From Candidatus Bathyarchaeia archaeon (GTDB lineage: Archaea > Thermoproteota > Bathyarchaeia > Bathyarchaeales > Bathycorpusculaceae), in assembly GCA_049970895.1 (NCBI GenBank), contig JBMFMB010000008.1, forward strand, positions 1-59,989: a stretch of DNA of 59,989 bases. Direction: 5' to 3'. Both the position numbers and the translations under genes were made by a program. Below the pieces are notes generated by a model that was given only the letters and a program-made list of their open reading frames with translations, was not told the origin of the DNA and ran no database searches. Below, piece after piece: positions 1 to 59,989 of the stretch (position 1 is its first letter; each line of letters opens with the position of its first letter).

Positions 1-1071
1 GTGACAACTTATGCGGGTGTTCCAAGCAGGCTTAAGCTTGAAGAAATGGTTGACTGGCATCCTCAGGACATGCTTTACGCTCCACTACGAACACCGGATG
101 GGAGGATAGTCGGCATTCTAAGCATGGACGACCCTGTTGATGGGCGAAAACCAACGAGGGAGTCGCTTTTGCCCCTTGAGCTTTTCCTACACCAAGCGGC
201 AATAACCATTGAGAACGCTGAGCTTATGGAAAGCCTTGAAAAAGCCAGAAGGGAGCTTAGGGTTTACGCTGACCAGCTTGAGCAGAAAGTGGAAGAGCGA
301 ACCAGAGAACTGCGGGAAATACAGGATAGATTGCTTAGGGCTCAGAGGCTAGCCGTCATAGGCGAGCTGGCTGGAATGGTGGGACACGACCTCCGCAACC
401 CGCTCACGAGTATTGCAGGCGCCACATACTACATCAAAAGGAGGCTAGACAAAACTATTGATGGAAAAGTTAGGGAGATGATTGAACTTATTGAGAAAAA
501 TATTGGCTATTCAAACAAGATAATAAACGACCTTTTGGACTATTCGAGGGAGATTAAGCTTGACATAATTGAGACAAGTCCAAAGGCTTTAGTAGATGAT
601 GCATTGGCTTCTGTGGAAGTTCCAAAGAACATTCGCATAGTGAAAAGGGTTGACGGTGCACTTGGGATGAGGGCTGACTATGAGAAGGTTAAGCGTGTCC
701 TCGTAAACCTGATTAGAAATGCCGTTGACGCCATGCCAAAGGGTGGAACCCTAACAATAAAATGTAGGAGGAAGAGCGAGAAGGTCGAGTTTGTTGTCGC
801 TGACACTGGTGTTGGCATGTCTGAGGAAACATTGAAGAAGCTTTGGACGCCCTTGTTCACCACGAAGGCTAAGGGTATGGGTTTCGGCTTATCCATATGT
901 AAACGTTTTGTTGAAGCCCATGGTGGCACAATAACCGTTAAAAGCACTTTAGGTAGGGGTTCAACCTTCAAGGTAACCCTTCCAATAGAACCCGAAATAA
1001 AAGAAGAGGGAGGTGAAAAAATATGGTTGAAAATGCAAGAATCCTCATCGTTGACGACGACGAAAACATAA
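1..1071 (+). CDS. Sensor histidine kinase (GAF-HisKA-HATPase), 5'-truncated by window edge
   Basis: H-box GHDLRNPL, N-box NLIRNAVDAM, G1 DTGVGM, G2 GMGFGL; GAF-like end (LYAPLRTPDGRIVGILSMD). Confidence 0.93.
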   Translation: MTTYAGVPSRLKLEEMVDWHPQDMLYAPLRTPDGRIVGILSMDDPVDGRKPTRESLLPLELFLHQAAITIENAELMESLEKARRELRVYADQLEQKVEERTRELREIQDRLLRAQRLAVIGELAGMVGHDLRNPLTSIAGATYYIKRRLDKTIDGKVREMIELIEKNIGYSNKIINDLLDYSREIKLDIIETSPKALVDDALASVEVPKNIRIVKRVDGALGMRADYEKVKRVLVNLIRNAVDAMPKGGTLTIKCRRKSEKVEFVVADTGVGMSEETLKKLWTPLFTTKAKGMGFGLSICKRFVEAHGGTITVKSTLGRGSTFKVTLPIEPEIKEEGGEKIWLKMQESSSLTTTKT

Positions 1072-1490
1072 GAAAAGTGCTAAAGACAATACTGGAGGAT
1101 GAGGGTTACGCTGTTGATGAGGCTGAAAATGCGAAGAAAGCTATAGAAAAGTCTAGGAGATACGTCTATAACCTAGCCTTGATAGACATCCGTTTACCGG
1201 ACATGGAGGGCATAGAGCTCCTAACAAGGATGAGGGACACTGTTCCGAAAATGCGGAAAATAATTATAACTGGTTATCCAACGCTTCAAAACGCCATAGA
1301 AGCCGTAAACCGCGGTGCAGATGCCTACATACTGAAGCCCTTCGACATGGAAAAGGTTCTTGCAACCATCAAAGAGCAGCTTAGAAAGTATGAAGAGGAG
1401 AAGCGCTACACCCAAGAGAAAGTCGCGGAGTTCATTGAAACAAGAGTGAAGGAGTTGGAGGCTGAGAAAACCGTCCAAAAGCCTTCCTAA
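1023..1490 (+). CDS. Response regulator (receiver domain plus short helical tail)
   Basis: ILIVDDD, phospho-Asp in LIDIRLPD, ITGY, LKPF; overlaps the kinase 3' end. Confidence 0.93.
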   Translation: MVENARILIVDDDENIRKVLKTILEDEGYAVDEAENAKKAIEKSRRYVYNLALIDIRLPDMEGIELLTRMRDTVPKMRKIIITGYPTLQNAIEAVNRGADAYILKPFDMEKVLATIKEQLRKYEEEKRYTQEKVAEFIETRVKELEAEKTVQKPS

Positions 1491-1540
1491 GTTTGCCCCC
1501 TAAATTTCCAGAATTCTCATTCTCACCCTTTTAAAACGGT

Positions 1541-2434
1541 TTATATTTTAACTAAATTTTTGTGCATGAATCTCCAGACATGCCTAACCTCGAAGCCCAA
1601 CTTTTTCAGAAGGGTAACCGACGGCGTGTTCTGCTCAGCCGTGTGGAGTGCCACAGAGTCCATTCCCTTCTCGTAGAGGAAGTTCATGGCTCGGCGGGTC
1701 AAAGCTGAGGCCAAATTTCGCCCTCTATATTCGGGCAGTGTTACGGCTGGTCCAAGATAACCCCTTTTCGCCTTGTAAAACTTGTTGTATTCTGTGTCTG
1801 GTCTTGAAGCCACCGCTGAAACTATTTTGCCGCCTATTTCGGCTATGTGAATCCAACTTTCGTCAAAGGGTGGATGCTCTGCTTTCCATTCGGCTATGAA
1901 GCCTTCCCTAAGCCTTTCCCAACCATAACCCTTGTTAACGGTTTCAACGAGGGCTTTCTCCTCTTCTGGTTTTAGGCTTCTAATAATTGTGCCTTCCGGA
2001 ACTGGGGGCAGGGGTTTTACGCCATCCAATCTTGCAACCATGTGGTAGAATTCATCCTTGGCTTTGTAGCCTCTTTCAATCCAAAACCCCATTTTGGGGC
2101 TGTCAGCGTCAACCCTAACAGAAAGGTCAGTGCCAGTAATCCGCTTCTCCACCTCGTTGACAAGCATTTCTTCAATAGCCCTTTTGTGAGCTCCATTTAA
2201 GGAGGCTAACCACTCGATATGTTCGCCGTGATGCCCCGCATGGAGAGCTATGCACCCCAAAATTTCGCTGTCCCTTTTTGCAACCAGAACTGTTAGGTTT
2301 CGCTCCCTAACCTCTTTTAGAAGCCCTTCAATGGTGTATGGGATAAACTCGTATGAGTTGGCAAACTCCTCATTAAGCAACCTAACCAAAACTGCTGCAT
2401 CTTCGTTGCTAAAGTGGACTGTTTTGACGTTCAC
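1541..2434 (-). CDS. Tandem GNAT-family N-acetyltransferase
   Basis: C-terminal acetyl-CoA motif VTLPEYRGRNLA and NTPSVTLLKKLGF; degenerate N-terminal GNAT repeat. Confidence 0.85.
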   Translation of the reverse strand: MNVKTVHFSNEDAAVLVRLLNEEFANSYEFIPYTIEGLLKEVRERNLTVLVAKRDSEILGCIALHAGHHGEHIEWLASLNGAHKRAIEEMLVNEVEKRITGTDLSVRVDADSPKMGFWIERGYKAKDEFYHMVARLDGVKPLPPVPEGTIIRSLKPEEEKALVETVNKGYGWERLREGFIAEWKAEHPPFDESWIHIAEIGGKIVSAVASRPDTEYNKFYKAKRGYLGPAVTLPEYRGRNLASALTRRAMNFLYEKGMDSVALHTAEQNTPSVTLLKKLGFEVRHVWRFMHKNLVKI

Positions 2435-2591
2435 GGTATATAGTAGGTAGTAAAGTCTGAAAGAAAAATTTATCTAAGACCTAAATTCTGTAACCTACAT
2501 TTCTATCTTGCTAAAATTTGATTACAGAAATCGGAATTTTCTTAAATGATAAATATATGGAGTGAAAAACATACCTCATGTAGTGGTTGCT

Positions 2592-2804
2592 ATGAGTGAA
2601 GAGGAGAAGAGGCTGAAAGTGGTTGACGTTAGTTTCGTGGCTTCTCTAAAGTTTTGGCTGGCTTATCTAGTGGTGCAAATAATAGCGTTGGTAATCGTCT
2701 TTGCAATAATGATGATTTTCATCGGCTTTATGTCTTCAATTCTTCGAGGACTTGCACCATCAACCTATTCCACTTTAGCTTTGAGCATTCCAAATATGCA
2801 TTAG
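2592..2804 (+). CDS. Small single-pass membrane protein, hypothetical
   Basis: MSEEEKRLK start followed by a long hydrophobic stretch. Confidence 0.55.
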   Translation: MSEEEKRLKVVDVSFVASLKFWLAYLVVQIIALVIVFAIMMIFIGFMSSILRGLAPSTYSTLALSIPNMH

Positions 2805-3134
2805 TCTAGCTACAACAACGCAACATTCTCTATTTTTTTACCTTATATTAGAAGCCAGGGAACTGAACTGAGGCATTAGAAGCCGATGTTGAGTTTGGAA
2901 CAAAGAAATTTATTTATTTAAAATTTTTCTGTTTTTACGGTTTTAAACGGGGAGAATTTCGCCACTTTAGGAATGAAATGTCTTAAAAACGGACTTTTTA
3001 AATTGTAGCTTTTATTCGACCGTCAACGCTTCTAAAGAGCTTCAAAATTTTGGTTTTCTCTTCTTCTGTTAGCACTTAATTTTGTTTATCGACGACCGTG
3101 TTTCAGGCTTTGTTTACATTTTTGTTGCATAAAG

Positions 3135-3142
3135 TTTAAAAA
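3135..3142 (+). promoter_or_regulatory. Putative TATA box of the nrdR-nrdD-nrdG operon
   Basis: TTTAAAAA preceded by purine-rich BRE-like GCATAAAG, about 70 nt upstream of the nrdR ATG. Confidence 0.55.
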
Positions 3143-3145
3143 GCC

Positions 3146-3193
3146 ACACTACATTTAGTGCTTGGAAATAACGTTAAACACTATAATTTGAAG
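3146..3193 (+). promoter_or_regulatory. Tandem NrdR boxes (3146-3161 ACACTACATTTAGTGC; 3178-3193 ACACTATAATTTGAAG)
   Basis: Match to the NrdR-box consensus acaCwAtATaTwGtgt, 32 bp start-to-start, directly upstream of nrdR/nrdD. Confidence 0.8.
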
Positions 3194-3210
3194 CACGCGA
3201 TGGAGAGCCC

Positions 3211-3654
3211 ATGAAGTGCCCCTACTGCGGCTCAGAAAATATAAAAACCCTTGAAACAAGGGACTCGCCAGACAACACCATAAGAAGGCGTAAAGAATGC
3301 GCCAACTGTGGAAAACGCTTCACAACCTACGAATACATTGAAACAATAGAGTTGATGGTAAGGAAACGCGACGGAAGACTTGAACGCTTCGACCTAAACA
3401 AGATTGTTAGGGGCTTGCAGAAAGCCTGCGAGAAAAGACCAGTGACGATGGAGCAAATCCACGCGTTAGCCGAGAAGGTTAGGCAGGAGTTGATGGCTAT
3501 GGGCAAGGAGGAAGTATCCTCGCAAGAGATTGGCGACTTGGTGATGAAGCATTTAAAAAGCCTTGACCGCGTCGCCTACGTGCGCTTCGCCTCTGTTTAC
3601 CGCAGGTTTGAGGAGCCAGAAGACTTCCGTCGCGTGCTTCAAGAGGTGAAATAA
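3211..3654 (+). CDS. nrdR: Transcriptional repressor NrdR
   Basis: MKCPYC...IRRRKECANCGKRFTTYE zinc ribbon, ATP-cone, VAYVRFASVY. Confidence 0.97.
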   Translation: MKCPYCGSENIKTLETRDSPDNTIRRRKECANCGKRFTTYEYIETIELMVRKRDGRLERFDLNKIVRGLQKACEKRPVTMEQIHALAEKVRQELMAMGKEEVSSQEIGDLVMKHLKSLDRVAYVRFASVYRRFEEPEDFRRVLQEVK

Positions 3655-3655
3655 A

Positions 3656-6600
3656 ATGAAGTTTGTTAGGAAGCGTGATGGTAGATTAGAACCCTTCGAC
3701 CAGGAGCGGATAACAAACGCCATTTGGAAGGCAGCCAAAGCCGTAGGCGGAAAAGACCGAGAACTAGCAAAAAGGCTAAGCGACCAAGTTGTGGCAGAGC
3801 TTAAAAGACGCTTCGGGGAAGACGGCGTCCCAACAGTTGAGGAAATTCAAGACGTTGTGGAGAAAATCCTAATAGAGAATGGGCATGCGAGAACAGCTAA
3901 GGCTTACATTCTCTATCGTAAACAGCACCAGGACATAAGGGAGTTGGCGGGACTCCTAAGCCAAGCAGACCTCGTTGACCAGTATCTTGAAATGGAAGAT
4001 TGGAGGGTTAAGGAAAACTCCAACATGAGCTATTCACTGCAGGGCTTAAACAACTACTTGTCGTCGACGGTTATCGCAAAATACTGGATTACACGAATTT
4101 ACCCGCCAAACATTGCAGAAGCCCACTTCTCCGGAGACTTCCACATCCACGACCTAGGCGTTTTGGGGCCTTACTGCGTGGGCTGGGATATCAAGGATTT
4201 GCTGCTAACAGGTTTTGGTGGGGTGCCCGGCAAAATTGAAAGCGTCCCGGCGAAGCACTTCAGAACAGCCCTTGGGCAAGTTGTGAACTTCTTCTACACT
4301 TTGCAGGGGGAAGCCGCAGGAGCCCAAGCTTTCTCAAACTTTGACACCTATTTGGCGCCTTTCATACGCTATGATGGACTCAGCCAGAAAGAGGTGGAGC
4401 AGTCGCTTCAGGAGTTCTTCTTCAACATGAATGTGCCAACAAGGGTTGGCTTCCAATGTCTTTCAGAGGACACCAAAATCCTAACTCCAGAAGGTTGGAA
4501 ATCGCATGCCCAAGTCAAAGTTGGCGATATGATTTATACCTTCAATCTGGAAACGCGGAAAATCGAAATTAAACCTGTAAAAGACATTTTCGTGAGAAAA
4601 TATAAAGGGAAAATGTACAATTTGCGGAATAGAACGCAAGATCAGCTTGTTTCTCCACGTCATCGGATAGTAAGACGAGTTTTTGGCTCAAAAAGATACA
4701 AGATGCAAGAAATTGAAAAAATTCTAACTTTTAAGTCGCCCGTCTCCATTCCAGTTGTTGGAGAAAACAGCAATCCCGATTTAGATGTTAGTGATGAACA
4801 GTTAAAGCTGATGGCTTGGATTATTTCAGAAGGCTCTATAGAAAAAGATGGAAGCTGCAGAGTAAGTGTCTATCAATCAAAAAACGTTAACCAAGAAAAA
4901 TACAATGAGATTATCGGTCTGCTACAGCACTTTAACTTAGAATTTGAGGTAAGGGAACAAGAAGGATGGGGTGATTGCCAACACATCAGATTATCACCAA
5001 CCTCAAGTAAAATTGTCCGCAAATGGTTCGAAGGAGGCGAAAAGGCTCCTCCAAAATGGCTTTTTCGTCTAAGCAAAAGGCAAGCACGGCTTTTCCTAGA
5101 AACCTACATTAAAGGAGACGGTTGGAATGAAAAATACAGGAAAAGAATAATTACAACCGACATAACCACTTTAGAGACGTTAGAAGCCCTTGCAGTTTTG
5201 GCAGGCTTCAACTTTTCGACCAGAATAAGAATGTTTAAGTCCTCGAGAAAACCGCAGTACTACTTAACCCTTACAGAAAGTAAACACGATTATATCCAAG
5301 AAATTAAAGAGGTTGACTATGAAGGCATAATTTGGAGCGTCCACACAGAAAATGAAACAGTGATCGCGAAGAGAAATGGGCAGGTTTTCATAACTGGAAA
5401 CACACCCTTCACAAACGTCACGCTAGACCTAAAAGTTCCAGAATTCATGAAGGACGAGCCCGTCATAATCGGCGGGGAGTTTAAGGACGTCACCTACGGC
5501 GACATGGAAAAGGAGATGGAAATTTTCAACACTGCCTTCGCAAAGGTTCTAAGCGAAGGCGACGCAAAAGGAAGAGTCTTCACGTTTCCAATACCGACTT
5601 ACTGCATAACGAAGGATTTTAACTGGGATTCACCGGTCTCCCAGAAAATCTTTGAAGTTGCCGCAAAGTATGGTGCGCCATACTTCTCAAACTTTGTCAA
5701 CAGCGACATGAAGCCAGAGGACGTCAGAAGCATGTGCTGTCGCCTACGCATTGACAACCGTGAACTCCGCAAACGGGGTGGAGGCTTTTTTGGGGCTAAT
5801 CCGCTTACTGGCAGTATTGGCGTTGTAACCCTAAACCTTCCAAGGATTGGCTATTTAGCCAAAAACGAGGACGAGTTCTTCGAGCGCCTAGAGGCTCTTA
5901 TGGAGCTAGCAAAAGATAGCCTAGAGATAAAGCGTAAAGCCTTAGAACAGTTCACTGAGAAGGGCTTATACCCATATTCTAGGCGCTATCTTAAGGGCGT
6001 TAAGGAAACTTTTGGAAAGTTCTGGAAGAACCACTTCTCAACCATAGGCTTAGTGGGCATGAACGAGGCTATAATGAACTTGTTTGGCTATGGAATTGCA
6101 ACCCCAGAAGGCTTAGAATTCGCCGTCAAAGTGCTCAACTTCATGAGGGAGAAACTCGCAGACTTTCAGGAGGAAACTGGCAACATTTACAATTTGGAGG
6201 CAACTCCAGCCGAGGGCGCCAGCTACCGTTTGGCACGGATAGACAAGCGCAAATACCCAGACATAATTGTGGCGAATGAAAGGTATTTGGCTAAGGGGGC
6301 TGAGCCCTTCTACACTAATTCGTCCCAACTTCCAGTGGACCATGATGCAGACTTATTCGAGGCTTTGGAGCATCAGGATAAGCTTCAGCCGCTATACACT
6401 GGCGGAACAGTCTTCCACATCTATCTTGGCGAGAGGCTATACTCGTGGAAGGCTGCAGCCGAACTCGTCCGCAAGGTGGCATGGAACTTCCGCCTACCAT
6501 ACTTCACATTAACGCCAACATTCAGCATATGCCCAACCCACGGCTACATAAGCGGCGAGCACAAGCAGTGTCCAAAATGCGGAGCCAACTGCGAAGTCTA

Positions 6601-6745
6601 CTCAAGGGTTGTAGGCTACCTACGCCCAGTAGACCAGTGGAACGATGGGAAACAGGCGGAATTCGCCATAAGAAAAACCTTTGAGAAAGCCGCTGTTCTT
6701 CCCCCCAGCAACAGTGCTAGCTGGAAGCGTGTGACCAAACCATGA
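3656..6745 (+). CDS. nrdD: Anaerobic (class III) ribonucleoside-triphosphate reductase with N-terminal ATP-cone, intein-containing
   Basis: VRKRDG ATP-cone, HIHDL, SMCCRL, glycyl-radical motif SRVVGYLRP, CxxH/CxxC zinc site. Confidence 0.97.
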   Translation: MKFVRKRDGRLEPFDQERITNAIWKAAKAVGGKDRELAKRLSDQVVAELKRRFGEDGVPTVEEIQDVVEKILIENGHARTAKAYILYRKQHQDIRELAGLLSQADLVDQYLEMEDWRVKENSNMSYSLQGLNNYLSSTVIAKYWITRIYPPNIAEAHFSGDFHIHDLGVLGPYCVGWDIKDLLLTGFGGVPGKIESVPAKHFRTALGQVVNFFYTLQGEAAGAQAFSNFDTYLAPFIRYDGLSQKEVEQSLQEFFFNMNVPTRVGFQCLSEDTKILTPEGWKSHAQVKVGDMIYTFNLETRKIEIKPVKDIFVRKYKGKMYNLRNRTQDQLVSPRHRIVRRVFGSKRYKMQEIEKILTFKSPVSIPVVGENSNPDLDVSDEQLKLMAWIISEGSIEKDGSCRVSVYQSKNVNQEKYNEIIGLLQHFNLEFEVREQEGWGDCQHIRLSPTSSKIVRKWFEGGEKAPPKWLFRLSKRQARLFLETYIKGDGWNEKYRKRIITTDITTLETLEALAVLAGFNFSTRIRMFKSSRKPQYYLTLTESKHDYIQEIKEVDYEGIIWSVHTENETVIAKRNGQVFITGNTPFTNVTLDLKVPEFMKDEPVIIGGEFKDVTYGDMEKEMEIFNTAFAKVLSEGDAKGRVFTFPIPTYCITKDFNWDSPVSQKIFEVAAKYGAPYFSNFVNSDMKPEDVRSMCCRLRIDNRELRKRGGGFFGANPLTGSIGVVTLNLPRIGYLAKNEDEFFERLEALMELAKDSLEIKRKALEQFTEKGLYPYSRRYLKGVKETFGKFWKNHFSTIGLVGMNEAIMNLFGYGIATPEGLEFAVKVLNFMREKLADFQEETGNIYNLEATPAEGASYRLARIDKRKYPDIIVANERYLAKGAEPFYTNSSQLPVDHDADLFEALEHQDKLQPLYTGGTVFHIYLGERLYSWKAAAELVRKVAWNFRLPYFTLTPTFSICPTHGYISGEHKQCPKCGANCEVYSRVVGYLRPVDQWNDGKQAEFAIRKTFEKAAVLPPSNSASWKRVTKP
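4457..5401 (+). mobile_element. Intein (315 aa) with LAGLIDADG homing endonuclease in NrdD
   Basis: GFQ|CLSEDT block A, SPRHRI block B, WIISEGS and YIKGDGW endonuclease blocks, C-terminus VFITGN|T. Confidence 0.92.
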
Positions 6746-7419
6746 AGTTCAGCGGCATACAGAAAACAAGCCTAATAGACTATCCAGAAAAAATAGCCTC
6801 AGTCCTTTTCACGCCGGGCTGTAATCTGCGTTGTCCCTACTGCTACAACTGGCGAATTGTCGTCGACCCAAAACCCCCATTCCTAAACGAGGAGACAGCC
6901 CTCCAAATACTGGAAGAACGCCGAAAATACGTGGACGCCGTAGTCATCACAGGCGGAGAGCCAACCATCCATAAGGAGCTGCCCCGCTTCCTAAAAAAGG
7001 TAAAAGAACGAGGCTTCGCCGTAAAGCTTGACACAAACGGCTTAAACCCAACGGTTTTGGAGGAGTGCCTACCATACGTGGATTATGTAGCTTTGGATGT
7101 GAAAACTTCTGTGGAAAAGTATCACCTTCTCGGAGCAAATGACGCAGAGGCGTTCCTAAAAACTGTTGAGATGCTGAAAAGCGGCAAAGTGGAATATGAG
7201 TTCAGAACCACGGTGGTGCCAAAAATCGTTGAGGAGGCAGATATAATCCGCATGGGCGAAACCGTGAAGGGCGCAAAGGTTTATGCCCTCCAACAGTTTA
7301 TACCAGGCGACACCCTAAGCGAGGAATACAAAAACCTAAAGCCCTATTCGCCAGACGTGATCAGTGGGTTTGCAGAAAAGTTGAAGAGCTACGTGGAAAG
7401 GGTGATACTCCGCATATAA
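6742..7419 (+). CDS. nrdG: Anaerobic RNR activating radical SAM enzyme
   Basis: GCNLRCPYC motif, ITGGEPT, KLDTNG; ATGA overlap with nrdD. Confidence 0.95.
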   Translation: MKFSGIQKTSLIDYPEKIASVLFTPGCNLRCPYCYNWRIVVDPKPPFLNEETALQILEERRKYVDAVVITGGEPTIHKELPRFLKKVKERGFAVKLDTNGLNPTVLEECLPYVDYVALDVKTSVEKYHLLGANDAEAFLKTVEMLKSGKVEYEFRTTVVPKIVEEADIIRMGETVKGAKVYALQQFIPGDTLSEEYKNLKPYSPDVISGFAEKLKSYVERVILRI

Positions 7420-7448
7420 GAAAGGGAGGAAAAGGGGGGCGCCCCATT

Positions 7449-8831
7449 TTAGTAGGCTGACAAGCCTACAAAGCGCAGTTTCTTCAGCTTAACCATAGGC
7501 ACCGTTGAAGTTTCAAGGGTTTTCAGTTCCTTTCCAATTATTGGAATTTCTTTGAGGGCGGAGAGCATGCTGTCTGTGAAGCGCAAATTCATAATAGGCT
7601 TTGTTATCTCGCCATTTTCTATTAGGAAGGTTCCATCCCTTGTCAAGCCAGTCAATACGAGTTTTGTGGGCTCAACTGGATTGACGTAGTGGAAGGTTGT
7701 GACGAATATGCCGTGCTTTGTTTCTTTAATCGCCTCCTCCATTGTGGCGTCTCCAGGTTTCATTATCATGTTATAGGGTAGGGGCATCTCCCCATAATAG
7801 TCGCCCAATGGTGGAAGCGCATGACCAGTGCTTTTCTTGCCTTCCCTCCCAGCTGTGAAAGAGTTGTAGCATATGCTCTTTTCCGAAACCACACCGTCTG
7901 TTATGAGTTCTAAGGGCTTTTTTGGAACTCCCTCGCCGTCAACCGGCACTGCGTACAATGTTTTTGGGTTTCTTGCATCATCAACAACGTTTAGTTTGCT
8001 GTCGAAGACCTGTTGGTTTGCAAAGTATTTAACAAAGGATTCTCCATCTTGGTAGGATTTCGCCGAGAAGCCAACATAACCCATATAATCCAAAAGAACA
8101 GATACAGCCAAAGGCGACAAAACAACCTCGTATTCGCCCGGCTCAACCTTAACTGGGTGTAGGCTCCGAACAGACTTTTCTGCAGCGTCTTCAGCCAAAG
8201 CCTCGGGCTCAATGTCTTTAATCCGCCTAGAATATTGTTGGGCTGTTCCGAAGCCTTCAGAGTCGCCATCTCTGGAAATAACCGTCGTCTTCATGTAAGC
8301 CAATGAAAGCTGAGCCCAAGCTGAAACCCCTAAAGAGTTTGCAACTGCATAGCCCATCGCGCCAGTGGATAGGTATCCGGCAACTGCCGCCACTTTGGGC
8401 GATTTGGCGTGGGCTTTGTTTATGGCTTCCCTAACCCTTTCAGCCCTAAACTTTGGCGTGCACTCAGCCGTCGCTTTATCAAAGGCTCCTCTAACTGGTT
8501 TCCAAGCCTCCGGTTCTGGAAGGCTCTTAAATTCTTTGTTGGGCGATGAAGCCTTAGCAATTTTTACGGCTTGTTCCACAGCCTCCTTTATGCCCTTCTC
8601 CTCCAGCGTGTTAGCCTGAACAGTGCTTATCCGCTGGTCTAAAACGACTTTGATGGAGACTCCGCCCATTTTTTGGGCTACGTTTTGGTGAATCTGCGAG
8701 TTTGCAAAGCGTGTTAAAGAATTATCGATCATGAAGGCGACTGCTTGGGCTTGGCTAACCTTCTGTTTCATGGCATAATCCACGGTTTTTTCGGCTATTT
8801 CCCTCAACCTTTCAACATCCATACGCATCAA
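7449..8831 (-). CDS. pmbA: TldE/PmbA family protein
   Basis: TRFANSQIHQN, PGEYEVVL, DGEGVP, STGHA, LTRDGTFLIENGEI; paired with tldD. Confidence 0.9.
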   Translation of the reverse strand: MMRMDVERLREIAEKTVDYAMKQKVSQAQAVAFMIDNSLTRFANSQIHQNVAQKMGGVSIKVVLDQRISTVQANTLEEKGIKEAVEQAVKIAKASSPNKEFKSLPEPEAWKPVRGAFDKATAECTPKFRAERVREAINKAHAKSPKVAAVAGYLSTGAMGYAVANSLGVSAWAQLSLAYMKTTVISRDGDSEGFGTAQQYSRRIKDIEPEALAEDAAEKSVRSLHPVKVEPGEYEVVLSPLAVSVLLDYMGYVGFSAKSYQDGESFVKYFANQQVFDSKLNVVDDARNPKTLYAVPVDGEGVPKKPLELITDGVVSEKSICYNSFTAGREGKKSTGHALPPLGDYYGEMPLPYNMIMKPGDATMEEAIKETKHGIFVTTFHYVNPVEPTKLVLTGLTRDGTFLIENGEITKPIMNLRFTDSMLSALKEIPIIGKELKTLETSTVPMVKLKKLRFVGLSAY

Positions 8832-8835
8832 CCTC

Positions 8836-10284
8836 CTACCTTAACAGTCCAACCCGAACTTTTCTAAAGCGGGCAGTGCCACATCCATGCCCAACATACA
8901 TGACTTGTCCCGGAACGCCCTTCCCACAGTTGGGCGTCCCCCACATCTTCCAGTCATCCTTGCTGACGGCGTCACATGAACCCCAGAACTGAGGGGTCAC
9001 ACCCATGTAAGTCGGGTTTTTAACCATCTTCTCGCGGCTTCCATTTTTTATAAGCCAGCCAATTTCCGTGCCGAACTGGAAGTTTATGCGCTTATCATCA
9101 ATGCTCCATGAACGGTTAGTCATCATTAAAACTCCTTCGCGTGTATCCTCAATTATCTCTTCAGCCTTGTAGTCGCCTGGAAGCAAATTAATATTGGTCA
9201 TGCGTATTATTGGCAGAGCCAAGGGCGAGTCGGCTCGCATTCCTCCGCTGCTTTCCTTAAGCCCAATCTGGGCAGCGGTCTCCCTAGAACTCTGGTAGCC
9301 TACGAAAATGCCTTCCTTCACGAGGTAAACCTTTTTGGCTTTAACCCCCTCGTCGTCAAAGCCGAAGGTTCCAAGTCCCAAAGGCGCAGTGGCATCAGCA
9401 ACAATATTCACTTTCTCAGAGCCGTAACGGAATTTCCCAAGCTTTTCAGGCGTTAGGAAGCTTGTCCCAGCATAGTCCGCCTCAGTTCCCAATACACGGT
9501 CAAGCTCTGTTGGATGCCCACAGCTCTCATGAATCTGCAAAGCCAACTGGTCTCCGCAAAGGATTAAATCCATCTCGCCAGACGGGCACTTCTCAGCCTC
9601 AAAAAGTTGGATAAGCTCTTCTCCAACAGTTTTTGCATGATCCGTGAGGGCTAAGGACTCGAAGAACTCGTAGCCACTTGTGGCAAAGTCCCCGCGGAAA
9701 GCCGACGGATAAGACCTTACTTGAACTTCTGAGCCTTTAACGGCTATGGCTGAAATTCCGCCACCGCACCATGTTATTTGCTGATTTATTTCTGCGCCTT
9801 CACTGCTTATGAAAAGCTTGTTCTCGCGGTAACCCCGATAGTGGGCATAGGAAACATTCACCAGTGGCGAAAACTCTTTCAAGAAGCGGCTAGCCTCAAC
9901 GAGAATTTTGAGCTTATCCTCCAACGGAACCTTGAAGGGGTCTTTCCTGTAGCTTGTGGCATACTTCTCGCGGTAAACCTTCTCCTTTACGAGGGCTACA
10001 TCCCTCTTCTTAAGCATAGCACTGGCTTTTGCTATGCTGACAGCCCTCTCAACACAACGCTTAATCTCATCCTCGGTTACGTCCACCGAACCAGCAAAAC
10101 CCCAAGCGCCATCAACAATTACTCGAACTCCGAAACCCCGCAGCTGCGAATAAGATATGGTCTCCGGCACACCATTCTTCACCGTTAGATTTTCGTTTAA
10201 GATTTCGCTGATTCTAATGTCAGCGTAAGACGCGCCCCTCTTGCCGGCTTCTTCAAGGGCTAACCTTCCAAGATCAACAGCCAT
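8836..10284 (-). CDS. tldD: TldD family metalloprotease
   Basis: HESCGH zinc motif, FDDEG, IRMTN, CGKG. Confidence 0.93.
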   Translation of the reverse strand: MAVDLGRLALEEAGKRGASYADIRISEILNENLTVKNGVPETISYSQLRGFGVRVIVDGAWGFAGSVDVTEDEIKRCVERAVSIAKASAMLKKRDVALVKEKVYREKYATSYRKDPFKVPLEDKLKILVEASRFLKEFSPLVNVSYAHYRGYRENKLFISSEGAEINQQITWCGGGISAIAVKGSEVQVRSYPSAFRGDFATSGYEFFESLALTDHAKTVGEELIQLFEAEKCPSGEMDLILCGDQLALQIHESCGHPTELDRVLGTEADYAGTSFLTPEKLGKFRYGSEKVNIVADATAPLGLGTFGFDDEGVKAKKVYLVKEGIFVGYQSSRETAAQIGLKESSGGMRADSPLALPIIRMTNINLLPGDYKAEEIIEDTREGVLMMTNRSWSIDDKRINFQFGTEIGWLIKNGSREKMVKNPTYMGVTPQFWGSCDAVSKDDWKMWGTPNCGKGVPGQVMYVGHGCGTARFRKVRVGLLR

Positions 10285-10423
10285 CCCCTAACACTCCCTC
10301 ACTTAACCTTAGAACAGTTAAATATGCAATGTTTGGTTTTAAGCTTTGGCAAAGCGTAAAGTTTAAAGGTTCAATGCCATGTTAAGGATTCGAATGCTCC
10401 AAGTATAAACGAGGTTTAATGGT

Positions 10424-10978
10424 TTGAGTGTTGAAGAGGAAGAAACCCTAGAAGAGCGCAAAGCAAAAATCCTAATCAAGCTTAGGGGCTACAAGCTTAT
10501 TAAAAAGGAGAAAGCTAAGGAAGCCATAAGCTACATTGTTGAAGCCCCAAAAGAGGAGAAAAGGAAAATCCTAATCTGGTGTGTTCGAGAAGAAACCGTT
10601 GGCATAATAACAATAAACCGAATGGCAAAAGCCATGAAAGAAGCCGAAATAGAACACGGAATTCTAATAGCCAGTGGACGCTACACCAACGCCGCAAAAC
10701 AAATGGCAAAGAAAAAGCACATAGAGCTTCTACCAAAAACCTTCCCCGTCTTCGACATCTTCGAACACAAGCTTGTGCCAAAACATGAAATCCTAACCCT
10801 AGAAGAACGCGAAAAAGTCCTAGCCCAATACAGGGTTAAGCCATACCAGCTACCCCAAATAAAAGCTTCAGACCCAGCGGCAAAAGCCATAGGAGCAAAA
10901 CCAGGCGACATACTACGCATAATACGCAAAAGCTCAACAGCAGGCGAACACATAGCCTATAGATACGTAGTAGAATAG
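10424..10978 (+). CDS. rpoH: DNA-directed RNA polymerase subunit H (Rpo5) with Rpb5-like N-terminal jaw domain
   Basis: C-terminal [10 protein letters not shown]...[42 protein letters not shown]; about 105-aa N-terminal extension. Confidence 0.93.
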
Positions 10979-10988
10979 GCAAACAGGC

Positions 10989-11348
10989 TTATTGTTTTGC
11001 CTCTGCTAATGCCTTGCTTAGGAGGCTTTCCACACGCCTATACTCTTCGAGGAGTTCTTTTCCGAAGCTTGTGAGTTTTGCGCCTCCACCGCCCCTTTTT
11101 CCTCCCCTATAGGTTTCCATCACAGGCTTTCCTAGCGTTTTTTCAACCCGTTTAATATAGCTCCAAACATAGCGATAAGACATCCCAAGCCTTTCCGCAG
11201 CCTTTGATATGGAGTGCTCCTTTTCTATTTGTTCTAGGATTTGGGCTCCACCCTTCCCTATGAGCGGTTTTCCATGATGCTCAAGCCATATTTTGAAGGA
11301 CAGCTCATGTTTTGTCTTGTTTTGCATTGTGCTTTGTATTTTTGCCAC
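10989..11348 (-). CDS. ModE N-terminal-like winged-helix regulator
   Basis: SISKAAERLGMSYRYVWSYI...RGGKRGGGAKLT. Confidence 0.88.
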   Translation of the reverse strand: MAKIQSTMQNKTKHELSFKIWLEHHGKPLIGKGGAQILEQIEKEHSISKAAERLGMSYRYVWSYIKRVEKTLGKPVMETYRGGKRGGGGAKLTSFGKELLEEYRRVESLLSKALAEAKQ

Positions 11349-11392
11349 GTTAGGTTTATAAGCCTATTTGATATGAATACGAAAGCACAACG

Positions 11393-12150
11393 AGTAGGAA
11401 AAAGCCATAACAACAGAAACACCGTTGTCTGCTGGCAAAATTTCAGCAGCCTTTGCGTTTGGGGTCCTTTAGGGGTAGCTGGATTAATAGGCGTTGGGTG
11501 AGGCGAGTTCAGAACGCCAATATTGCTTTATGTTGTTGGGCTTCCGGTTGTGATAGTCATAGCAGTAAACCTACTTGTCGGCTTACTAACAGTCGTCGTC
11601 CCATTCATTAGACGTTTCCAGGTGGGGCTTACTAAACGGTCACAGCATCAACATAGCCCTAATCATGTCTGCAACATCAATAATAGTGGCTTATCTTGGA
11701 GCGCTTTCAACCGACAAGATTCCATAAAAACCGTTGAAGAGGCTTTTGGCAGCCTTCCTCATAATCGTCGGCTTAAAAATTGGGCTTGAACCCTTCATCC
11801 AAATTCCGTTCGCGTTTACTTTTACTCTTGATTTTGTGGAGGAAGCTTCCTAGCCGCCATCATTGGCTTGGCAATTGGCATTATTTTCGGAGCCCCTTGG
11901 GGTGGCTGGCGGCTGGAACCGCAAGCCTCTTAATTTCTATACCGACCGTGGCTTCAGGCTTTTTAAGCATCAGAACATGGGGCACATGAACAGAAACGCC
12001 ACAATAATAGCAGTCGCCACGGGGCATAGGCTCCGTGTTGGGTGCTTTTATAGGCGAGTCCTATGCTGGGGTTGCGGAAAAGGAGATTCTAAAAGTGCTG
12101 CTCGGTGCAATCCTAATCTTAGCAACCGTAAGAATGGCGACAAAACCTTA
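11393..12150 (+). pseudogene. Degraded TSUP (TauE/SafE) family transporter
   Basis: VAGLIGVG*GEFRTPILLYVVGLP (in-frame TGA at 11499-11501), second repeat LGVAGG, several frameshifted hydrophobic fragments; boundaries approximate. Confidence 0.75.
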
Positions 12151-12384
12151 GAGGTGGGCGCTTCTCCTCTCGTTTTTCAGCTCATATAGGATTACCAGTG
12201 CCTCGCCAAGGGGAATGCCAAGCCTAGTTGCAAGCTCAGAAGGCGTAATATCCGGATTTTCATGAAGCAAGACATCCCTTGTGTAAGCCTTATGATGGGG
12301 ATACATGACCATGGCGTGAACAGTCTCAACAAGGATGGGCCAAAGCTTCTCTTTGGCATATTCTTCAAGGCTCATAACCATCAT
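12148..12384 (-). CDS. Small hypothetical protein with HTH-like C-terminus
   Basis: NPDITPSELATRLGIPLGEALVILYEL. Confidence 0.65.
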   Translation of the reverse strand: MMVMSLEEYAKEKLWPILVETVHAMVMYPHHKAYTRDVLLHENPDITPSELATRLGIPLGEALVILYELKNERRSAHL

Positions 12385-12450
12385 AGAAGAATATTTGCGA
12401 AAGTTGGTTATTTCAGTTTACTCTCCAGAGCCACCATAACCACTGAAGTC

Positions 12451-12978
12451 TTATTGCTTTCTCCCAAACTCTTCGAAGCTCACAATCTTTTCTAGGGGTT
12501 TCCGACGTCTAAATAGATGGAGCACCTTGCCAGTAAAATCAAACTTCTCTCTCGGGTAGCCTAGTGCCAGCAAAGCCACGACCTGATAGTTCTCTGGAAT
12601 TTTCAGCAGTTCGCGCACCTGATTTTCGTCGAAGCTTCCAACCCAGCATGTGCCGAGCCCCATGCTTGTGGCTGTTAAGACCATGTTCTGCATGGCTATG
12701 GCAACGTCCACCATGAACCATTTAGGCGAAGCCTTCTGGTCGCCGCATCCAACAATAACGACAGGCGCCTCCTTAAGGAACTTTGCAAACCTAGCTTGGG
12801 CAAGCTTCTCGCGTTTTTCAGCATCTGTGACAACTATAAAGTGCCATGGCTGAATGTTGCTGGCTGAGGGCGCAAGCCTACCAGCCTCCAAAACTCGCAA
12901 AAGCTTTTCCATCGGCACTGGTGTTGGCTGGTAAGCCCTTACTGAACGGCGTTTCTGAACAGCCTCAAAAACTTCCAT
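12451..12978 (-). CDS. Nitroreductase family protein
   Basis: RRSVRAY, APSASNIQPWHF, GLGTCWVG, LGYP. Confidence 0.93.
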   Translation of the reverse strand: MEVFEAVQKRRSVRAYQPTPVPMEKLLRVLEAGRLAPSASNIQPWHFIVVTDAEKREKLAQARFAKFLKEAPVVIVGCGDQKASPKWFMVDVAIAMQNMVLTATSMGLGTCWVGSFDENQVRELLKIPENYQVVALLALGYPREKFDFTGKVLHLFRRRKPLEKIVSFEEFGRKQ

Positions 12979-13113
12979 CCTTAAACACCACATGATGCAG
13001 TATGCCACATCCAAAATAAGATTTTACTGACGAAAATAGCCGCACGGAAGAAACTTTGGTAAAGTTTATCTTTAGCGATTCTGTTAGGCTACAAATTCAA
13101 AAGGGCTGAAGCA

Positions 13114-13800
13114 ATGATTAGGGCGGTTGTCTTCGACCTAGACGGAACAATAGTCAAATTCAACATAGATTATAGGGCTGTGAGAGCCGAAGTTAGAAGC
13201 TTCCTAATAAGGGAGGGGATGCCAGCCTCAGTGTTATCCCTAAACGAAAGCATATTCGAAATGCTGAAGAAAACTGAAATTTTCATGAAAAACAACGGGA
13301 AAAAACAAGCCGAAATAGAAGAAGTCCGCCGAAAAGCCCTAGCAATAGCCGAAAAACACGAGTTGGAAGCCGCAAAAACCACAAGCCTCCGGCCCGGAAT
13401 AACAGAAGTCCTAAAAACCTTACGGGATATGGGCTTAAAAATTGGCATATGCACAGTAAACAGCCAAAAATCAGTGGACTACATCCTAAAAAAATTCGGA
13501 ATAGCCAAATTCTTCGACACGACAACCACGAGAAACCATGTTAAAAATGTTAAACCCAACACGGAACACCTAGAAACCACGCTAAAAGCGCTTGGCGTAA
13601 GCCCAAAAGAAGCCCTAGTCGTGGGAGACAGCCCATCAGACATGAAATGCGCAAAAGAGCTAGGCGCAATAGCAGCAGCCCTACCAACAGGCATCTCAAC
13701 ACAAAAGGAACTTGCAGACGCAGGGGCAAACTACATAATAACAACAATAACGGACATACCAACTCTGATAGAACAAATCAACGCCCCCAAAAGTGTTTAA
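13114..13800 (+). CDS. HAD-superfamily hydrolase (phosphoglycolate phosphatase-like)
   Basis: FDLDGT, KP, VGDSPSD motifs. Confidence 0.92.
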   Translation: MIRAVVFDLDGTIVKFNIDYRAVRAEVRSFLIREGMPASVLSLNESIFEMLKKTEIFMKNNGKKQAEIEEVRRKALAIAEKHELEAAKTTSLRPGITEVLKTLRDMGLKIGICTVNSQKSVDYILKKFGIAKFFDTTTTRNHVKNVKPNTEHLETTLKALGVSPKEALVVGDSPSDMKCAKELGAIAAALPTGISTQKELADAGANYIITTITDIPTLIEQINAPKSV

Positions 13801-13841
13801 TAGAAAGTAAAGCTACTTTTAGATAAAATTCGGAATAAATT

Positions 13842-14264
13842 GTGGTTTGGAGAAAGAAGCTAATGAGAGAAGAATCTGCATGGTGGATTGAAGATGCAAA
13901 AAGGTGTTTGACAAAAGCTGGAAAATATTTGGAGCTTGGCTTCTACGAGGATTGCGTCTTCAACTGTCAACAAGCCTTAGAAAAACTATTTAAGGGCTTA
14001 TCAATTGAGCTCCTCAAAAAGAGGCCTGTTAAAACCCATAAGCTCACAACCCTTTACAAGCCGTTGGAAAAATATGCCAGAATAGATGAGGAGCTTAAGG
14101 ATTTTCTATCGCTTATATCGCCCTACTACTTTATCACACGGTACCCGGACATTGCAATGGGGTTGCCGGGCGAAATAATAACTGAAAGCTTCGCGAAAGA
14201 CTGTCTGACGAAAACTAGGAGGATTTTTGATTGCTTTCAGAGGTTTATATCGAAAGGGAAGTGA
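13842..14264 (+). CDS. HEPN domain protein
   Basis: CQQALEKLFKG, KTHKL, TRYPD; overlaps the MNT gene. Confidence 0.88.
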   Translation: MVWRKKLMREESAWWIEDAKRCLTKAGKYLELGFYEDCVFNCQQALEKLFKGLSIELLKKRPVKTHKLTTLYKPLEKYARIDEELKDFLSLISPYYFITRYPDIAMGLPGEIITESFAKDCLTKTRRIFDCFQRFISKGK

Positions 14265-14575
14265 AACGTTACCTAAAAAGCTTGCCAATTAAGATAGATT
14301 TTGCCATTCTTTTTGGCTCAACAGTTTATGGCGAAAGGTTAAGAGACAGCGACATAGACCTAATAATAGTTTCAAAGGATTTTGAAGGCGTACCCTTTGA
14401 GAAGAGAATGCTAATTTTGCAGAAGCACTGGAAACACGACGTTATGCTTGAAGCCTTCGGATTCACACCAAAAGAATTTGAAAAACTCAAAGACAAAAGC
14501 ATAGTCATCCAAGAAGCCATTGAAAAAGGGAAGAAAATCTTAGTTCGCAAAAATAAGGCAGTTACGATGGCCTAA
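14231..14575 (+). CDS. Minimal nucleotidyltransferase (MNT) antitoxin-like
   Basis: LFGSTVYGERLRDSDIDLIIVS (GS-x10-DxD). Confidence 0.9.
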   Translation: MLSEVYIEREVKRYLKSLPIKIDFAILFGSTVYGERLRDSDIDLIIVSKDFEGVPFEKRMLILQKHWKHDVMLEAFGFTPKEFEKLKDKSIVIQEAIEKGKKILVRKNKAVTMA

Positions 14576-14984
14576 AGTAATATCTTGGCCATTGGGGCCA
14601 TTGTGTTTGCTGTGGCTGTTGTGGTTCTTCAAACTCCATTTTTAGGCTCATGCCAACCTTAATCTTGTCTAGCGGTACGTCTTTTATCATTCCCGGTATT
14701 TTTACGCTGTTTTCCAGTTGGACTATGCCTACTGCGTACGGTGTCATGTTTTGGAATTGAGGTGGTGCCACGTGGATTATTGTGTATGTTAGGAGTTTGC
14801 CATTTTGTGGGAGTTCAACCCATTCGAATCCTGTTGAAAGGCATTTGTCGCATAATGGTCTTGGTGGCAGATGGATTTTTCCGCATTTAAGGCATTTTCC
14901 AGCCATCAGTTTTTTCTGGCTTATGTTTTTGTAGAATTGCTCAATTGTGAAATTTGTTGGCTGTTCGGTCATACGCTTTTTCAC
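14562..14984 (-). CDS. DUF35 Zn-ribbon/OB-fold protein
   Basis: CLKC...PPRPLCDKC, GKLLTYT, PYAVGIVQL; overlaps the thiolase stop. Confidence 0.92.
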   Translation of the reverse strand: MKKRMTEQPTNFTIEQFYKNISQKKLMAGKCLKCGKIHLPPRPLCDKCLSTGFEWVELPQNGKLLTYTIIHVAPPQFQNMTPYAVGIVQLENSVKIPGMIKDVPLDKIKVGMSLKMEFEEPQQPQQTQWPQWPRYYFRPS

Positions 14985-16153
14985 CCCCTCTTGTAGATGT
15001 GGACTGTGGCTGTGGCGCCTGAACCGCCCACGTTATGCGTTAAGCCTATTTCTGCGTCTGCCACTTGGCGCTTGCCAGCTTGTCCCGTTAGTTGTAGGTA
15101 TATTTCGTAGGCTTGGGCTGTTCCTGTGGCGCCCACTGGGTGGCCTTTCGCCTTTAGGCCTCCACTTGTGTTTACTGGTATTCTTCCCTTAAGCGAAGTT
15201 TCGCCTTTTTCAGCTAGTTTTCCGCCTTCGCCCGGCTTGCAAAAGCCCAAATCTTCGTAGGCTATTATTTCGGCTATCGTGAAGCAGTCGTGGACCTCAG
15301 CAACGTCTATTTCTTCTGGCTTCACGCCAGCCATCTCATAGGCTTGTTTCGCCGCAAGTTTTGCGGCTCTCAGCGATGTGAAGTCTTCCCTTTCATACAT
15401 GCCTATCGTGTCGCTGGCCTGTCCGCTCCCAATAATGTGGACTGGCGTGTCCGTGTATTTTTTGGCTATTTCAGGCTTTGTCAGTATGAGGCAGCTTGCA
15501 CCATCAGTTATTAGCGAACAATCGAAGAGTTTTAGGGGCCAAGCGATAACCCGCGATGATAAGGCTTGTTCTAGGGCTATTTCCTTCTGCATGTGAGCCT
15601 TCGGGTTTAGGCTTCCATTATAATGGTTTTTTACTGCCACATGGGCCAATTGGGCTTCTGTTGTGCCATACTTGTGCATGTGGGCAGTAGCCATCAACGC
15701 AAATAATCCTGGGAAGGTTATGCCGTGCCACTGTTCAAAGGGGAAATCCGAAGCCATGGCCAGAAACTCCGTGACTTCGGAAGTGCTTCGATGAGTCATC
15801 TTTTCAACACCGCCAGCCATTACAACATCGCATAAGCCTGAAGCGATAGTGAATATGGCGGCTCTTAGGGCTGCACCAGAAGAGCTGCAAGCCGCCTCAG
15901 TTCTTGTTGCGGGTATGTGCAGTAAGCCAGCCCAGTCTGCTGCTGTGGCGCCAGTGTGTCCCTGATGCTCGTAGGATTCGCCCATATGCCCAATAAATAG
16001 GGCTTTTATGTCCCGTTTTGGGTCTAGTTTTGGACAGCGTTCATAAGCCTCTTTTGCAGCTTGGGCGAAGATTTCTCTTGCGTATAAGCCTTCAAGCCTC
16101 CCGAATTTTGAAAGCCCCGCAGAAACTATTGAGGCTAGGGGTTTTCCCTTCAA
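14981..16153 (-). CDS. Thiolase (acetyl-CoA acetyltransferase) with catalytic Cys
   Basis: EAACSS, GVEKM, EVHDCF, GHPVGATG, HNVGG. Confidence 0.93.
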   Translation of the reverse strand: MKGKPLASIVSAGLSKFGRLEGLYAREIFAQAAKEAYERCPKLDPKRDIKALFIGHMGESYEHQGHTGATAADWAGLLHIPATRTEAACSSSGAALRAAIFTIASGLCDVVMAGGVEKMTHRSTSEVTEFLAMASDFPFEQWHGITFPGLFALMATAHMHKYGTTEAQLAHVAVKNHYNGSLNPKAHMQKEIALEQALSSRVIAWPLKLFDCSLITDGASCLILTKPEIAKKYTDTPVHIIGSGQASDTIGMYEREDFTSLRAAKLAAKQAYEMAGVKPEEIDVAEVHDCFTIAEIIAYEDLGFCKPGEGGKLAEKGETSLKGRIPVNTSGGLKAKGHPVGATGTAQAYEIYLQLTGQAGKRQVADAEIGLTHNVGGSGATATVHIYKRG

Positions 16154-16310
16154 ATTAAACTTCTCCAGAGGCAGCCTTTCGGAGAAAATCCATAGTTGGC
16201 AAACAAGTATTTAAGTTTCTTCAACACTTCCTCACGTTTTTCACGAAAAGTTTTATGTGAACACCGGCTTAAACTATAGCCTCTAAAATGGAGAAAGGGA
16301 AGGAGAAAAC

Positions 16311-17468
16311 ATGAGCGAAGTGGCAATTGTTGGTGTTGGATGCGTCGGCTTCAGACCAATAACACCAGAGCTTTCATATAAGGAGCTGATGTTCGAGGCG
16401 GCTGTTAAAGCCTACGAGGATGCCGGTGGGATAAACCCTAGGGAAGACATAGACGTTTTCGTAACATGTGCAGAAGACTATTTGGAGGGCTTCAGCATAT
16501 TCGACGAGTTTGTTCCAGACCAGCTTGGCGCAGCCCTACGCCACCTTTTCACGGTTTCAGGCGATGGAATGCTTGGACTGGCAACGGCTTACATGCTGAT
16601 AAAGACTGGATATTTTGACACAGTGGTTGTGGAAGCCCACAGCAAAGCATCAGACATACTAACGTACATGGATATTGTTCAGTTCGGGCTTGACCCAATT
16701 TTCAACAGACCTTTAGGTGGACATCCCTACTACATTGCTGGTTTAGAAATGAACCGCTACCTGCATGACACGGGTACGACGGAGGAGCAGTGCGCCCAAG
16801 TCGTGGTTAAGAATAGGAAAAACGCCATCCTCAACCCATACGCGGCTTATGGGGCTGACATAACCCTAGACCAAGTCATGCATTCGGAGAGGCTTTTCCA
16901 CCCGCTGAAAAAATTGGAGATAAGCACACCAGCAGACGGTTGCATAGTCATGGTTCTAGCCTCAGAAAAAGTTGCTGAAAAACTCACGGATAAGCCAGTC
17001 TGGATTAAAGGCGTCGGTTGGTGCACCGAAACTCCAAGCCTAGAAACAAGGGACTGGACGAGGGCTGTTTACACGAGGCTGGCGGCTGAAATGGCCTACA
17101 AAGAGGCGAAAATCACCAATCCGTGGAAGGATATAGACTTCGCTGAAATCCACGATTTGTTTGCCTACAAGGAGCTACAGCACATGGAAGCCCTGAAATT
17201 ATGCGATTACGGAGAGGCTGGAAAACTAACAGAGGAAGGTCTAACATCACTAAACGGCGAGTTCCCAATAAACCCGTCTGGCGGACTACTTGGAATGGGT
17301 TATGGGTTGGAGGCTTCTGGACTGCAAAAGGTTTTGGAAGTTGTCTTACAGCTTAGAGGTGAGGCTGGCGCAAGACAAGTTGAAGATGCAGAGGTGGGAT
17401 TAGCCCACACGTGGCGGGGAATCCCAACAGCAACAGGCGCGGTAGCCGTTTTAAGTAATGTTAAGTAG
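16311..17468 (+). CDS. Thiolase-fold protein lacking the nucleophilic Cys
   Basis: Thiolase fold (EIHDLF, NPSGGLLG, QLRGEAGARQV); VSGDGMLG at the Cys position; no GHP. Confidence 0.88.
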   Translation: MSEVAIVGVGCVGFRPITPELSYKELMFEAAVKAYEDAGGINPREDIDVFVTCAEDYLEGFSIFDEFVPDQLGAALRHLFTVSGDGMLGLATAYMLIKTGYFDTVVVEAHSKASDILTYMDIVQFGLDPIFNRPLGGHPYYIAGLEMNRYLHDTGTTEEQCAQVVVKNRKNAILNPYAAYGADITLDQVMHSERLFHPLKKLEISTPADGCIVMVLASEKVAEKLTDKPVWIKGVGWCTETPSLETRDWTRAVYTRLAAEMAYKEAKITNPWKDIDFAEIHDLFAYKELQHMEALKLCDYGEAGKLTEEGLTSLNGEFPINPSGGLLGMGYGLEASGLQKVLEVVLQLRGEAGARQVEDAEVGLAHTWRGIPTATGAVAVLSNVK

Positions 17469-17484
17469 GTGGAGGTGGGAGGAC

Positions 17485-18651
17485 ATGTTTGGAAAGAAAA
17501 GAGTGGCAATAGTTGGTGCTGGCGTAACCTTGTTTAGGAGGAATTTGAAAGAGACTGGTAAGGAGTTAGCTTATCACGCGGCTAAGATGGCTTTGGAACA
17601 GGCTGGGATGGAGCTCCGCGACATCCAAAGCGTTGTAATGGGGACAGCCCCAGACGCCTTCGACGGAGTCCACATGAAAGGCGAATACTTGGCTGACGGA
17701 GCTGGAGCCTACCACAAGCCCTACACAAGGGTTTTTGTGGGCGGCGGAACAGGTGTCTTCGCTCCTCTTGCTGGATGGTGGCATGTAGCCTCTGGACAAT
17801 TTGACACATGCCTAGTCGTTTGCGAGGAGAAAATGTCTTCCTGCCACCCGCACCCGCAGTATGCCTTCACAACAATCTTCGACCCAATACTTGAACGGCC
17901 CATCGGCATGAACCTCATATGGATTTTCGCCTTGGAAATGAACCGTTACATGCACAAGCATAACATCAAGAAGGAGGACATAGCCCTAGTTTCAGTTAAG
18001 AACAAGCGAAACGCCCTAGACAATCCAATAGCGCAGTTAGCCGCAAACATAACTGTTGAAGATGTCTTAAACTCTGAGATTATGGCTTGGCCAGTTCAAC
18101 GCCTAGACGTCAGCCCAACAAGCGACGGGGCAGCCGCAACCGTTCTTGTCTCTGAAGATGTTGCTAAAGAGGTTACAGACAACCCGGTCTGGATCGACGG
18201 CGTTGGCTGGTGCATAGACTCTACCCATTGGACTGACCGCGACTTGTATTACCCAGACTATGTGGAGTATGCAGCTCGCATGGCCTACAAGATGGCTGGA
18301 ATCAAAAACCCACCTAAAGAAATTGACGTAGCAGAACCATATGACCCGTTTGACTATAAGGAGTTGCACCACATGGAGGGCTTGCTCCTATGCAAGAAGG
18401 GTGAGGCTCCAAAACTCACAAGGGAAGGCGTAACCCAAAGGGACGGAGACTTGCCAACATGCCCATCAGGCGGACTGCTGGGATGCGGAAATCCAATAGC
18501 GGCGGCTGGAATGATGAAGGTCTGCGAAATCTTCTGGCAACTGCGGGGCGAGGCTGGCAAGAGGCAAGTTCCCGGAGACCCGAGAACTGGTGTGGCTCAA
18601 GCGTGGGGTGATTTGATGCAGTATGGCTCAGTAATAGTGTTGAGGCGTTAA
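17485..18651 (+). CDS. Thiolase-fold protein lacking the nucleophilic Cys
   Basis: VFVGGGTG at the Cys position, EPYDPF, GNPIAAAG, QLRGEAGKRQV. Confidence 0.88.
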   Translation: MFGKKRVAIVGAGVTLFRRNLKETGKELAYHAAKMALEQAGMELRDIQSVVMGTAPDAFDGVHMKGEYLADGAGAYHKPYTRVFVGGGTGVFAPLAGWWHVASGQFDTCLVVCEEKMSSCHPHPQYAFTTIFDPILERPIGMNLIWIFALEMNRYMHKHNIKKEDIALVSVKNKRNALDNPIAQLAANITVEDVLNSEIMAWPVQRLDVSPTSDGAAATVLVSEDVAKEVTDNPVWIDGVGWCIDSTHWTDRDLYYPDYVEYAARMAYKMAGIKNPPKEIDVAEPYDPFDYKELHHMEGLLLCKKGEAPKLTREGVTQRDGDLPTCPSGGLLGCGNPIAAAGMMKVCEIFWQLRGEAGKRQVPGDPRTGVAQAWGDLMQYGSVIVLRR

Positions 18652-18664
18652 AGGAGGGTTGAAT

Positions 18665-19180
18665 ATGAGTGCTAAAATTAAGCATTTTCCGGGCGAGGAA
18701 ATCGAGACGAAGGACTTCCGCGAGGGAAAAGTTCTCTTTGAGGCTTTCCGTCCAAAGGCTAGGTACGCGTGGAGCGCTGGCATAGCCATAAGCCGCTTCC
18801 TAGAAGAGCTTAAAAATGGGCGAATCATCGCTTCCACGTGCAACAAGTGCAAGCGCATAATGGTTCCGCCAAGGATTTATTGTGAAAAGTGCTTTAAGCC
18901 CACGGATGGATGGACTTTTGTGAGGGATACTGGCGTAATCAACACGTTTTCAGTCTCTTTTATAGCGGCTGATGCTTCTAGGCTTAAGGAGCCTATCGTT
19001 GTGGCTATCATAAACTTGGACGGCGCCTCAGAAGGAATGGGAATAGTCCACCGTATAGAGGAGTATGGCGACTGGAGAGGAATCAAAATTGGCATGCGGG
19101 TGAAAGCCGTCTGGAAACCGCCAGAGGAACGTGTCGGTGCCATCACAGACATCAAATACTTCAAGCCCATAAAGGAGTGA
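18665..19180 (+). CDS. DUF35 Zn-ribbon/OB-fold protein
   Basis: CNKC...PPRIYCEKC, GMRVKAVWKP...GAITDIKYFKP. Confidence 0.92.
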   Translation: MSAKIKHFPGEEIETKDFREGKVLFEAFRPKARYAWSAGIAISRFLEELKNGRIIASTCNKCKRIMVPPRIYCEKCFKPTDGWTFVRDTGVINTFSVSFIAADASRLKEPIVVAIINLDGASEGMGIVHRIEEYGDWRGIKIGMRVKAVWKPPEERVGAITDIKYFKPIKE

Positions 19181-19186
19181 AAAGCC

Positions 19187-19654
19187 ATGAGCCTTGAAAA
19201 GATAACAAACCCATTTAACGCCCGCCACTGGATAGGCCACATGGAGGCTGACTACCGCTACACGCTTGGCATAGCTGGAGAACGCTTCTTCAAAGAGATT
19301 AAGGAGAACGCCCGCATAATGGGAGCCAAATGCCCAGTCTGCAACGCAATCTTTGTTCCGCCGAGGCTTTACTGCGAAAAGTGTTTTGCAAAGCTTGAAG
19401 AGTGGGTTGATGTTGGCAAACGGGGCTACATTTACACATACACAATAGCCACAATAGACATAGACGGCAAAAAACTCGAAAAGCCCCAAATATACGCCCT
19501 AATAAAGTTTGAAGGCGCCCACGGCGGATTAATCCACAAAATAGGCGAAACGGATAAAGTCCAAATGGGAATGAAGGTTGAAGCAGTCTTCAAACCGCCA
19601 AACGAAAGGAAAGCCTCGATAAACGACATAGCCTACTTCAAACCAGCAGAATAG
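19187..19654 (+). CDS. DUF35 Zn-ribbon/OB-fold protein
   Basis: CPVC...PPRLYCEKC, GMKVEAVFKP...SINDIAYFKP. Confidence 0.92.
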   Translation: MSLEKITNPFNARHWIGHMEADYRYTLGIAGERFFKEIKENARIMGAKCPVCNAIFVPPRLYCEKCFAKLEEWVDVGKRGYIYTYTIATIDIDGKKLEKPQIYALIKFEGAHGGLIHKIGETDKVQMGMKVEAVFKPPNERKASINDIAYFKPAE

Positions 19655-19686
19655 CTCCCTTTTCATCCCCTTTTTCCTGTAGCATT

Positions 19687-20855
<1,169 letters not shown>

Positions 20856-20961
20856 GTACTTCACCAGCTTAACATTGTTTGATGACTTGTTGGAGAAATA
20901 ACTTTTTAGGCTTGACGCAGATATTTTAGACAAAACCACTTGTGTAGGAGTTTAGCCTATT

Positions 20962-22644
20962 ATGTTTGATAGGCAGAAAATTGAGGAAATAGCAAAGGAA
21001 AGGGAACGCTGGGAAAAGACAACGCTGCCCAACTGGATTAAGCAATGTCCAGAACGCCAAAAAGAGTTCAAAAACCATTCTGGCATGACGATTAAGGGTT
21101 TGTACACGCCTGAAGACATCAAAGAAATGGATTATATGCGGGATTTGGGGTTTCCGGGCGAATACCCCTTCACTAGAGGCTTGCATGCCACCATGTACCG
21201 TGGACGCCTATGGACAATGCGGATGTTCGCCGGCTACGGCACAGCAGAAGACACCAATAAGCGATTCAAATATTTGCTAAGCGAGGGCGAAACTGGATTA
21301 AGCACTGCTTTTGACTACCCAACAATTATGGGTTATGATTCAGATCACCCCATAGCAAGGGGCGAGGTTGGAGTATGCGGAGTAGCCATATCATCGCTTC
21401 AAGACATGGAAGTTTTGTTTGACGGCATACCACTGGACAAGGTTACAACCTCCATGACCATTAACGGTCCAGCAACAGTCTTGCTTGCCATGTATATTGC
21501 CGTGGGCGACAAACAAGGAGTCCCAAGGGAAAAGTTAGGCGGCACAACACAGAATGACAACCTAAAGGAGTTTTTCGCCCAAAAGCTCTGCATTTTCCCG
21601 CCACAACCCTCGCTGAAGCTCTCAGTTGACATAATAGAATACTGTGCTAGGCACCTGCCAAAATGGAATCCCATAAGCATTAGCGGCTACCACATTCGAG
21701 AGGCAGGCGCCACAGCCGTCCAAGAGTTGGCTTTCACGCTTTACGACGGAATAGCCTATGTTGAGGAAACCCTTAAGCGAGGCTTAAAGGTGGATGATTT
21801 CGCACCCCGCCTATCCTTCTTCTTCGCATCCCATAACGACTTCTTCGAGGAGATTGCCAAGTTCCGCGCTGCCAGACGCCTATGGGCTAGGATAATGAAG
21901 GAGCGTTTCCACGCGAAAAACCCGCGTTCCATGTGGATGCGGATGCACGTCCAGACCTCTGGATGCACATTAACAGCCCAGCAGCCCCTAAACAACATTG
22001 TCAGAACAACAATTCAGGCTTTAGCCGCAGTGCTCGGCGGAACTCAGTCACTACACACAAACTCCTTCGACGAGGCTTTATGCCTACCAACAGAAGAATC
22101 CGTAAGAGTGGCTCTCCGAACCCAGCAGATAATAGCCTACGAAAGCGGGGTAGCAAACACTGTGGACCCGCTTGCAGGCTCATACTACGTGGAGGCTTTA
22201 ACCAATGAGATGGAGGAGAAAGCCATGGAATACATCCAAAAAATCGACGACATGGGAGGGGTAATCCCAGCCATAGAGAAGGGCTTCTTCCAAAGGGAGA
22301 TAGCCGACAGCGCCTACAGATACCAGCGGGAAATAGAGGAGAAAAAGCGCATAATAGTGGGCGTAAACAAGTACGCAATAGAGGGCGAAGAAATCCCAGT
22401 TAAGCTTTTAAGGGTTGACCCAAGCGTTGAGAAAAAGCAGGTAGAGAGGCTTCAGAAACTGCGGAGGAAACGCGACAACAGAAAAGTTAAGGAAGTTCTT
22501 GAAAAACTCCATTATGCAGCAGAAAAGGATGAAAATCTCATGCCGACAATAATTGAGGCTGTTAAGGCTTATGCCACCCTAGGCGAAATAATGGATGTCC
22601 TTCGAAAAGTTTACGGAGAATACAAAGAGCTAATAATAATCTAA
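20962..22644 (+). CDS. B12-dependent acyl-CoA mutase, substrate-binding subunit (methylmalonyl-CoA mutase family; isobutyryl-CoA-mutase-type residues)
   Basis: [41 protein letters not shown]. Confidence 0.93.
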
Positions 22645-22671
22645 AACCCAAAATATGTGGGAGGGGCAAGC

Positions 22672-23079
22672 ATGCAAAGTGAAAGAAAAATAAGAGTGTT
22701 AATAGCCAAACCAGGACTGGACAGCCATGACAGGGGTGCAAAAGTTGTTGCAAGAGCCCTAAGAGACGCTGGAATGGAGGTAATCTACACAGGGCTTAGG
22801 CAAACACCAGAACAAATAGTTGAAACAGCCCTGCAAGAGGACGTTGACGTCATAGGCTTAAGCATCTTGTCAGGGGCGCACATGGCACTTTTCCCAAGGA
22901 TAATGGAACTCCTAAAAGAGAAGGGCTTAACGGATGTTCTAGTGTTCGCTGGAGGCATAATCCCAGAGGAGGACATTCCAGAACTTAAGAAGATTGGGAT
23001 AAAAGAGGTTTTTGGACCTGGAACCTCGACGGAAACCATTATTAAATATGTGCTGGAGAACGCCCCGAAAAGAAGGTAG
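22672..23079 (+). CDS. Acyl-CoA mutase cobalamin-binding subunit
   Basis: DSHDRG (DxHxxG), SILSGAH, GGIIP. Confidence 0.95.
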
Positions 23080-23096
23080 AATAGCCGGTAAAGCCA

Positions 23097-24044
23097 TTGC
23101 AAAAAATTGATGAAATAGCCAAAGGCGTGCTCGCCGGGGACAAGAGAAGCATAGCTAAAGCCATAACCATAGCCGAAAATAGCCTAGAAGAAGCCCAAAG
23201 CCTAATTGCAGCGATTTACCCTCACACTGGAAAAGCCCACATAATAGGCTTAACTGGCCCAGGAGGCGCTGGAAAAAGCACCCTAATAGAGAAAATGGTT
23301 CGAGAATATAGGCGAAGGGGCAAGACTGTCGGCGTAATAGCTGTTGACCCAACAAGCCCCTTCACAGGCGGAGCCTTCCTAGGCGACAGAATCCGCATGC
23401 AGGAGCTAACAACAGACAACGGCGTTTTCATCCGCAGTATGGCGACGAGAAACAATCCCGGAGGAATAGCAAAAGCCACAAAGGACGCTGTAAAAATATT
23501 AGACGCCTCTGGGAAAGACGTGATAATTGTTGAAACCGTTGGCGCTGGACAGTCAGAAGTTGACATAATCAAAGTGGCACAGACAATAATAGTTATCCAT
23601 GCTCCCGGGCTCGGCGACGAGATTCAAGCCATAAAGGCTGGGATGATGGAGATTGCCGACATATTCGTCGTCAACAAGGCTGATCGTGAAAACGCCGACA
23701 AAACCGTGATGGATATTCAAGCTATGCTGCAGTTGAACAACAAGGAGAAGGCTTGGACGCCACCAATAATAAAGACAGTGGCCCTCACGGGTGAGGGTGT
23801 TCCACAACTTATAGAGAAGATAGATGAGCATTGGCAGTATCTCCAGAAGGGGGTGCTCCACAAAAGGAGTTGGGAAAAGGCTGAGGCGGAACTTGTTGAA
23901 GCCATAAAAGAGAAAGTGACAAGCTCAATAATTGAGAAGTTGAAGCGGGAGAAACGCTTCGAGGAGATTTTAAGGCAGATTGTTAATCGCGAAATAGACC
24001 CAGCTTCAGCCGCCGAAAAACTCCTAAACCAAATTTTGGAGTAA
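23097..24044 (+). CDS. meaB: MeaB/ArgK GTPase chaperone of B12 mutases
   Basis: GPGGAGKST, AVDPTSPFTGGAFLGDRIRM, ETVGAGQSE, NKAD. Confidence 0.95.
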   Translation: MQKIDEIAKGVLAGDKRSIAKAITIAENSLEEAQSLIAAIYPHTGKAHIIGLTGPGGAGKSTLIEKMVREYRRRGKTVGVIAVDPTSPFTGGAFLGDRIRMQELTTDNGVFIRSMATRNNPGGIAKATKDAVKILDASGKDVIIVETVGAGQSEVDIIKVAQTIIVIHAPGLGDEIQAIKAGMMEIADIFVVNKADRENADKTVMDIQAMLQLNNKEKAWTPPIIKTVALTGEGVPQLIEKIDEHWQYLQKGVLHKRSWEKAEAELVEAIKEKVTSSIIEKLKREKRFEEILRQIVNREIDPASAAEKLLNQILE

Positions 24045-24051
24045 ACGCTAA

Positions 24052-24582
24052 ATGCCGAAGCTTGAGAAGGGTCTTGTGCAAGTTTACACCGGAGACGGGA
24101 AGGGCAAAACATCGGCAGCCTTTGGACTGGCTTTGAGGGCAATAGGCAGAGGGTTAAAAGTTTACATTATACAGTTTATTAAGGGCGGCTTCGATTACGG
24201 AGAACTCTATGTTGTGGACAAGCTTCCAAATTTGACGCTGAAAGCCTTTGGAAGGGGAAAATTTGTGACAGAGCACCCCCCATCAGAGACGGATGTTAGG
24301 CTTGCAGAGGAGGCCTTCCAACTGGCTGAGAAAATTGTTAAAAGCGGGGAATACGACTTGGTCATACTTGACGAGGTCAATGTGGCTTTAAACCTCAAAC
24401 TTATAAGCATAGAAAAAGTTTTGGAGCTTATAAGAAGTAAGCCGAAACATGTGGAACTTGTTTTAACTGGACGCTATGCACCAAAGGAGATCATTGATGT
24501 CGCAGACCTTGTCACAGAAATGCAGGAGGTTAAGCACCCCTATAAAAGGGGTTGCCAGGCTAGGGAGGGGATAGACTTTTGA
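24052..24582 (+). CDS. cobO: Cob(I)alamin adenosyltransferase (CobA/CobO/BtuR type)
   Basis: YTGDGKGKT, QFIKG, ILDE, LTGR, KHP. Confidence 0.95.
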   Translation: MPKLEKGLVQVYTGDGKGKTSAAFGLALRAIGRGLKVYIIQFIKGGFDYGELYVVDKLPNLTLKAFGRGKFVTEHPPSETDVRLAEEAFQLAEKIVKSGEYDLVILDEVNVALNLKLISIEKVLELIRSKPKHVELVLTGRYAPKEIIDVADLVTEMQEVKHPYKRGCQAREGIDF

Positions 24583-25214
24583 AGAGGACGACAAAAGCTG
24601 AAAAAGAAGCGAGGCGAAGTTTTTCAGAAGTGGTAAAGACTCCATGGATTAGGTCCGCCACAATCGTCGGGCTGATTTTTCTCGCCGTAGGGTTGGCTGC
24701 AATATTCGCCTTTAAAGCTGTAAATATTGGAAGTTTCCAAATAATTTCGGACGTGAAGGCTTTTGCAAGGGATTATGGCATTTTAGGCGTTTTCCTCGCC
24801 ACCATACTTGCTGGAACAGTCGTTCCATTGGGAAGCCCTGCACTCGTGGTGGCAGCAGCATCTTTGGGGATTCATCCAATACCGCTGGTGGTTGCTGCAA
24901 CGACAGGGTTTACAATAGGCATGACAATAAACTATTACATGGCTTATCGCTTAGGACGCTCTTATGTCGCCCGAAAATTTGGAGCTGAAAAACTTGAGGA
25001 AGCCACAATTTTATGGAGCCGTTGGGGATGGATTCTTTACGTCATTTTCGGTTTAATCCCATTCATGCCAGTAGAGTTCTTGGCATTCATCTGCGGACTT
25101 TTGAAGGCAAGCATCAAAACCTTTCTCGTTTTGAGTTTTACGCCTAGGCTGATAGTTTTCGCCTTCCTCGCGTATTTTGGAGAAGCCATAGGCAGCTGGA
25201 TTGGGATAATCTAG
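24579..25214 (+). CDS. DedA/VTT (YqaA-like) membrane protein
   Basis: Multiple TM segments; GFTIGMTINYYMAYRLG, GLIPFMP, PRL. Confidence 0.8.
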   Translation: MKRTTKAEKEARRSFSEVVKTPWIRSATIVGLIFLAVGLAAIFAFKAVNIGSFQIISDVKAFARDYGILGVFLATILAGTVVPLGSPALVVAAASLGIHPIPLVVAATTGFTIGMTINYYMAYRLGRSYVARKFGAEKLEEATILWSRWGWILYVIFGLIPFMPVEFLAFICGLLKASIKTFLVLSFTPRLIVFAFLAYFGEAIGSWIGII

Positions 25215-25229
25215 GCTTTAGGCGGACTG

Positions 25230-25469
25230 CTACTTTCTTATTGGTGGTGGAACAGCAATCAAAGTTTGTGTGCGATGGACACCCCTAATCTGCTGAACCT
25301 TCTCAATTATTCTTCCAAGCTCCTCAACCTTGGCAAACTCCACATAGACAACAGCGTCAAACTGTCCAGTCACGGCATGAGCCATCTTAACACCTTCAAT
25401 TTTTAGGGCTGCCTCCGCAACTTCCCAAATCATACCAGGCTCAGCATTTATCAAAATATAGGCTTCCAA
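25230..25469 (-). CDS. Stand-alone Lrp/AsnC ligand-binding (RAM) domain
   Basis: AYILIN...AHAVTGQFDAVV...GVHRTQTLI; no HTH. Confidence 0.88.
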   Translation of the reverse strand: MEAYILINAEPGMIWEVAEAALKIEGVKMAHAVTGQFDAVVYVEFAKVEELGRIIEKVQQIRGVHRTQTLIAVPPPIRK

Positions 25470-25594
25470 CCTTCACCCTCCTACACTGTTAAAGTAGCCG
25501 GTTAAACATAAAAAACTTGGGAAAGCTTTACAAGAAATGAAGATGATGAAACATGCAAAAGAGACAGAGAGCGACAAAAAGTGGTTTATAGGGG

Positions 25595-26212
25595 TTAGGC
25601 TTGTTCTTGCTTGGGGCGTTTCATGAGGAAGTTTTTGAGGGCCCTTCTTATCTCCTTTAATGTTAGTATTCTTTGCTGGAATTCTGGTTTGAAGGGGTGG
25701 GTTTCACTTTCAAGGAGCTCTTTTAAGCGGGCGTAGTAGGCTTCAAACTCTTCTGGCGTGTTGCTTTTGAACTTGAAGATGGCTATTTCACCTTTCGGGT
25801 TTTCCCATCGCTTGTCATAAGCGTCTATAGGGCGTGCGGTGCCAAAACGCTCAAGGCTTCTCTTAATTAGGATTTCCTTATCAACGTTGAGAACTATTAG
25901 GAGGCTGTTGACGGGTGAAACTTTTGATGTTAATAGGAAGTTGCGGGTAACATTGTCTGGGGCTGTTGAGTCAATTATGACACTGTAGCCCTTCTTTAGG
26001 AGCGCGTCCCGCATTTCGGCAATAAGGGAATAAACGAGAAATTCGTCGCGGCATGGGAAACCCTCATAAAAGAGCATCTGCCTCAACTCGTCAACACCTA
26101 TTCTTGCTAGGTACGGGTAATCGGTGACAAGCCTTTTAGCAAGCATGGTTTTGCCAGAACCCGGATAACCGCTTAAAACGATTAGCCATAAACCTTTAAG
26201 GCCGCCGCTCAT
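25595..26212 (-). CDS. P-loop kinase (AAA_33-like)
   Basis: Walker A GYPGSGKT, DELR, VIIDST. Confidence 0.8.
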   Translation of the reverse strand: MSGGLKGLWLIVLSGYPGSGKTMLAKRLVTDYPYLARIGVDELRQMLFYEGFPCRDEFLVYSLIAEMRDALLKKGYSVIIDSTAPDNVTRNFLLTSKVSPVNSLLIVLNVDKEILIKRSLERFGTARPIDAYDKRWENPKGEIAIFKFKSNTPEEFEAYYARLKELLESETHPFKPEFQQRILTLKEIRRALKNFLMKRPKQEQA

Positions 26213-26312
26213 ATCTCACCTTTAATGGTTATCCGCTAATTAAGGCTTAAACTTCAGAGATAATTAAGGTGTCCTCAAAATTAGGGAGCAAAGAAAGGAA
26301 AAGGAGTAAAGC

Positions 26313-27362
26313 CTAAGCGAGTTTTTCTCCACAGTTTGGACAGAACTTGGCTCCGGCTTGGACTTCGCTTCCACACTTTGAACATTTAACTGTTGACTGC
26401 AGTGGGCTTCCACAGTTTAGACAAAACTTGGCTCCGGCAGGGTTTGATGCCCCACATTTTGGACAGTTAACTCCACCAGCTGGCTGCTGCAGTGACGCGC
26501 CACAGTTGCTGCAGAACTTTGCCGTCTGTGGATTTTGGAAATTACATTTTGGACATAACACCATAGGCACTGCTGGCGTTGGCGCCGGTGCTGGCTGAAG
26601 CACCTGTGGAAGAATCACCGCGCCGGCTCCCACAGCGGCGCCGGGACTTTTTGATAGGCTTTCAGCTGACTTTTGGACGGTTTCCATCCTTAGAACTTCA
26701 GTTGCTGCAACACCAGTCTTCACGTAGAATAGCCTATCTCTCCATTCCGGTGTTGTGTCAATTCCCTCAAATTTGACGTCTATCAGTTCAAGTCCTATCC
26801 TTGAAAAGGCGTCGAAGAGGGCGTTTTTAGCCACGAGGCTTGTTTCGTCAAGCTTCCCATAAACCTCTGCAAGGGAGTACTGGCTTAAAGTGTCAATAAG
26901 CCTCTCGTTGAAGTAGCCCCTCAAAAAGTCTTGAAGCTTGTCTGTTGTGAAGACGCCTTGCCCGCCAACCACCTCGTTCACGAAGAGGTTTGGCTCCTCA
27001 ACCCTAAACCAGAAGCTTCCAAAGAACTTTATTGGGGCAAGTTCCTTCGTCTGGCTTTGAGCCCCAAACCTTCCCTGAAACTGTTTAAGGGATACGAAGA
27101 CCACAGTGCATCTGAAGGGAACTTTTTCAAAACCTGCAATTTTGGACAAAACCTTTGTGAGGAGCGGAAGATTCGCTGTTGTTAAAACGTGGCGTCCAGC
27201 CCTAAAAACGTCGTAGGCTTTCCCATCTCTGAAGAAGACTGCAGCCTCATACTCATGGACTATTAGGTTGTCTCCCCAAGCTATCTCCTCATTTGGATAT
27301 TTCCAAACAATGTCTTCTTCCCTCGCAGCAACCCACTCAATAACTTTTGGCATAAACTTCAC
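26313..27362 (-). CDS. SPFH (YdjI-like) domain protein with C-terminal double zinc ribbons
   Basis: LIVHEYEAAVFFRDGK, GRHVLTTANLP; three CxxC...AKFCxxCG repeats. Confidence 0.9.
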   Translation of the reverse strand: MKFMPKVIEWVAAREEDIVWKYPNEEIAWGDNLIVHEYEAAVFFRDGKAYDVFRAGRHVLTTANLPLLTKVLSKIAGFEKVPFRCTVVFVSLKQFQGRFGAQSQTKELAPIKFFGSFWFRVEEPNLFVNEVVGGQGVFTTDKLQDFLRGYFNERLIDTLSQYSLAEVYGKLDETSLVAKNALFDAFSRIGLELIDVKFEGIDTTPEWRDRLFYVKTGVAATEVLRMETVQKSAESLSKSPGAAVGAGAVILPQVLQPAPAPTPAVPMVLCPKCNFQNPQTAKFCSNCGASLQQPAGGVNCPKCGASNPAGAKFCLNCGSPLQSTVKCSKCGSEVQAGAKFCPNCGEKLA

Positions 27363-27367
27363 CTCCT

Positions 27368-27904
27368 CTAACCCTGCAAACCCTTTAGGATTTCAGCTCT
27401 CTGGTCAATCAGCCTATCCAACTCCTCAACCTTTGATGTTAAATTGTCCATGGCTTGTCTCCACTCGCCTCCGCCAACCTCCATCTTGACCAGTTTTTCA
27501 GCATCAGACCTTATGGATTGAGCCTTCTCAATGAGATTTGCATCAGCTTGAAGAACTTGGTCAAGCTTATCCTCCCGCACCTTAACAGCGTCAAACATTC
27601 CAGCATAACCGGCAACAGCCCTATCTATCCTTTGGGTTACCCTGTCAAGACGTGATAAAAGTGCATCATACCTGTAAGTGTCTTCACCAGAAAGCCTTTG
27701 GGCAACCGTCGGGTTTGCAAAGCTCCTCCTAAAAATCATTTTCGCATCCTTAAGCCTGTTTACAACCTCCATACGGACGAGGCGGTCGCTTTCCCTCCGC
27801 AGTTCTTTCTCTTTGTATCCTCTATAGCCAGGGATGTAGCTCATGATTCGCTCTAATAGGCTTCTTTCCTTGCGAACCTTTTCCAAATACTCTTTTCCGC
27901 TCAT
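27368..27904 (-). CDS. Conserved helical hypothetical protein
   Basis: IPGYRGYKEKELRRESDRLVR; 5 nt from the SPFH gene. Confidence 0.8.
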   Translation of the reverse strand: MSGKEYLEKVRKERSLLERIMSYIPGYRGYKEKELRRESDRLVRMEVVNRLKDAKMIFRRSFANPTVAQRLSGEDTYRYDALLSRLDRVTQRIDRAVAGYAGMFDAVKVREDKLDQVLQADANLIEKAQSIRSDAEKLVKMEVGGGEWRQAMDNLTSKVEELDRLIDQRAEILKGLQG

Positions 27905-28266
27905 TATTTACCCCTTTTGTAGGCAGCTATACCTATGACAGCGATTATAATTAAAAGTATCCCCAGAACCAGAAGTGGCGGCACCACAGTATACGTAGCT
28001 GAAATAACACCGATGCATGTCATGACAACTCCCCAGACAAGATAGTAGACGGGGTCTTTGCGGTTGAAAAAGGCGTAAAACAAAGTGTATACACCAAGAG
28101 GAATAAAAATCCAAGCCAGAAGGTTAATGATGTCGAAGGGAATAATGTTAATGCCGTAGATAACTGCAGCTAAGCCTAAAGAAATAACAAGAACAGCGAG
28201 GGCGCCTGCGCCATAGCCAAAAGCATTCCCTTTAGACTCCAACATACTTTCCTCCAATATCGGCAT
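27904..28266 (-). CDS. Four-TM membrane protein
   Basis: Four hydrophobic segments; 1-nt overlap with the downstream gene. Confidence 0.75.
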   Translation of the reverse strand: MPILEESMLESKGNAFGYGAGALAVLVISLGLAAVIYGINIIPFDIINLLAWIFIPLGVYTLFYAFFNRKDPVYYLVWGVVMTCIGVISATYTVVPPLLVLGILLIIIAVIGIAAYKRGK

Positions 28267-28324
28267 GCTTATTCTCTAAAATCGCCCTATTAAAGTTTCA
28301 GAAAAATGTGGTTTCGCAGCTCGC

Positions 28325-29017
28325 TTATTTTAGGATTAGCGGATAAACCTCTTTAGTCACGTATTCTAGGTATTTCTCTTTGTCTGTCAAGTTAAATATT
28401 GTTACTGAGGCGTCTCTGGTTATGCCAACAACGTAGCCGTACTCCCTTGACCTTGCCACTATGTACCATAGGTCTCCGTGCTTACAGTAATCCTCAAAAA
28501 GCGAAGTGTTCACCAAGTCTGGTCCATAAAGGGAAAGCTTATTCACATTTGGAATATCAACATTATCGAAAAACGTGATTTTTGTGTCCTCTGGGTTTTT
28601 CAGGTGGAACTCGCGGAGGGTTTCAGGCGGTATACGGGCTTCCACTACTCCGCCAACACGGTCGAAGAGAATTTCGCTGAGCTTGTTGGCTATGAAGTTG
28701 GCTAGGCGCTTCTTCTCAACAACCGTCAAAAACGTGACATCTTCCATTTTGGAAAAGCTGAAGAGGGCTTCAACCGTGTGAGGTAGGGGCGCAACCTTCC
28801 CCCTGTGGAAGACGTGGATTATGTAGTCGTGGGAATATACACCCCTAAGCATGTTCTCTTCTGGTTTTGGCAAAAGGCCCACAACCTCGGTTACAAGCGT
28901 AAACTTGTAGTCGCCCTCTTCGTAGGATTCTTCAACACGGTAGCCACTAAGCCTTGAAGCAACCTCATCCAGTGGAAGCGGTTCTGAAAGCCTAAAAACC
29001 TTGCCAGCGACAACCAT
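28325..29017 (-). CDS. Hypothetical protein (alpha/beta)
   Basis: 230-aa ORF, normal composition, co-oriented with the SPFH operon. Confidence 0.75.
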   Translation of the reverse strand: MVVAGKVFRLSEPLPLDEVASRLSGYRVEESYEEGDYKFTLVTEVVGLLPKPEENMLRGVYSHDYIIHVFHRGKVAPLPHTVEALFSFSKMEDVTFLTVVEKKRLANFIANKLSEILFDRVGGVVEARIPPETLREFHLKNPEDTKITFFDNVDIPNVNKLSLYGPDLVNTSLFEDYCKHGDLWYIVARSREYGYVVGITRDASVTIFNLTDKEKYLEYVTKEVYPLILK

Positions 29018-29114
29018 TTAGCATCGCCAAACACCTATAATACGCGTTGAGACTAAAGTCTTACGCTTGAAGCTTGGAACATTTATATCATTTGCCAACC
29101 TAAAATAGATAGTT

Positions 29115-29669
29115 ATGAGCTACATACCAGAACAGGTTAAGCTTTGCTTAAGGGATTTAGTTGAAAGGTTTAAAAGAAATAGGATAAAGTATGTGGTCGT
29201 CGGTGCTTTGCCAGTACATTTTTATGGTAGACCAAGAACCTCGGCGGACATAGACATTGTTCCCATTTCACACATTTCTAGGGAGAAGCTAAAGGCAATT
29301 TTGGCGGATAGGTACACCTTGTATTACAATGGAAAGATTGTGATGAGGTTTATTGACAGCGTAACAAGAGTGGGAGTGGATATCCTTCTCTCGCTAAGCA
29401 CTGCTGGCCTTAGCCGAAAATCATTGAAAAGGCTTAGAAGGGTTGACATTGATGGTGCGCAGATAAACATTCCATGCCCAGAAGACTACATAATAACCAA
29501 GCTGAAAGCGAGGAGACCAGACACCTTTGACTTCGCTGATGTCATGTCAGTGCTTTTAAACATGCGGGAGCAAATAGATTGGAAATACTTAACGAATAGG
29601 GCTAAAGAGGAAGGCTTGGCACATCTTATAAAGTATTATCGGGATGGATTAAAATGGAAGACAAGTTAA
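29115..29669 (+). CDS. Nucleotidyltransferase, AbiEii/DUF6036-like
   Basis: VVGALPVHFYGRPRTSADIDI, PEDYIITKL, DFADV. Confidence 0.8.
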   Translation: MSYIPEQVKLCLRDLVERFKRNRIKYVVVGALPVHFYGRPRTSADIDIVPISHISREKLKAILADRYTLYYNGKIVMRFIDSVTRVGVDILLSLSTAGLSRKSLKRLRRVDIDGAQINIPCPEDYIITKLKARRPDTFDFADVMSVLLNMREQIDWKYLTNRAKEEGLAHLIKYYRDGLKWKTS

Positions 29670-29899
29670 AAGCGCCGATTTATAGGGATGGTACGCTTTT
29701 CTGCCCATATTGCCGCTCACCGCTTTTAACGGTTGAGGAAACCCACTTTAGGTTTAAATGTGCAGTTTGCCAAAAACCCCTCGGAAAACTTTCTGTGGCA
29801 ACTTTGAAGAAGATGTTTGATGATTTCCCAAAGGAGCTAGCCAAAGAATGGATGCTTGAAATGGAGGTAAGGAAAAAGCTCAGCCAAAACAAACTCTAA
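29654..29899 (+). CDS. Small zinc-finger protein
   Basis: CPYC...CAVC; overlaps the NTase. Confidence 0.7.
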   Translation: MEDKLKAPIYRDGTLFCPYCRSPLLTVEETHFRFKCAVCQKPLGKLSVATLKKMFDDFPKELAKEWMLEMEVRKKLSQNKL

Positions 29900-30021
29900 A
29901 TCCCTTCAAGAATTTGTCAAAATAGTGGTTTTCTTTAGCTGCTGGTTGCCTAATTGTTTTAATAATAGTTTTTATCCTCATTTTATACTGCAGTAAGAAT
30001 CGTTAGAGGCAAAGAAGTCAA

Positions 30022-31941
30022 ATGCTCATCAGCGAGGTGATCCTTGAAAATTTCATGAGTTATGAGTATGCTAGGGTACCCCTTAAGCCAGGTGTGAACG
30101 TTGTTTGTGGTCCTAATGGTGCTGGGAAGTCCTCGCTTTTGTTGGCTATTTCTGTAGCCCTTGGACAGTCTTATACTGAGCGTTCTAGGAAGCTCAGCGA
30201 CTTGATCCGTTGGGGTAAGGATCAAGCCCGTGTGACGCTTATACTGGATAATTCTAAGCGGGGAGGCAAACGTCCAGTTCCAAAGTTTAATAAGGACCAG
30301 ATTTTTTTGACCCGGGTTTTGAGGCGGGATGGCAAGTACTGGTTTGAGCTTGAAAACCGCGCCGCTTCAAAGCAGGATGTTGAGAGGCTTTTAGCCAGGC
30401 TGGGCGTTGACCCGGATAACATGCTTATTATTATGCATCAAAACATGGTGGAACAGTTTACAGTTCTTTCTCCGCAAGAAAAACTGAAAATGGTTGAGGC
30501 GGCTGTTGGGCTTGAGGCTTATCGCGAAAACGTTTTGGAAGCTCAGAAAAAGCTTACGCGCATACTAAGCCAAGAAGAGTCCATAGGCAAGCTTTTGGAG
30601 TCGGCGGAGCAGACGCTTAACTATTGGAGGGAGCAATACGAAAGACTTCAAGAGAAGAAGCAGTTGATGGCGAAGAGACGCTTCTTGGAACGGGAGCTTG
30701 CATGGGCTGAGGTAAACCGAAGAGAAGACGCGGTCAAGGATTTAGAGGCAAAACGTGAGAAAGAACTCGCCTTGTTAAGGAAGATTGAAGAGGAAGCCAA
30801 AACAGCTCAAGGACAGCTTCAAACCAAGCAGAGCCAACTTGAAAGGCTGAAAAGCGAATGGAAAAGAAGCCTTAACGAAACCATAAGCCTTGAAAGGGAG
30901 AAGGCTGGAAGCCAAGCCACAATTTCGCTCTGCGAACAGATCCTAGCAGAGGCAGCCTTCATAGAAAACCAAGCCCAAAGCGGTAGGCACTTGAAGCTTT
31001 TGAAAACTGATAGCCTAAAAGAGCTTATAGAAAGCTCAAGGTTGAAGGTTTTAAAGCTTGATGAAGAGCTGAGCAGAAAACTGTCGGAGACGGTGATTCT
31101 TGAGGAGCAGATGGAGAAGGTTGGAAGCCAAATCCTCGACACGAGGGTTAGACTTGCACTTTTGAATTATAGGATGGAGAATGCTAAGGCGAACATTGAG
31201 GATCTGGAAAAGGCGCTTAAAGATGCAAAATCCCAGTTGAATGCTGCTATTAAACGGGCTGAGGAAACTGGACCAAGAATTGCCGTCGTTAAAAGTGCTG
31301 GCGAGATTTTGGATGAAATTCGCGTTGCCGATGGGCATTTGGCGGCTTTGGCTGGCGTTTCAGAAGACGTGGAGCGCATGTACGAGTCTTATTCGCAGCT
31401 TTATTTGGAGCTTAAGGAGAAAGCCCGACTGGTGGCTGAAAACCGCGAAAAAGCCTTAGAAGAGGTTAGGGCTCGGATGCAGGCTTGGCGAACAGTTATT
31501 CAAAGCCTCCTAGAACGTGTAAACCTTGAGTATAAGAAGATTTTGGCTGGTTCTCAAGCTGTTGGCGAGGTTAAGCTCGTGAACGAGCATGACATTGAGG
31601 CGGCTGGACTTGAAATTCTGGTGGGCTTTAAGGGTGGGAAACCAGTGCCGCTTAACGCCTATACGCAGAGCGGGGGCGAAAGGACAACAGCCACCATGAG
31701 CTTCCTATTGGCTTTGCAACAGCATGTGCGTTCACCCTTCCGCGCAGTGGACGAATACGATGTGCACATGGACCCTAAAAACCGTGAGTTAATAGCTCAG
31801 ATGCTTATTTCAACGGTTAAGGATGCGAATGCTCAGTACATTGTGATTACTCCGAGCCAGGTAACCTTCGCTAAGGATAATGTCAACATTATTACTGTTC
31901 AGAATGTTGAGGGCAAATCCATCATTAAAGAGGTTGCATGA
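30022..31941 (+). CDS. Short SMC-family ATPase, Smc5/6-like heads
   Basis: ENFMSY, Walker A GPNGAGKS, Q-loop IMHQ, long coiled coil, signature QSGGER, Walker B SPFRAVDEYDVHMD, IVITP. Confidence 0.9.
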   Translation: MLISEVILENFMSYEYARVPLKPGVNVVCGPNGAGKSSLLLAISVALGQSYTERSRKLSDLIRWGKDQARVTLILDNSKRGGKRPVPKFNKDQIFLTRVLRRDGKYWFELENRAASKQDVERLLARLGVDPDNMLIIMHQNMVEQFTVLSPQEKLKMVEAAVGLEAYRENVLEAQKKLTRILSQEESIGKLLESAEQTLNYWREQYERLQEKKQLMAKRRFLERELAWAEVNRREDAVKDLEAKREKELALLRKIEEEAKTAQGQLQTKQSQLERLKSEWKRSLNETISLEREKAGSQATISLCEQILAEAAFIENQAQSGRHLKLLKTDSLKELIESSRLKVLKLDEELSRKLSETVILEEQMEKVGSQILDTRVRLALLNYRMENAKANIEDLEKALKDAKSQLNAAIKRAEETGPRIAVVKSAGEILDEIRVADGHLAALAGVSEDVERMYESYSQLYLELKEKARLVAENREKALEEVRARMQAWRTVIQSLLERVNLEYKKILAGSQAVGEVKLVNEHDIEAAGLEILVGFKGGKPVPLNAYTQSGGERTTATMSFLLALQQHVRSPFRAVDEYDVHMDPKNRELIAQMLISTVKDANAQYIVITPSQVTFAKDNVNIITVQNVEGKSIIKEVA

Positions 31942-32765
31942 TGCAATCTAAGCGAGAACGCATTAGAATTGGGCGGGAGAGGCTTCAGCGTGTTATTGAG
32001 ATGTGTAGGGCTGTTGAGGAGCGCTCTCTAGACCCCTTTCTGGTGGATGTGGATGAGATAATTAGGGTTGTTAGGGAGTTTTTCCCAGAATGGGAGCAGC
32101 CAGAAGACCTATGCCTAGACGCTGAAGCCATAAACCGCCTCGCATCCGTTATTAGGCTTCAAAGCGAGTGGGTTAAGCACCGCTCAACATCCCTTTACAC
32201 AGACCCTTTCCTCTTAGAGGAGAAGATAAAACACTTAGAGAAAGAAGCCATAGTGGAGGCTTTTCTCGGCGCTTGGCACCCAATAGTTGAGTTTGAACAG
32301 ATTTCGCTCCACAGCCTAAAGGAGGCACTGCGCTACTGGGAAAGCCTACCGCCACTGAAAGATAGATGGAAAGAGTTTCCTCCACCCGAGGAGGCTGGTA
32401 GAGCAGCTACCCGAGAGGAGCTTATAAGGCTTAAAATTTTGCGGGATAAAGCCTTCACAGAAGAGTTGGAAAACTTCTGGAATGAACTGAAAAGGCTTGT
32501 TGAGGAGAAGGGCGAAAATGGCAGAATAGGATACTGGGATTTTGTTGGCGCAGAAACCTATGAGGAAACAATCCACAGAGCATTTATGACGAGTTTTCTC
32601 GTAACTTATGGCTATGCAACCCTTGAAATCAACCCGTTGGAAGAGGAGATTTTCATCAGACCCTTTGAAAAGCAGCAGAGGCGCATAGCCAAAAAACAGC
32701 TGGTCACAATACCTATAGCCATAACCCGTGAAGAGTGGGAAAAATGGCGAAGAAAGGAGGCGTAA
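31938..32765 (+). CDS. Kleisin (ScpA/Nse4-like)
   Basis: N-terminal LDPFLVDVDEII...DAEAINRLASVIRLQSEW resembles the ScpA N domain; C-terminal winged helix IHRAFMTSFLVTYGYATLEINPLEEEIFI; ATGA overlap with SMC. Confidence 0.78.
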   Translation: MMQSKRERIRIGRERLQRVIEMCRAVEERSLDPFLVDVDEIIRVVREFFPEWEQPEDLCLDAEAINRLASVIRLQSEWVKHRSTSLYTDPFLLEEKIKHLEKEAIVEAFLGAWHPIVEFEQISLHSLKEALRYWESLPPLKDRWKEFPPPEEAGRAATREELIRLKILRDKAFTEELENFWNELKRLVEEKGENGRIGYWDFVGAETYEETIHRAFMTSFLVTYGYATLEINPLEEEIFIRPFEKQQRRIAKKQLVTIPIAITREEWEKWRRKEA

Positions 32766-32767
32766 AA

Positions 32768-33325
32768 ATGAGTAAAAGGAAAGCCGTCTACGCAAGCAAG
32801 ATAAAACGCGCCGTTCACATGCTTTTCTACCGCAGACACAAAAAGCCCGGAGTAAAGGGTTGGGAGCTCAGAAAGACTTTGGGCTCCGACTACCCAAAAG
32901 TTTTAAGCATTTTGGATGAGTACTTGAAGCCTTTGGACTTGCAGGTTAAAATGGTTTTTGAAGAGGAAAAGCCAGCCTCCGAAAATCCGACGCTGGAGGA
33001 GTTAGACAGGGCAAGGTTCTACATAACCCTCCGTGGTGATTTAACGCCTAAAGAGGCTAAGATGGTTGGTTGGCGAATAGACGACTTGGCTGGACTAGCC
33101 ATAACAATAGCCTACATAATCTCAAAGAAGGGAAAAGCACCACGAAAAGAAGTGGAAGAACTATTACGCGAGAAGCTGCCATGTTGGAAGGTGGGCTTAA
33201 ACATAGACCACTACATACGCTATGGATACCTAACTCAAGACGAAAACGAACAGTTGTATCTGGACTGGCGAACAAGAGCAGAAGTAGACCAAAAAGCACT
33301 CATAGATCTAATCCTATCAAAGTAA
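32768..33325 (+). CDS. KITE-family tandem winged-helix protein (ScpB/Nse1/Nse3-like)
   Basis: Two predicted WH domains, terminal YLDWRTRAEVD; AGGAGG RBS; third gene of the SMC operon. Confidence 0.68.
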   Translation: MSKRKAVYASKIKRAVHMLFYRRHKKPGVKGWELRKTLGSDYPKVLSILDEYLKPLDLQVKMVFEEEKPASENPTLEELDRARFYITLRGDLTPKEAKMVGWRIDDLAGLAITIAYIISKKGKAPRKEVEELLREKLPCWKVGLNIDHYIRYGYLTQDENEQLYLDWRTRAEVDQKALIDLILSK

Positions 33326-33334
33326 CAAAGGAGC

Positions 33335-33517
33335 TTATTTTCTGATTTTTCTGTAGAGGAAGGCTATGATGTCGATTATGATTATTGCTGTGAGAATTAG
33401 GAGTGGATTGCCCAAAAACTTGCTTGGAAGGGACTCTTCGGCTGCATAAGCATGGTTAATTAAAGTGGAAACTAAAAGAAGTGCACAGAGAATTATTGCA
33501 GCTAGATTTTTCCTCAT
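33335..33517 (-). CDS. Small membrane protein
   Basis: Signal-like N-terminus, second TM with basic tail. Confidence 0.55.
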   Translation of the reverse strand: MRKNLAAIILCALLLVSTLINHAYAAEESLPSKFLGNPLLILTAIIIIDIIAFLYRKIRK

Positions 33518-33555
33518 GCTTGTTTTTGCCCTCTTTTTCCATTTTTTGGCTGTTT

Positions 33556-33993
33556 TTAGATTATGCTGACGTTTTGTATTTGGAAGTAGCGTTTCACTAG
33601 CATGCGGAGGCGTTCGGCGTTTCTACCATTTTTTCCTATGGCTACGCCCTTGTCTCTTGGGTGGACTGTTACAACGGCTATTGTTTTGCCGTCTGGTCTT
33701 TCGGTTATTCTAACTTCTTGGACGTTGGCTGGTTTCAACGCGTTTTTAATAAACTGGACTGGATCTTCAGAATACTCTATTATCTCATGCTTTTTGCCCG
33801 TCATCCTTTCAAGAAGCCTAATGTTTCTTCCGCCCTTCCCAATGGCTGCGCCTATGTCGCCTTCCTTCACAACCATGATTACTCGTCCCTGTTCCTCGTC
33901 AACTATGCAGTCTTTGACGCTGGCGCCGCTTATACTTTCGAAGAGGGCTATATACTTCATCTCTGTGGTGGTGAATTTTATGCCGCTACTCAT
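33556..33993 (-). CDS. nusA: Archaeal NusA (KH domains)
   Basis: GAAIGKGGRNI, GVAIGKNGRN; conserved position after L30e. Confidence 0.95.
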   Translation of the reverse strand: MSSGIKFTTTEMKYIALFESISGASVKDCIVDEEQGRVIMVVKEGDIGAAIGKGGRNIRLLERMTGKKHEIIEYSEDPVQFIKNALKPANVQEVRITERPDGKTIAVVTVHPRDKGVAIGKNGRNAERLRMLVKRYFQIQNVSII

Positions 33994-34331
33994 TCGCTTC
34001 CTCCTTCGGACTCCTCCTCGGCTTCTTCAGTGGACTCTGCTAATCTAAGAATTTCTGAATCACCGGGCTCTCTTATAGTTAACGCTGAAACAAGGAAAGG
34101 TTTTCCACAGACAGCAGCCAAATCCATTGAAGAACCACGATAAACGATTAATGGAATGTTGGAAAGCTTACAGTAGTATTCCAAGTCGCTGCGGATTTCA
34201 GCTGGACAGTTAGAAGCAACAATAATCATTTTTGCCTTACCAGTTTTGGCGCTCTGTATCGCCGAATTCGAGCCAAAAGAAACCTTACCAGTTTTAACAG
34301 CCGTTGAAATGGCCTTGTCTATGTCTATCAT
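33990..34331 (-). CDS. rpl30e: 50S ribosomal protein L30e
   Basis: AVKTGKVSFGS, IVASNCP, CGKPFLVS, PGDSEI. Confidence 0.96.
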   Translation of the reverse strand: MIDIDKAISTAVKTGKVSFGSNSAIQSAKTGKAKMIIVASNCPAEIRSDLEYYCKLSNIPLIVYRGSSMDLAAVCGKPFLVSALTIREPGDSEILRLAESTEEAEEESEGGSE

Positions 34332-37300
34332 TTGTTCTCCCTCTTAAGCTCAGACGTGGACATAAACAGTTCCACAAGCCCTGTGCCGACGGGTATGGAC
34401 TGCCCAACAATAACGTTTTCAGTCACGCCTTCCAATGGGTCGCTTTCTCCTCTTATGGCGGCTTCAACGATGTTTGGAACTGTTATTTCGAAGGCTGCCC
34501 TAGCCAAGACACTTGCCTTTTTGCCGCTCACGCCGTGTCTGCCGATTTGTTGCACCTCGCCCGTGGCGGTCATCATGTCCGCCACAAGCATCACGTGGCG
34601 AACGTCAACATCTAAGCCTTGCTCCTCTAAAACGCTCTTAGCCTCCTGGATTAGGACGTTTCTGGCAGCCTCTATTCCCAATGTTTTGGCTATTTCATGA
34701 ACGTTGTTTGTAGTCGTCCTAGTAGTGTCAACGCCATAAACCTCCAGAACTTTGGGGAGGTTTGAGCCGTCTGTGCGTATAACCCACTCGCCATGCTCTT
34801 CAGTGACCAGAACACGCTTTATGCCAGGCACACCCTTAATGTAGAAGGATGAAACCTTGTCAAGGAGCTTTTTCAGGGCTTCGGGTTTTTTGGGCTTGAC
34901 GTGGATGCGGTTTCCAGTTATCTTCACTGTGCAGTTGGCAATTTTCACTTTCTCCTTAAGCTCCTGTATTGTTACGCCCCTGTCTTCCATCATAGCCTTA
35001 TTCAATTCAACAATGATTTCCCCGCGAACTGGGTCTTGGTATACAGCTTGGGCAATGTTTTCAATGGTCGTGTAAAGTATATTTCTGGCTATTTTTACGG
35101 CGGCTTCCCTACTCTTGCGGTGCTTCTCATCCAAGTAAATGACCATTATGGGTGTTGATGGAACCCTCCTAGCGTCAACAATTTCAATAAGCCTCGGCAA
35201 GCCCAAGGTTACGTTCTGCTCTCTAACACCAGCATAATGGAATGTCCTAAGGGTCATCTGTGTGCCTGGCTCTCCAATGGATTGGGCTGAAACTATGCCC
35301 ACGGCTTCACCGGGCTCCATCAAGGCGCGTTTGTAGTGCTCAACTGTTAGCTCTATGGCTTTGTCGACGCCCTCCTTGCTGAGTTTAGCCTCTGTTAGGC
35401 TCTGCTTAAGCTCGCTTATCAGCAATGGCGTGAGTTGGTCTTCAACTTCCTTAAGCTTCTCCTTAATGTATTCTGGAGGTGCTGGCTTACCCTTTTCCAT
35501 TCCAATTCTTATCTGTTCAACAAGGCGGCTCACGTTTACAGCCTTTCCATGGTCGCTTTTAGCTGGGTCAACACCATCCTCGCCATACTTAAACTGGATT
35601 ATGTCGCCTGTTGAGCTTCTAACAGTTCCATCGTATTCTAGGCGCAAGTGTTCCAAAGCGTTGATTAGGCGTCTCTGCATGTAGCCGCTCTGCTGCGTCC
35701 TAACAGCGGTGTCCACAAGCCCTTCGCGTCCGCCCATGGCGTGGAAGAAGAATTCTATGGCGTCTAAGCCCTTCTGGTATGAAGAGTAAACGAAGCCTCG
35801 CGCTTTTGGAGATGGGTCGCCGAACTTGAAGTGGGGCAGCGTCCTTCCCAAATAGCCACGCATTATACGTTTTCCACGCACAGCCTGCTGTCCAACACAG
35901 GCGCTCATCTGCCCGATGTTTAGGCTTGAACCCCTAGCGCCTGTTCTCGTCATCACTATGCCAGAATTCTCCAAAGTGAAGTCTTCATCAGCGATTTTTC
36001 CTGCTTCGTCTCTGGCTTTAGCTAACTCGTTCATTACGTAAATTTCAAAGGAGTCTTCGAGGGTTTGTCCCGGAAGCCTTGGCAGTGTGCCGTCTCGGTA
36101 ACTCTTTATAAGCTCTTCAATGCGTTTTTCAACCCTCTCCATAATCTTCCTTATTTTCGCCTCAGCCTGATGAGAAAGAACAAGCTCATCATAGGAGTAG
36201 GAGAAGCCCCTCATTGTTATGAAAAGCTTCAGCAATCTCGTAATATTGTTTATGAACTCTCGTCCAGCAGCCGTTCCATAATCCTTAATTATTCTGTGGA
36301 GGAGGCTTTCAGATTGCTCTGCACCTATGGCTTTTCTGTCAATTACGCCGCATATTAGCTGCCCGTTCTTAACGACGACGTAGGCGTCGTAGGGGCATTC
36401 CTCCTTAAGGCATTTGGCACATCCGCGACAAGTATTTGCCTTCAAAACATAGTTTAAATCCTTCGGCAGGAATAGGCTGAAAATTTGTTTGCCACTCCAC
36501 ATGGGCTGGGGCTCTTTTATTTGCGGTTCTGGAAGTGGACCCTCATAGCCAGCGGCGATTAATAGTCTGCTAACCTCATCCTTTGTTAAGTAGTTTGACT
36601 TCCTCGTGAAGAGGTATGCAGCCGTTATAAAGTCCCGGATAGCCCCAATTATTGGACCGCCAAATCTCGGCGAGAGGATTTGGTCTTGCACTTGCATGAG
36701 GAGGCGAGCCTCTGTTTGAGCTTCCTCACTTTGCGGTATGTGAAGGTTCATCTCGTCCCCGTCGAAGTCTGCGTTGTAGGGCGGACAAACACATAGGTGA
36801 AGACGGAAGGTCTTGTATGGCAAGACTCTCACATAATGCGCCATAATGGACATTCTGTGGAGGGACGGTTGACGGTTGAAAATGGCTATGTCACCGTTTT
36901 TTAAGTGACGCTCAACAATGTAGCCCGGCTCTAGGGATTCGGCAATCTTCTCCCTATCAGCTACAAACTCAAGCCTAATTCTCTTGCCATCTGGACGGAT
37001 AATGTAGAGGGCTCCAGGATATTTGAAGGGACCATTAATGACAAGTTTTCGCATCTCCTCAATGTTCCATGTGGTCACCTTTTCTGGAACTGAGAGCCTC
37101 ATGGCAACCTCTAATGGTACGCCAACTTCGTTTATGTCTAGGTTTGGGTCTGGAGAAATCACCGTCCGCGCCGAGAAGTCTACACGCTTCCCGGAGAGGT
37201 TGCTTCTGAATCTTCCCTCTTTGCCTTTAAGCCTCTGGGAAAGCGTTTTAAGGGCTCTTCCAGAACGGTGCCTTGCCGGCGGAATGCCAGAAGCCTCATT

Positions 37301-38149
37301 GTTAAAGTATGTTGTTACATGGTACTGGAGGAGTTCCGACAAGTCTTGAATTATGAGGGTGGGTGCGCCAGCCTCCATGTTCTCCTTTAGGCGCTGGTTT
37401 ATGCGGATTATGTCCACAAGTTTGTGGGTTAAGTCATCCTCTGAGCGTATTCCGGACTCCAAAGTTATTGATGGACGCACATATACTGGTGGAACGGGTA
37501 AAACTTGGAGAACCATCCATTCTGGACGGGCTGTTTTCGGGTCGAAGCCCAGAAGCTCCAAATCGTCATTTGGTATGCGTTCAAGCCTCTCCCTAACCAT
37601 GCTTGGCGTTAATGGCTGGGAACCACCCGGAATTTCCTCGCTAAATTTTGTGGGTTTTTCGAAGGTTATCTTATACTGGGGCGCGTTGCAATGGGGGCAA
37701 GTCTTAGCCCTTATCTCTTGGGTGATTCGCTTAAAAACCTCTTCTGGAACTGTTCCCAAGAGTTGGCGGGTTCTCTCAATTCTAGCCCTCAACTTCTTGA
37801 TGGCGTCCTCTGGAAGTAGAATTCGCCCACAGTTTCGGCATGTAACCCTAAGGAGGTCATAAATTATTTTTGCAAATTCTATGTGGATTACTGGGACTGC
37901 TAATTCTATGTGCCCAAAATGCCCCGGACAGCGTATAGCGGTGTTGCCACATGTCTTGCATCTCTGCCTTGGCTCCAGGGTTCCAAGCCTTCCGTCCATA
38001 AGCCCAGCGGTTATTGGGGCGCCATCCTCATCATAGGTGTCAGGCGTTTGAATTTCAACAACCGATAGTTTGCGTATTTCCTGGGGGGATAGTAAGCCGA
38101 AACGGATTTCATCAACAACTTTATGGGCGACTTCCTCAACTGCCGCCAT
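34328..38149 (-). CDS. rpoA: DNA-directed RNA polymerase largest subunit, fused A'/A'' (Rpo1)
   Basis: NADFDGD catalytic motif, CPGHFGH, plus A'' motifs AQSIGEPGTQMTL and LARAAFE in one 1273-aa ORF. Confidence 0.98.
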   Translation of the reverse strand: MAAVEEVAHKVVDEIRFGLLSPQEIRKLSVVEIQTPDTYDEDGAPITAGLMDGRLGTLEPRQRCKTCGNTAIRCPGHFGHIELAVPVIHIEFAKIIYDLLRVTCRNCGRILLPEDAIKKLRARIERTRQLLGTVPEEVFKRITQEIRAKTCPHCNAPQYKITFEKPTKFSEEIPGGSQPLTPSMVRERLERIPNDDLELLGFDPKTARPEWMVLQVLPVPPVYVRPSITLESGIRSEDDLTHKLVDIIRINQRLKENMEAGAPTLIIQDLSELLQYHVTTYFNNEASGIPPARHRSGRALKTLSQRLKGKEGRFRSNLSGKRVDFSARTVISPDPNLDINEVGVPLEVAMRLSVPEKVTTWNIEEMRKLVINGPFKYPGALYIIRPDGKRIRLEFVADREKIAESLEPGYIVERHLKNGDIAIFNRQPSLHRMSIMAHYVRVLPYKTFRLHLCVCPPYNADFDGDEMNLHIPQSEEAQTEARLLMQVQDQILSPRFGGPIIGAIRDFITAAYLFTRKSNYLTKDEVSRLLIAAGYEGPLPEPQIKEPQPMWSGKQIFSLFLPKDLNYVLKANTCRGCAKCLKEECPYDAYVVVKNGQLICGVIDRKAIGAEQSESLLHRIIKDYGTAAGREFINNITRLLKLFITMRGFSYSYDELVLSHQAEAKIRKIMERVEKRIEELIKSYRDGTLPRLPGQTLEDSFEIYVMNELAKARDEAGKIADEDFTLENSGIVMTRTGARGSSLNIGQMSACVGQQAVRGKRIMRGYLGRTLPHFKFGDPSPKARGFVYSSYQKGLDAIEFFFHAMGGREGLVDTAVRTQQSGYMQRRLINALEHLRLEYDGTVRSSTGDIIQFKYGEDGVDPAKSDHGKAVNVSRLVEQIRIGMEKGKPAPPEYIKEKLKEVEDQLTPLLISELKQSLTEAKLSKEGVDKAIELTVEHYKRALMEPGEAVGIVSAQSIGEPGTQMTLRTFHYAGVREQNVTLGLPRLIEIVDARRVPSTPIMVIYLDEKHRKSREAAVKIARNILYTTIENIAQAVYQDPVRGEIIVELNKAMMEDRGVTIQELKEKVKIANCTVKITGNRIHVKPKKPEALKKLLDKVSSFYIKGVPGIKRVLVTEEHGEWVIRTDGSNLPKVLEVYGVDTTRTTTNNVHEIAKTLGIEAARNVLIQEAKSVLEEQGLDVDVRHVMLVADMMTATGEVQQIGRHGVSGKKASVLARAAFEITVPNIVEAAIRGESDPLEGVTENVIVGQSIPVGTGLVELFMSTSELKRENK

Positions 38150-38150
38150 T

Positions 38151-41100
38151 TTAGGCTCTCTCCTTAAGCTTCAATTTTGGCGCTATACAAAGACTCATCA
38201 GTTCTTGGAGAAGAAGCTTAAAAGCGTAGGAAACTATTACAGGCGAGATTTTAGCCTTGTCTTCGCATATTCTGCAGACATACTTACGCTGTTTTAGGTC
38301 GTAGTAGGCTATGTAGCCACAATTCTCACAAACATAGAGCGTATACTTGTCAGACTCTTCTAAAAGTCTGTCACGGAGAAGCATGGCGGCGCCATGCCCA
38401 ATTAGGCAGTCCCTCTCCATTTCGCCGAAGCGGAGCCCGCCACCACGGGCTCTTCCCTCCGTCGGCTGTCTGGTCAACATTTGCACTTGTCCTCTGGCTC
38501 TTGCATGGATTTTGTCTGCAACCATGTGGTGGAGCTTCTGATAGTAGACTATGCCTACGAAAACGTCTGCCACAAACTTTTCTCCAGTCACACCGTTGTA
38601 GAAGACTTCTTTTCCAGTGTGGCTGAAGCCAAGCTTTATTAGGGCTTTTCTTAGGTCTTCCGCCTTCTCATTGGAGAATGGTGTGCCGTCCACTGGTTTT
38701 CCTCTCATGGCGGCTACTTTGCCTGCTATGGACTCTATGAACTGCCCGATGGTCATTCTTGAAGGGATGGCGTGGGGATTAATTATAATGTCTGGGACTA
38801 TGCCGTCCTCTGTGAAGGGCATATCCTCTTGGGGCACAATAAGTCCAATAACGCCCTTCTGTCCGTGACGGGATGCAAACTTGTCGCCAAGCTCTGGGAT
38901 TCTCTGGTCTCTAACCCTGACCTTTACAAGTTTGCTTCCCTCACCAGACTCTGTTATGAAGACCGCGTCCACTATGCCGGTTTCTGATGGACGCATGTCC
39001 ACAGAAGTGTCCCGCATCGATGGACCCTTAACCTCAAACTCCTTGTACTCTTCAAGGAATCTTGGCGGACTTGTTCTGCCGATTAGAACGTCTCCGCCTG
39101 CAACTTGGGCTTCTAGGCTTATTATGCCGTCCGGCTCCAGAAGCCTATAATATTGTTCACCTCTGAAGCCCCTTGTTCCAGGTTCTGGGATGACGAATTT
39201 GTCTTTTAGTCCTCCCATGTATTGGCGGCATTCAGCCTCATATATACGGTAGAATGTGGAGCGTCCCAAGCCCCTTTCAATGGAGGCTTTGTTAAATATT
39301 AGGGCGTCCTCCATGTTGTAGCCTTCATAGGATAAAACAGCCACAATGCAATTCTGCCCAGATGGGCGAAGCTTATAGCCCATAACCTCCATTAGGGCTG
39401 TTTCAACCAGCGGCGTCTGGGGATAATGAAGTATATGCGCCCTTGAGTCAACACGGAATGGGAAGTTGGTGGCGAAGACGCCGAGCGCCTGCTTTGCCAT
39501 AGCCGCCTGATAAGAGTTTCTGGGCGACTGGTTATGCTCCGCGTAAGGAATTGTTGAGGCACAGATTCCAAGAATCGTGTGGGTTGCAATTTCCAAGTGC
39601 GTGTGCTCCGGGGTTAGTTCTACTGTACTTATGGCGACGTAGGCGTTTTCCTCCTCCTCGGCGTCCAAATACTCTATTATGCCGTTTTTGACGAGGTCTT
39701 CCCAAGACCACAAGCCGTTGGCTATTTTTTCTATGTGCTCTGGTTGAAGCTTTGGAACACCATTTTCAACTATTATTAGCGGGCGCCTAACTCTACCCTC
39801 GTCGCAGTTGACGTATATTTCCTCCCTTTCGCCATACTCCTTTGAGAAGTAGGCAATGTTAACTTCCGTTGAGATTTCACCCATGCGTCGGCGTTGCCTA
39901 AACTCTTGAACCACCTTTTCTGGTGTGGCGCAGTAGCCGACAATGGTTCCATCCACGAAGACTTTTGCACCGTAACGCTTCAGAGTTTCATTCGCCTCAT
40001 AAACTGGTGTGACGCCCATGCTGAACAGTATCTGCTTAACCTTTTCTGGGTTGACGCCTACAGATATGGAGGCTGACAATGCAAGGTTCTTAACTAAGCC
40101 ACAGTTGGAGCCTTCTGGAGTCTCGTTTGGGCATAGGCGTCCCCAATGGGTTGAGTGCAAGTCTCTAGCCTCAAAGTTCGGCTGACTTCTGCTGAGGGGC
40201 GACTGGAGCCTCCTCAAGTGGCTTAGGGTTGAAAGGTAATTCGTCCTATCAAGGAGTTGTGTTACGCCCACACGGCCCCTTCCCCAGTTTCCAGTGGCAA
40301 GGGCGTGCTGAAGCCTCTCAGTTATTATTCCTGGGCGGACGGCAGCTGAAACCGTGATTATTGGTCCTTTAACCCCTATCCTTTCAAGCTGGTATTTTAT
40401 GTCCCTTACAAGGTTTCTGAAGGCTACACGGAACAGGTCCGCCAGAAGCGGTCCAGCGAGCCTCAAACGCTTGTTTTTGAAGTGGTCTTTGTCGTCTGGC
40501 TTTCGCTTTCCAAGCTTCAGCTCTATGACTCTGCAAGCCATTTCGCCGAGGAATATGGCTTTCTCGCGGCGGTTTTGGCTTGTCCTTCCCAAGTGGGGTA
40601 GGAAGTTCTTGTCTATGGCCTGTTCAGCCTTCTGAATTCTGTACTCCTCAACCTGCCCATGGGCTACACGGTTTCCAATATATAAAATTGCATCTCTAAC
40701 TGTGTCGACGCCAACAGCCTTCTCAAAGGATGGTTCCAGCTCACTTTGGATTTCCTCGTCTAGGGAGACAGCCTCAGCAATTTCCTTATCAGATTCAAGC
40801 CCTAAGGCACGCATTACAATAACGAAGGGGACTTCTGTTGGCACTCCAGGCATCGTGACGTATAGGGCTCCATCAGACTTCATTTTCAGCTCTATTCTTG
40901 CTCTGAAGCCAACGGTTGTTGAGAAGAGTTTTGCCTGGTAAACTGGCGTGGCGCCTTTCTCGTCAATGTCAACAATTATGCGGTTAGGCGCTAAATCCTC
41001 CATAGCCACAATAACACGTTCAGAGCCGTTAACAATGAAGTAACCGCCCGGGTCGTCGGGGTCTTCCCCTACGGCTATAAGTTCTTCGCGGGAGAGCTGC

Positions 41101-41516
41101 GACAAGAAGCAGAGTTTAGACTTGAGCATTACTGGGATATTGCCGATGAAAACGAGTTCTGTATCCTGTTCTCTGCCGTCCACAACGGGGGTCATTTCGA
41201 GGGCTATTGGCGCCGCGTAGGTTAAATTGCGAAGCCTAGCCTCTATTGGGTAGATTTCATGTTTTGTTCCGTCAACCTCTGTCACATATGGACCGCTAAT
41301 CCTAGTCTGTGGATCAATTATCCAAACTTGTCCAAGCTTAACTGTGTAGGGGCATTCTGGAACCTCTATTGGGATTTCACCAACTTCATCTACAACCTCT
41401 TGTAGGCCGTGGTCTATGAACTCGTTATAGGAGTCTAGGTGCTGGCGGACAAGTCCCTTCTCTTTGAAGAAAGCCTTTAGAAGTGTGTTCACATCTTCCT
41501 TTGAAAGCTTAACCAT
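38151..41516 (-). CDS. rpoB: DNA-directed RNA polymerase subunit B (Rpo2, unsplit)
   Basis: [28 protein letters not shown]. Confidence 0.98.
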
Positions 41517-41849
41517 TATAAACCAACCCCGCAATCTCTACCCTTTTAATTGATGATAAAGGCGAACACGTGGTGCGCGTTTCTCAAACTTTAAATTCCT
41601 CCGCTTTTGGATCATCCAGCTTTAAAAAGTCTCCAATAATATTGAAGCTAAACACGTAAAACTGCACAGCTCACTAATAAACTTTTTTGTGGAAAAATCC
41701 GTCTTCCAGCTCCGCAACCCCTAAGAAAACCAATATTTATTGAGCCCCCCAGAACCCAATAGTGGCCTACCCCCTCTATTTTTCACGTCTCACCCTCAAA
41801 AGTACAGTCGCTAAGCTTAAATCCCATCATACCATTCTTTGAAAAATGG

Positions 41850-41969
41850 GCGGCGGTAGCCAAGCCAGGTCAAAGGCGGAGGACTCAAGATCGGTGTTTA
41901 GAAGCTATACCCCTATGAGCCATCCTCTCCCGTAGGGGTTCGCCGGTTCAAATCCGGCCCGCCGCACCA
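41850..41969 (+). tRNA. tRNA-Leu(CAA) with 32-nt intron (41890-41921) at position 37/38; CCA encoded
   Basis: Acceptor GCGGCGG/CCGCCGC, anticodon stem GAGGA/TCCTC, loop CTCAAG|A, long variable arm, GGTTCAAATCC T-arm, BHB helix CTCA/TGAG. Confidence 0.95.
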
Positions 41970-41981
41970 ACGTTTTACCCG

Positions 41982-43127
41982 TTAAATTTTGCATGTGAAT
42001 ATTCTTGTTAGTAGTTCACCATGCCATATTTTGCGGTCTCCAATTATGGCTATTCCAGCGTTTTCAGCTGCTTCTCTAAATCTTTTTGATGCCGCCGTTA
42101 TTATGACTAGGGTTGCTTCCGGAGATTTCGTCTTTAACGCCCTAAGGAAGCTTTCGTATAGTTTTCTTATGCCTTTTTTTGGGTTTGCCCTCAGCCCGTA
42201 GGGCGGATTAACGAGGATTAGGTCAAATTCTGCTTCTGGATAGTCCCCGGGTTTTGTGGCGTCTCCAATTTTGAATTTTATTGCTTGGTATACGCCGGCT
42301 TTTTTGGCGTTTTCAATTCCGCCCTGCATGTGTTTGGCGAATTTTTCCATGGCATAAATCGCATATTCGCCTTTGGCCTTTTGTTGGACTAATGTTTCAG
42401 TCCTAACCTTTTCGAAGGCTTCTCGGTTGAAGATTTTGAGCTTTAGGAAGGCGAAGTCTTTCCGCAGATGGTTTGGTGGGATGCCACTTGCTTCTAATGC
42501 GGCTTCTATTGGGATGGTGGCTCCTCCGCACATAGGGTCTATGAGGGATTTGGCTTTTGTCCAGTTGCCTATTCGGAGCATGGCTGAGGCTATTGTTGGT
42601 TTTATGGCTGCTGGGTGGCTATATACGCGGTAGCCCCGCTTATGTAGAGAAGCTCCTGTGGTGTTTACTCCCATTATGAAGTCGCTGTTTCTTACTAGGC
42701 AGTATATTTCAACATCTGGCTCGTTCAAGTTCACCTTCAACCTTTTGCCCGTGGCATTGGCGAAGGAGTCTATTATGGCTTGTCCTGCTACGCGGGAGAC
42801 GTCCATGCTTGTGAAGTTGTGTACGCCGGTTCTTTCGCTTCTTATGGCGAAGGTCTGCTGGGCATCCAATATCCAAGTGTAGTCCAAACTTTTCGCAAGC
42901 TTGTAAATGTCGTTTAAGCCTTCAAAGGTTGACTTGCAAAGTTCGATGAAAATCTTGTTGATGGTTGCCGCCTTCAAGTTTAGGAGGTAAACGTCTTTTA
43001 GGCTGCCTTGGAAGGCTATTCTTCCAACATCCAGTTCAGCTCTAACCCCAGTAAGGCTTTCAACTTCTTTTGAGGCTACATCCTCAAGCCCAATGACCGT
43101 GGTGGCGAAAAATCTGAGCTTCTCCAT
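41982..43127 (-). CDS. trm14: tRNA (guanine(6)-N2)-methyltransferase, THUMP plus Rossmann fold
   Basis: THUMP domain, LHKRGYRVY, DPMCGGATIPIE, NPPYG. Confidence 0.88.
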   Translation of the reverse strand: MEKLRFFATTVIGLEDVASKEVESLTGVRAELDVGRIAFQGSLKDVYLLNLKAATINKIFIELCKSTFEGLNDIYKLAKSLDYTWILDAQQTFAIRSERTGVHNFTSMDVSRVAGQAIIDSFANATGKRLKVNLNEPDVEIYCLVRNSDFIMGVNTTGASLHKRGYRVYSHPAAIKPTIASAMLRIGNWTKAKSLIDPMCGGATIPIEAALEASGIPPNHLRKDFAFLKLKIFNREAFEKVRTETLVQQKAKGEYAIYAMEKFAKHMQGGIENAKKAGVYQAIKFKIGDATKPGDYPEAEFDLILVNPPYGLRANPKKGIRKLYESFLRALKTKSPEATLVIITAASKRFREAAENAGIAIIGDRKIWHGELLTRIFTCKI

Positions 43128-43257
43128 TTCTAAGGATAATGAGTTTTGCGGGTGCTTTAACGATTGCTATGGTCTTGTTGTAGAACCACGCTGGTAAGGG
43201 CATAAAGGCATATATCCCACAATGCACTTTTGAAGATGCTTAAAGGCGAAGTTGGAA

Positions 43258-44169
43258 ATGTCTCTTGCCGAAAAAATATTGCAGTTGAAGAAGGAGAAAA
43301 AAGCCGTTATTTTAGCTCACAACTATCAGAGACCAGAGGTTCAGGACATCGCCGACTACGTAGGAGACAGCATAGAGCTCAGCAGAAAAGCCATGGAGGA
43401 AAAGGAAGCAGAAATAATTGTTTTTGCAGCCGTTGATTTTATGGCTGAATCCGCAGCCATCCTCAATCCAGACAAGAAGGTTTTGCTGCCTTCCGCTGGT
43501 GCCCGCTGTCCCATGGCTCAGATGCTCACCGTTGACGAGATTAAGAGGATACGTGTGCTCTATCCGCTTGTGCCACTGGTTTTATATGTTAACACTTTAG
43601 CTTCTGCAAAGGCTTACTGCGACGTGTGCTGCACTTCAGCCAACGCCGTTGAGGTGATAAACGCCTTAGACGCCGAAACAGTTCTTTTTGGACCAGACCA
43701 CAACTTGGCAGAATACGTCCAAGAGAAGACTGGAAAGACGATTATCCCCATCCCAGAACGCGGTTTCTGCCCAACCCATCTGCTCTTCCACCCAGAAGAA
43801 GTTCAAGTCCTAAAGGCTGATTACCCAGACGCAGTTGTCATGGTTCATCCGGAGTGCACGGCTGAAATGCGCAAAATAGCCGACTTCATTGGGAGCACAT
43901 CCCAAATGTGCCGATATGCAAGGGAAAGCAACGCCAAAACATTTATTGTGGCAACAGAAGAGGGACTATTACACCGTTTAAGGAAGGATAATCCGGGTAA
44001 GCGGTTCATTTTGGCTTATGAGGGCGCCGTCTGCCCAAACATGAAACTAAACACTCTTGAAAGGATTTACACAGCCTTAAAAGAGGAGAAGCATGTGGTC
44101 ACTGTTCCAGAGCCTATAGCAAGCAAAGCAAGAAAAGCCTTGGAAAAAATGTTTGAAATAACCCGTTAG
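43258..44169 (+). CDS. nadA: Quinolinate synthase
   Basis: LAHNYQRPEVQ, GDS, CPMA, YVN, HPEC, CPNMK. Confidence 0.97.
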   Translation: MSLAEKILQLKKEKKAVILAHNYQRPEVQDIADYVGDSIELSRKAMEEKEAEIIVFAAVDFMAESAAILNPDKKVLLPSAGARCPMAQMLTVDEIKRIRVLYPLVPLVLYVNTLASAKAYCDVCCTSANAVEVINALDAETVLFGPDHNLAEYVQEKTGKTIIPIPERGFCPTHLLFHPEEVQVLKADYPDAVVMVHPECTAEMRKIADFIGSTSQMCRYARESNAKTFIVATEEGLLHRLRKDNPGKRFILAYEGAVCPNMKLNTLERIYTALKEEKHVVTVPEPIASKARKALEKMFEITR

Positions 44170-44591
44170 AGCGAGACAATCATTGCCTTGAGGAGTTTGA
44201 CACCCCGTTTTGATGAGAGCTCGTCGCTCAGTTTTCGGATTTCTGCGGCGTCGCCCTTAACTGCAATAGCCTCTAAACAATCTCGCTCGGTTAGGTGGAT
44301 ATGCATTGTTGAAGAGATTATGCCAGCATAATGGTGCTGCACGTCTGTTAGGGCATCTTCCAAACCCCTAACCTCATGGTCGTATAGAAGCATCAAAACC
44401 CCTGCTTGCATTCCCTTCTCCTCCTGAAGCCACTTCTTCTCAGAGATAAAAAGCCTAACAGCTTCCTGAACAGCCTTAGAACGGTTTTCGTAGCCCATTT
44501 TCCGTATAACCTCGTCAAAATCTTTCAGCAAATCTGGTGGAAAGGTTACGCTTACCCGCACTATTTTCTCCATTTTCGCCATGGGAACCAC
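44166..44591 (-). CDS. nikR: Nickel-responsive regulator NikR
   Basis: N-terminal RHH (RVSVTFP...NRSKAV), Ni site QHH...HIH...CLE. Confidence 0.95.
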   Translation of the reverse strand: MVPMAKMEKIVRVSVTFPPDLLKDFDEVIRKMGYENRSKAVQEAVRLFISEKKWLQEEKGMQAGVLMLLYDHEVRGLEDALTDVQHHYAGIISSTMHIHLTERDCLEAIAVKGDAAEIRKLSDELSSKRGVKLLKAMIVSL

Positions 44592-44635
44592 AGTTTTATT
44601 TTTGTTTTTTAACCATAAAGTTTTTATGCAATTTG

Positions 44636-44663
44636 GTATTACGTTAAAGAAAAAAAGTATTAC
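44636..44663 (+). promoter_or_regulatory. Putative NikR operator GTATTA-N16-TATTAC
   Basis: 28-bp imperfect palindrome with NikR half-site spacing, between nikR and the divergent operon, just downstream of TATA-like TTTTTATG (44621). Confidence 0.7.
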
Positions 44664-44674
44664 GAGGATTAGGA

Positions 44675-45205
44675 ATGTCCCTCAAACCATTCGACATAGC
44701 CACAATAGCCATATTCTCAGCCATGTGGGTAATATTAAACATAACAGTTGGACCCCTGGGATTCACGCTGTTTCATCTACCCATATTTTGCGACTTCTCA
44801 GTCTACTTCACCCTGCTTCTGGCTACTTGGGCTTCCGGCAAGGCTGGAATACCATCAATGGTTGGCATAATAGGCGCCATAATAGTGCTGGCAATGAGAC
44901 CAGCATCAACACAAATGATAGGCTTCCTAGCCTCAGCCATGGTCTTTGATGCTTTAATGACCCTCTGCAAGCACAAAGTAAGCCTTAAACCATACAACAT
45001 GTTGGTGGCAACGGTGGCAACGATAATATCCGCCTACTTTGCAGGCGTAGTAATTGGAACAGTCTTTATGGAGAGGTCCCTGGATTGGGCACTGACTTTC
45101 TGGGGTTTGTGGCACCTCATAGGTGGAATAATAAGCCTGATAATCGCTTTGCCAGTGATTGGAGCGCTTGAAAGGGCGAAGGTGAAGGGAGTTAAAAGTG
45201 CTTGA
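44675..45205 (+). CDS. Membrane protein, ECF S-component-like
   Basis: About 5-6 TM segments, 176 aa, N-terminal DIATIAIFSAM typical of S components; divergent from nikR. Confidence 0.6.
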   Translation: MSLKPFDIATIAIFSAMWVILNITVGPLGFTLFHLPIFCDFSVYFTLLLATWASGKAGIPSMVGIIGAIIVLAMRPASTQMIGFLASAMVFDALMTLCKHKVSLKPYNMLVATVATIISAYFAGVVIGTVFMERSLDWALTFWGLWHLIGGIISLIIALPVIGALERAKVKGVKSA

Positions 45206-45641
45206 TGAGAAGGAAGTCCTAACGCTTGAAATTAAGAATGCCGAAAACCTTCATGGACATTTGGGACCATTCTTAGTTATAGGTGTGAAAATGGCGAGGT
45301 TGGCAAAGAAAACGCTAAACGTGGACAATGATAAACTGTGGAACATGCACGTTATAGCGGAGCTCCCGTTAATCACCCCTTTTTCATGCGTCCTTGACGG
45401 CATTCAAGCAGCTACTAAATGCACCATAGGAAACAGAAAGCTTGAAGTTAGAAACTCCAGCGAAGCCATATCGGCAATTTTCAGGCTCAAAAGCCAAGAC
45501 AAAGCCTTAAAAATTTACGTGAAAAAGCATGTGGTAGAAATGCTTAAAGAGCAATTTTCAAAGGGAGTGCCTAACGAGGAGCTTGCCTGGAAAATAGCCG
45601 CCATGCCAGAAAGCCAGTTGTTCAAGGTTGAAAATAGATAA
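45198..45641 (+). CDS. FmdE-family protein
   Basis: HGHLGPFLVIG, CVLDGIQAATKCTIGN. Confidence 0.88.
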   Translation: MLDEKEVLTLEIKNAENLHGHLGPFLVIGVKMARLAKKTLNVDNDKLWNMHVIAELPLITPFSCVLDGIQAATKCTIGNRKLEVRNSSEAISAIFRLKSQDKALKIYVKKHVVEMLKEQFSKGVPNEELAWKIAAMPESQLFKVENR

Positions 45642-45667
45642 ATTCTAATCTTCTGCACCATAGTTTA

Positions 45668-46498
45668 GTGTTTGGTATGCTCAGATGGGAGCATATCGCA
45701 AAAGACTTCATAGCCATAAGTGTCGGCAAAGACCATAACGGCGAGCCATATTACTGGACAACCTTCTACTATTATAGGGGGCTTGTCATAGACTCTGGCT
45801 GCCCACACACGGCTAAAGAAGCGGCAAAATTCATAGAAAACATGAAGTTAGATGTTAAGGCTATCCTCTTAACTCATCATCATGAGGACCACTGTGGCGG
45901 AGCCCCAACTTTCAAAGAAAGGTTTGGCGTTGAAGTTTTTGCCCCTCAAAAGTCGCTGGAAACACTGGCGAAGCCTCCGGAGATTCCAGCCTATAGGCGG
46001 GTGGTTTGGGGTCAGCCTAAACCAGTGCAAGCCAAACCACTAATAGAGGTCGCCGAATTTGGCGGCTTAACCGTTAAAACTTTTGAAACTCCCGGGCACA
46101 GTTTTGACAGCGTCTCCTTTCTAGTTGAAGACTGCCTATTTATTGGAGATTTGGTGACAAATCCTAAACCAGTTATTTTGATGCGGGATGAAAACCTTGA
46201 AGACACGATAAAATCGATTAGAAAAGTTGTGAGTTTAGATTTTGAGAAAGCCTATGGAGGACATGGCTTTTGGGATAAATCCGTTTTGATGAAGGTTTTA
46301 GACAACATTTTTGCATTAAAAATCAGTGTTGAAGCCCTTTTGCGTGAGGGGCTAAGCATTGAACAGATTGTGGAGAGGCTTTTCTCCAAAGTGCCCAATA
46401 AAGTTTTACAAATGGAGGTTGTAAGTCAAGGCGAGTGTTCTAGAGAAAACCTTGTTAAGGCACTCATCGAGATGAAAGGCGAATGTGGGAAGACCTAA
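45668..46498 (+). CDS. Metallo-beta-lactamase fold hydrolase
   Basis: THHHEDHCGG, TPGHS, FIGD, GGHG. Confidence 0.92.
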   Translation: MFGMLRWEHIAKDFIAISVGKDHNGEPYYWTTFYYYRGLVIDSGCPHTAKEAAKFIENMKLDVKAILLTHHHEDHCGGAPTFKERFGVEVFAPQKSLETLAKPPEIPAYRRVVWGQPKPVQAKPLIEVAEFGGLTVKTFETPGHSFDSVSFLVEDCLFIGDLVTNPKPVILMRDENLEDTIKSIRKVVSLDFEKAYGGHGFWDKSVLMKVLDNIFALKISVEALLREGLSIEQIVERLFSKVPNKVLQMEVVSQGECSRENLVKALIEMKGECGKT

Positions 46499-46914
46499 AA
46501 TTAGCCAAAAAGAGGCTTCATGAAAAGGGTTTAACACTTGTGATAGTTAAGGATTCTATAGTACTTTTTGAAAGTAAAGCCCACGGAGTTTTCGCCTTTA
46601 TAGAAGCCCTAGACAAGTTCGGGGACAAAATGAGGGGGACGTCGGTTGCAGACAAAGTCGTTGGAAAAGCCATCGCGCTACTCTGCATTTACGCCGGGGT
46701 TCTGGCTGTTTACGCATCAACCATAAGCGCCAAAGCCAAACAAGTCTTCGAAAACCACAACATCTATTTTGAGTGGGGGCGGCTTGTGGAAAAAATATTG
46801 GACGCTTCCGGAGAGGATGTCTGCCCCTTTGAGAAAACAGCCATGGAAATTGACGATCCGAAAGAGGCTTATGGAAAGTTAAAAGCACTATTGGAAAACC
46901 TTAAAAGCGGATAG
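46483..46914 (+). CDS. DUF1893 (TM1506-like) protein
   Basis: VADKVVGKAIA, CPFE. Confidence 0.85.
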   Translation: MWEDLKLAKKRLHEKGLTLVIVKDSIVLFESKAHGVFAFIEALDKFGDKMRGTSVADKVVGKAIALLCIYAGVLAVYASTISAKAKQVFENHNIYFEWGRLVEKILDASGEDVCPFEKTAMEIDDPKEAYGKLKALLENLKSG

Positions 46915-46929
46915 AGTTGAGGTGCCAAT

Positions 46930-47364
46930 ATGTCGGGAAAGCACGAAGAGTTTATATCCGAAGACGACATTGAACTGAAACGTATTAAGGAAAAGAAACT
47001 GCGCGAATTAATGAAAGAGTTTAGGGAGAAGAAGAATTTGAGTGGACAAGTAATCCATATTACAGATTCAAATTTTAACGAAGTTGTAGGCAAAAATCAG
47101 CTTGTGCTGATCGACTTTTTCGCAGACTGGTGCGTGCCATGCAGAATGATGGCGCCAGTTATAGAGGAACTGGCGAGGGAGTATGCTGGCAAAGTTCTTT
47201 TTGGAAAGCTTAATGTTGATGAGAATCCGGCAACAGCCGACCGCTTCCAAGTTTTTAGCATACCAACCCTTGTAATTATGAAGGCTGGCGAAGAAGTTGA
47301 CAGAATAGTTGGCTTCGTCCCGAAAAGCCAGGTTGAAGCCCGCCTCAAGAGATTTTTGGAGTGA
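46930..47364 (+). CDS. trxA: Thioredoxin
   Basis: WCVPC, KLNVDEN, SIPTL. Confidence 0.95.
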   Translation: MSGKHEEFISEDDIELKRIKEKKLRELMKEFREKKNLSGQVIHITDSNFNEVVGKNQLVLIDFFADWCVPCRMMAPVIEELAREYAGKVLFGKLNVDENPATADRFQVFSIPTLVIMKAGEEVDRIVGFVPKSQVEARLKRFLE

Positions 47365-47365
47365 A

Positions 47366-47512
47366 ATGGACATGGACTTGTACGAGCGCAGAGTCATAGG
47401 CGCCCTACTACTTCTTTTAGGAGTATCCCTATTCGCCATAGGCTTGTACACCGGACAGTTAAACGCCATAATTGAGCTTTTGAAGAAGGCCTTCACCTCT
47501 TCTAGTTTTTAA
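47366..47512 (+). CDS. Small membrane protein
   Basis: Single TM (VIGALLLLLGVSLFAIGLY) immediately after thioredoxin. Confidence 0.5.
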   Translation: MDMDLYERRVIGALLLLLGVSLFAIGLYTGQLNAIIELLKKAFTSSSF

Positions 47513-47581
47513 GCGAAAATCGAAAAACACTTAACATTTCACAGCCAAATGTAGTTCTATCATAGCATGAGAGGTGCGTAT

Positions 47582-48151
47582 ATGAGCCCAAAAATTGAAA
47601 GTGAAATAGGCGAAAAAGAGGCAATCCTTGAAGCTGCAAAGCTTATGCTAGCCGCGGCGAGAACAGCCCCAAAAACAGCTGGAATAGATGACATCCTAAC
47701 AATGATTGTTTATGGCGAGGAAAAAGACGCCATAGCCGAGAAAATGGAGGAGATAGCCGAACAAAGAAAAATTGACGGATTTAAACGCGACGCGAAAAAC
47801 GTGCGGGACTCTGAAGCAGTAGTCCTAATAGGGGTTAGAGGCAACAAAAGCCTAGGATTTAACTGTGGGGCATGTGGCTACAAAAGTTGTAGCGAATTTG
47901 AGGAAGCCCAAAAACGGGTAGGACAAGACTTTATTGGTCCAACATGTCTTTTTAAGGCTTTAGACCTTGGAATAGCCCTAGGCTCAGCCGTAAAAATAGC
48001 GAGTTTCCTAAACATTGATAACCGCATAATGTACCGCATAGGCACAGCAGCACTAAAGCTTAACCTTATGCCCGAAGCCACAGTTGCAATGGGCATACCA
48101 CTTTCAGCTAAGGGAAAGAACATATACTTTGATAGGAAATGGCCGCCATAA
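47582..48151 (+). CDS. DUF2148 ferredoxin-like domain protein
   Basis: ARTAPK, NCGACGYKSC, DLGIALGSA, DNRIMYRIG, KNIYFDR. Confidence 0.88.
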   Translation: MSPKIESEIGEKEAILEAAKLMLAAARTAPKTAGIDDILTMIVYGEEKDAIAEKMEEIAEQRKIDGFKRDAKNVRDSEAVVLIGVRGNKSLGFNCGACGYKSCSEFEEAQKRVGQDFIGPTCLFKALDLGIALGSAVKIASFLNIDNRIMYRIGTAALKLNLMPEATVAMGIPLSAKGKNIYFDRKWPP

Positions 48152-48168
48152 AGATTTAAAGCCCCCTT

Positions 48169-48783
48169 TCAGCTTTGGCTCTTCATTTTCTCATACATTT
48201 TCTCCAGAGTCCACTTGACACTGGATTTTAGCTCCCTTAGGCGTTCAGCATCAAAGTTCTTTATGTGGATTTCTCGGATTATGTCGCCTTCCCTAACAAT
48301 GTTGTAGGAAAAGATTTCTTCGGGCTTAAGCTTCCCAGCCTTAGCTAGTTCGCTGTCTTTCTGCAGCATTTTCGCCAAAACCCTTTCCACCAAAAACTGG
48401 TTGAAGGGCGGCGTGTTAACATTGAAGTTTTTGTCCTCGGCTAAAACAATTTTTAGAAAACCATCACCCACGTAAATCTTTGCAAGGGGTTCGCCAGCAG
48501 CAGTTTTTAGGGGAATAACCTCCTTAAACTCCGGCATAGGTGCTGGCGGGAGAGCCATCTCCTCTTCTGTTGGCACAACCCCCGCTGGCGAAGTTGGCAT
48601 TAGCACCGGGGCTTTTGCGATTTCTGCCCGTTTAAATCCCTTAGCCAAAAGTACCGAGTTCACAGCCTCCAAAATGGATTTCAACTCCTTAAGCTCTGAC
48701 TCAAGCTTTTCAACCCTCTTTTCAAGCTTCTTTTTGAAGGCTAGAAGCCTCTTAACCTCTTCAGCCTCTTCAGACATCCCCAC
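48169..48783 (-). CDS. Hypothetical protein (N-terminal coiled coil, Pro-rich linker, globular C-domain)
   Basis: Heptad pattern LEKRVEKLESELKELKSIL; open 204-aa frame. Confidence 0.78.
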   Translation of the reverse strand: MGMSEEAEEVKRLLAFKKKLEKRVEKLESELKELKSILEAVNSVLLAKGFKRAEIAKAPVLMPTSPAGVVPTEEEMALPPAPMPEFKEVIPLKTAAGEPLAKIYVGDGFLKIVLAEDKNFNVNTPPFNQFLVERVLAKMLQKDSELAKAGKLKPEEIFSYNIVREGDIIREIHIKNFDAERLRELKSSVKWTLEKMYEKMKSQS

Positions 48784-48842
48784 TCACAACTAAATAATTG
48801 CGGCGTCTTAGCTTATCAAACCTTTGATTCTCTGAAGATGGA

Positions 48843-49343
48843 TCAGATGGCTTCAGTTAACGTGCAATCCTCAAGGCTTGACTTTAGATTTGTGTACTCT
48901 TCGATTTTGACCCCAAACTCTCTTTCAAGGAAATTTTCAAACGCTTGGAAAACTGGGCTATCCGTAAAATTGAGTTTAACACAAGTATTCCGCCCCTCCG
49001 CGATGGAGCTCAAGTCGTACAGGGCAACCTTTTTTGAAAAGTCGGGATTCTCAAGAAAAAGGTTTATGAGGTTTTCGGGCGGCGTTTCTGAGAAAACCCA
49101 AGCCATGTAAGAGGCCTCCACAACCCGATATGTTAAGCCCTCACGAACAACACACTTTCTGTTTAGGGCAATATTCCGGAAAGATGATGGATGAATGTTT
49201 CTGGTTAATAGGAAATTGTGATATTTGCTATCAACTTCAACCCAATCTTCATTTTCAGAGGTTTTCCAACCGCGGAACCTGCAATTTTCTTTAAATTTTT
49301 TTAGAATTTCCCAAATCCTTAATGTTTTCATCTTTAGCCACAA
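48843..49343 (-). CDS. Hypothetical protein
   Basis: 166-aa ORF, no recognised motif. Confidence 0.7.
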   Translation of the reverse strand: MWLKMKTLRIWEILKKFKENCRFRGWKTSENEDWVEVDSKYHNFLLTRNIHPSSFRNIALNRKCVVREGLTYRVVEASYMAWVFSETPPENLINLFLENPDFSKKVALYDLSSIAEGRNTCVKLNFTDSPVFQAFENFLEREFGVKIEEYTNLKSSLEDCTLTEAI

Positions 49344-49648
49344 GCCTCTCTGTTAGAATCTTCTGGAAGAATATTCTATCCCACAGATTTAAACTTATTT
49401 GTCAGTTTACCTGCAAAAATGAAGATTAAATTTTAAAAAATTGAAAAATTGTAGATTAAAAATTATTTTTCAGACAATTTTCCGAGGAATAAAAAGTGAA
49501 AGTTTATGAGGACTTTTAAAGACGCGTGTTTCACCGCGTAGATTAACAGTGCAATTTTGTTGCTTTTTCTAGCGCTATTTAATCGAACACTTTCCAAAAT
49601 TTCAAACAATTTTCTACACTTTTCCGGCAATAAACAATATATTATCAC

Positions 49649-50233
49649 GTGTACCTAAGTAGAAGCACTAGCAGGGTTAGGGGATTGCGCGTCAAAAACA
49701 ACACGTTAAGTCTAGACCCGACAGACATTAGAATATTGGAGATTCTGCAGGAAGACGCTAGACAAACCTACACAACTATTGGCAAACGTCTCGGAATAGC
49801 CCATTCAACAGTCTACGACAGGATAAAAAGGATGGAGCAACATGGCATAATAAAAAAGTACACGACGCTTATAGACGCTGAAAAGGCTGGAGCCAAAACC
49901 ATAACAGCAATAATTACAATAATTACAGACCCGAAAGAAAGCGAGAAAGTGGCAGAAAAACTTTGCAGAACTCCCCAAGTGACAGAAGTCTACACATCCC
50001 TTTCAGAAGAACTTCAAATAATAGCAAAAGTCATAGCTGAAAACCAGGAAAGCCTCCACGAGTTTATAGCCACCACAGTGGCGCCGCTCCCCGGAGTCCT
50101 GCGAATACGCACTTCAATAGTTACAAAAAAGTTTAAGGAAACCCAACCTTTAATAACGAATGACCCGAAAAAGTTAACACCAGCAGAGAACAGAAATAGC
50201 AGTAAGAAGGGAGAAAAAAGAAGTGAAAAATGA
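49649..50233 (+). CDS. Lrp/AsnC family transcriptional regulator
   Basis: LDPTDIRILEILQEDAR...STVYDRIKRM HTH plus RAM domain; start uncertain. Confidence 0.92.
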   Translation: MYLSRSTSRVRGLRVKNNTLSLDPTDIRILEILQEDARQTYTTIGKRLGIAHSTVYDRIKRMEQHGIIKKYTTLIDAEKAGAKTITAIITIITDPKESEKVAEKLCRTPQVTEVYTSLSEELQIIAKVIAENQESLHEFIATTVAPLPGVLRIRTSIVTKKFKETQPLITNDPKKLTPAENRNSSKKGEKRSEK

Positions 50234-50561
50234 AACAGAACTGAAAACATTAAAAACTGTTCCGAGAGAGAAAGCCTTCTACTTCTTCACCTCGATAGGA
50301 AATTATACTGGAAAAAACGCCTCATCACTAAAGGAGTTTATGGAAAAAATAAAGGAAGTTAACGTAAAATCTTTGGAGTTTCACCTCTACCGCGGAGACT
50401 TCGAGAAATGGATAAACGAAGTCCTAGAAGACGCGGCGCTTGCCGAAGAAATAAGAAAATTGAAAATGGCAAACTTAACCGGGGAAAACCTGCGAAACCA
50501 ACTATACTTGACCGTGGCTAGAGAGTTAAAGCGCTTAGTAGGCTCCATTTCAACCATATAA
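50223..50561 (+). CDS. DUF5752-like small protein
   Basis: KAFYFF, ASSLKEF, SLEFHLYRGDFEKWI. Confidence 0.78.
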   Translation: MKNETELKTLKTVPREKAFYFFTSIGNYTGKNASSLKEFMEKIKEVNVKSLEFHLYRGDFEKWINEVLEDAALAEEIRKLKMANLTGENLRNQLYLTVARELKRLVGSISTI

Positions 50562-51445
50562 GAAATTTTCGGCATCGTTAATTTCATAGAGAAGCCTGAA
50601 GCCTCCGCCTCCTTAATTAAACCTGATATTTTTAAGCTTCCAGCAGATTCTGGATAGAACTTGAAAGAAGCCCCATATACTGGGTCTGTACCGATATTTT
50701 TGACAGCCTCTTCAATAGTTTTGGTTTCACATAGAAGCCCTTTCATCAGTTTTATGGTTTGCTCGTCTGAGTGTGACACCGAAACCCAGCTAGACCAGCC
50801 AATATACACTTTTGCCTTTTTCACATCAACAAATGCCCTTGCCATAGCTAAACCCGCTCTTTGATTTAAAGTTTGACAACCCATCGCGATAACTATGCTT
50901 TTGGGGAATGTACCCTCCAACTCTTTTACAAAATCTGATGTGAAAGCGAAATACTTCTTAATTGTTCCAGAAATATTCAGTACGCCCATAACAAGAAGCC
51001 CCTTGGATTGCAATTCTTCATATTTCTTGTCATCATAGTACTCGGATGTGAAGAAATCCACTGCCGAGTCATTTTTCCGCAATGCAGCATGGGTTCTTAA
51101 AATTATTATGCCATAATTGCCCTTAGCCAGTCCTTTAAAAAATTCAACCTTTGTCTGGGTATGATTGTAATATTCAACTTTAAAACCGGATTCATTTAAA
51201 ATATTGGTTACGGTATGGACGAAGGTTTTGTTGTAAAAATCTTCGCTGAGCTGGTCGATTATTGCAGCTTTAAGCGAAAACTTAACTTCGCCCTCTGAGG
51301 CTCGCCAGAGAAGCTGATAAAGCACTGCGCCTAGGATTATTGTGGCTGCCAGAGTTATTGAAATTATCAACAATTTCCTATTTAGAGGTGGTTTCCTTAC
51401 CTCTTTTCCTTGAACCTTTTTAATTTTCCTAGTCTTTTCAGGCAT
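50387..51445 (-). CDS. Membrane-anchored protein, possible clan CD (caspase/gingipain-like) peptidase fold
   Basis: N-terminal TM; IIILRTHA and IVIAMGCQT resemble His/Cys dyad strands; YIGW. Confidence 0.6.
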   Translation of the reverse strand: MPEKTRKIKKVQGKEVRKPPLNRKLLIISITLAATIILGAVLYQLLWRASEGEVKFSLKAAIIDQLSEDFYNKTFVHTVTNILNESGFKVEYYNHTQTKVEFFKGLAKGNYGIIILRTHAALRKNDSAVDFFTSEYYDDKKYEELQSKGLLVMGVLNISGTIKKYFAFTSDFVKELEGTFPKSIVIAMGCQTLNQRAGLAMARAFVDVKKAKVYIGWSSWVSVSHSDEQTIKLMKGLLCETKTIEEAVKNIGTDPVYGASFKFYPESAGSLKISGLIKEAEASGFSMKLTMPKISYMVEMEPTKRFNSLATVKYSWFRRFSPVKFAIFNFLISSASAASSRTSFIHFSKSPR

Positions 51446-51493
51446 GAATAGAACGGTCCTTTAGCCTTTTAAAGGTAATTATGGATAGGGGGT

Positions 51494-51910
51494 TTAGAGT
51501 TTGTGAGGATCTATTCTCTTTATTCCTGGTATCGCATCGAACACTTCATCCGTTGAGATTATGGTGTGGTCTGGAACTTGGTTGAGGGCTGTGGCTGCAT
51601 AATAAGCGTCGAATATTGACTCTATCCGATATTGCCTCAATAATGCTAGGGCTAGTAGGTCTATTTGGTATGTTGTTTCAACAAATTTTAGGTTCTTTAT
51701 GGCTGTTAGCGCTGCGGCTCTGGATATATACTCGTCTAGGCTAACCCCCTCCTTCATTGAAACATAATATAGCTCGTGGAGGGTTTCCCTTGAAGCATAC
51801 ACTAGACCTAATTCCCCATTAACTATTTTTGTTATAACGTTGTCTGCAACCGGCTTAAGCCTATCTTCCTTCTTAACATAGGCATAAAGTATGTCTGTTT
51901 CAATCATCAA
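51494..51910 (-). CDS. vapC: PIN-domain (VapC) toxin
   Basis: IETDILYA, ETLHEL, FDAYYAATA, IISTDEVFD. Confidence 0.9.
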   Translation of the reverse strand: MMIETDILYAYVKKEDRLKPVADNVITKIVNGELGLVYASRETLHELYYVSMKEGVSLDEYISRAAALTAIKNLKFVETTYQIDLLALALLRQYRIESIFDAYYAATALNQVPDHTIISTDEVFDAIPGIKRIDPHKL

Positions 51911-52164
51911 ATTTGTTTTCTCCTCTCCGCCCGTTTAACTGCGCTTTCCATGGCGGATTTTTCAGCTAAGATCTTCAGCTCTTTCCTTTGTCGTTTGGAT
52001 GGAAGCCATGAACGAGCATGCTCATGTGGTTTGGTGGGAAGCGGAATCGTTATGAAAAATGAACCTGCTGGAATCACTATCGCCCTTGTCTTTTTAATTC
52101 CAAATTCCTTTGGGATAGTCATTCTTCCCCTGTCATCAACTGTGACCATCGCCATTGTCTTCAT
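51907..52164 (-). CDS. vapB: AbrB/SpoVT-type antitoxin (VapB)
   Basis: VTVDDRGRMTIPKE; ATGA overlap with the PIN gene. Confidence 0.85.
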   Translation of the reverse strand: MKTMAMVTVDDRGRMTIPKEFGIKKTRAIVIPAGSFFITIPLPTKPHEHARSWLPSKRQRKELKILAEKSAMESAVKRAERRKQI

Positions 52165-52225
52165 CCCCCAAAAAATGTTTTAACCCACAAATATAAAATT
52201 TGCCCAAAATAGGACGAAACCTACT

Positions 52226-54703
52226 TTATTTCCACCTGCGTTTTGTTAGACTTAGAACCGAGCTGAACAAGACTATTAGCATTGTGTAGGCAACTATGGG
52301 CGTTTTTGGAGCATCTTTAGCCAATGAGACTGAATATCCGCCTACTGGTACTGAGGAAACTGTTACTCTTGCTGGGTCTGACCGGGCTGTGTTGCCCGCC
52401 GAGTCTGTGACCTTTAGCACCACGTAGTATATGCCTGTTGCTGTGGGTGTAAACGTCCAACTACTGGATGTGGCTCCTGTTACTGGTTGGTTGTTTAGGT
52501 ACCATTGGTATGTGTATGGTGATGTTCCGCCGCTAACCGTTGAGGTGAAAGTTACCTGTTGACCTACAAGTATCGAGGCAGTCGTGGGGCTTATTGAAAC
52601 TGTTAATGGTGGTGGAGCCGTTTTAAAGAAGGCTTTTAGGATATAGTTGGCGTTCATGGTTACCATGTATGTTGTTGCTGTTCCCACGTTTGTGCCGTTA
52701 AGCTCCCAATGGTCGAAAACGTAGCCGGAGCTTGTATTGGCTGTAACCTGAACGGTTGAGCCTGCAGTGTATGTGTATGTTCCAGGGGCGGGGTTTGTGG
52801 TTCCGCCCGTTGTTGTTTCAATTGTAAGCGTGTAGGTTATTTTTGTGTAATGGGCTGTGGCTGTGTGGGAAGCATTCATTTTCACTGTTATTGGGTTTAC
52901 TCCGCTTCCTTGGGATGCGCCGTCTATATCCCAGTAGCTGAATTGGTAGTTTACAACTGTGGGGGCGTTTAATGAAACGTTTGTGGAGTTATCGTACCAG
53001 CCTTCCCCCGGAATTGTTGTGATGCCAGCTGGGTCTGTTTTCACTGTTAGGTAATATTGGATTTTGTAGTGTGCTATAGCCGTGTGATTTTTGTCCATGA
53101 GAACCGTGATTTGGTTGATGCCCTCGCCCTGGGATGCGCCGTCAACCGTCCAGTGGGTGAATTTGTAGCGTATGCTGGTTGAAATTAAAACCGTGTCTGG
53201 TGCTGCTAAGCTGACATTTGTGTTTTCATCGTACCATCCCTGTCCAGGAATGGTTGTGACACCGGTAGGATCAGTTTTAACCTCCAAGTAATATCTTATG
53301 GGAACAACTGTGATCGTTTTTGTCTCCGTGTCCCACCTGCCTTCACTATCTGTGACGTTTAAGGTTACCGTATAAGTTCCAACGGCTGTGTAATAGTGTG
53401 TTATTATGGGGTCGGCTTCAACCGTTATTGGGGTTCCATCGCCGAAGTTCCAAGCGTAGCTTATGATTGTGCCGCCGTCAGGGGCTGATGTTGAAGCGTC
53501 AAAGGTGACGTTTTCGTACCTTTGCGGGTAGTATGGCGTCCACCAGAAGTCTGCTATTGGAAGGCCTGCAACTGTAATTTGCTTAGATGTGATGTCCCAT
53601 TTGCCTTCGCTGTCTGTGACGTTTAGCGTCACCGTGTATGTTCCATATGTTGAGTATGCATGGGTTATTATGGGGTCCGATACTGTTGTGGTGTTTCCAT
53701 CTCCAAAGTTCCACGTATAACTTATAATTGTGCCCCCGTCTGGAGTGGATGATGAAGCGTCAAAAGTTACTGTTTCATGTGCAAGAGGATCCGTTGGTGT
53801 AAATGTGAATGACGCTATTGGATGCTGGCTTACGTGTATTGTGGACGCTGCTTCACCGGTCAATCCACTATTATCTGTCACTTTAAGTGTGACCGTGTAG
53901 TTTCCAAATGTTGTGTAGGTGTGGTTTGTCACAGGAACGCTTGTTGTAACGCTTGGTGTTCCGTCGCCGAAGTTCCATGTGTAACTGACTATGTATCCAT
54001 CTGGGTCATAGCTTTCTGTGGCGTTAAATGTTACTATTTCGTTGGTCTCTGGATATTGAGGTGTGTAACAGAAGCTTGCAATTGGGCGCTGAGGGGGAGG
54101 GGGACCAGGTTGTAGCAGAACGGTTGAATCTTCCGATATTCCATTACGTGTTATGTCGCCCACCTTCTTTGGTGGAGGTAGACTGACCTTGCTTCCGTAA
54201 GCGTCAAAGTGTATCCTCACATTTGTGGCGTTTGAAACTGTTATCGAAACTATCAGGTCAACATATCCCTTCCTTTCAATTGTTCCAACATTTACGAGCG
54301 TGTCGTTAAACCATGTTGGGTAAACATCGCCTGAGGGCCATGTCCAAATGTTGTATGGTGTTGGCTTCCCATACTTGAATGCTGACTTCGGGACTTGTGT
54401 ACCATTTACAATGAATGTTTCGAGGTTGTTATATCCCTCATCGTTAAGCGCAATAATAAGGTGTGTATCGTATGATCTGATTGATTCGCTTGTGTCTTTA
54501 ATTCTCAAAATGAAGGTTTGGGATGCTCCTGTAAGGTTGAGGAGCCAACATTCGCTTAGCCATGGGTCATTGTTGTAATTGACATATGTCCCCTTCGGCA
54601 GAGAAACTTTCAGGATGGCTGCGGGGTCAGCTAAAACTTGGGATATTAGCATGGGAGAGAGCATCATGAAAGCTATTATACAAAACAGAAAAAGTCGTTT
54701 CAC
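52226..54703 (-). CDS. Secreted/surface protein: signal peptide, N-terminal beta domain, 3 PKD domains, 3 InlB-B-like repeats, Ig-like domain, C-terminal TM anchor
   Basis: Three SY(T/A)WNFGDG...YTVTL PKD repeats; GWYD/FxxW repeats; many NxT/S sequons; probable GTG start at 54703 after a G-rich RBS (ORF track extends to 54757). Confidence 0.9.
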   Translation of the reverse strand: MKRLFLFCIIAFMMLSPMLISQVLADPAAILKVSLPKGTYVNYNNDPWLSECWLLNLTGASQTFILRIKDTSESIRSYDTHLIIALNDEGYNNLETFIVNGTQVPKSAFKYGKPTPYNIWTWPSGDVYPTWFNDTLVNVGTIERKGYVDLIVSITVSNATNVRIHFDAYGSKVSLPPPKKVGDITRNGISEDSTVLLQPGPPPPQRPIASFCYTPQYPETNEIVTFNATESYDPDGYIVSYTWNFGDGTPSVTTSVPVTNHTYTTFGNYTVTLKVTDNSGLTGEAASTIHVSQHPIASFTFTPTDPLAHETVTFDASSSTPDGGTIISYTWNFGDGNTTTVSDPIITHAYSTYGTYTVTLNVTDSEGKWDITSKQITVAGLPIADFWWTPYYPQRYENVTFDASTSAPDGGTIISYAWNFGDGTPITVEADPIITHYYTAVGTYTVTLNVTDSEGRWDTETKTITVVPIRYYLEVKTDPTGVTTIPGQGWYDENTNVSLAAPDTVLISTSIRYKFTHWTVDGASQGEGINQITVLMDKNHTAIAHYKIQYYLTVKTDPAGITTIPGEGWYDNSTNVSLNAPTVVNYQFSYWDIDGASQGSGVNPITVKMNASHTATAHYTKITYTLTIETTTGGTTNPAPGTYTYTAGSTVQVTANTSSGYVFDHWELNGTNVGTATTYMVTMNANYILKAFFKTAPPPLTVSISPTTASILVGQQVTFTSTVSGGTSPYTYQWYLNNQPVTGATSSSWTFTPTATGIYYVVLKVTDSAGNTARSDPARVTVSSVPVGGYSVSLAKDAPKTPIVAYTMLIVLFSSVLSLTKRRWK

Positions 54704-54808
54704 TATGAAGTTCAACTCCCCCTCCCCATCAGCATCTAAGTTTAGGCGATTATACAATAAAAAGATTCTGGAACAATCTTCTATATTATGCTCCTAAATG
54801 AGGGGGGT

Positions 54809-55630
54809 TCATACCTTTAGATGGTGTTTTAGGTTTAGGCTGCGGAAAAGTTTCTCTGGTCTGTGAAACTCCTCTGTGGCTTTCAGGAGCCATATATTTT
54901 TGGCTTTGGCTTCCTCTATTAGTTCTTCCATTGGCAGTGAAGTGTAAATGACGAGTATGAGTTTGCTTCTAAGCTTTTCAGGGTGATTTTTCCTTAGCTT
55001 TTCAAGCTTCTCCAACAGCTCATCTGCTAGTTTTGCTCCAGCCCTCACCGTAGCCTCCCCGATTAGGCACGTGTCTTCGTTTACTCCGTAAAGGTTTAAT
55101 TCCACGTCTGGAAGAGTTAAGGATGATATATCCATTGTTATGCCCATCTCTTTTATTTTATGTTTAATAACTGACCTTGCCTCGTCTTCTATGTCTAACG
55201 TTAATTTCTCCAATGTCCTTTCAACTCTGCCCAGCCTTACATTGATTTTCTGAATTTCACCTAACATTTTGTTAAAGTCTTCTCTAAGGTTGATCTGCTC
55301 TTGTCTAAATTTAACCTGCTCCTCCTTAATTGCGGCTATTTCCAATAAAATTTTATTCTGCTCCTCCCTAAGCCTAACCTGCTCTTCACCAAGCTTAACC
55401 TGCTCCTCCCTAAGGCTAACCTGCTCTTCGCTAAGCCTAACCTGCTCTTCTTTGATTGCGACTAACTCTTCCCAAATTTTACTCTGCTCCTCTCTGAGCT
55501 TAACCTGCTCTTCGGCAATAGCGTCTAACCTCTTCAATACCTCTGATAATCCTAGGTAACCTGCCACGGCATAACGAAACTCTAGGTCCTTTTCGAGAAG
55601 CTCAAGAATTTCCTTTTTTAAGGCTTCCAT
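54809..55630 (-). CDS. Coiled-coil heptad-repeat protein with C-terminal PD-(D/E)XK-like domain (DUF3782-like architecture)
   Basis: LLEKDLEFRYAVAGYLG N-terminus, EEQxxLx repeats, VELNLYG...LIGEATVR. Confidence 0.78.
   Translation of the reverse strand: MEALKKEILELLEKDLEFRYAVAGYLGLSEVLKRLDAIAEEQVKLREEQSKIWEELVAIKEEQVRLSEEQVSLREEQVKLGEEQVRLREEQNKILLEIAAIKEEQVKFRQEQINLREDFNKMLGEIQKINVRLGRVERTLEKLTLDIEDEARSVIKHKIKEMGITMDISSLTLPDVELNLYGVNEDTCLIGEATVRAGAKLADELLEKLEKLRKNHPEKLRSKLILVIYTSLPMEELIEEAKAKNIWLLKATEEFHRPEKLFRSLNLKHHLKV
55290..55515 (-). repeat. Degenerate 21-bp tandem repeats encoding EEQVxLx heptads
   Basis: Recurrent AACCTGCTC(T/C)TC units at 21-nt period. Confidence 0.85.
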
Positions 55631-56147
55631 TTTCCCAATTATAAACAGTTAAAAGTTGTATTTAAATGTGAATTTGCTGGATGAGGCTTTCCCAAGCTTG
55701 TTAGGGGTGACTTATGTAGTGTGGATGGGATGGAGTGTTGCATATTCAAAATTGTTCTCGGTGTTTCTCCGACGTTGCCTTTGCTGATAGTGCTGTCAGT
55801 TGTTTGAGGTCTAAATAGTTCCTCACGACCTGTCAGCCTTTTCGATTCTTAGGACGTGTATCGAAATCTGAGCGTATGTTGGTCCACTCCTTCTGGATTT
55901 TATCTTTTTAGAGGCTTCGCCAATCAAATACGCTTTTTGCAATTTTAAACCCTTTTCGATTTATAATATTATTCAGAATTCCAAATATTTTTATAATGCA
56001 CTTTTTATCAGCCATTCTGAACCCACCCCCTACCTGGAACCCTCATAACCGGCGCGTTTCGTGAAGTTTTTGGATAGTTTAGACATGAGGAGAGGCTTGA
56101 AATTTTATATGGTTTTAAGTCCACGTTTGGCTTGCTGGCGCCATTAT

Positions 56148-56957
56148 TTATCTGAGAGCCCTTTTAGTGTATATCGCATATAAATCTGTGTTTTGTAGAA
56201 TTTGTTGATACACCCTTCTCTCCCAGGCTTTCCTTTGATTTTCATTTTGCCAGTATATGGATACACCATCCTTAAGCACTTTTGCGATCAGCGGGTAATC
56301 CATGGTGTTTAATGATGCTATGTCAACCATGCTTGATGGAACCCCAAGTTTTCTAGCCACGTCTATTGCTAACTCTGCTTCCCTGAGGATTCCCACGTTT
56401 TCGCCCTCAAAGAGCACAGCTATGTCATAGTCACTGTCAACTCTGAAACTTCCTCTACTCCTGCTCCCGAAGAGATACGCCAACAAAACTGAGTGTTTTT
56501 TGAAAACCTCAGTCAAACTCGCCAGTTTTTCCACGTCTAAAAAGTGCCGCTTGTTTTCAGGGTCGAAGCCCCTTTCCATAACCGTTTTACTTAAGGATTT
56601 TATTAGTTTCTCAACTTTCGGGAAAAACTCTTTAACTATGGCTTCAAGGCTTTCAGCCGGAACCCTTCGATATGCATGCGCAAGCGTGTTTCTTAGGACA
56701 GCAACTTTCTCGACTATTTGAACAAAGCTTTCGCCTATAACTCCACCTTCATGGAGAACCTTTCCAAGCTCGGAGTAGGCTGAAGGTTTACTTAAACCTA
56801 AATCTGCAATAATCATGGACATGGCATCCAACGTGTTCTGCAGAGCCGCGTACGTTTCCAACCTTAAGGCTGAAGATTCAATTTCTGAAGAGGGCTTAAT
56901 GCTCTTAGCCCTTTCAACACATTTTAAAGCTTCCGAAAGTATCATTCTAACTTCCAA
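56148..56957 (-). CDS. Fused HepT-like RNase (DUF86 HEPN) plus MntA-like nucleotidyltransferase
   Basis: N-half RNTLAHAY (R-x4-H-x-Y); C-half AYLFGSRSRGSFRVDSDYD (GS-x10-DxD). Confidence 0.88.
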   Translation of the reverse strand: MEVRMILSEALKCVERAKSIKPSSEIESSALRLETYAALQNTLDAMSMIIADLGLSKPSAYSELGKVLHEGGVIGESFVQIVEKVAVLRNTLAHAYRRVPAESLEAIVKEFFPKVEKLIKSLSKTVMERGFDPENKRHFLDVEKLASLTEVFKKHSVLLAYLFGSRSRGSFRVDSDYDIAVLFEGENVGILREAELAIDVARKLGVPSSMVDIASLNTMDYPLIAKVLKDGVSIYWQNENQRKAWERRVYQQILQNTDLYAIYTKRALR

Positions 56958-57150
56958 GCTTCTTCACCGCATAGATGCCAAACGCCCATACTAGAATGGA
57001 ACATGCGGATTAAATAGTTTTACTTAATTCTACGGCTCGCATGGTTTGTTACATTGGATTAGGACGAGTAACACCACATAGTTAAGGTTTTTCCACTTTG
57101 GAAAATGATTTAGGCTATCTTGCGCATGTTTCGTGTTTGCGGTTTAGCGG

Positions 57151-57333
57151 ATGATTTCAATGGTTGCTGTTCTTTTGAGGTGTGGCGGAAATGAAAAGTG
57201 GGTTAGTAGGCATTATGAAGAGTTGAAGAAGTGTGTGGATGAGTGGGTTGCAGTTTTGAATGGGACTGTTGTTGATCATGACGTAACTTGGACAAGCTTG
57301 TTGTTAGAGGCTTTTTCCAAAGCGGGGTTTTAA
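57151..57333 (+). pseudogene. DUF5678-like small protein, probably degraded
   Basis: NEKWVSRHYEELKK-x-VDEWVAVLNGTVVDHD then loss of similarity. Confidence 0.55.
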
Positions 57334-57347
57334 AGGTGCTAGTTGCT

Positions 57348-57818
57348 TTAAGTTGAAAACTCCCGGTCACTTTCCGAAGTGATGTGGAGTTTCCATCCGT
57401 TGCAAGTTTTTTCGGGTTTAAGTTTCTCTATGGTTTGTTTCAGCTTTTCCCTTATCCCTTTCATGTAGCTTTTTTCTGCGTATATTATTATGCCTTCGGT
57501 TAGGGCGTCTAGGGCTGTCATTCTGCCATGGGATAGCATTTGTTCGAATTCCCGCATTGTGTATATGCGCGGTTCCACTGGGAAACCGTGGACGACTATT
57601 TGCAGGGGTTTCGCCCTCTCTGTGAATTTTGGATGTGCCGATTCTGAGATTACGAGCAGGTCTATGTCGCTTCCCTGGTGCCAGTCTCCCCTCGCGATGC
57701 TCCCATACACAATGGCGAGTTTAGGCTTAAGCTTCCCCCTTGATTCTTCAATTATCCTTCTAAGTTCTTGAATGATTTTTTGGCGTAGTTCACTATTTTT
57801 TCCGACGATTTTAGGCAT
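57348..57818 (-). CDS. MNT nucleotidyltransferase
   Basis: VYGSIARGDWHQGSDIDLLVIS. Confidence 0.9.
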   Translation of the reverse strand: MPKIVGKNSELRQKIIQELRRIIEESRGKLKPKLAIVYGSIARGDWHQGSDIDLLVISESAHPKFTERAKPLQIVVHGFPVEPRIYTMREFEQMLSHGRMTALDALTEGIIIYAEKSYMKGIREKLKQTIEKLKPEKTCNGWKLHITSESDREFST

Positions 57819-58177
57819 TTTTCAGCGTCCTCCCTTGAGTAGAGCTCATATGCGGGTGTGGGCATACCTGGGTGAAGGTTTGGATACCTTGTAGGAGCGT
57901 AGTGCCTATCTAACGTGCGAGCATCCTCATAGAATTCGTCGTGCTTCGTGTTCGCTACTTTTTCCAGATTTTTCACAAGCGCTAGGATTGAGTGCCCCCT
58001 CGCCTCCACCCCTTTCTCGTATAACATGGCTTTAACAGCTTTTTCGGCGGCTTGCTGCGAGTGAAAGCATGAGGCGGAGTAATGTCCACTTTTAAGCAGA
58101 TCCTCAGCTACACTAAGGTCTTCAATGGCGTCTTTTAGCCACCTTAAAGCCTCTTTCTTCCAATAATCCACGGGCAC
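57752..58177 (-). CDS. HEPN domain protein
   Basis: SCFHSQQAAEKAVKA, GHSI, LDRHYAPTRYPN. Confidence 0.92.
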   Translation of the reverse strand: MPVDYWKKEALRWLKDAIEDLSVAEDLLKSGHYSASCFHSQQAAEKAVKAMLYEKGVEARGHSILALVKNLEKVANTKHDEFYEDARTLDRHYAPTRYPNLHPGMPTPAYELYSREDAEKCLKSSEKIVNYAKKSFKNLEG

Positions 58178-58616
58178 CCGCTGAAATATTTGAAGGCTTA
58201 CACCTATTTAAGGCTAACACAACGAACATTTACGGAAAGTTTACACTCTCTAATAATGCTTCCACAAGCAGTCCGCTAAATCTTATTGCTAGGTATGACG
58301 GTGTTTGAAGCATAGCCTATTCATAAAATTTCGCTCTTATGTGGCTGAAGCCCCCATCTTTTGAAACCTAAAAATGCTTACATTTTGCCCTGCATTTTAA
58401 TGTTGGATTAATGCGCGTAAATTGGTTTGCCAGCTGTTGTACGCTAAGTCCAGCTGTGAGGCTGAGGCAAAATGGCTCATGACTACATCATTGTCGTGTC
58501 GAATTCAGCCCATAGTATTCCCTAGATCTGCTCTTTACAGCTCTATTGCGTCTTTCACGATTCTATACGCCCGCACATGTTATTTTATGGCTATATTTTT
58601 GAGTATAGCGTCCTTT

Positions 58617-58782
58617 TGAAAGTTTAAATATAAGCCTTCCTGAAGAACTTTTAAGGCGTTTGGATGAGTTTTGCAAGCGCCTTAATATTCCGAGGAGCGA
58701 GTATATTGCCAAGGTTTTGGAAGAGAGGTTCGGCGAAGCCGCGGTTGTGGAGGTAAGTATCCAACTGTTCTTTGGAAGTTAA
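58617..58782 (+). pseudogene. CopG/RHH DNA-binding protein remnant
   Basis: SLNISLPEELLRRLDEFCKRLNIPRSEYIAKVLEE in the frame from 58621; no in-frame start (TAG at 58606). Confidence 0.65.
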
Positions 58783-58858
58783 GCGTTTCAGGTTATCTCA
58801 AACTTAGGTCTCCACGCTTCCGCGGCAGCCGTTAGGGAGAAGTGGGTTGTAGAGGAGG

Positions 58859-59299
58859 TTGAGGGTGAGGCTTAGCTACCCCTACGCTGATGATGGATTT
58901 ACAATGCATGGCGAGAAAATTCCAGACATCCCGATATTTGAGGCTCAAGGTTGGAAGTTTAGAGCCAGCGGTCCTTCGATAGTTGACACGGGATTCGATG
59001 GCGGCGTTTATCCTAACATGGAGATTATTAAAATGTTTAGGGGGGTTGGAGCCTAAAGCCATGGTTGTCTTTGAAAATCCCTGTTCGGCGCTTCCAATTT
59101 TGAGGTGTGTACGGCGAGGGCTTGGTTGAAAAATAGAGGGATGGAATTTGACCTTAGGGATGTTAGGGTTTACGTTCCAACAGAGCCTGAGCTCGTTACG
59201 GAAGAGGTTCTAATAGGGAGGGAGATAATTAACGATGGGTTTAAAATTTTGTCTTTGAATTCGGAGGAAAGGATGGTGTCCCTGAACTTGAGGCGTTAA
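58859..59299 (+). pseudogene. Clan AA (retropepsin-like) aspartic protease, frameshifted
   Basis: IVDTGFDGG in the first fragment, VLIGREIIN in the second; frameshifts near 59045-59085. Confidence 0.75.
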
Positions 59300-59669
59300 T
59301 GGCTTCACGTTTCACCTTTAAAATTGCTAAGCCATTCTCTTCAGCTTCTTTGATGAAGGATGGACTGTTTCTTCTAAGTTTTTCATACTCATCAACGGTA
59401 TATAAGTGAAGTTGTAATTTTTCAATGTTTAGGCTTCTGTAAATTCTTTTGTAGGCTTCATCCTTTTGTTTTCCGTTAACAACTACGAATAGGTCGATGT
59501 CGCTCGCCGCGGTCTGCCTTCCACATGCATACGACCCGAAAAGGGTTACAATTTTTATTGGAAGCTCTTTGGATAGATTCCTGAAGTTTTCCTCAAGTTT
59601 CTGAATGATTTCTTCCCTGCTAAATTTTGGATAGTAAATTTTTACAGTAGTTGACGATTTCCTCGGCAT
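59241..59669 (-). CDS. MNT nucleotidyltransferase
   Basis: LFGSYACGRQTAASDIDLFVV. Confidence 0.88.
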   Translation of the reverse strand: MPRKSSTTVKIYYPKFSREEIIQKLEENFRNLSKELPIKIVTLFGSYACGRQTAASDIDLFVVVNGKQKDEAYKRIYRSLNIEKLQLHLYTVDEYEKLRRNSPSFIKEAEENGLAILKVKREAINASSSGTPSFPPNSKTKF

Positions 59670-59694
59670 ACGATATCAGCCTCTCCGCCTCGTT
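59620..59694 (-). pseudogene. C-terminal stub of a HEPN gene
   Basis: NEAERLISYAEEIVNYCKNLLSKI* overlapping the MNT start, like the intact pair at 57348-58177. Confidence 0.65.
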
Positions 59695-59696
59695 AC

Positions 59697-59989
59697 GGCT
59701 TTGACACTCCCACGGCAAAAGCACGTGGGATTCTTGCTTCTATGGCGTTCATTGGTCTTGTTTTGGCGTTTGGGGCTTATTTCTGCTTTTTAGTATGTGA
59801 ATGCCGCTATGTTGTTTGCTAGTTCAGGTCTACCTATTTTGTGGGCTACAACTGCTACTGCCAGTATGCATGAGTAGCATATGGCAACATGCATTCGGAC
59901 TTTTGCTATTCCTCTCCATTTTAGGTTTTCCATTATGAGCTTATGCTTTCCAGCCTTGAATGCTCGCTCTACGGCCATTTTAAGCTTGT
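59697..59989 (-). mobile_element. IS element end with DDE transposase C-terminus (IS4/IS5/IS1182-like), truncated by window edge
   Basis: R-x3-ERAFK...WRGIAKVRMHV C-terminal DDE helix (stop at 59790); left boundary approximate. Confidence 0.7.

Follow-up and report, generated by a model that had tools for sequence, protein, structure and literature searches.

Operons that encode an SMC5/6-related SMC protein together with a kleisin and a kite are described for TACK and Asgard archaea in the main texts of two studies (PMC8665677; bioRxiv 10.1101/2024.01.07.573240). In the first of these, Yoshinaga & Inagaki (2021) name Bathyarchaeota metagenomes (PMC8665677), and according to van Hooff et al. 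(version 2025-05-28) the kleisins of such operons are related to Nse4 and their kites resemble Nse1/3 (bioRxiv 10.1101/2024.01.07.573240). We analyzed a window of 59 989 nt, meaning the whole stretch of DNA presented here, and found an operon that differs in nothing essential from those described: an SMC protein grouping with Smc5/6, an Nse4-related kleisin and an Nse1/3-like kite are encoded in a single operon, the genome also carries a canonical Smc-ScpAB, and the organism belongs to the TACK lineage. The operon is a further member of the published archaeal group and the idea is not new. A first-pass annotation of this DNA had taken the kleisin and KITE partners to be uncharacterised; these had already been identified by van Hooff et al., as the text of the preprint states (bioRxiv 10.1101/2024.01.07.573240). 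At a probability of roughly 0.88, we read the three genes as encoding an archaeal SMC5/6-related complex, which gives the genome a second SMC machine in addition to its canonical Smc-ScpAB.

The list of open reading frames and their translations places three coupled genes on the + strand at 30022–33325, in agreement with the earlier proposal of SMC, kleisin and KITE in one operon. The operon and its flanking features are the following:

28325..29017, − strand: conserved 230-aa protein (P0394) of no recognised family, neighbouring the operon
29940..30021, + strand: putative promoter region of the operon, AT-rich, with a TATA-like TTTTATAC ∼33–40 nt before the ATG, as read from the sequence
30022..31941, + strand: SMC5/6-related ATPase, 639 aa, hinge-less in its structure model (Pfam SMC_N 1.1e-37)
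31938..32765, + strand: Nse4-like kleisin, 275 aa (Pfam Nse4_C 9.3e-4)
32768..33325 (alternative GTG start at 32735), + strand: KITE protein, 185 aa, two predicted winged helices, Nse1/Nse3(MAGE)-like, without RING (AF2 pLDDT 87.9)
33339..33353, + strand: T-rich tract TTATTTTCTGATTTTTC directly past the KITE stop, as read from the sequence

The stop codon of the SMC gene overlaps the start codon of the kleisin gene in an ATGA, which bears out the translational coupling noted before. The KITE gene most likely starts at the internal ATG at 32768, which lies 2 nt past the kleisin TAA and is preceded by GGAGG (32754–32759), rather than at the GTG at 32735, which would give 196 aa. The gene boundaries drawn earlier thus stand with the exception of the KITE start. 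The AT-rich stretch upstream of the SMC gene probably holds the operon promoter, where TTTTATAC is called TATA-like on the basis of the archaeal TATA consensus. Archaeal terminators are oligo-T tracts, and transcription of the operon likely ends at the T-rich tract past the KITE stop. Downstream, Pfam and NCBIfam identify NusA, L30e, RpoA and RpoB on the − strand, and the operon is therefore convergent with the RNA polymerase operon among core genes, as had been stated.

The ATPase was characterized via its motifs, its database matches and an AF2 model (pLDDT 89.1), in which an N-terminal head (residues ∼1–162) and a C-terminal head (513–637) are seen. Its catalytic motifs are Walker A GPNGAGKS (30–37), the Q-loop Q140, the signature SGGE (550–553) and Walker B D577-E578; Walker A, Q-loop, signature motif and the Walker B D-E pair are invariant across 35 family sequences. 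The head motifs from which an Smc5/Smc6-like ATPase had been proposed are all present: ENFMSY at residues 9–14, QSGGERTTATMSFLLALQQHVRSPFRAVDEYDVHMDPKN at residues 549–587 and ITP at the H-loop position (609–611). According to phmmer comparisons with yeast and human Smc5 and to a head alignment, the ATPase, Smc5 and Smc6 all carry (I/L)TP at the H-loop position, QSGGE occurs in the ATPase and Smc5, and DE[FY]DV.MD occurs in the ATPase and Smc6, whereas the canonical Smc rows of the alignment carry ITH, ITL or ISH at the H-loop position and DEIDAxLD instead. A sequence search of the PDB gave Smc5 as the best match (8.7e-32), followed by Smc6 (6.4e-27). The fold search mixes subfamilies, in that the ATPase model matches the head of Pyrococcus Smc best and Smc6 next, and the best NCBIfam model is SMC_prok_A (3.4e-53), though far under its cut-off. 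The latter two results would suit a shortened paralogue of canonical Smc-ScpAB (a ‘mini-condensin’) that acquired Smc5/6-like motifs by convergence. However, several independent motifs are common to the ATPase and Smc5/6, and the head phylogeny parts the ATPase from canonical Smc.

In an IQ-TREE phylogeny of 59 rows and 331 head columns, the family of short archaeal ATPases to which this protein belongs forms a clade with Smc5 and Smc6 at a support of 100/99; the wider SMC5/6-related group received 99/92 and canonical Smc 96/78, and Rad50 is a distant outgroup. The taxa of the tree were taken from the best matches to the query ATPase and include a single Smc1-4-type eukaryotic sequence. This careful tree comprises 59 of 91 rows, the 32 omitted ones being redundant family, Smc5 and canonical sequences, and the Smc5 and Smc6 labels were confirmed by PDB search. 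The ATPase thus falls with Smc5/6, as the first-pass annotation had expected of a head-domain tree, rather than with either canonical Smc or Rad50, the two placements that it had named as contrary to its reading. A sister relation of the short family to eukaryotic Smc5/6 is less well supported: the sister node has only 47% SH-aLRT in a quick tree, and the careful tree puts the long archaeal sequences P0330 and P0388 closer to Smc5/6 (90–91/74–76).

On sequence evidence the second gene encodes a kleisin that is closer to Nse4 than to ScpA. The protein comprises an ScpA-like N-domain (residues ∼28–80), a central segment predicted to bind the KITE protein (∼90–140), in which W113 and Y133 are nearly invariant and P115 is invariant, and a C-terminal winged helix (∼172–270). 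Pfam Nse4_C matches 20 of the 38 kleisin family members (best 5.6e-9) and Pfam ScpA and Rad21 match none of them; the four top matches of the kleisin profile in the PDB are EID3/Nse4, and the protein atlas links the kleisin to a eukaryotic Nse4 cluster (0.91). PDB searches with the single sequences of the kleisin and of the KITE protein gave no match. An hhalign comparison with archaeal ScpA (94.3%, E 1e-7, columns 28–240) covers both end domains, so that the N- and C-domains described earlier as ScpA/Nse4-like were found again. This homology is a further argument for the mini-condensin, and the Pfam counts (0/38 for ScpA versus 20/38 for Nse4_C) speak against it.

Judged from the AF2 model of its product, the third gene encodes a KITE protein with tandem winged helices, as had been assigned, and this protein is closest to Nse3/MAGE and Nse1. 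Foldseek ranked 5hvq (MAGE-G1/NSE1), 7dg2 (Nse1-Nse3-Nse4; TMq 0.63–0.67) and MAGE-A4 at the top, followed by JetB (rank 6, E 4.3e-4), ScpB and MukE. Pfam MAGE matches 2 of the 38 KITE family members, Pfam ScpB matches none, and the KITE profile found no match in the PDB. The operon and the canonical Smc-ScpA-ScpB have the SMC/kleisin/KITE design, the operon layout and the kleisin homology at both ends in common. However, the operon ATPase sits in a separate clade, is predicted to be hinge-less and has 639 aa, whereas the canonical Smc of this genome has 1182 aa. The ScpA and ScpB of the genome match their Pfam models, while the operon partners match neither. With the tree separating the family from canonical Smc at 99/92 to 100/99 and the KITE fold matching Nse3 and Nse1 before ScpB, we regard the mini-condensin as highly improbable and return to an SMC5/6-related complex. 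Co-folding of the kleisin with two KITE copies, a part of the multimer that the first-pass annotation had suggested modelling, yielded 0.71 compared with 0.00 for the best of three controls; the mark is attained by 116 of 157 solved complexes versus 2 of 215 mismatched pairs. At least 73% of contacts are common to the runs, with a partner pLDDT of at least 79. Binding of the kleisin to the KITE protein is supported by this model, to which similarity with solved Nse1-Nse3-Nse4 structures may have contributed.

Between its two heads the AF2 model of the ATPase is without a hinge domain: an ascending helix (165–318) and a descending helix (329–510, with breaks at 417–425 and 443–449) are joined by a 10-residue apical loop (319–328). 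Each arm is modelled as a helical hairpin of ∼150 residues, roughly 23 nm and about half the usual length, and the protein has 639 aa versus ∼1000–1130 aa for Smc5/6. The Pfam model SMC_hinge (PF06470) found no match in the ATPase; since this model also misses true Smc5/6 hinges, the absence of the hinge rests on the AF2 model and the protein length. TACK members of the family have ∼580–700 aa and are likewise hinge-less, a form that occurs across the phylum in the sample of 401 genomes. Related archaeal long forms apparently keep a globular mid-domain, as judged by composition and sequence only, and one of the long relatives, P0257, which nests in the short family, has a CDKC motif in the middle of its arm. 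Because the ATPase lacks the hinge while the long archaeal forms and Smc5/6 appear to retain a mid-domain, the hinge-less short form looks derived, which makes the earlier description of an ‘ancestral-type’ complex doubtful. A search of the literature for archaeal SMC5/6-type proteins without a hinge, or for experiments on such a protein, returned only phylogenetic papers and one actinobacterial report, which assigns hinge-less SMCs to marine Actinobacteria, a different group (PMC12153180). In the main texts of PMC8665677 and bioRxiv 10.1101/2024.01.07.573240 the word ‘hinge’ is confined to general descriptions, and neither the ∼580–700 aa size of TACK SMCs nor the conserved 230-aa neighbour is mentioned; the supplements of both may cover these points.

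A short hinge-less coiled coil is also a property of Rad50, ASRPs and RecN. Together with weak NCBIfam matches of the ATPase to Rad50 (2.6e-21) and ASRP (2.2e-19) and the CDKC motif of P0257, it could indicate a Rad50/ASRP (ClsN/Sph)-like repair or compartment ATPase, which would dimerise through linked tips and whose downstream genes would not be ring-closing partners. However, ASRPs are defined by a zinc-hook CxxC and form a separate clade, as reported in the source text (PMC9389158), whereas the ATPase has no CxxC in its arm or elsewhere in its sequence and scores 69.5 bits against the NCBIfam ASRP cut-off of 300. Mre11-Rad50 is encoded elsewhere in the genome, Rad50 stands far outside in the tree, and conservation extends from the ATPase to its kleisin and KITE partners. 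We consider this the least probable of the readings.

We determined the distribution of the SMC family by a genome search, which was used instead of an SMC-alignment locus search dominated by Walker-A pattern matches (2 true family loci, L009 and L010, among 78). The family is present in 214 of the 401 sampled genomes of the phylum (E ≤ 1e-40), including 13 matches at only 1e-41 to 1e-47 that may be cross-hits to canonical Smc. Identity within the family ranges from 37 to 94% in many genomes, and SMC, kleisin and KITE genes follow each other in this order on one strand in 46 of the 52 loci examined; four of the six exceptions lie at a contig end, and in the other two both partners are found elsewhere in the genome. 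The operon is therefore more than a chance arrangement. In many family-level groups nearly all sampled genomes contain the SMC gene in one copy with conserved order, which fits a vertically inherited core gene.

The genome under study (97%-complete) carries one gene of the short SMC family; its canonical Smc-ScpA-ScpB operon lies elsewhere, and a genome search with SMC_N returned only the operon ATPase, canonical Smc, Rad50 and weaker ABC-type matches. Eukaryotic Smc5/6 restricts extrachromosomal viral DNA. An anti-plasmid or anti-virus module of the Wadjet/Lamassu type, in which SMC, kleisin and KITE would detect foreign DNA and bring in a nuclease whose gene lies elsewhere, would be in line with this property. 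Wadjet JetABCD and MukBEF likewise combine an SMC-like ATPase with a kleisin and a KITE, JetB and MukE are among the fold matches of the KITE model, the ATPase has generic matches to mad3 (4.7e-29), LmuB (1.1e-22) and, over part of the protein, JetC (2.6e-9), and a nucleotidyltransferase/zinc-ribbon pair is inserted beside the operon in this genome only. However, JetD_C found no match in the genome whereas the control genome of Corynebacterium glutamicum did match, in line with the absence of a JetD-like nuclease noted before (a search with PF09664 was uninformative, since its control gave no match). Furthermore, the kleisin and KITE proteins have no PADLOC match, the sequences are much nearer to Smc5/6, and the ATPase scores far higher against Smc and Smc5/6 models. 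The single-copy occurrence of the family in whole lineages with conserved order, the position of the operon among core genes (RNA polymerase, NusA, L30e) and a base composition that reveals no island also argue against defence, which we regard as very unlikely. The SMC5/6-related complex would likely serve genome maintenance on the cell's own chromosome, either through DNA repair and replication-linked junction handling or through chromosome organisation, the kind of role that the first-pass annotation had favoured over defence.

In relatives, P0394 is a divergent neighbour of the SMC gene, whereas here the two are parted by the inserted nucleotidyltransferase/zinc-ribbon pair (29115–29899). 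P0394 is adjacent in 22 of the 52 loci, divergent in 21 and at gaps of up to ∼220 bp in 19; it occurs in 193 of the 401 genomes, and the family-level groups that contain it are, with few exceptions, those that contain the SMC gene. Pfam, NCBIfam and PDB searches gave no match, comparison with the kleisin and KITE profiles showed it to be unrelated to either, and the protein atlas places it in unnamed clusters only, with CENP-L (0.83) and RdgC (0.78) as weak leads. P0394 is a possible accessory factor.

By homology with known SMC complexes, two copies of the 639-aa ATPase would engage through their heads upon ATP binding. One kleisin would bridge them, with its N-domain on the neck of one ATPase and its C-terminal winged helix on the second ATPase's cap, and a KITE dimer on kleisin residues ∼90–140 would clamp DNA together with the engaged heads. 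Since there is no hinge, dimerisation would rest on the heads, the kleisin and the KITE pair, or else on an uncharacterised contact of the arm tips, and the complex would enclose a much smaller compartment than condensin does. Eukaryotic Smc5/6 is alike in the three head motifs, in the Nse4-type C-terminal winged helix, in the MAGE/Nse1-type tandem winged helices and in a KITE pair, here predicted, on the middle of the kleisin. In contrast to the Smc5-Smc6 heterodimer, the operon has one SMC gene and one KITE gene, so that an SMC homodimer is expected, and its ATPase is modelled without a hinge and with arms about half as long. Eukaryotic Smc5/6 further contains the Nse1 RING, the Nse2 SUMO ligase and the Nse5/6 loader; the KITE protein here is modelled as two winged helices without a RING. 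A wider proposal seems to us unlikely: SMC5/6-type complexes of TACK archaea would ordinarily work in the hinge-less, half-length form and entrap or clamp DNA without any hinge, and P0394 would be a fourth, accessory subunit throughout the lineage, perhaps a loader or regulator in place of Nse5/6 or Nse2.

The locus adds modestly to what is known, as a clean and complete example from Bathyarchaeia with a natural ‘mini’ SMC that appears hinge-less and a co-occurring P0394 gene. A compact complex of three proteins would lend itself to testing whether SMC proteins depend on long arms and a hinge. The archaeal lineage of complexes to which the operon belongs is thought to be the source of eukaryotic Smc5/6, a view already in print, and the operon is therefore relevant to the origin of eukaryotic chromosome machinery.

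At 30022-33325 of the window, three consecutive open reading frames were found on the forward strand, where the first-pass annotation had claimed an operon. Its genes are:

Genes of the SMC5/6-type operon
30022-31941, forward strand: P0001, SMC5/6-related ATPase, ORF of 639 aa
31938-32765, forward strand: P0002, Nse4-like kleisin, ORF of 275 aa; start (ATG) and P0001 stop (TGA) overlap as ATGA
32735 (GTG) or 32768 (ATG) to 33325, forward strand: KITE protein, ORF taken from the ORF list and direct reading

Since the ATG at 32768 sits 2 nt past the P0002 stop and 9 nt past a GGAGG, a KITE product of 185 aa is more likely than one starting at the GTG. Direct reading showed an AT-rich spacer containing a TATA-like element in front of the first gene and a T-rich tract after the last one. 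NusA, L30e, RpoA (a single ORF) and RpoB are encoded on the reverse strand downstream, so that the operon is indeed convergent with the RNA polymerase genes. RNA polymerase subunit A is encoded by one 1273-aa ORF with Rpb1 domains 1-5 (34328-38149, reverse strand); in most archaea the gene is split into A' and A''. Where the KITE gene and nusA converge, the space between them holds a 60-aa ORF (33335-33517, reverse strand), a candidate gene whose product looks hydrophobic. Near-identical proteins are labelled Bathyarchaeia at source.

P0001 matched Pfam SMC_N at 1.1e-37. Its best sequence matches among solved structures were yeast and human Smc5 (8.7e-32), compared with 6.4e-27 for Smc6 and 4e-26 for Pyrococcus Smc. 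Both the alignments to these structures and a head alignment bore out the Smc5/Smc6-like head motifs that had been claimed:

Head motifs of the P0001 family, Smc5, Smc6 and canonical Smc
N-terminal strand: family ENFMSY; Smc5 NF(V/I)TY; Smc6 (S/N)FMCH; canonical Smc GFKSF/Y
Signature: family QSGGE; Smc5 QSGGE; Smc6 LSGGE; canonical Smc SGGE without preceding Q
D-loop region: family DE[FY]DV.MD; Smc5 DEINQGMD; Smc6 DEFDVFMD; canonical Smc DEIDAxLD
H-loop position: family, Smc5 and Smc6 (I/L)TP; canonical Smc ITH, ITL or ISH

P0001 looks catalytically competent, since Walker A, Q140, SGGE, D577-E578 and H582 do not vary across 35 sequences of the family.

For the phylogeny we combined family members with the next tier of matches from an all-against-library search, canonical SMCs and the Smc and Rad50 of the source genome; family HMMs served to excise the two head parts, N and C, before tree building. 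Two long proteins of the next tier are orthologues of Smc6 (1.9e-118) and Smc5 (4.2e-139), as judged against the human proteins. In the careful tree (LG+C20+F+G4 by PMSF, 59 rows, 331 columns), whose sample is biased towards the best matches to P0001, the short family, two long archaeal sequences, Smc5 and Smc6 form one clade at 100/99, with moderate support only for the branching order inside it. The SMC5/6-related group in the wider sense was recovered at 99/92. A separate clade (96/78) unites the canonical sequences from bacteria and archaea with those of Smc1-4 type, and Rad50 is the outgroup. P0001 thus falls with Smc5/6, and not with canonical Smc or Rad50.

The AlphaFold2 model of P0001 (pLDDT 89.1) runs from the head through a helix (165-318), a low-confidence loop of 10 residues and a returning helix (329-510) to the C-head. 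The returning helix has two short breaks compatible with a joint. The model lacks a globular mid-domain, and the sequence has no CxxC hook. Because most family members in the 50%-identity clusters measure 540-700 aa and the open frames of the family measure about 580-700 aa across the phylum, the short form is the rule among the sampled genomes and not a truncation. In a few relatives the protein is longer. The archaeal proteins P0303 and P0330 (928-982 aa) have a G/P-rich, apparently globular centre; in the careful tree P0330 lies closer to eukaryotic Smc5/6 than the short-form sequences do (90/74), and P0303 carries a GMVYGPL stretch that resembles the start of SMC hinges. In the tree, P0257, P0263 and P0269 (1016-1047 aa) branch from inside the short family. 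The coiled coil of P0257 is far longer and bears a CDKC motif in the middle of the arm, somewhat like a zinc hook of the Rad50 type. The Pfam hinge model is uninformative on the centres of these long relatives, as it also misses true Smc5/6 hinges. We regard loss of the hinge as the likelier direction of change.

On its own, the kleisin P0002 gave a weak match to Nse4_C that fell short of the cut-off (9.3e-4). Within a set of 38 syntenic homologues, Nse4_C was matched by 20 (best 5.6e-9), ScpA and Rad21 by none. When the family profile was compared with the PDB, human EID3 and yeast Nse4 took the top four places (1.5e-4 to 4.8e-4), followed by Pyrococcus ScpA C-domains (0.03-0.05). The protein atlas linked P0002 to a eukaryotic cluster with a score of 0.91, and 76% of the members of that cluster carry Nse4_C. 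When the kleisin profile was set against one built from canonical archaeal ScpA (17 sequences, same phylum), the two aligned across both the N- and the C-terminal domain (94.3% probability, E 1e-7). These comparisons agree with the earlier description of ScpA/Nse4-like end domains, and by them P0002 is a predicted kleisin closer to Nse4 than to ScpA.

The KITE protein itself yielded no Pfam, NCBIfam or PDB sequence match; the MAGE domain was matched by 2 of 38 homologues. Its model (pLDDT 87.9) consists of two winged-helix domains, in line with the fold first proposed, and Foldseek ranked MAGE-G1/NSE1 first, followed by Nse1-Nse3-Nse4 (TMq 0.63-0.67), MAGE-A4 and then JetB, ScpB and MukE. Co-folding of one kleisin with two KITE copies reached 0.71, and the best of three controls scored 0.00. 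Solved complexes attain the mark in 116 of 157 cases, mismatched pairs in 2 of 215. Contact agreement between runs was at least 73% and partner pLDDT at least 79. The predicted KITE interface covers kleisin residues of about 90-140, including the conserved W113, P115 and Y133. The modelling supports binding of the KITE pair by the kleisin; since Nse1-Nse3-Nse4 structures exist, the pass may in part mirror likeness to them.

Could the operon be a defence module? We consider this very improbable. In agreement with the first-pass annotation, no JetD-like nuclease was found: a JetD_C search of the source genome (1.34 Mb, 97% complete) was negative while its control was positive. PADLOC returned no match for kleisin or KITE and only generic ABC/SMC matches for the SMC protein, and no island was seen in the composition profile.

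The source genome also encodes a canonical Smc (1182 aa)-ScpA-ScpB operon and Mre11-Rad50. Across the phylum, the SMC profile matched 214 of 401 sampled genomes (E <= 1e-40), 13 of them only at 1e-41 to 1e-47, which may be cross-hits to canonical Smc. In many family-level groups almost every genome has the family; in several others it was not found (0/16, 0/23, 0/12, 0/15). A synteny check found kleisin and KITE directly downstream of SMC on the same strand in 46 of 52 loci, the window included; in four of the six exceptions the locus is truncated where its contig ends. One family-level group has kleisin and KITE about 5-8 kb from SMC on the opposite strand in two of three genomes, and the third genome has its kleisin on another contig; in another group the kleisin-KITE pair is on a different contig from SMC. 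All three genes are retained in these broken-up operons (G130:C19 and G346:C10/C16). In family-level groups 21 and 22, the SMC5/6-type gene was present in 29/32 and 7/8 genomes. Because the source genome's ScpA, used as single query, found no canonical ScpA there (0/7 and 0/4), the SMC5/6-type complex may be the sole SMC complex of these groups.

A further gene may be associated with the operon. P0394 (28325-29017, reverse strand) is a conserved protein of 230 aa for which Pfam, NCBIfam, the protein atlas and the PDB gave no family assignment; profiles show that it is related to neither KITE nor kleisin. At 22 of the 52 loci a homologue is the direct neighbour of the SMC gene; the two are divergent in 21 of these, and in 19 no more than about 220 bp separates them. 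Counted over related, non-independent genomes, P0394 homologues are present in 193 of 401, and the family-level groups that have them nearly coincide with those that have SMC:

Genomes with SMC and with P0394, by family-level group
Group 19: SMC 16/17, P0394 16/17
Group 21: SMC 29/32, P0394 28/32
Group 23: SMC 17/17, P0394 17/17
Group 28: SMC 24/24, P0394 24/24

Both are absent from the same groups. A strict link is weakened by two genera that have SMC without P0394 (6/10 vs 0/10; 3/3 vs 0/3), by the large distance between the two genes in many genomes and by the kinship of the genomes; the putative association is a lead, nothing more. Between P0394 and the SMC gene, the window contains a pair at 29115-29899 (forward strand), a DUF6036/DUF2204 nucleotidyltransferase (184 aa) overlapping a zinc-ribbon-like ORF of 81 aa. 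It was found at none of the 51 other SMC loci; such a small pair might be mobile or toxin-antitoxin-like.

Yoshinaga and Inagaki (PMC8665677) delimited a set of 80 sequences, 'SMC5/6-related aSMC', that come mainly from TACK, Bathyarchaeota being among the names given; 44 of them occur beside a canonical SMC. Yoshinaga et al. 2022 (PMC9389158) distinguish these from ClsN and Sph, the zinc-hook ASRPs. For TACK and Asgard archaea, van Hooff et al. (bioRxiv, version 2025-05-28) report that these SMCs share operons with kleisins related to Nse4 and with Nse1/3-like kites, and propose whole-complex duplication. Such partners, of whose characterisation the first-pass annotation was not aware, have therefore been described, and its central idea is in print, as PMC8665677 and van Hooff et al. 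describe such operons. The accessible main texts of these papers mention a 'hinge' in general descriptions alone and do not take up protein length. Literature searches found neither an experimental study nor a hinge-less archaeal SMC5/6-type protein; one paper on a 'hinge-less SMC' deals with sequences that are assigned to marine Actinobacteria (PMC12153180).

The three-gene observation is confirmed and its Smc5/6-type interpretation supported. As the kind is already published, the operon of the window is a further member of it. Only the hinge-less short arms and the co-occurring P0394 gene, known here computationally, seem under-described.
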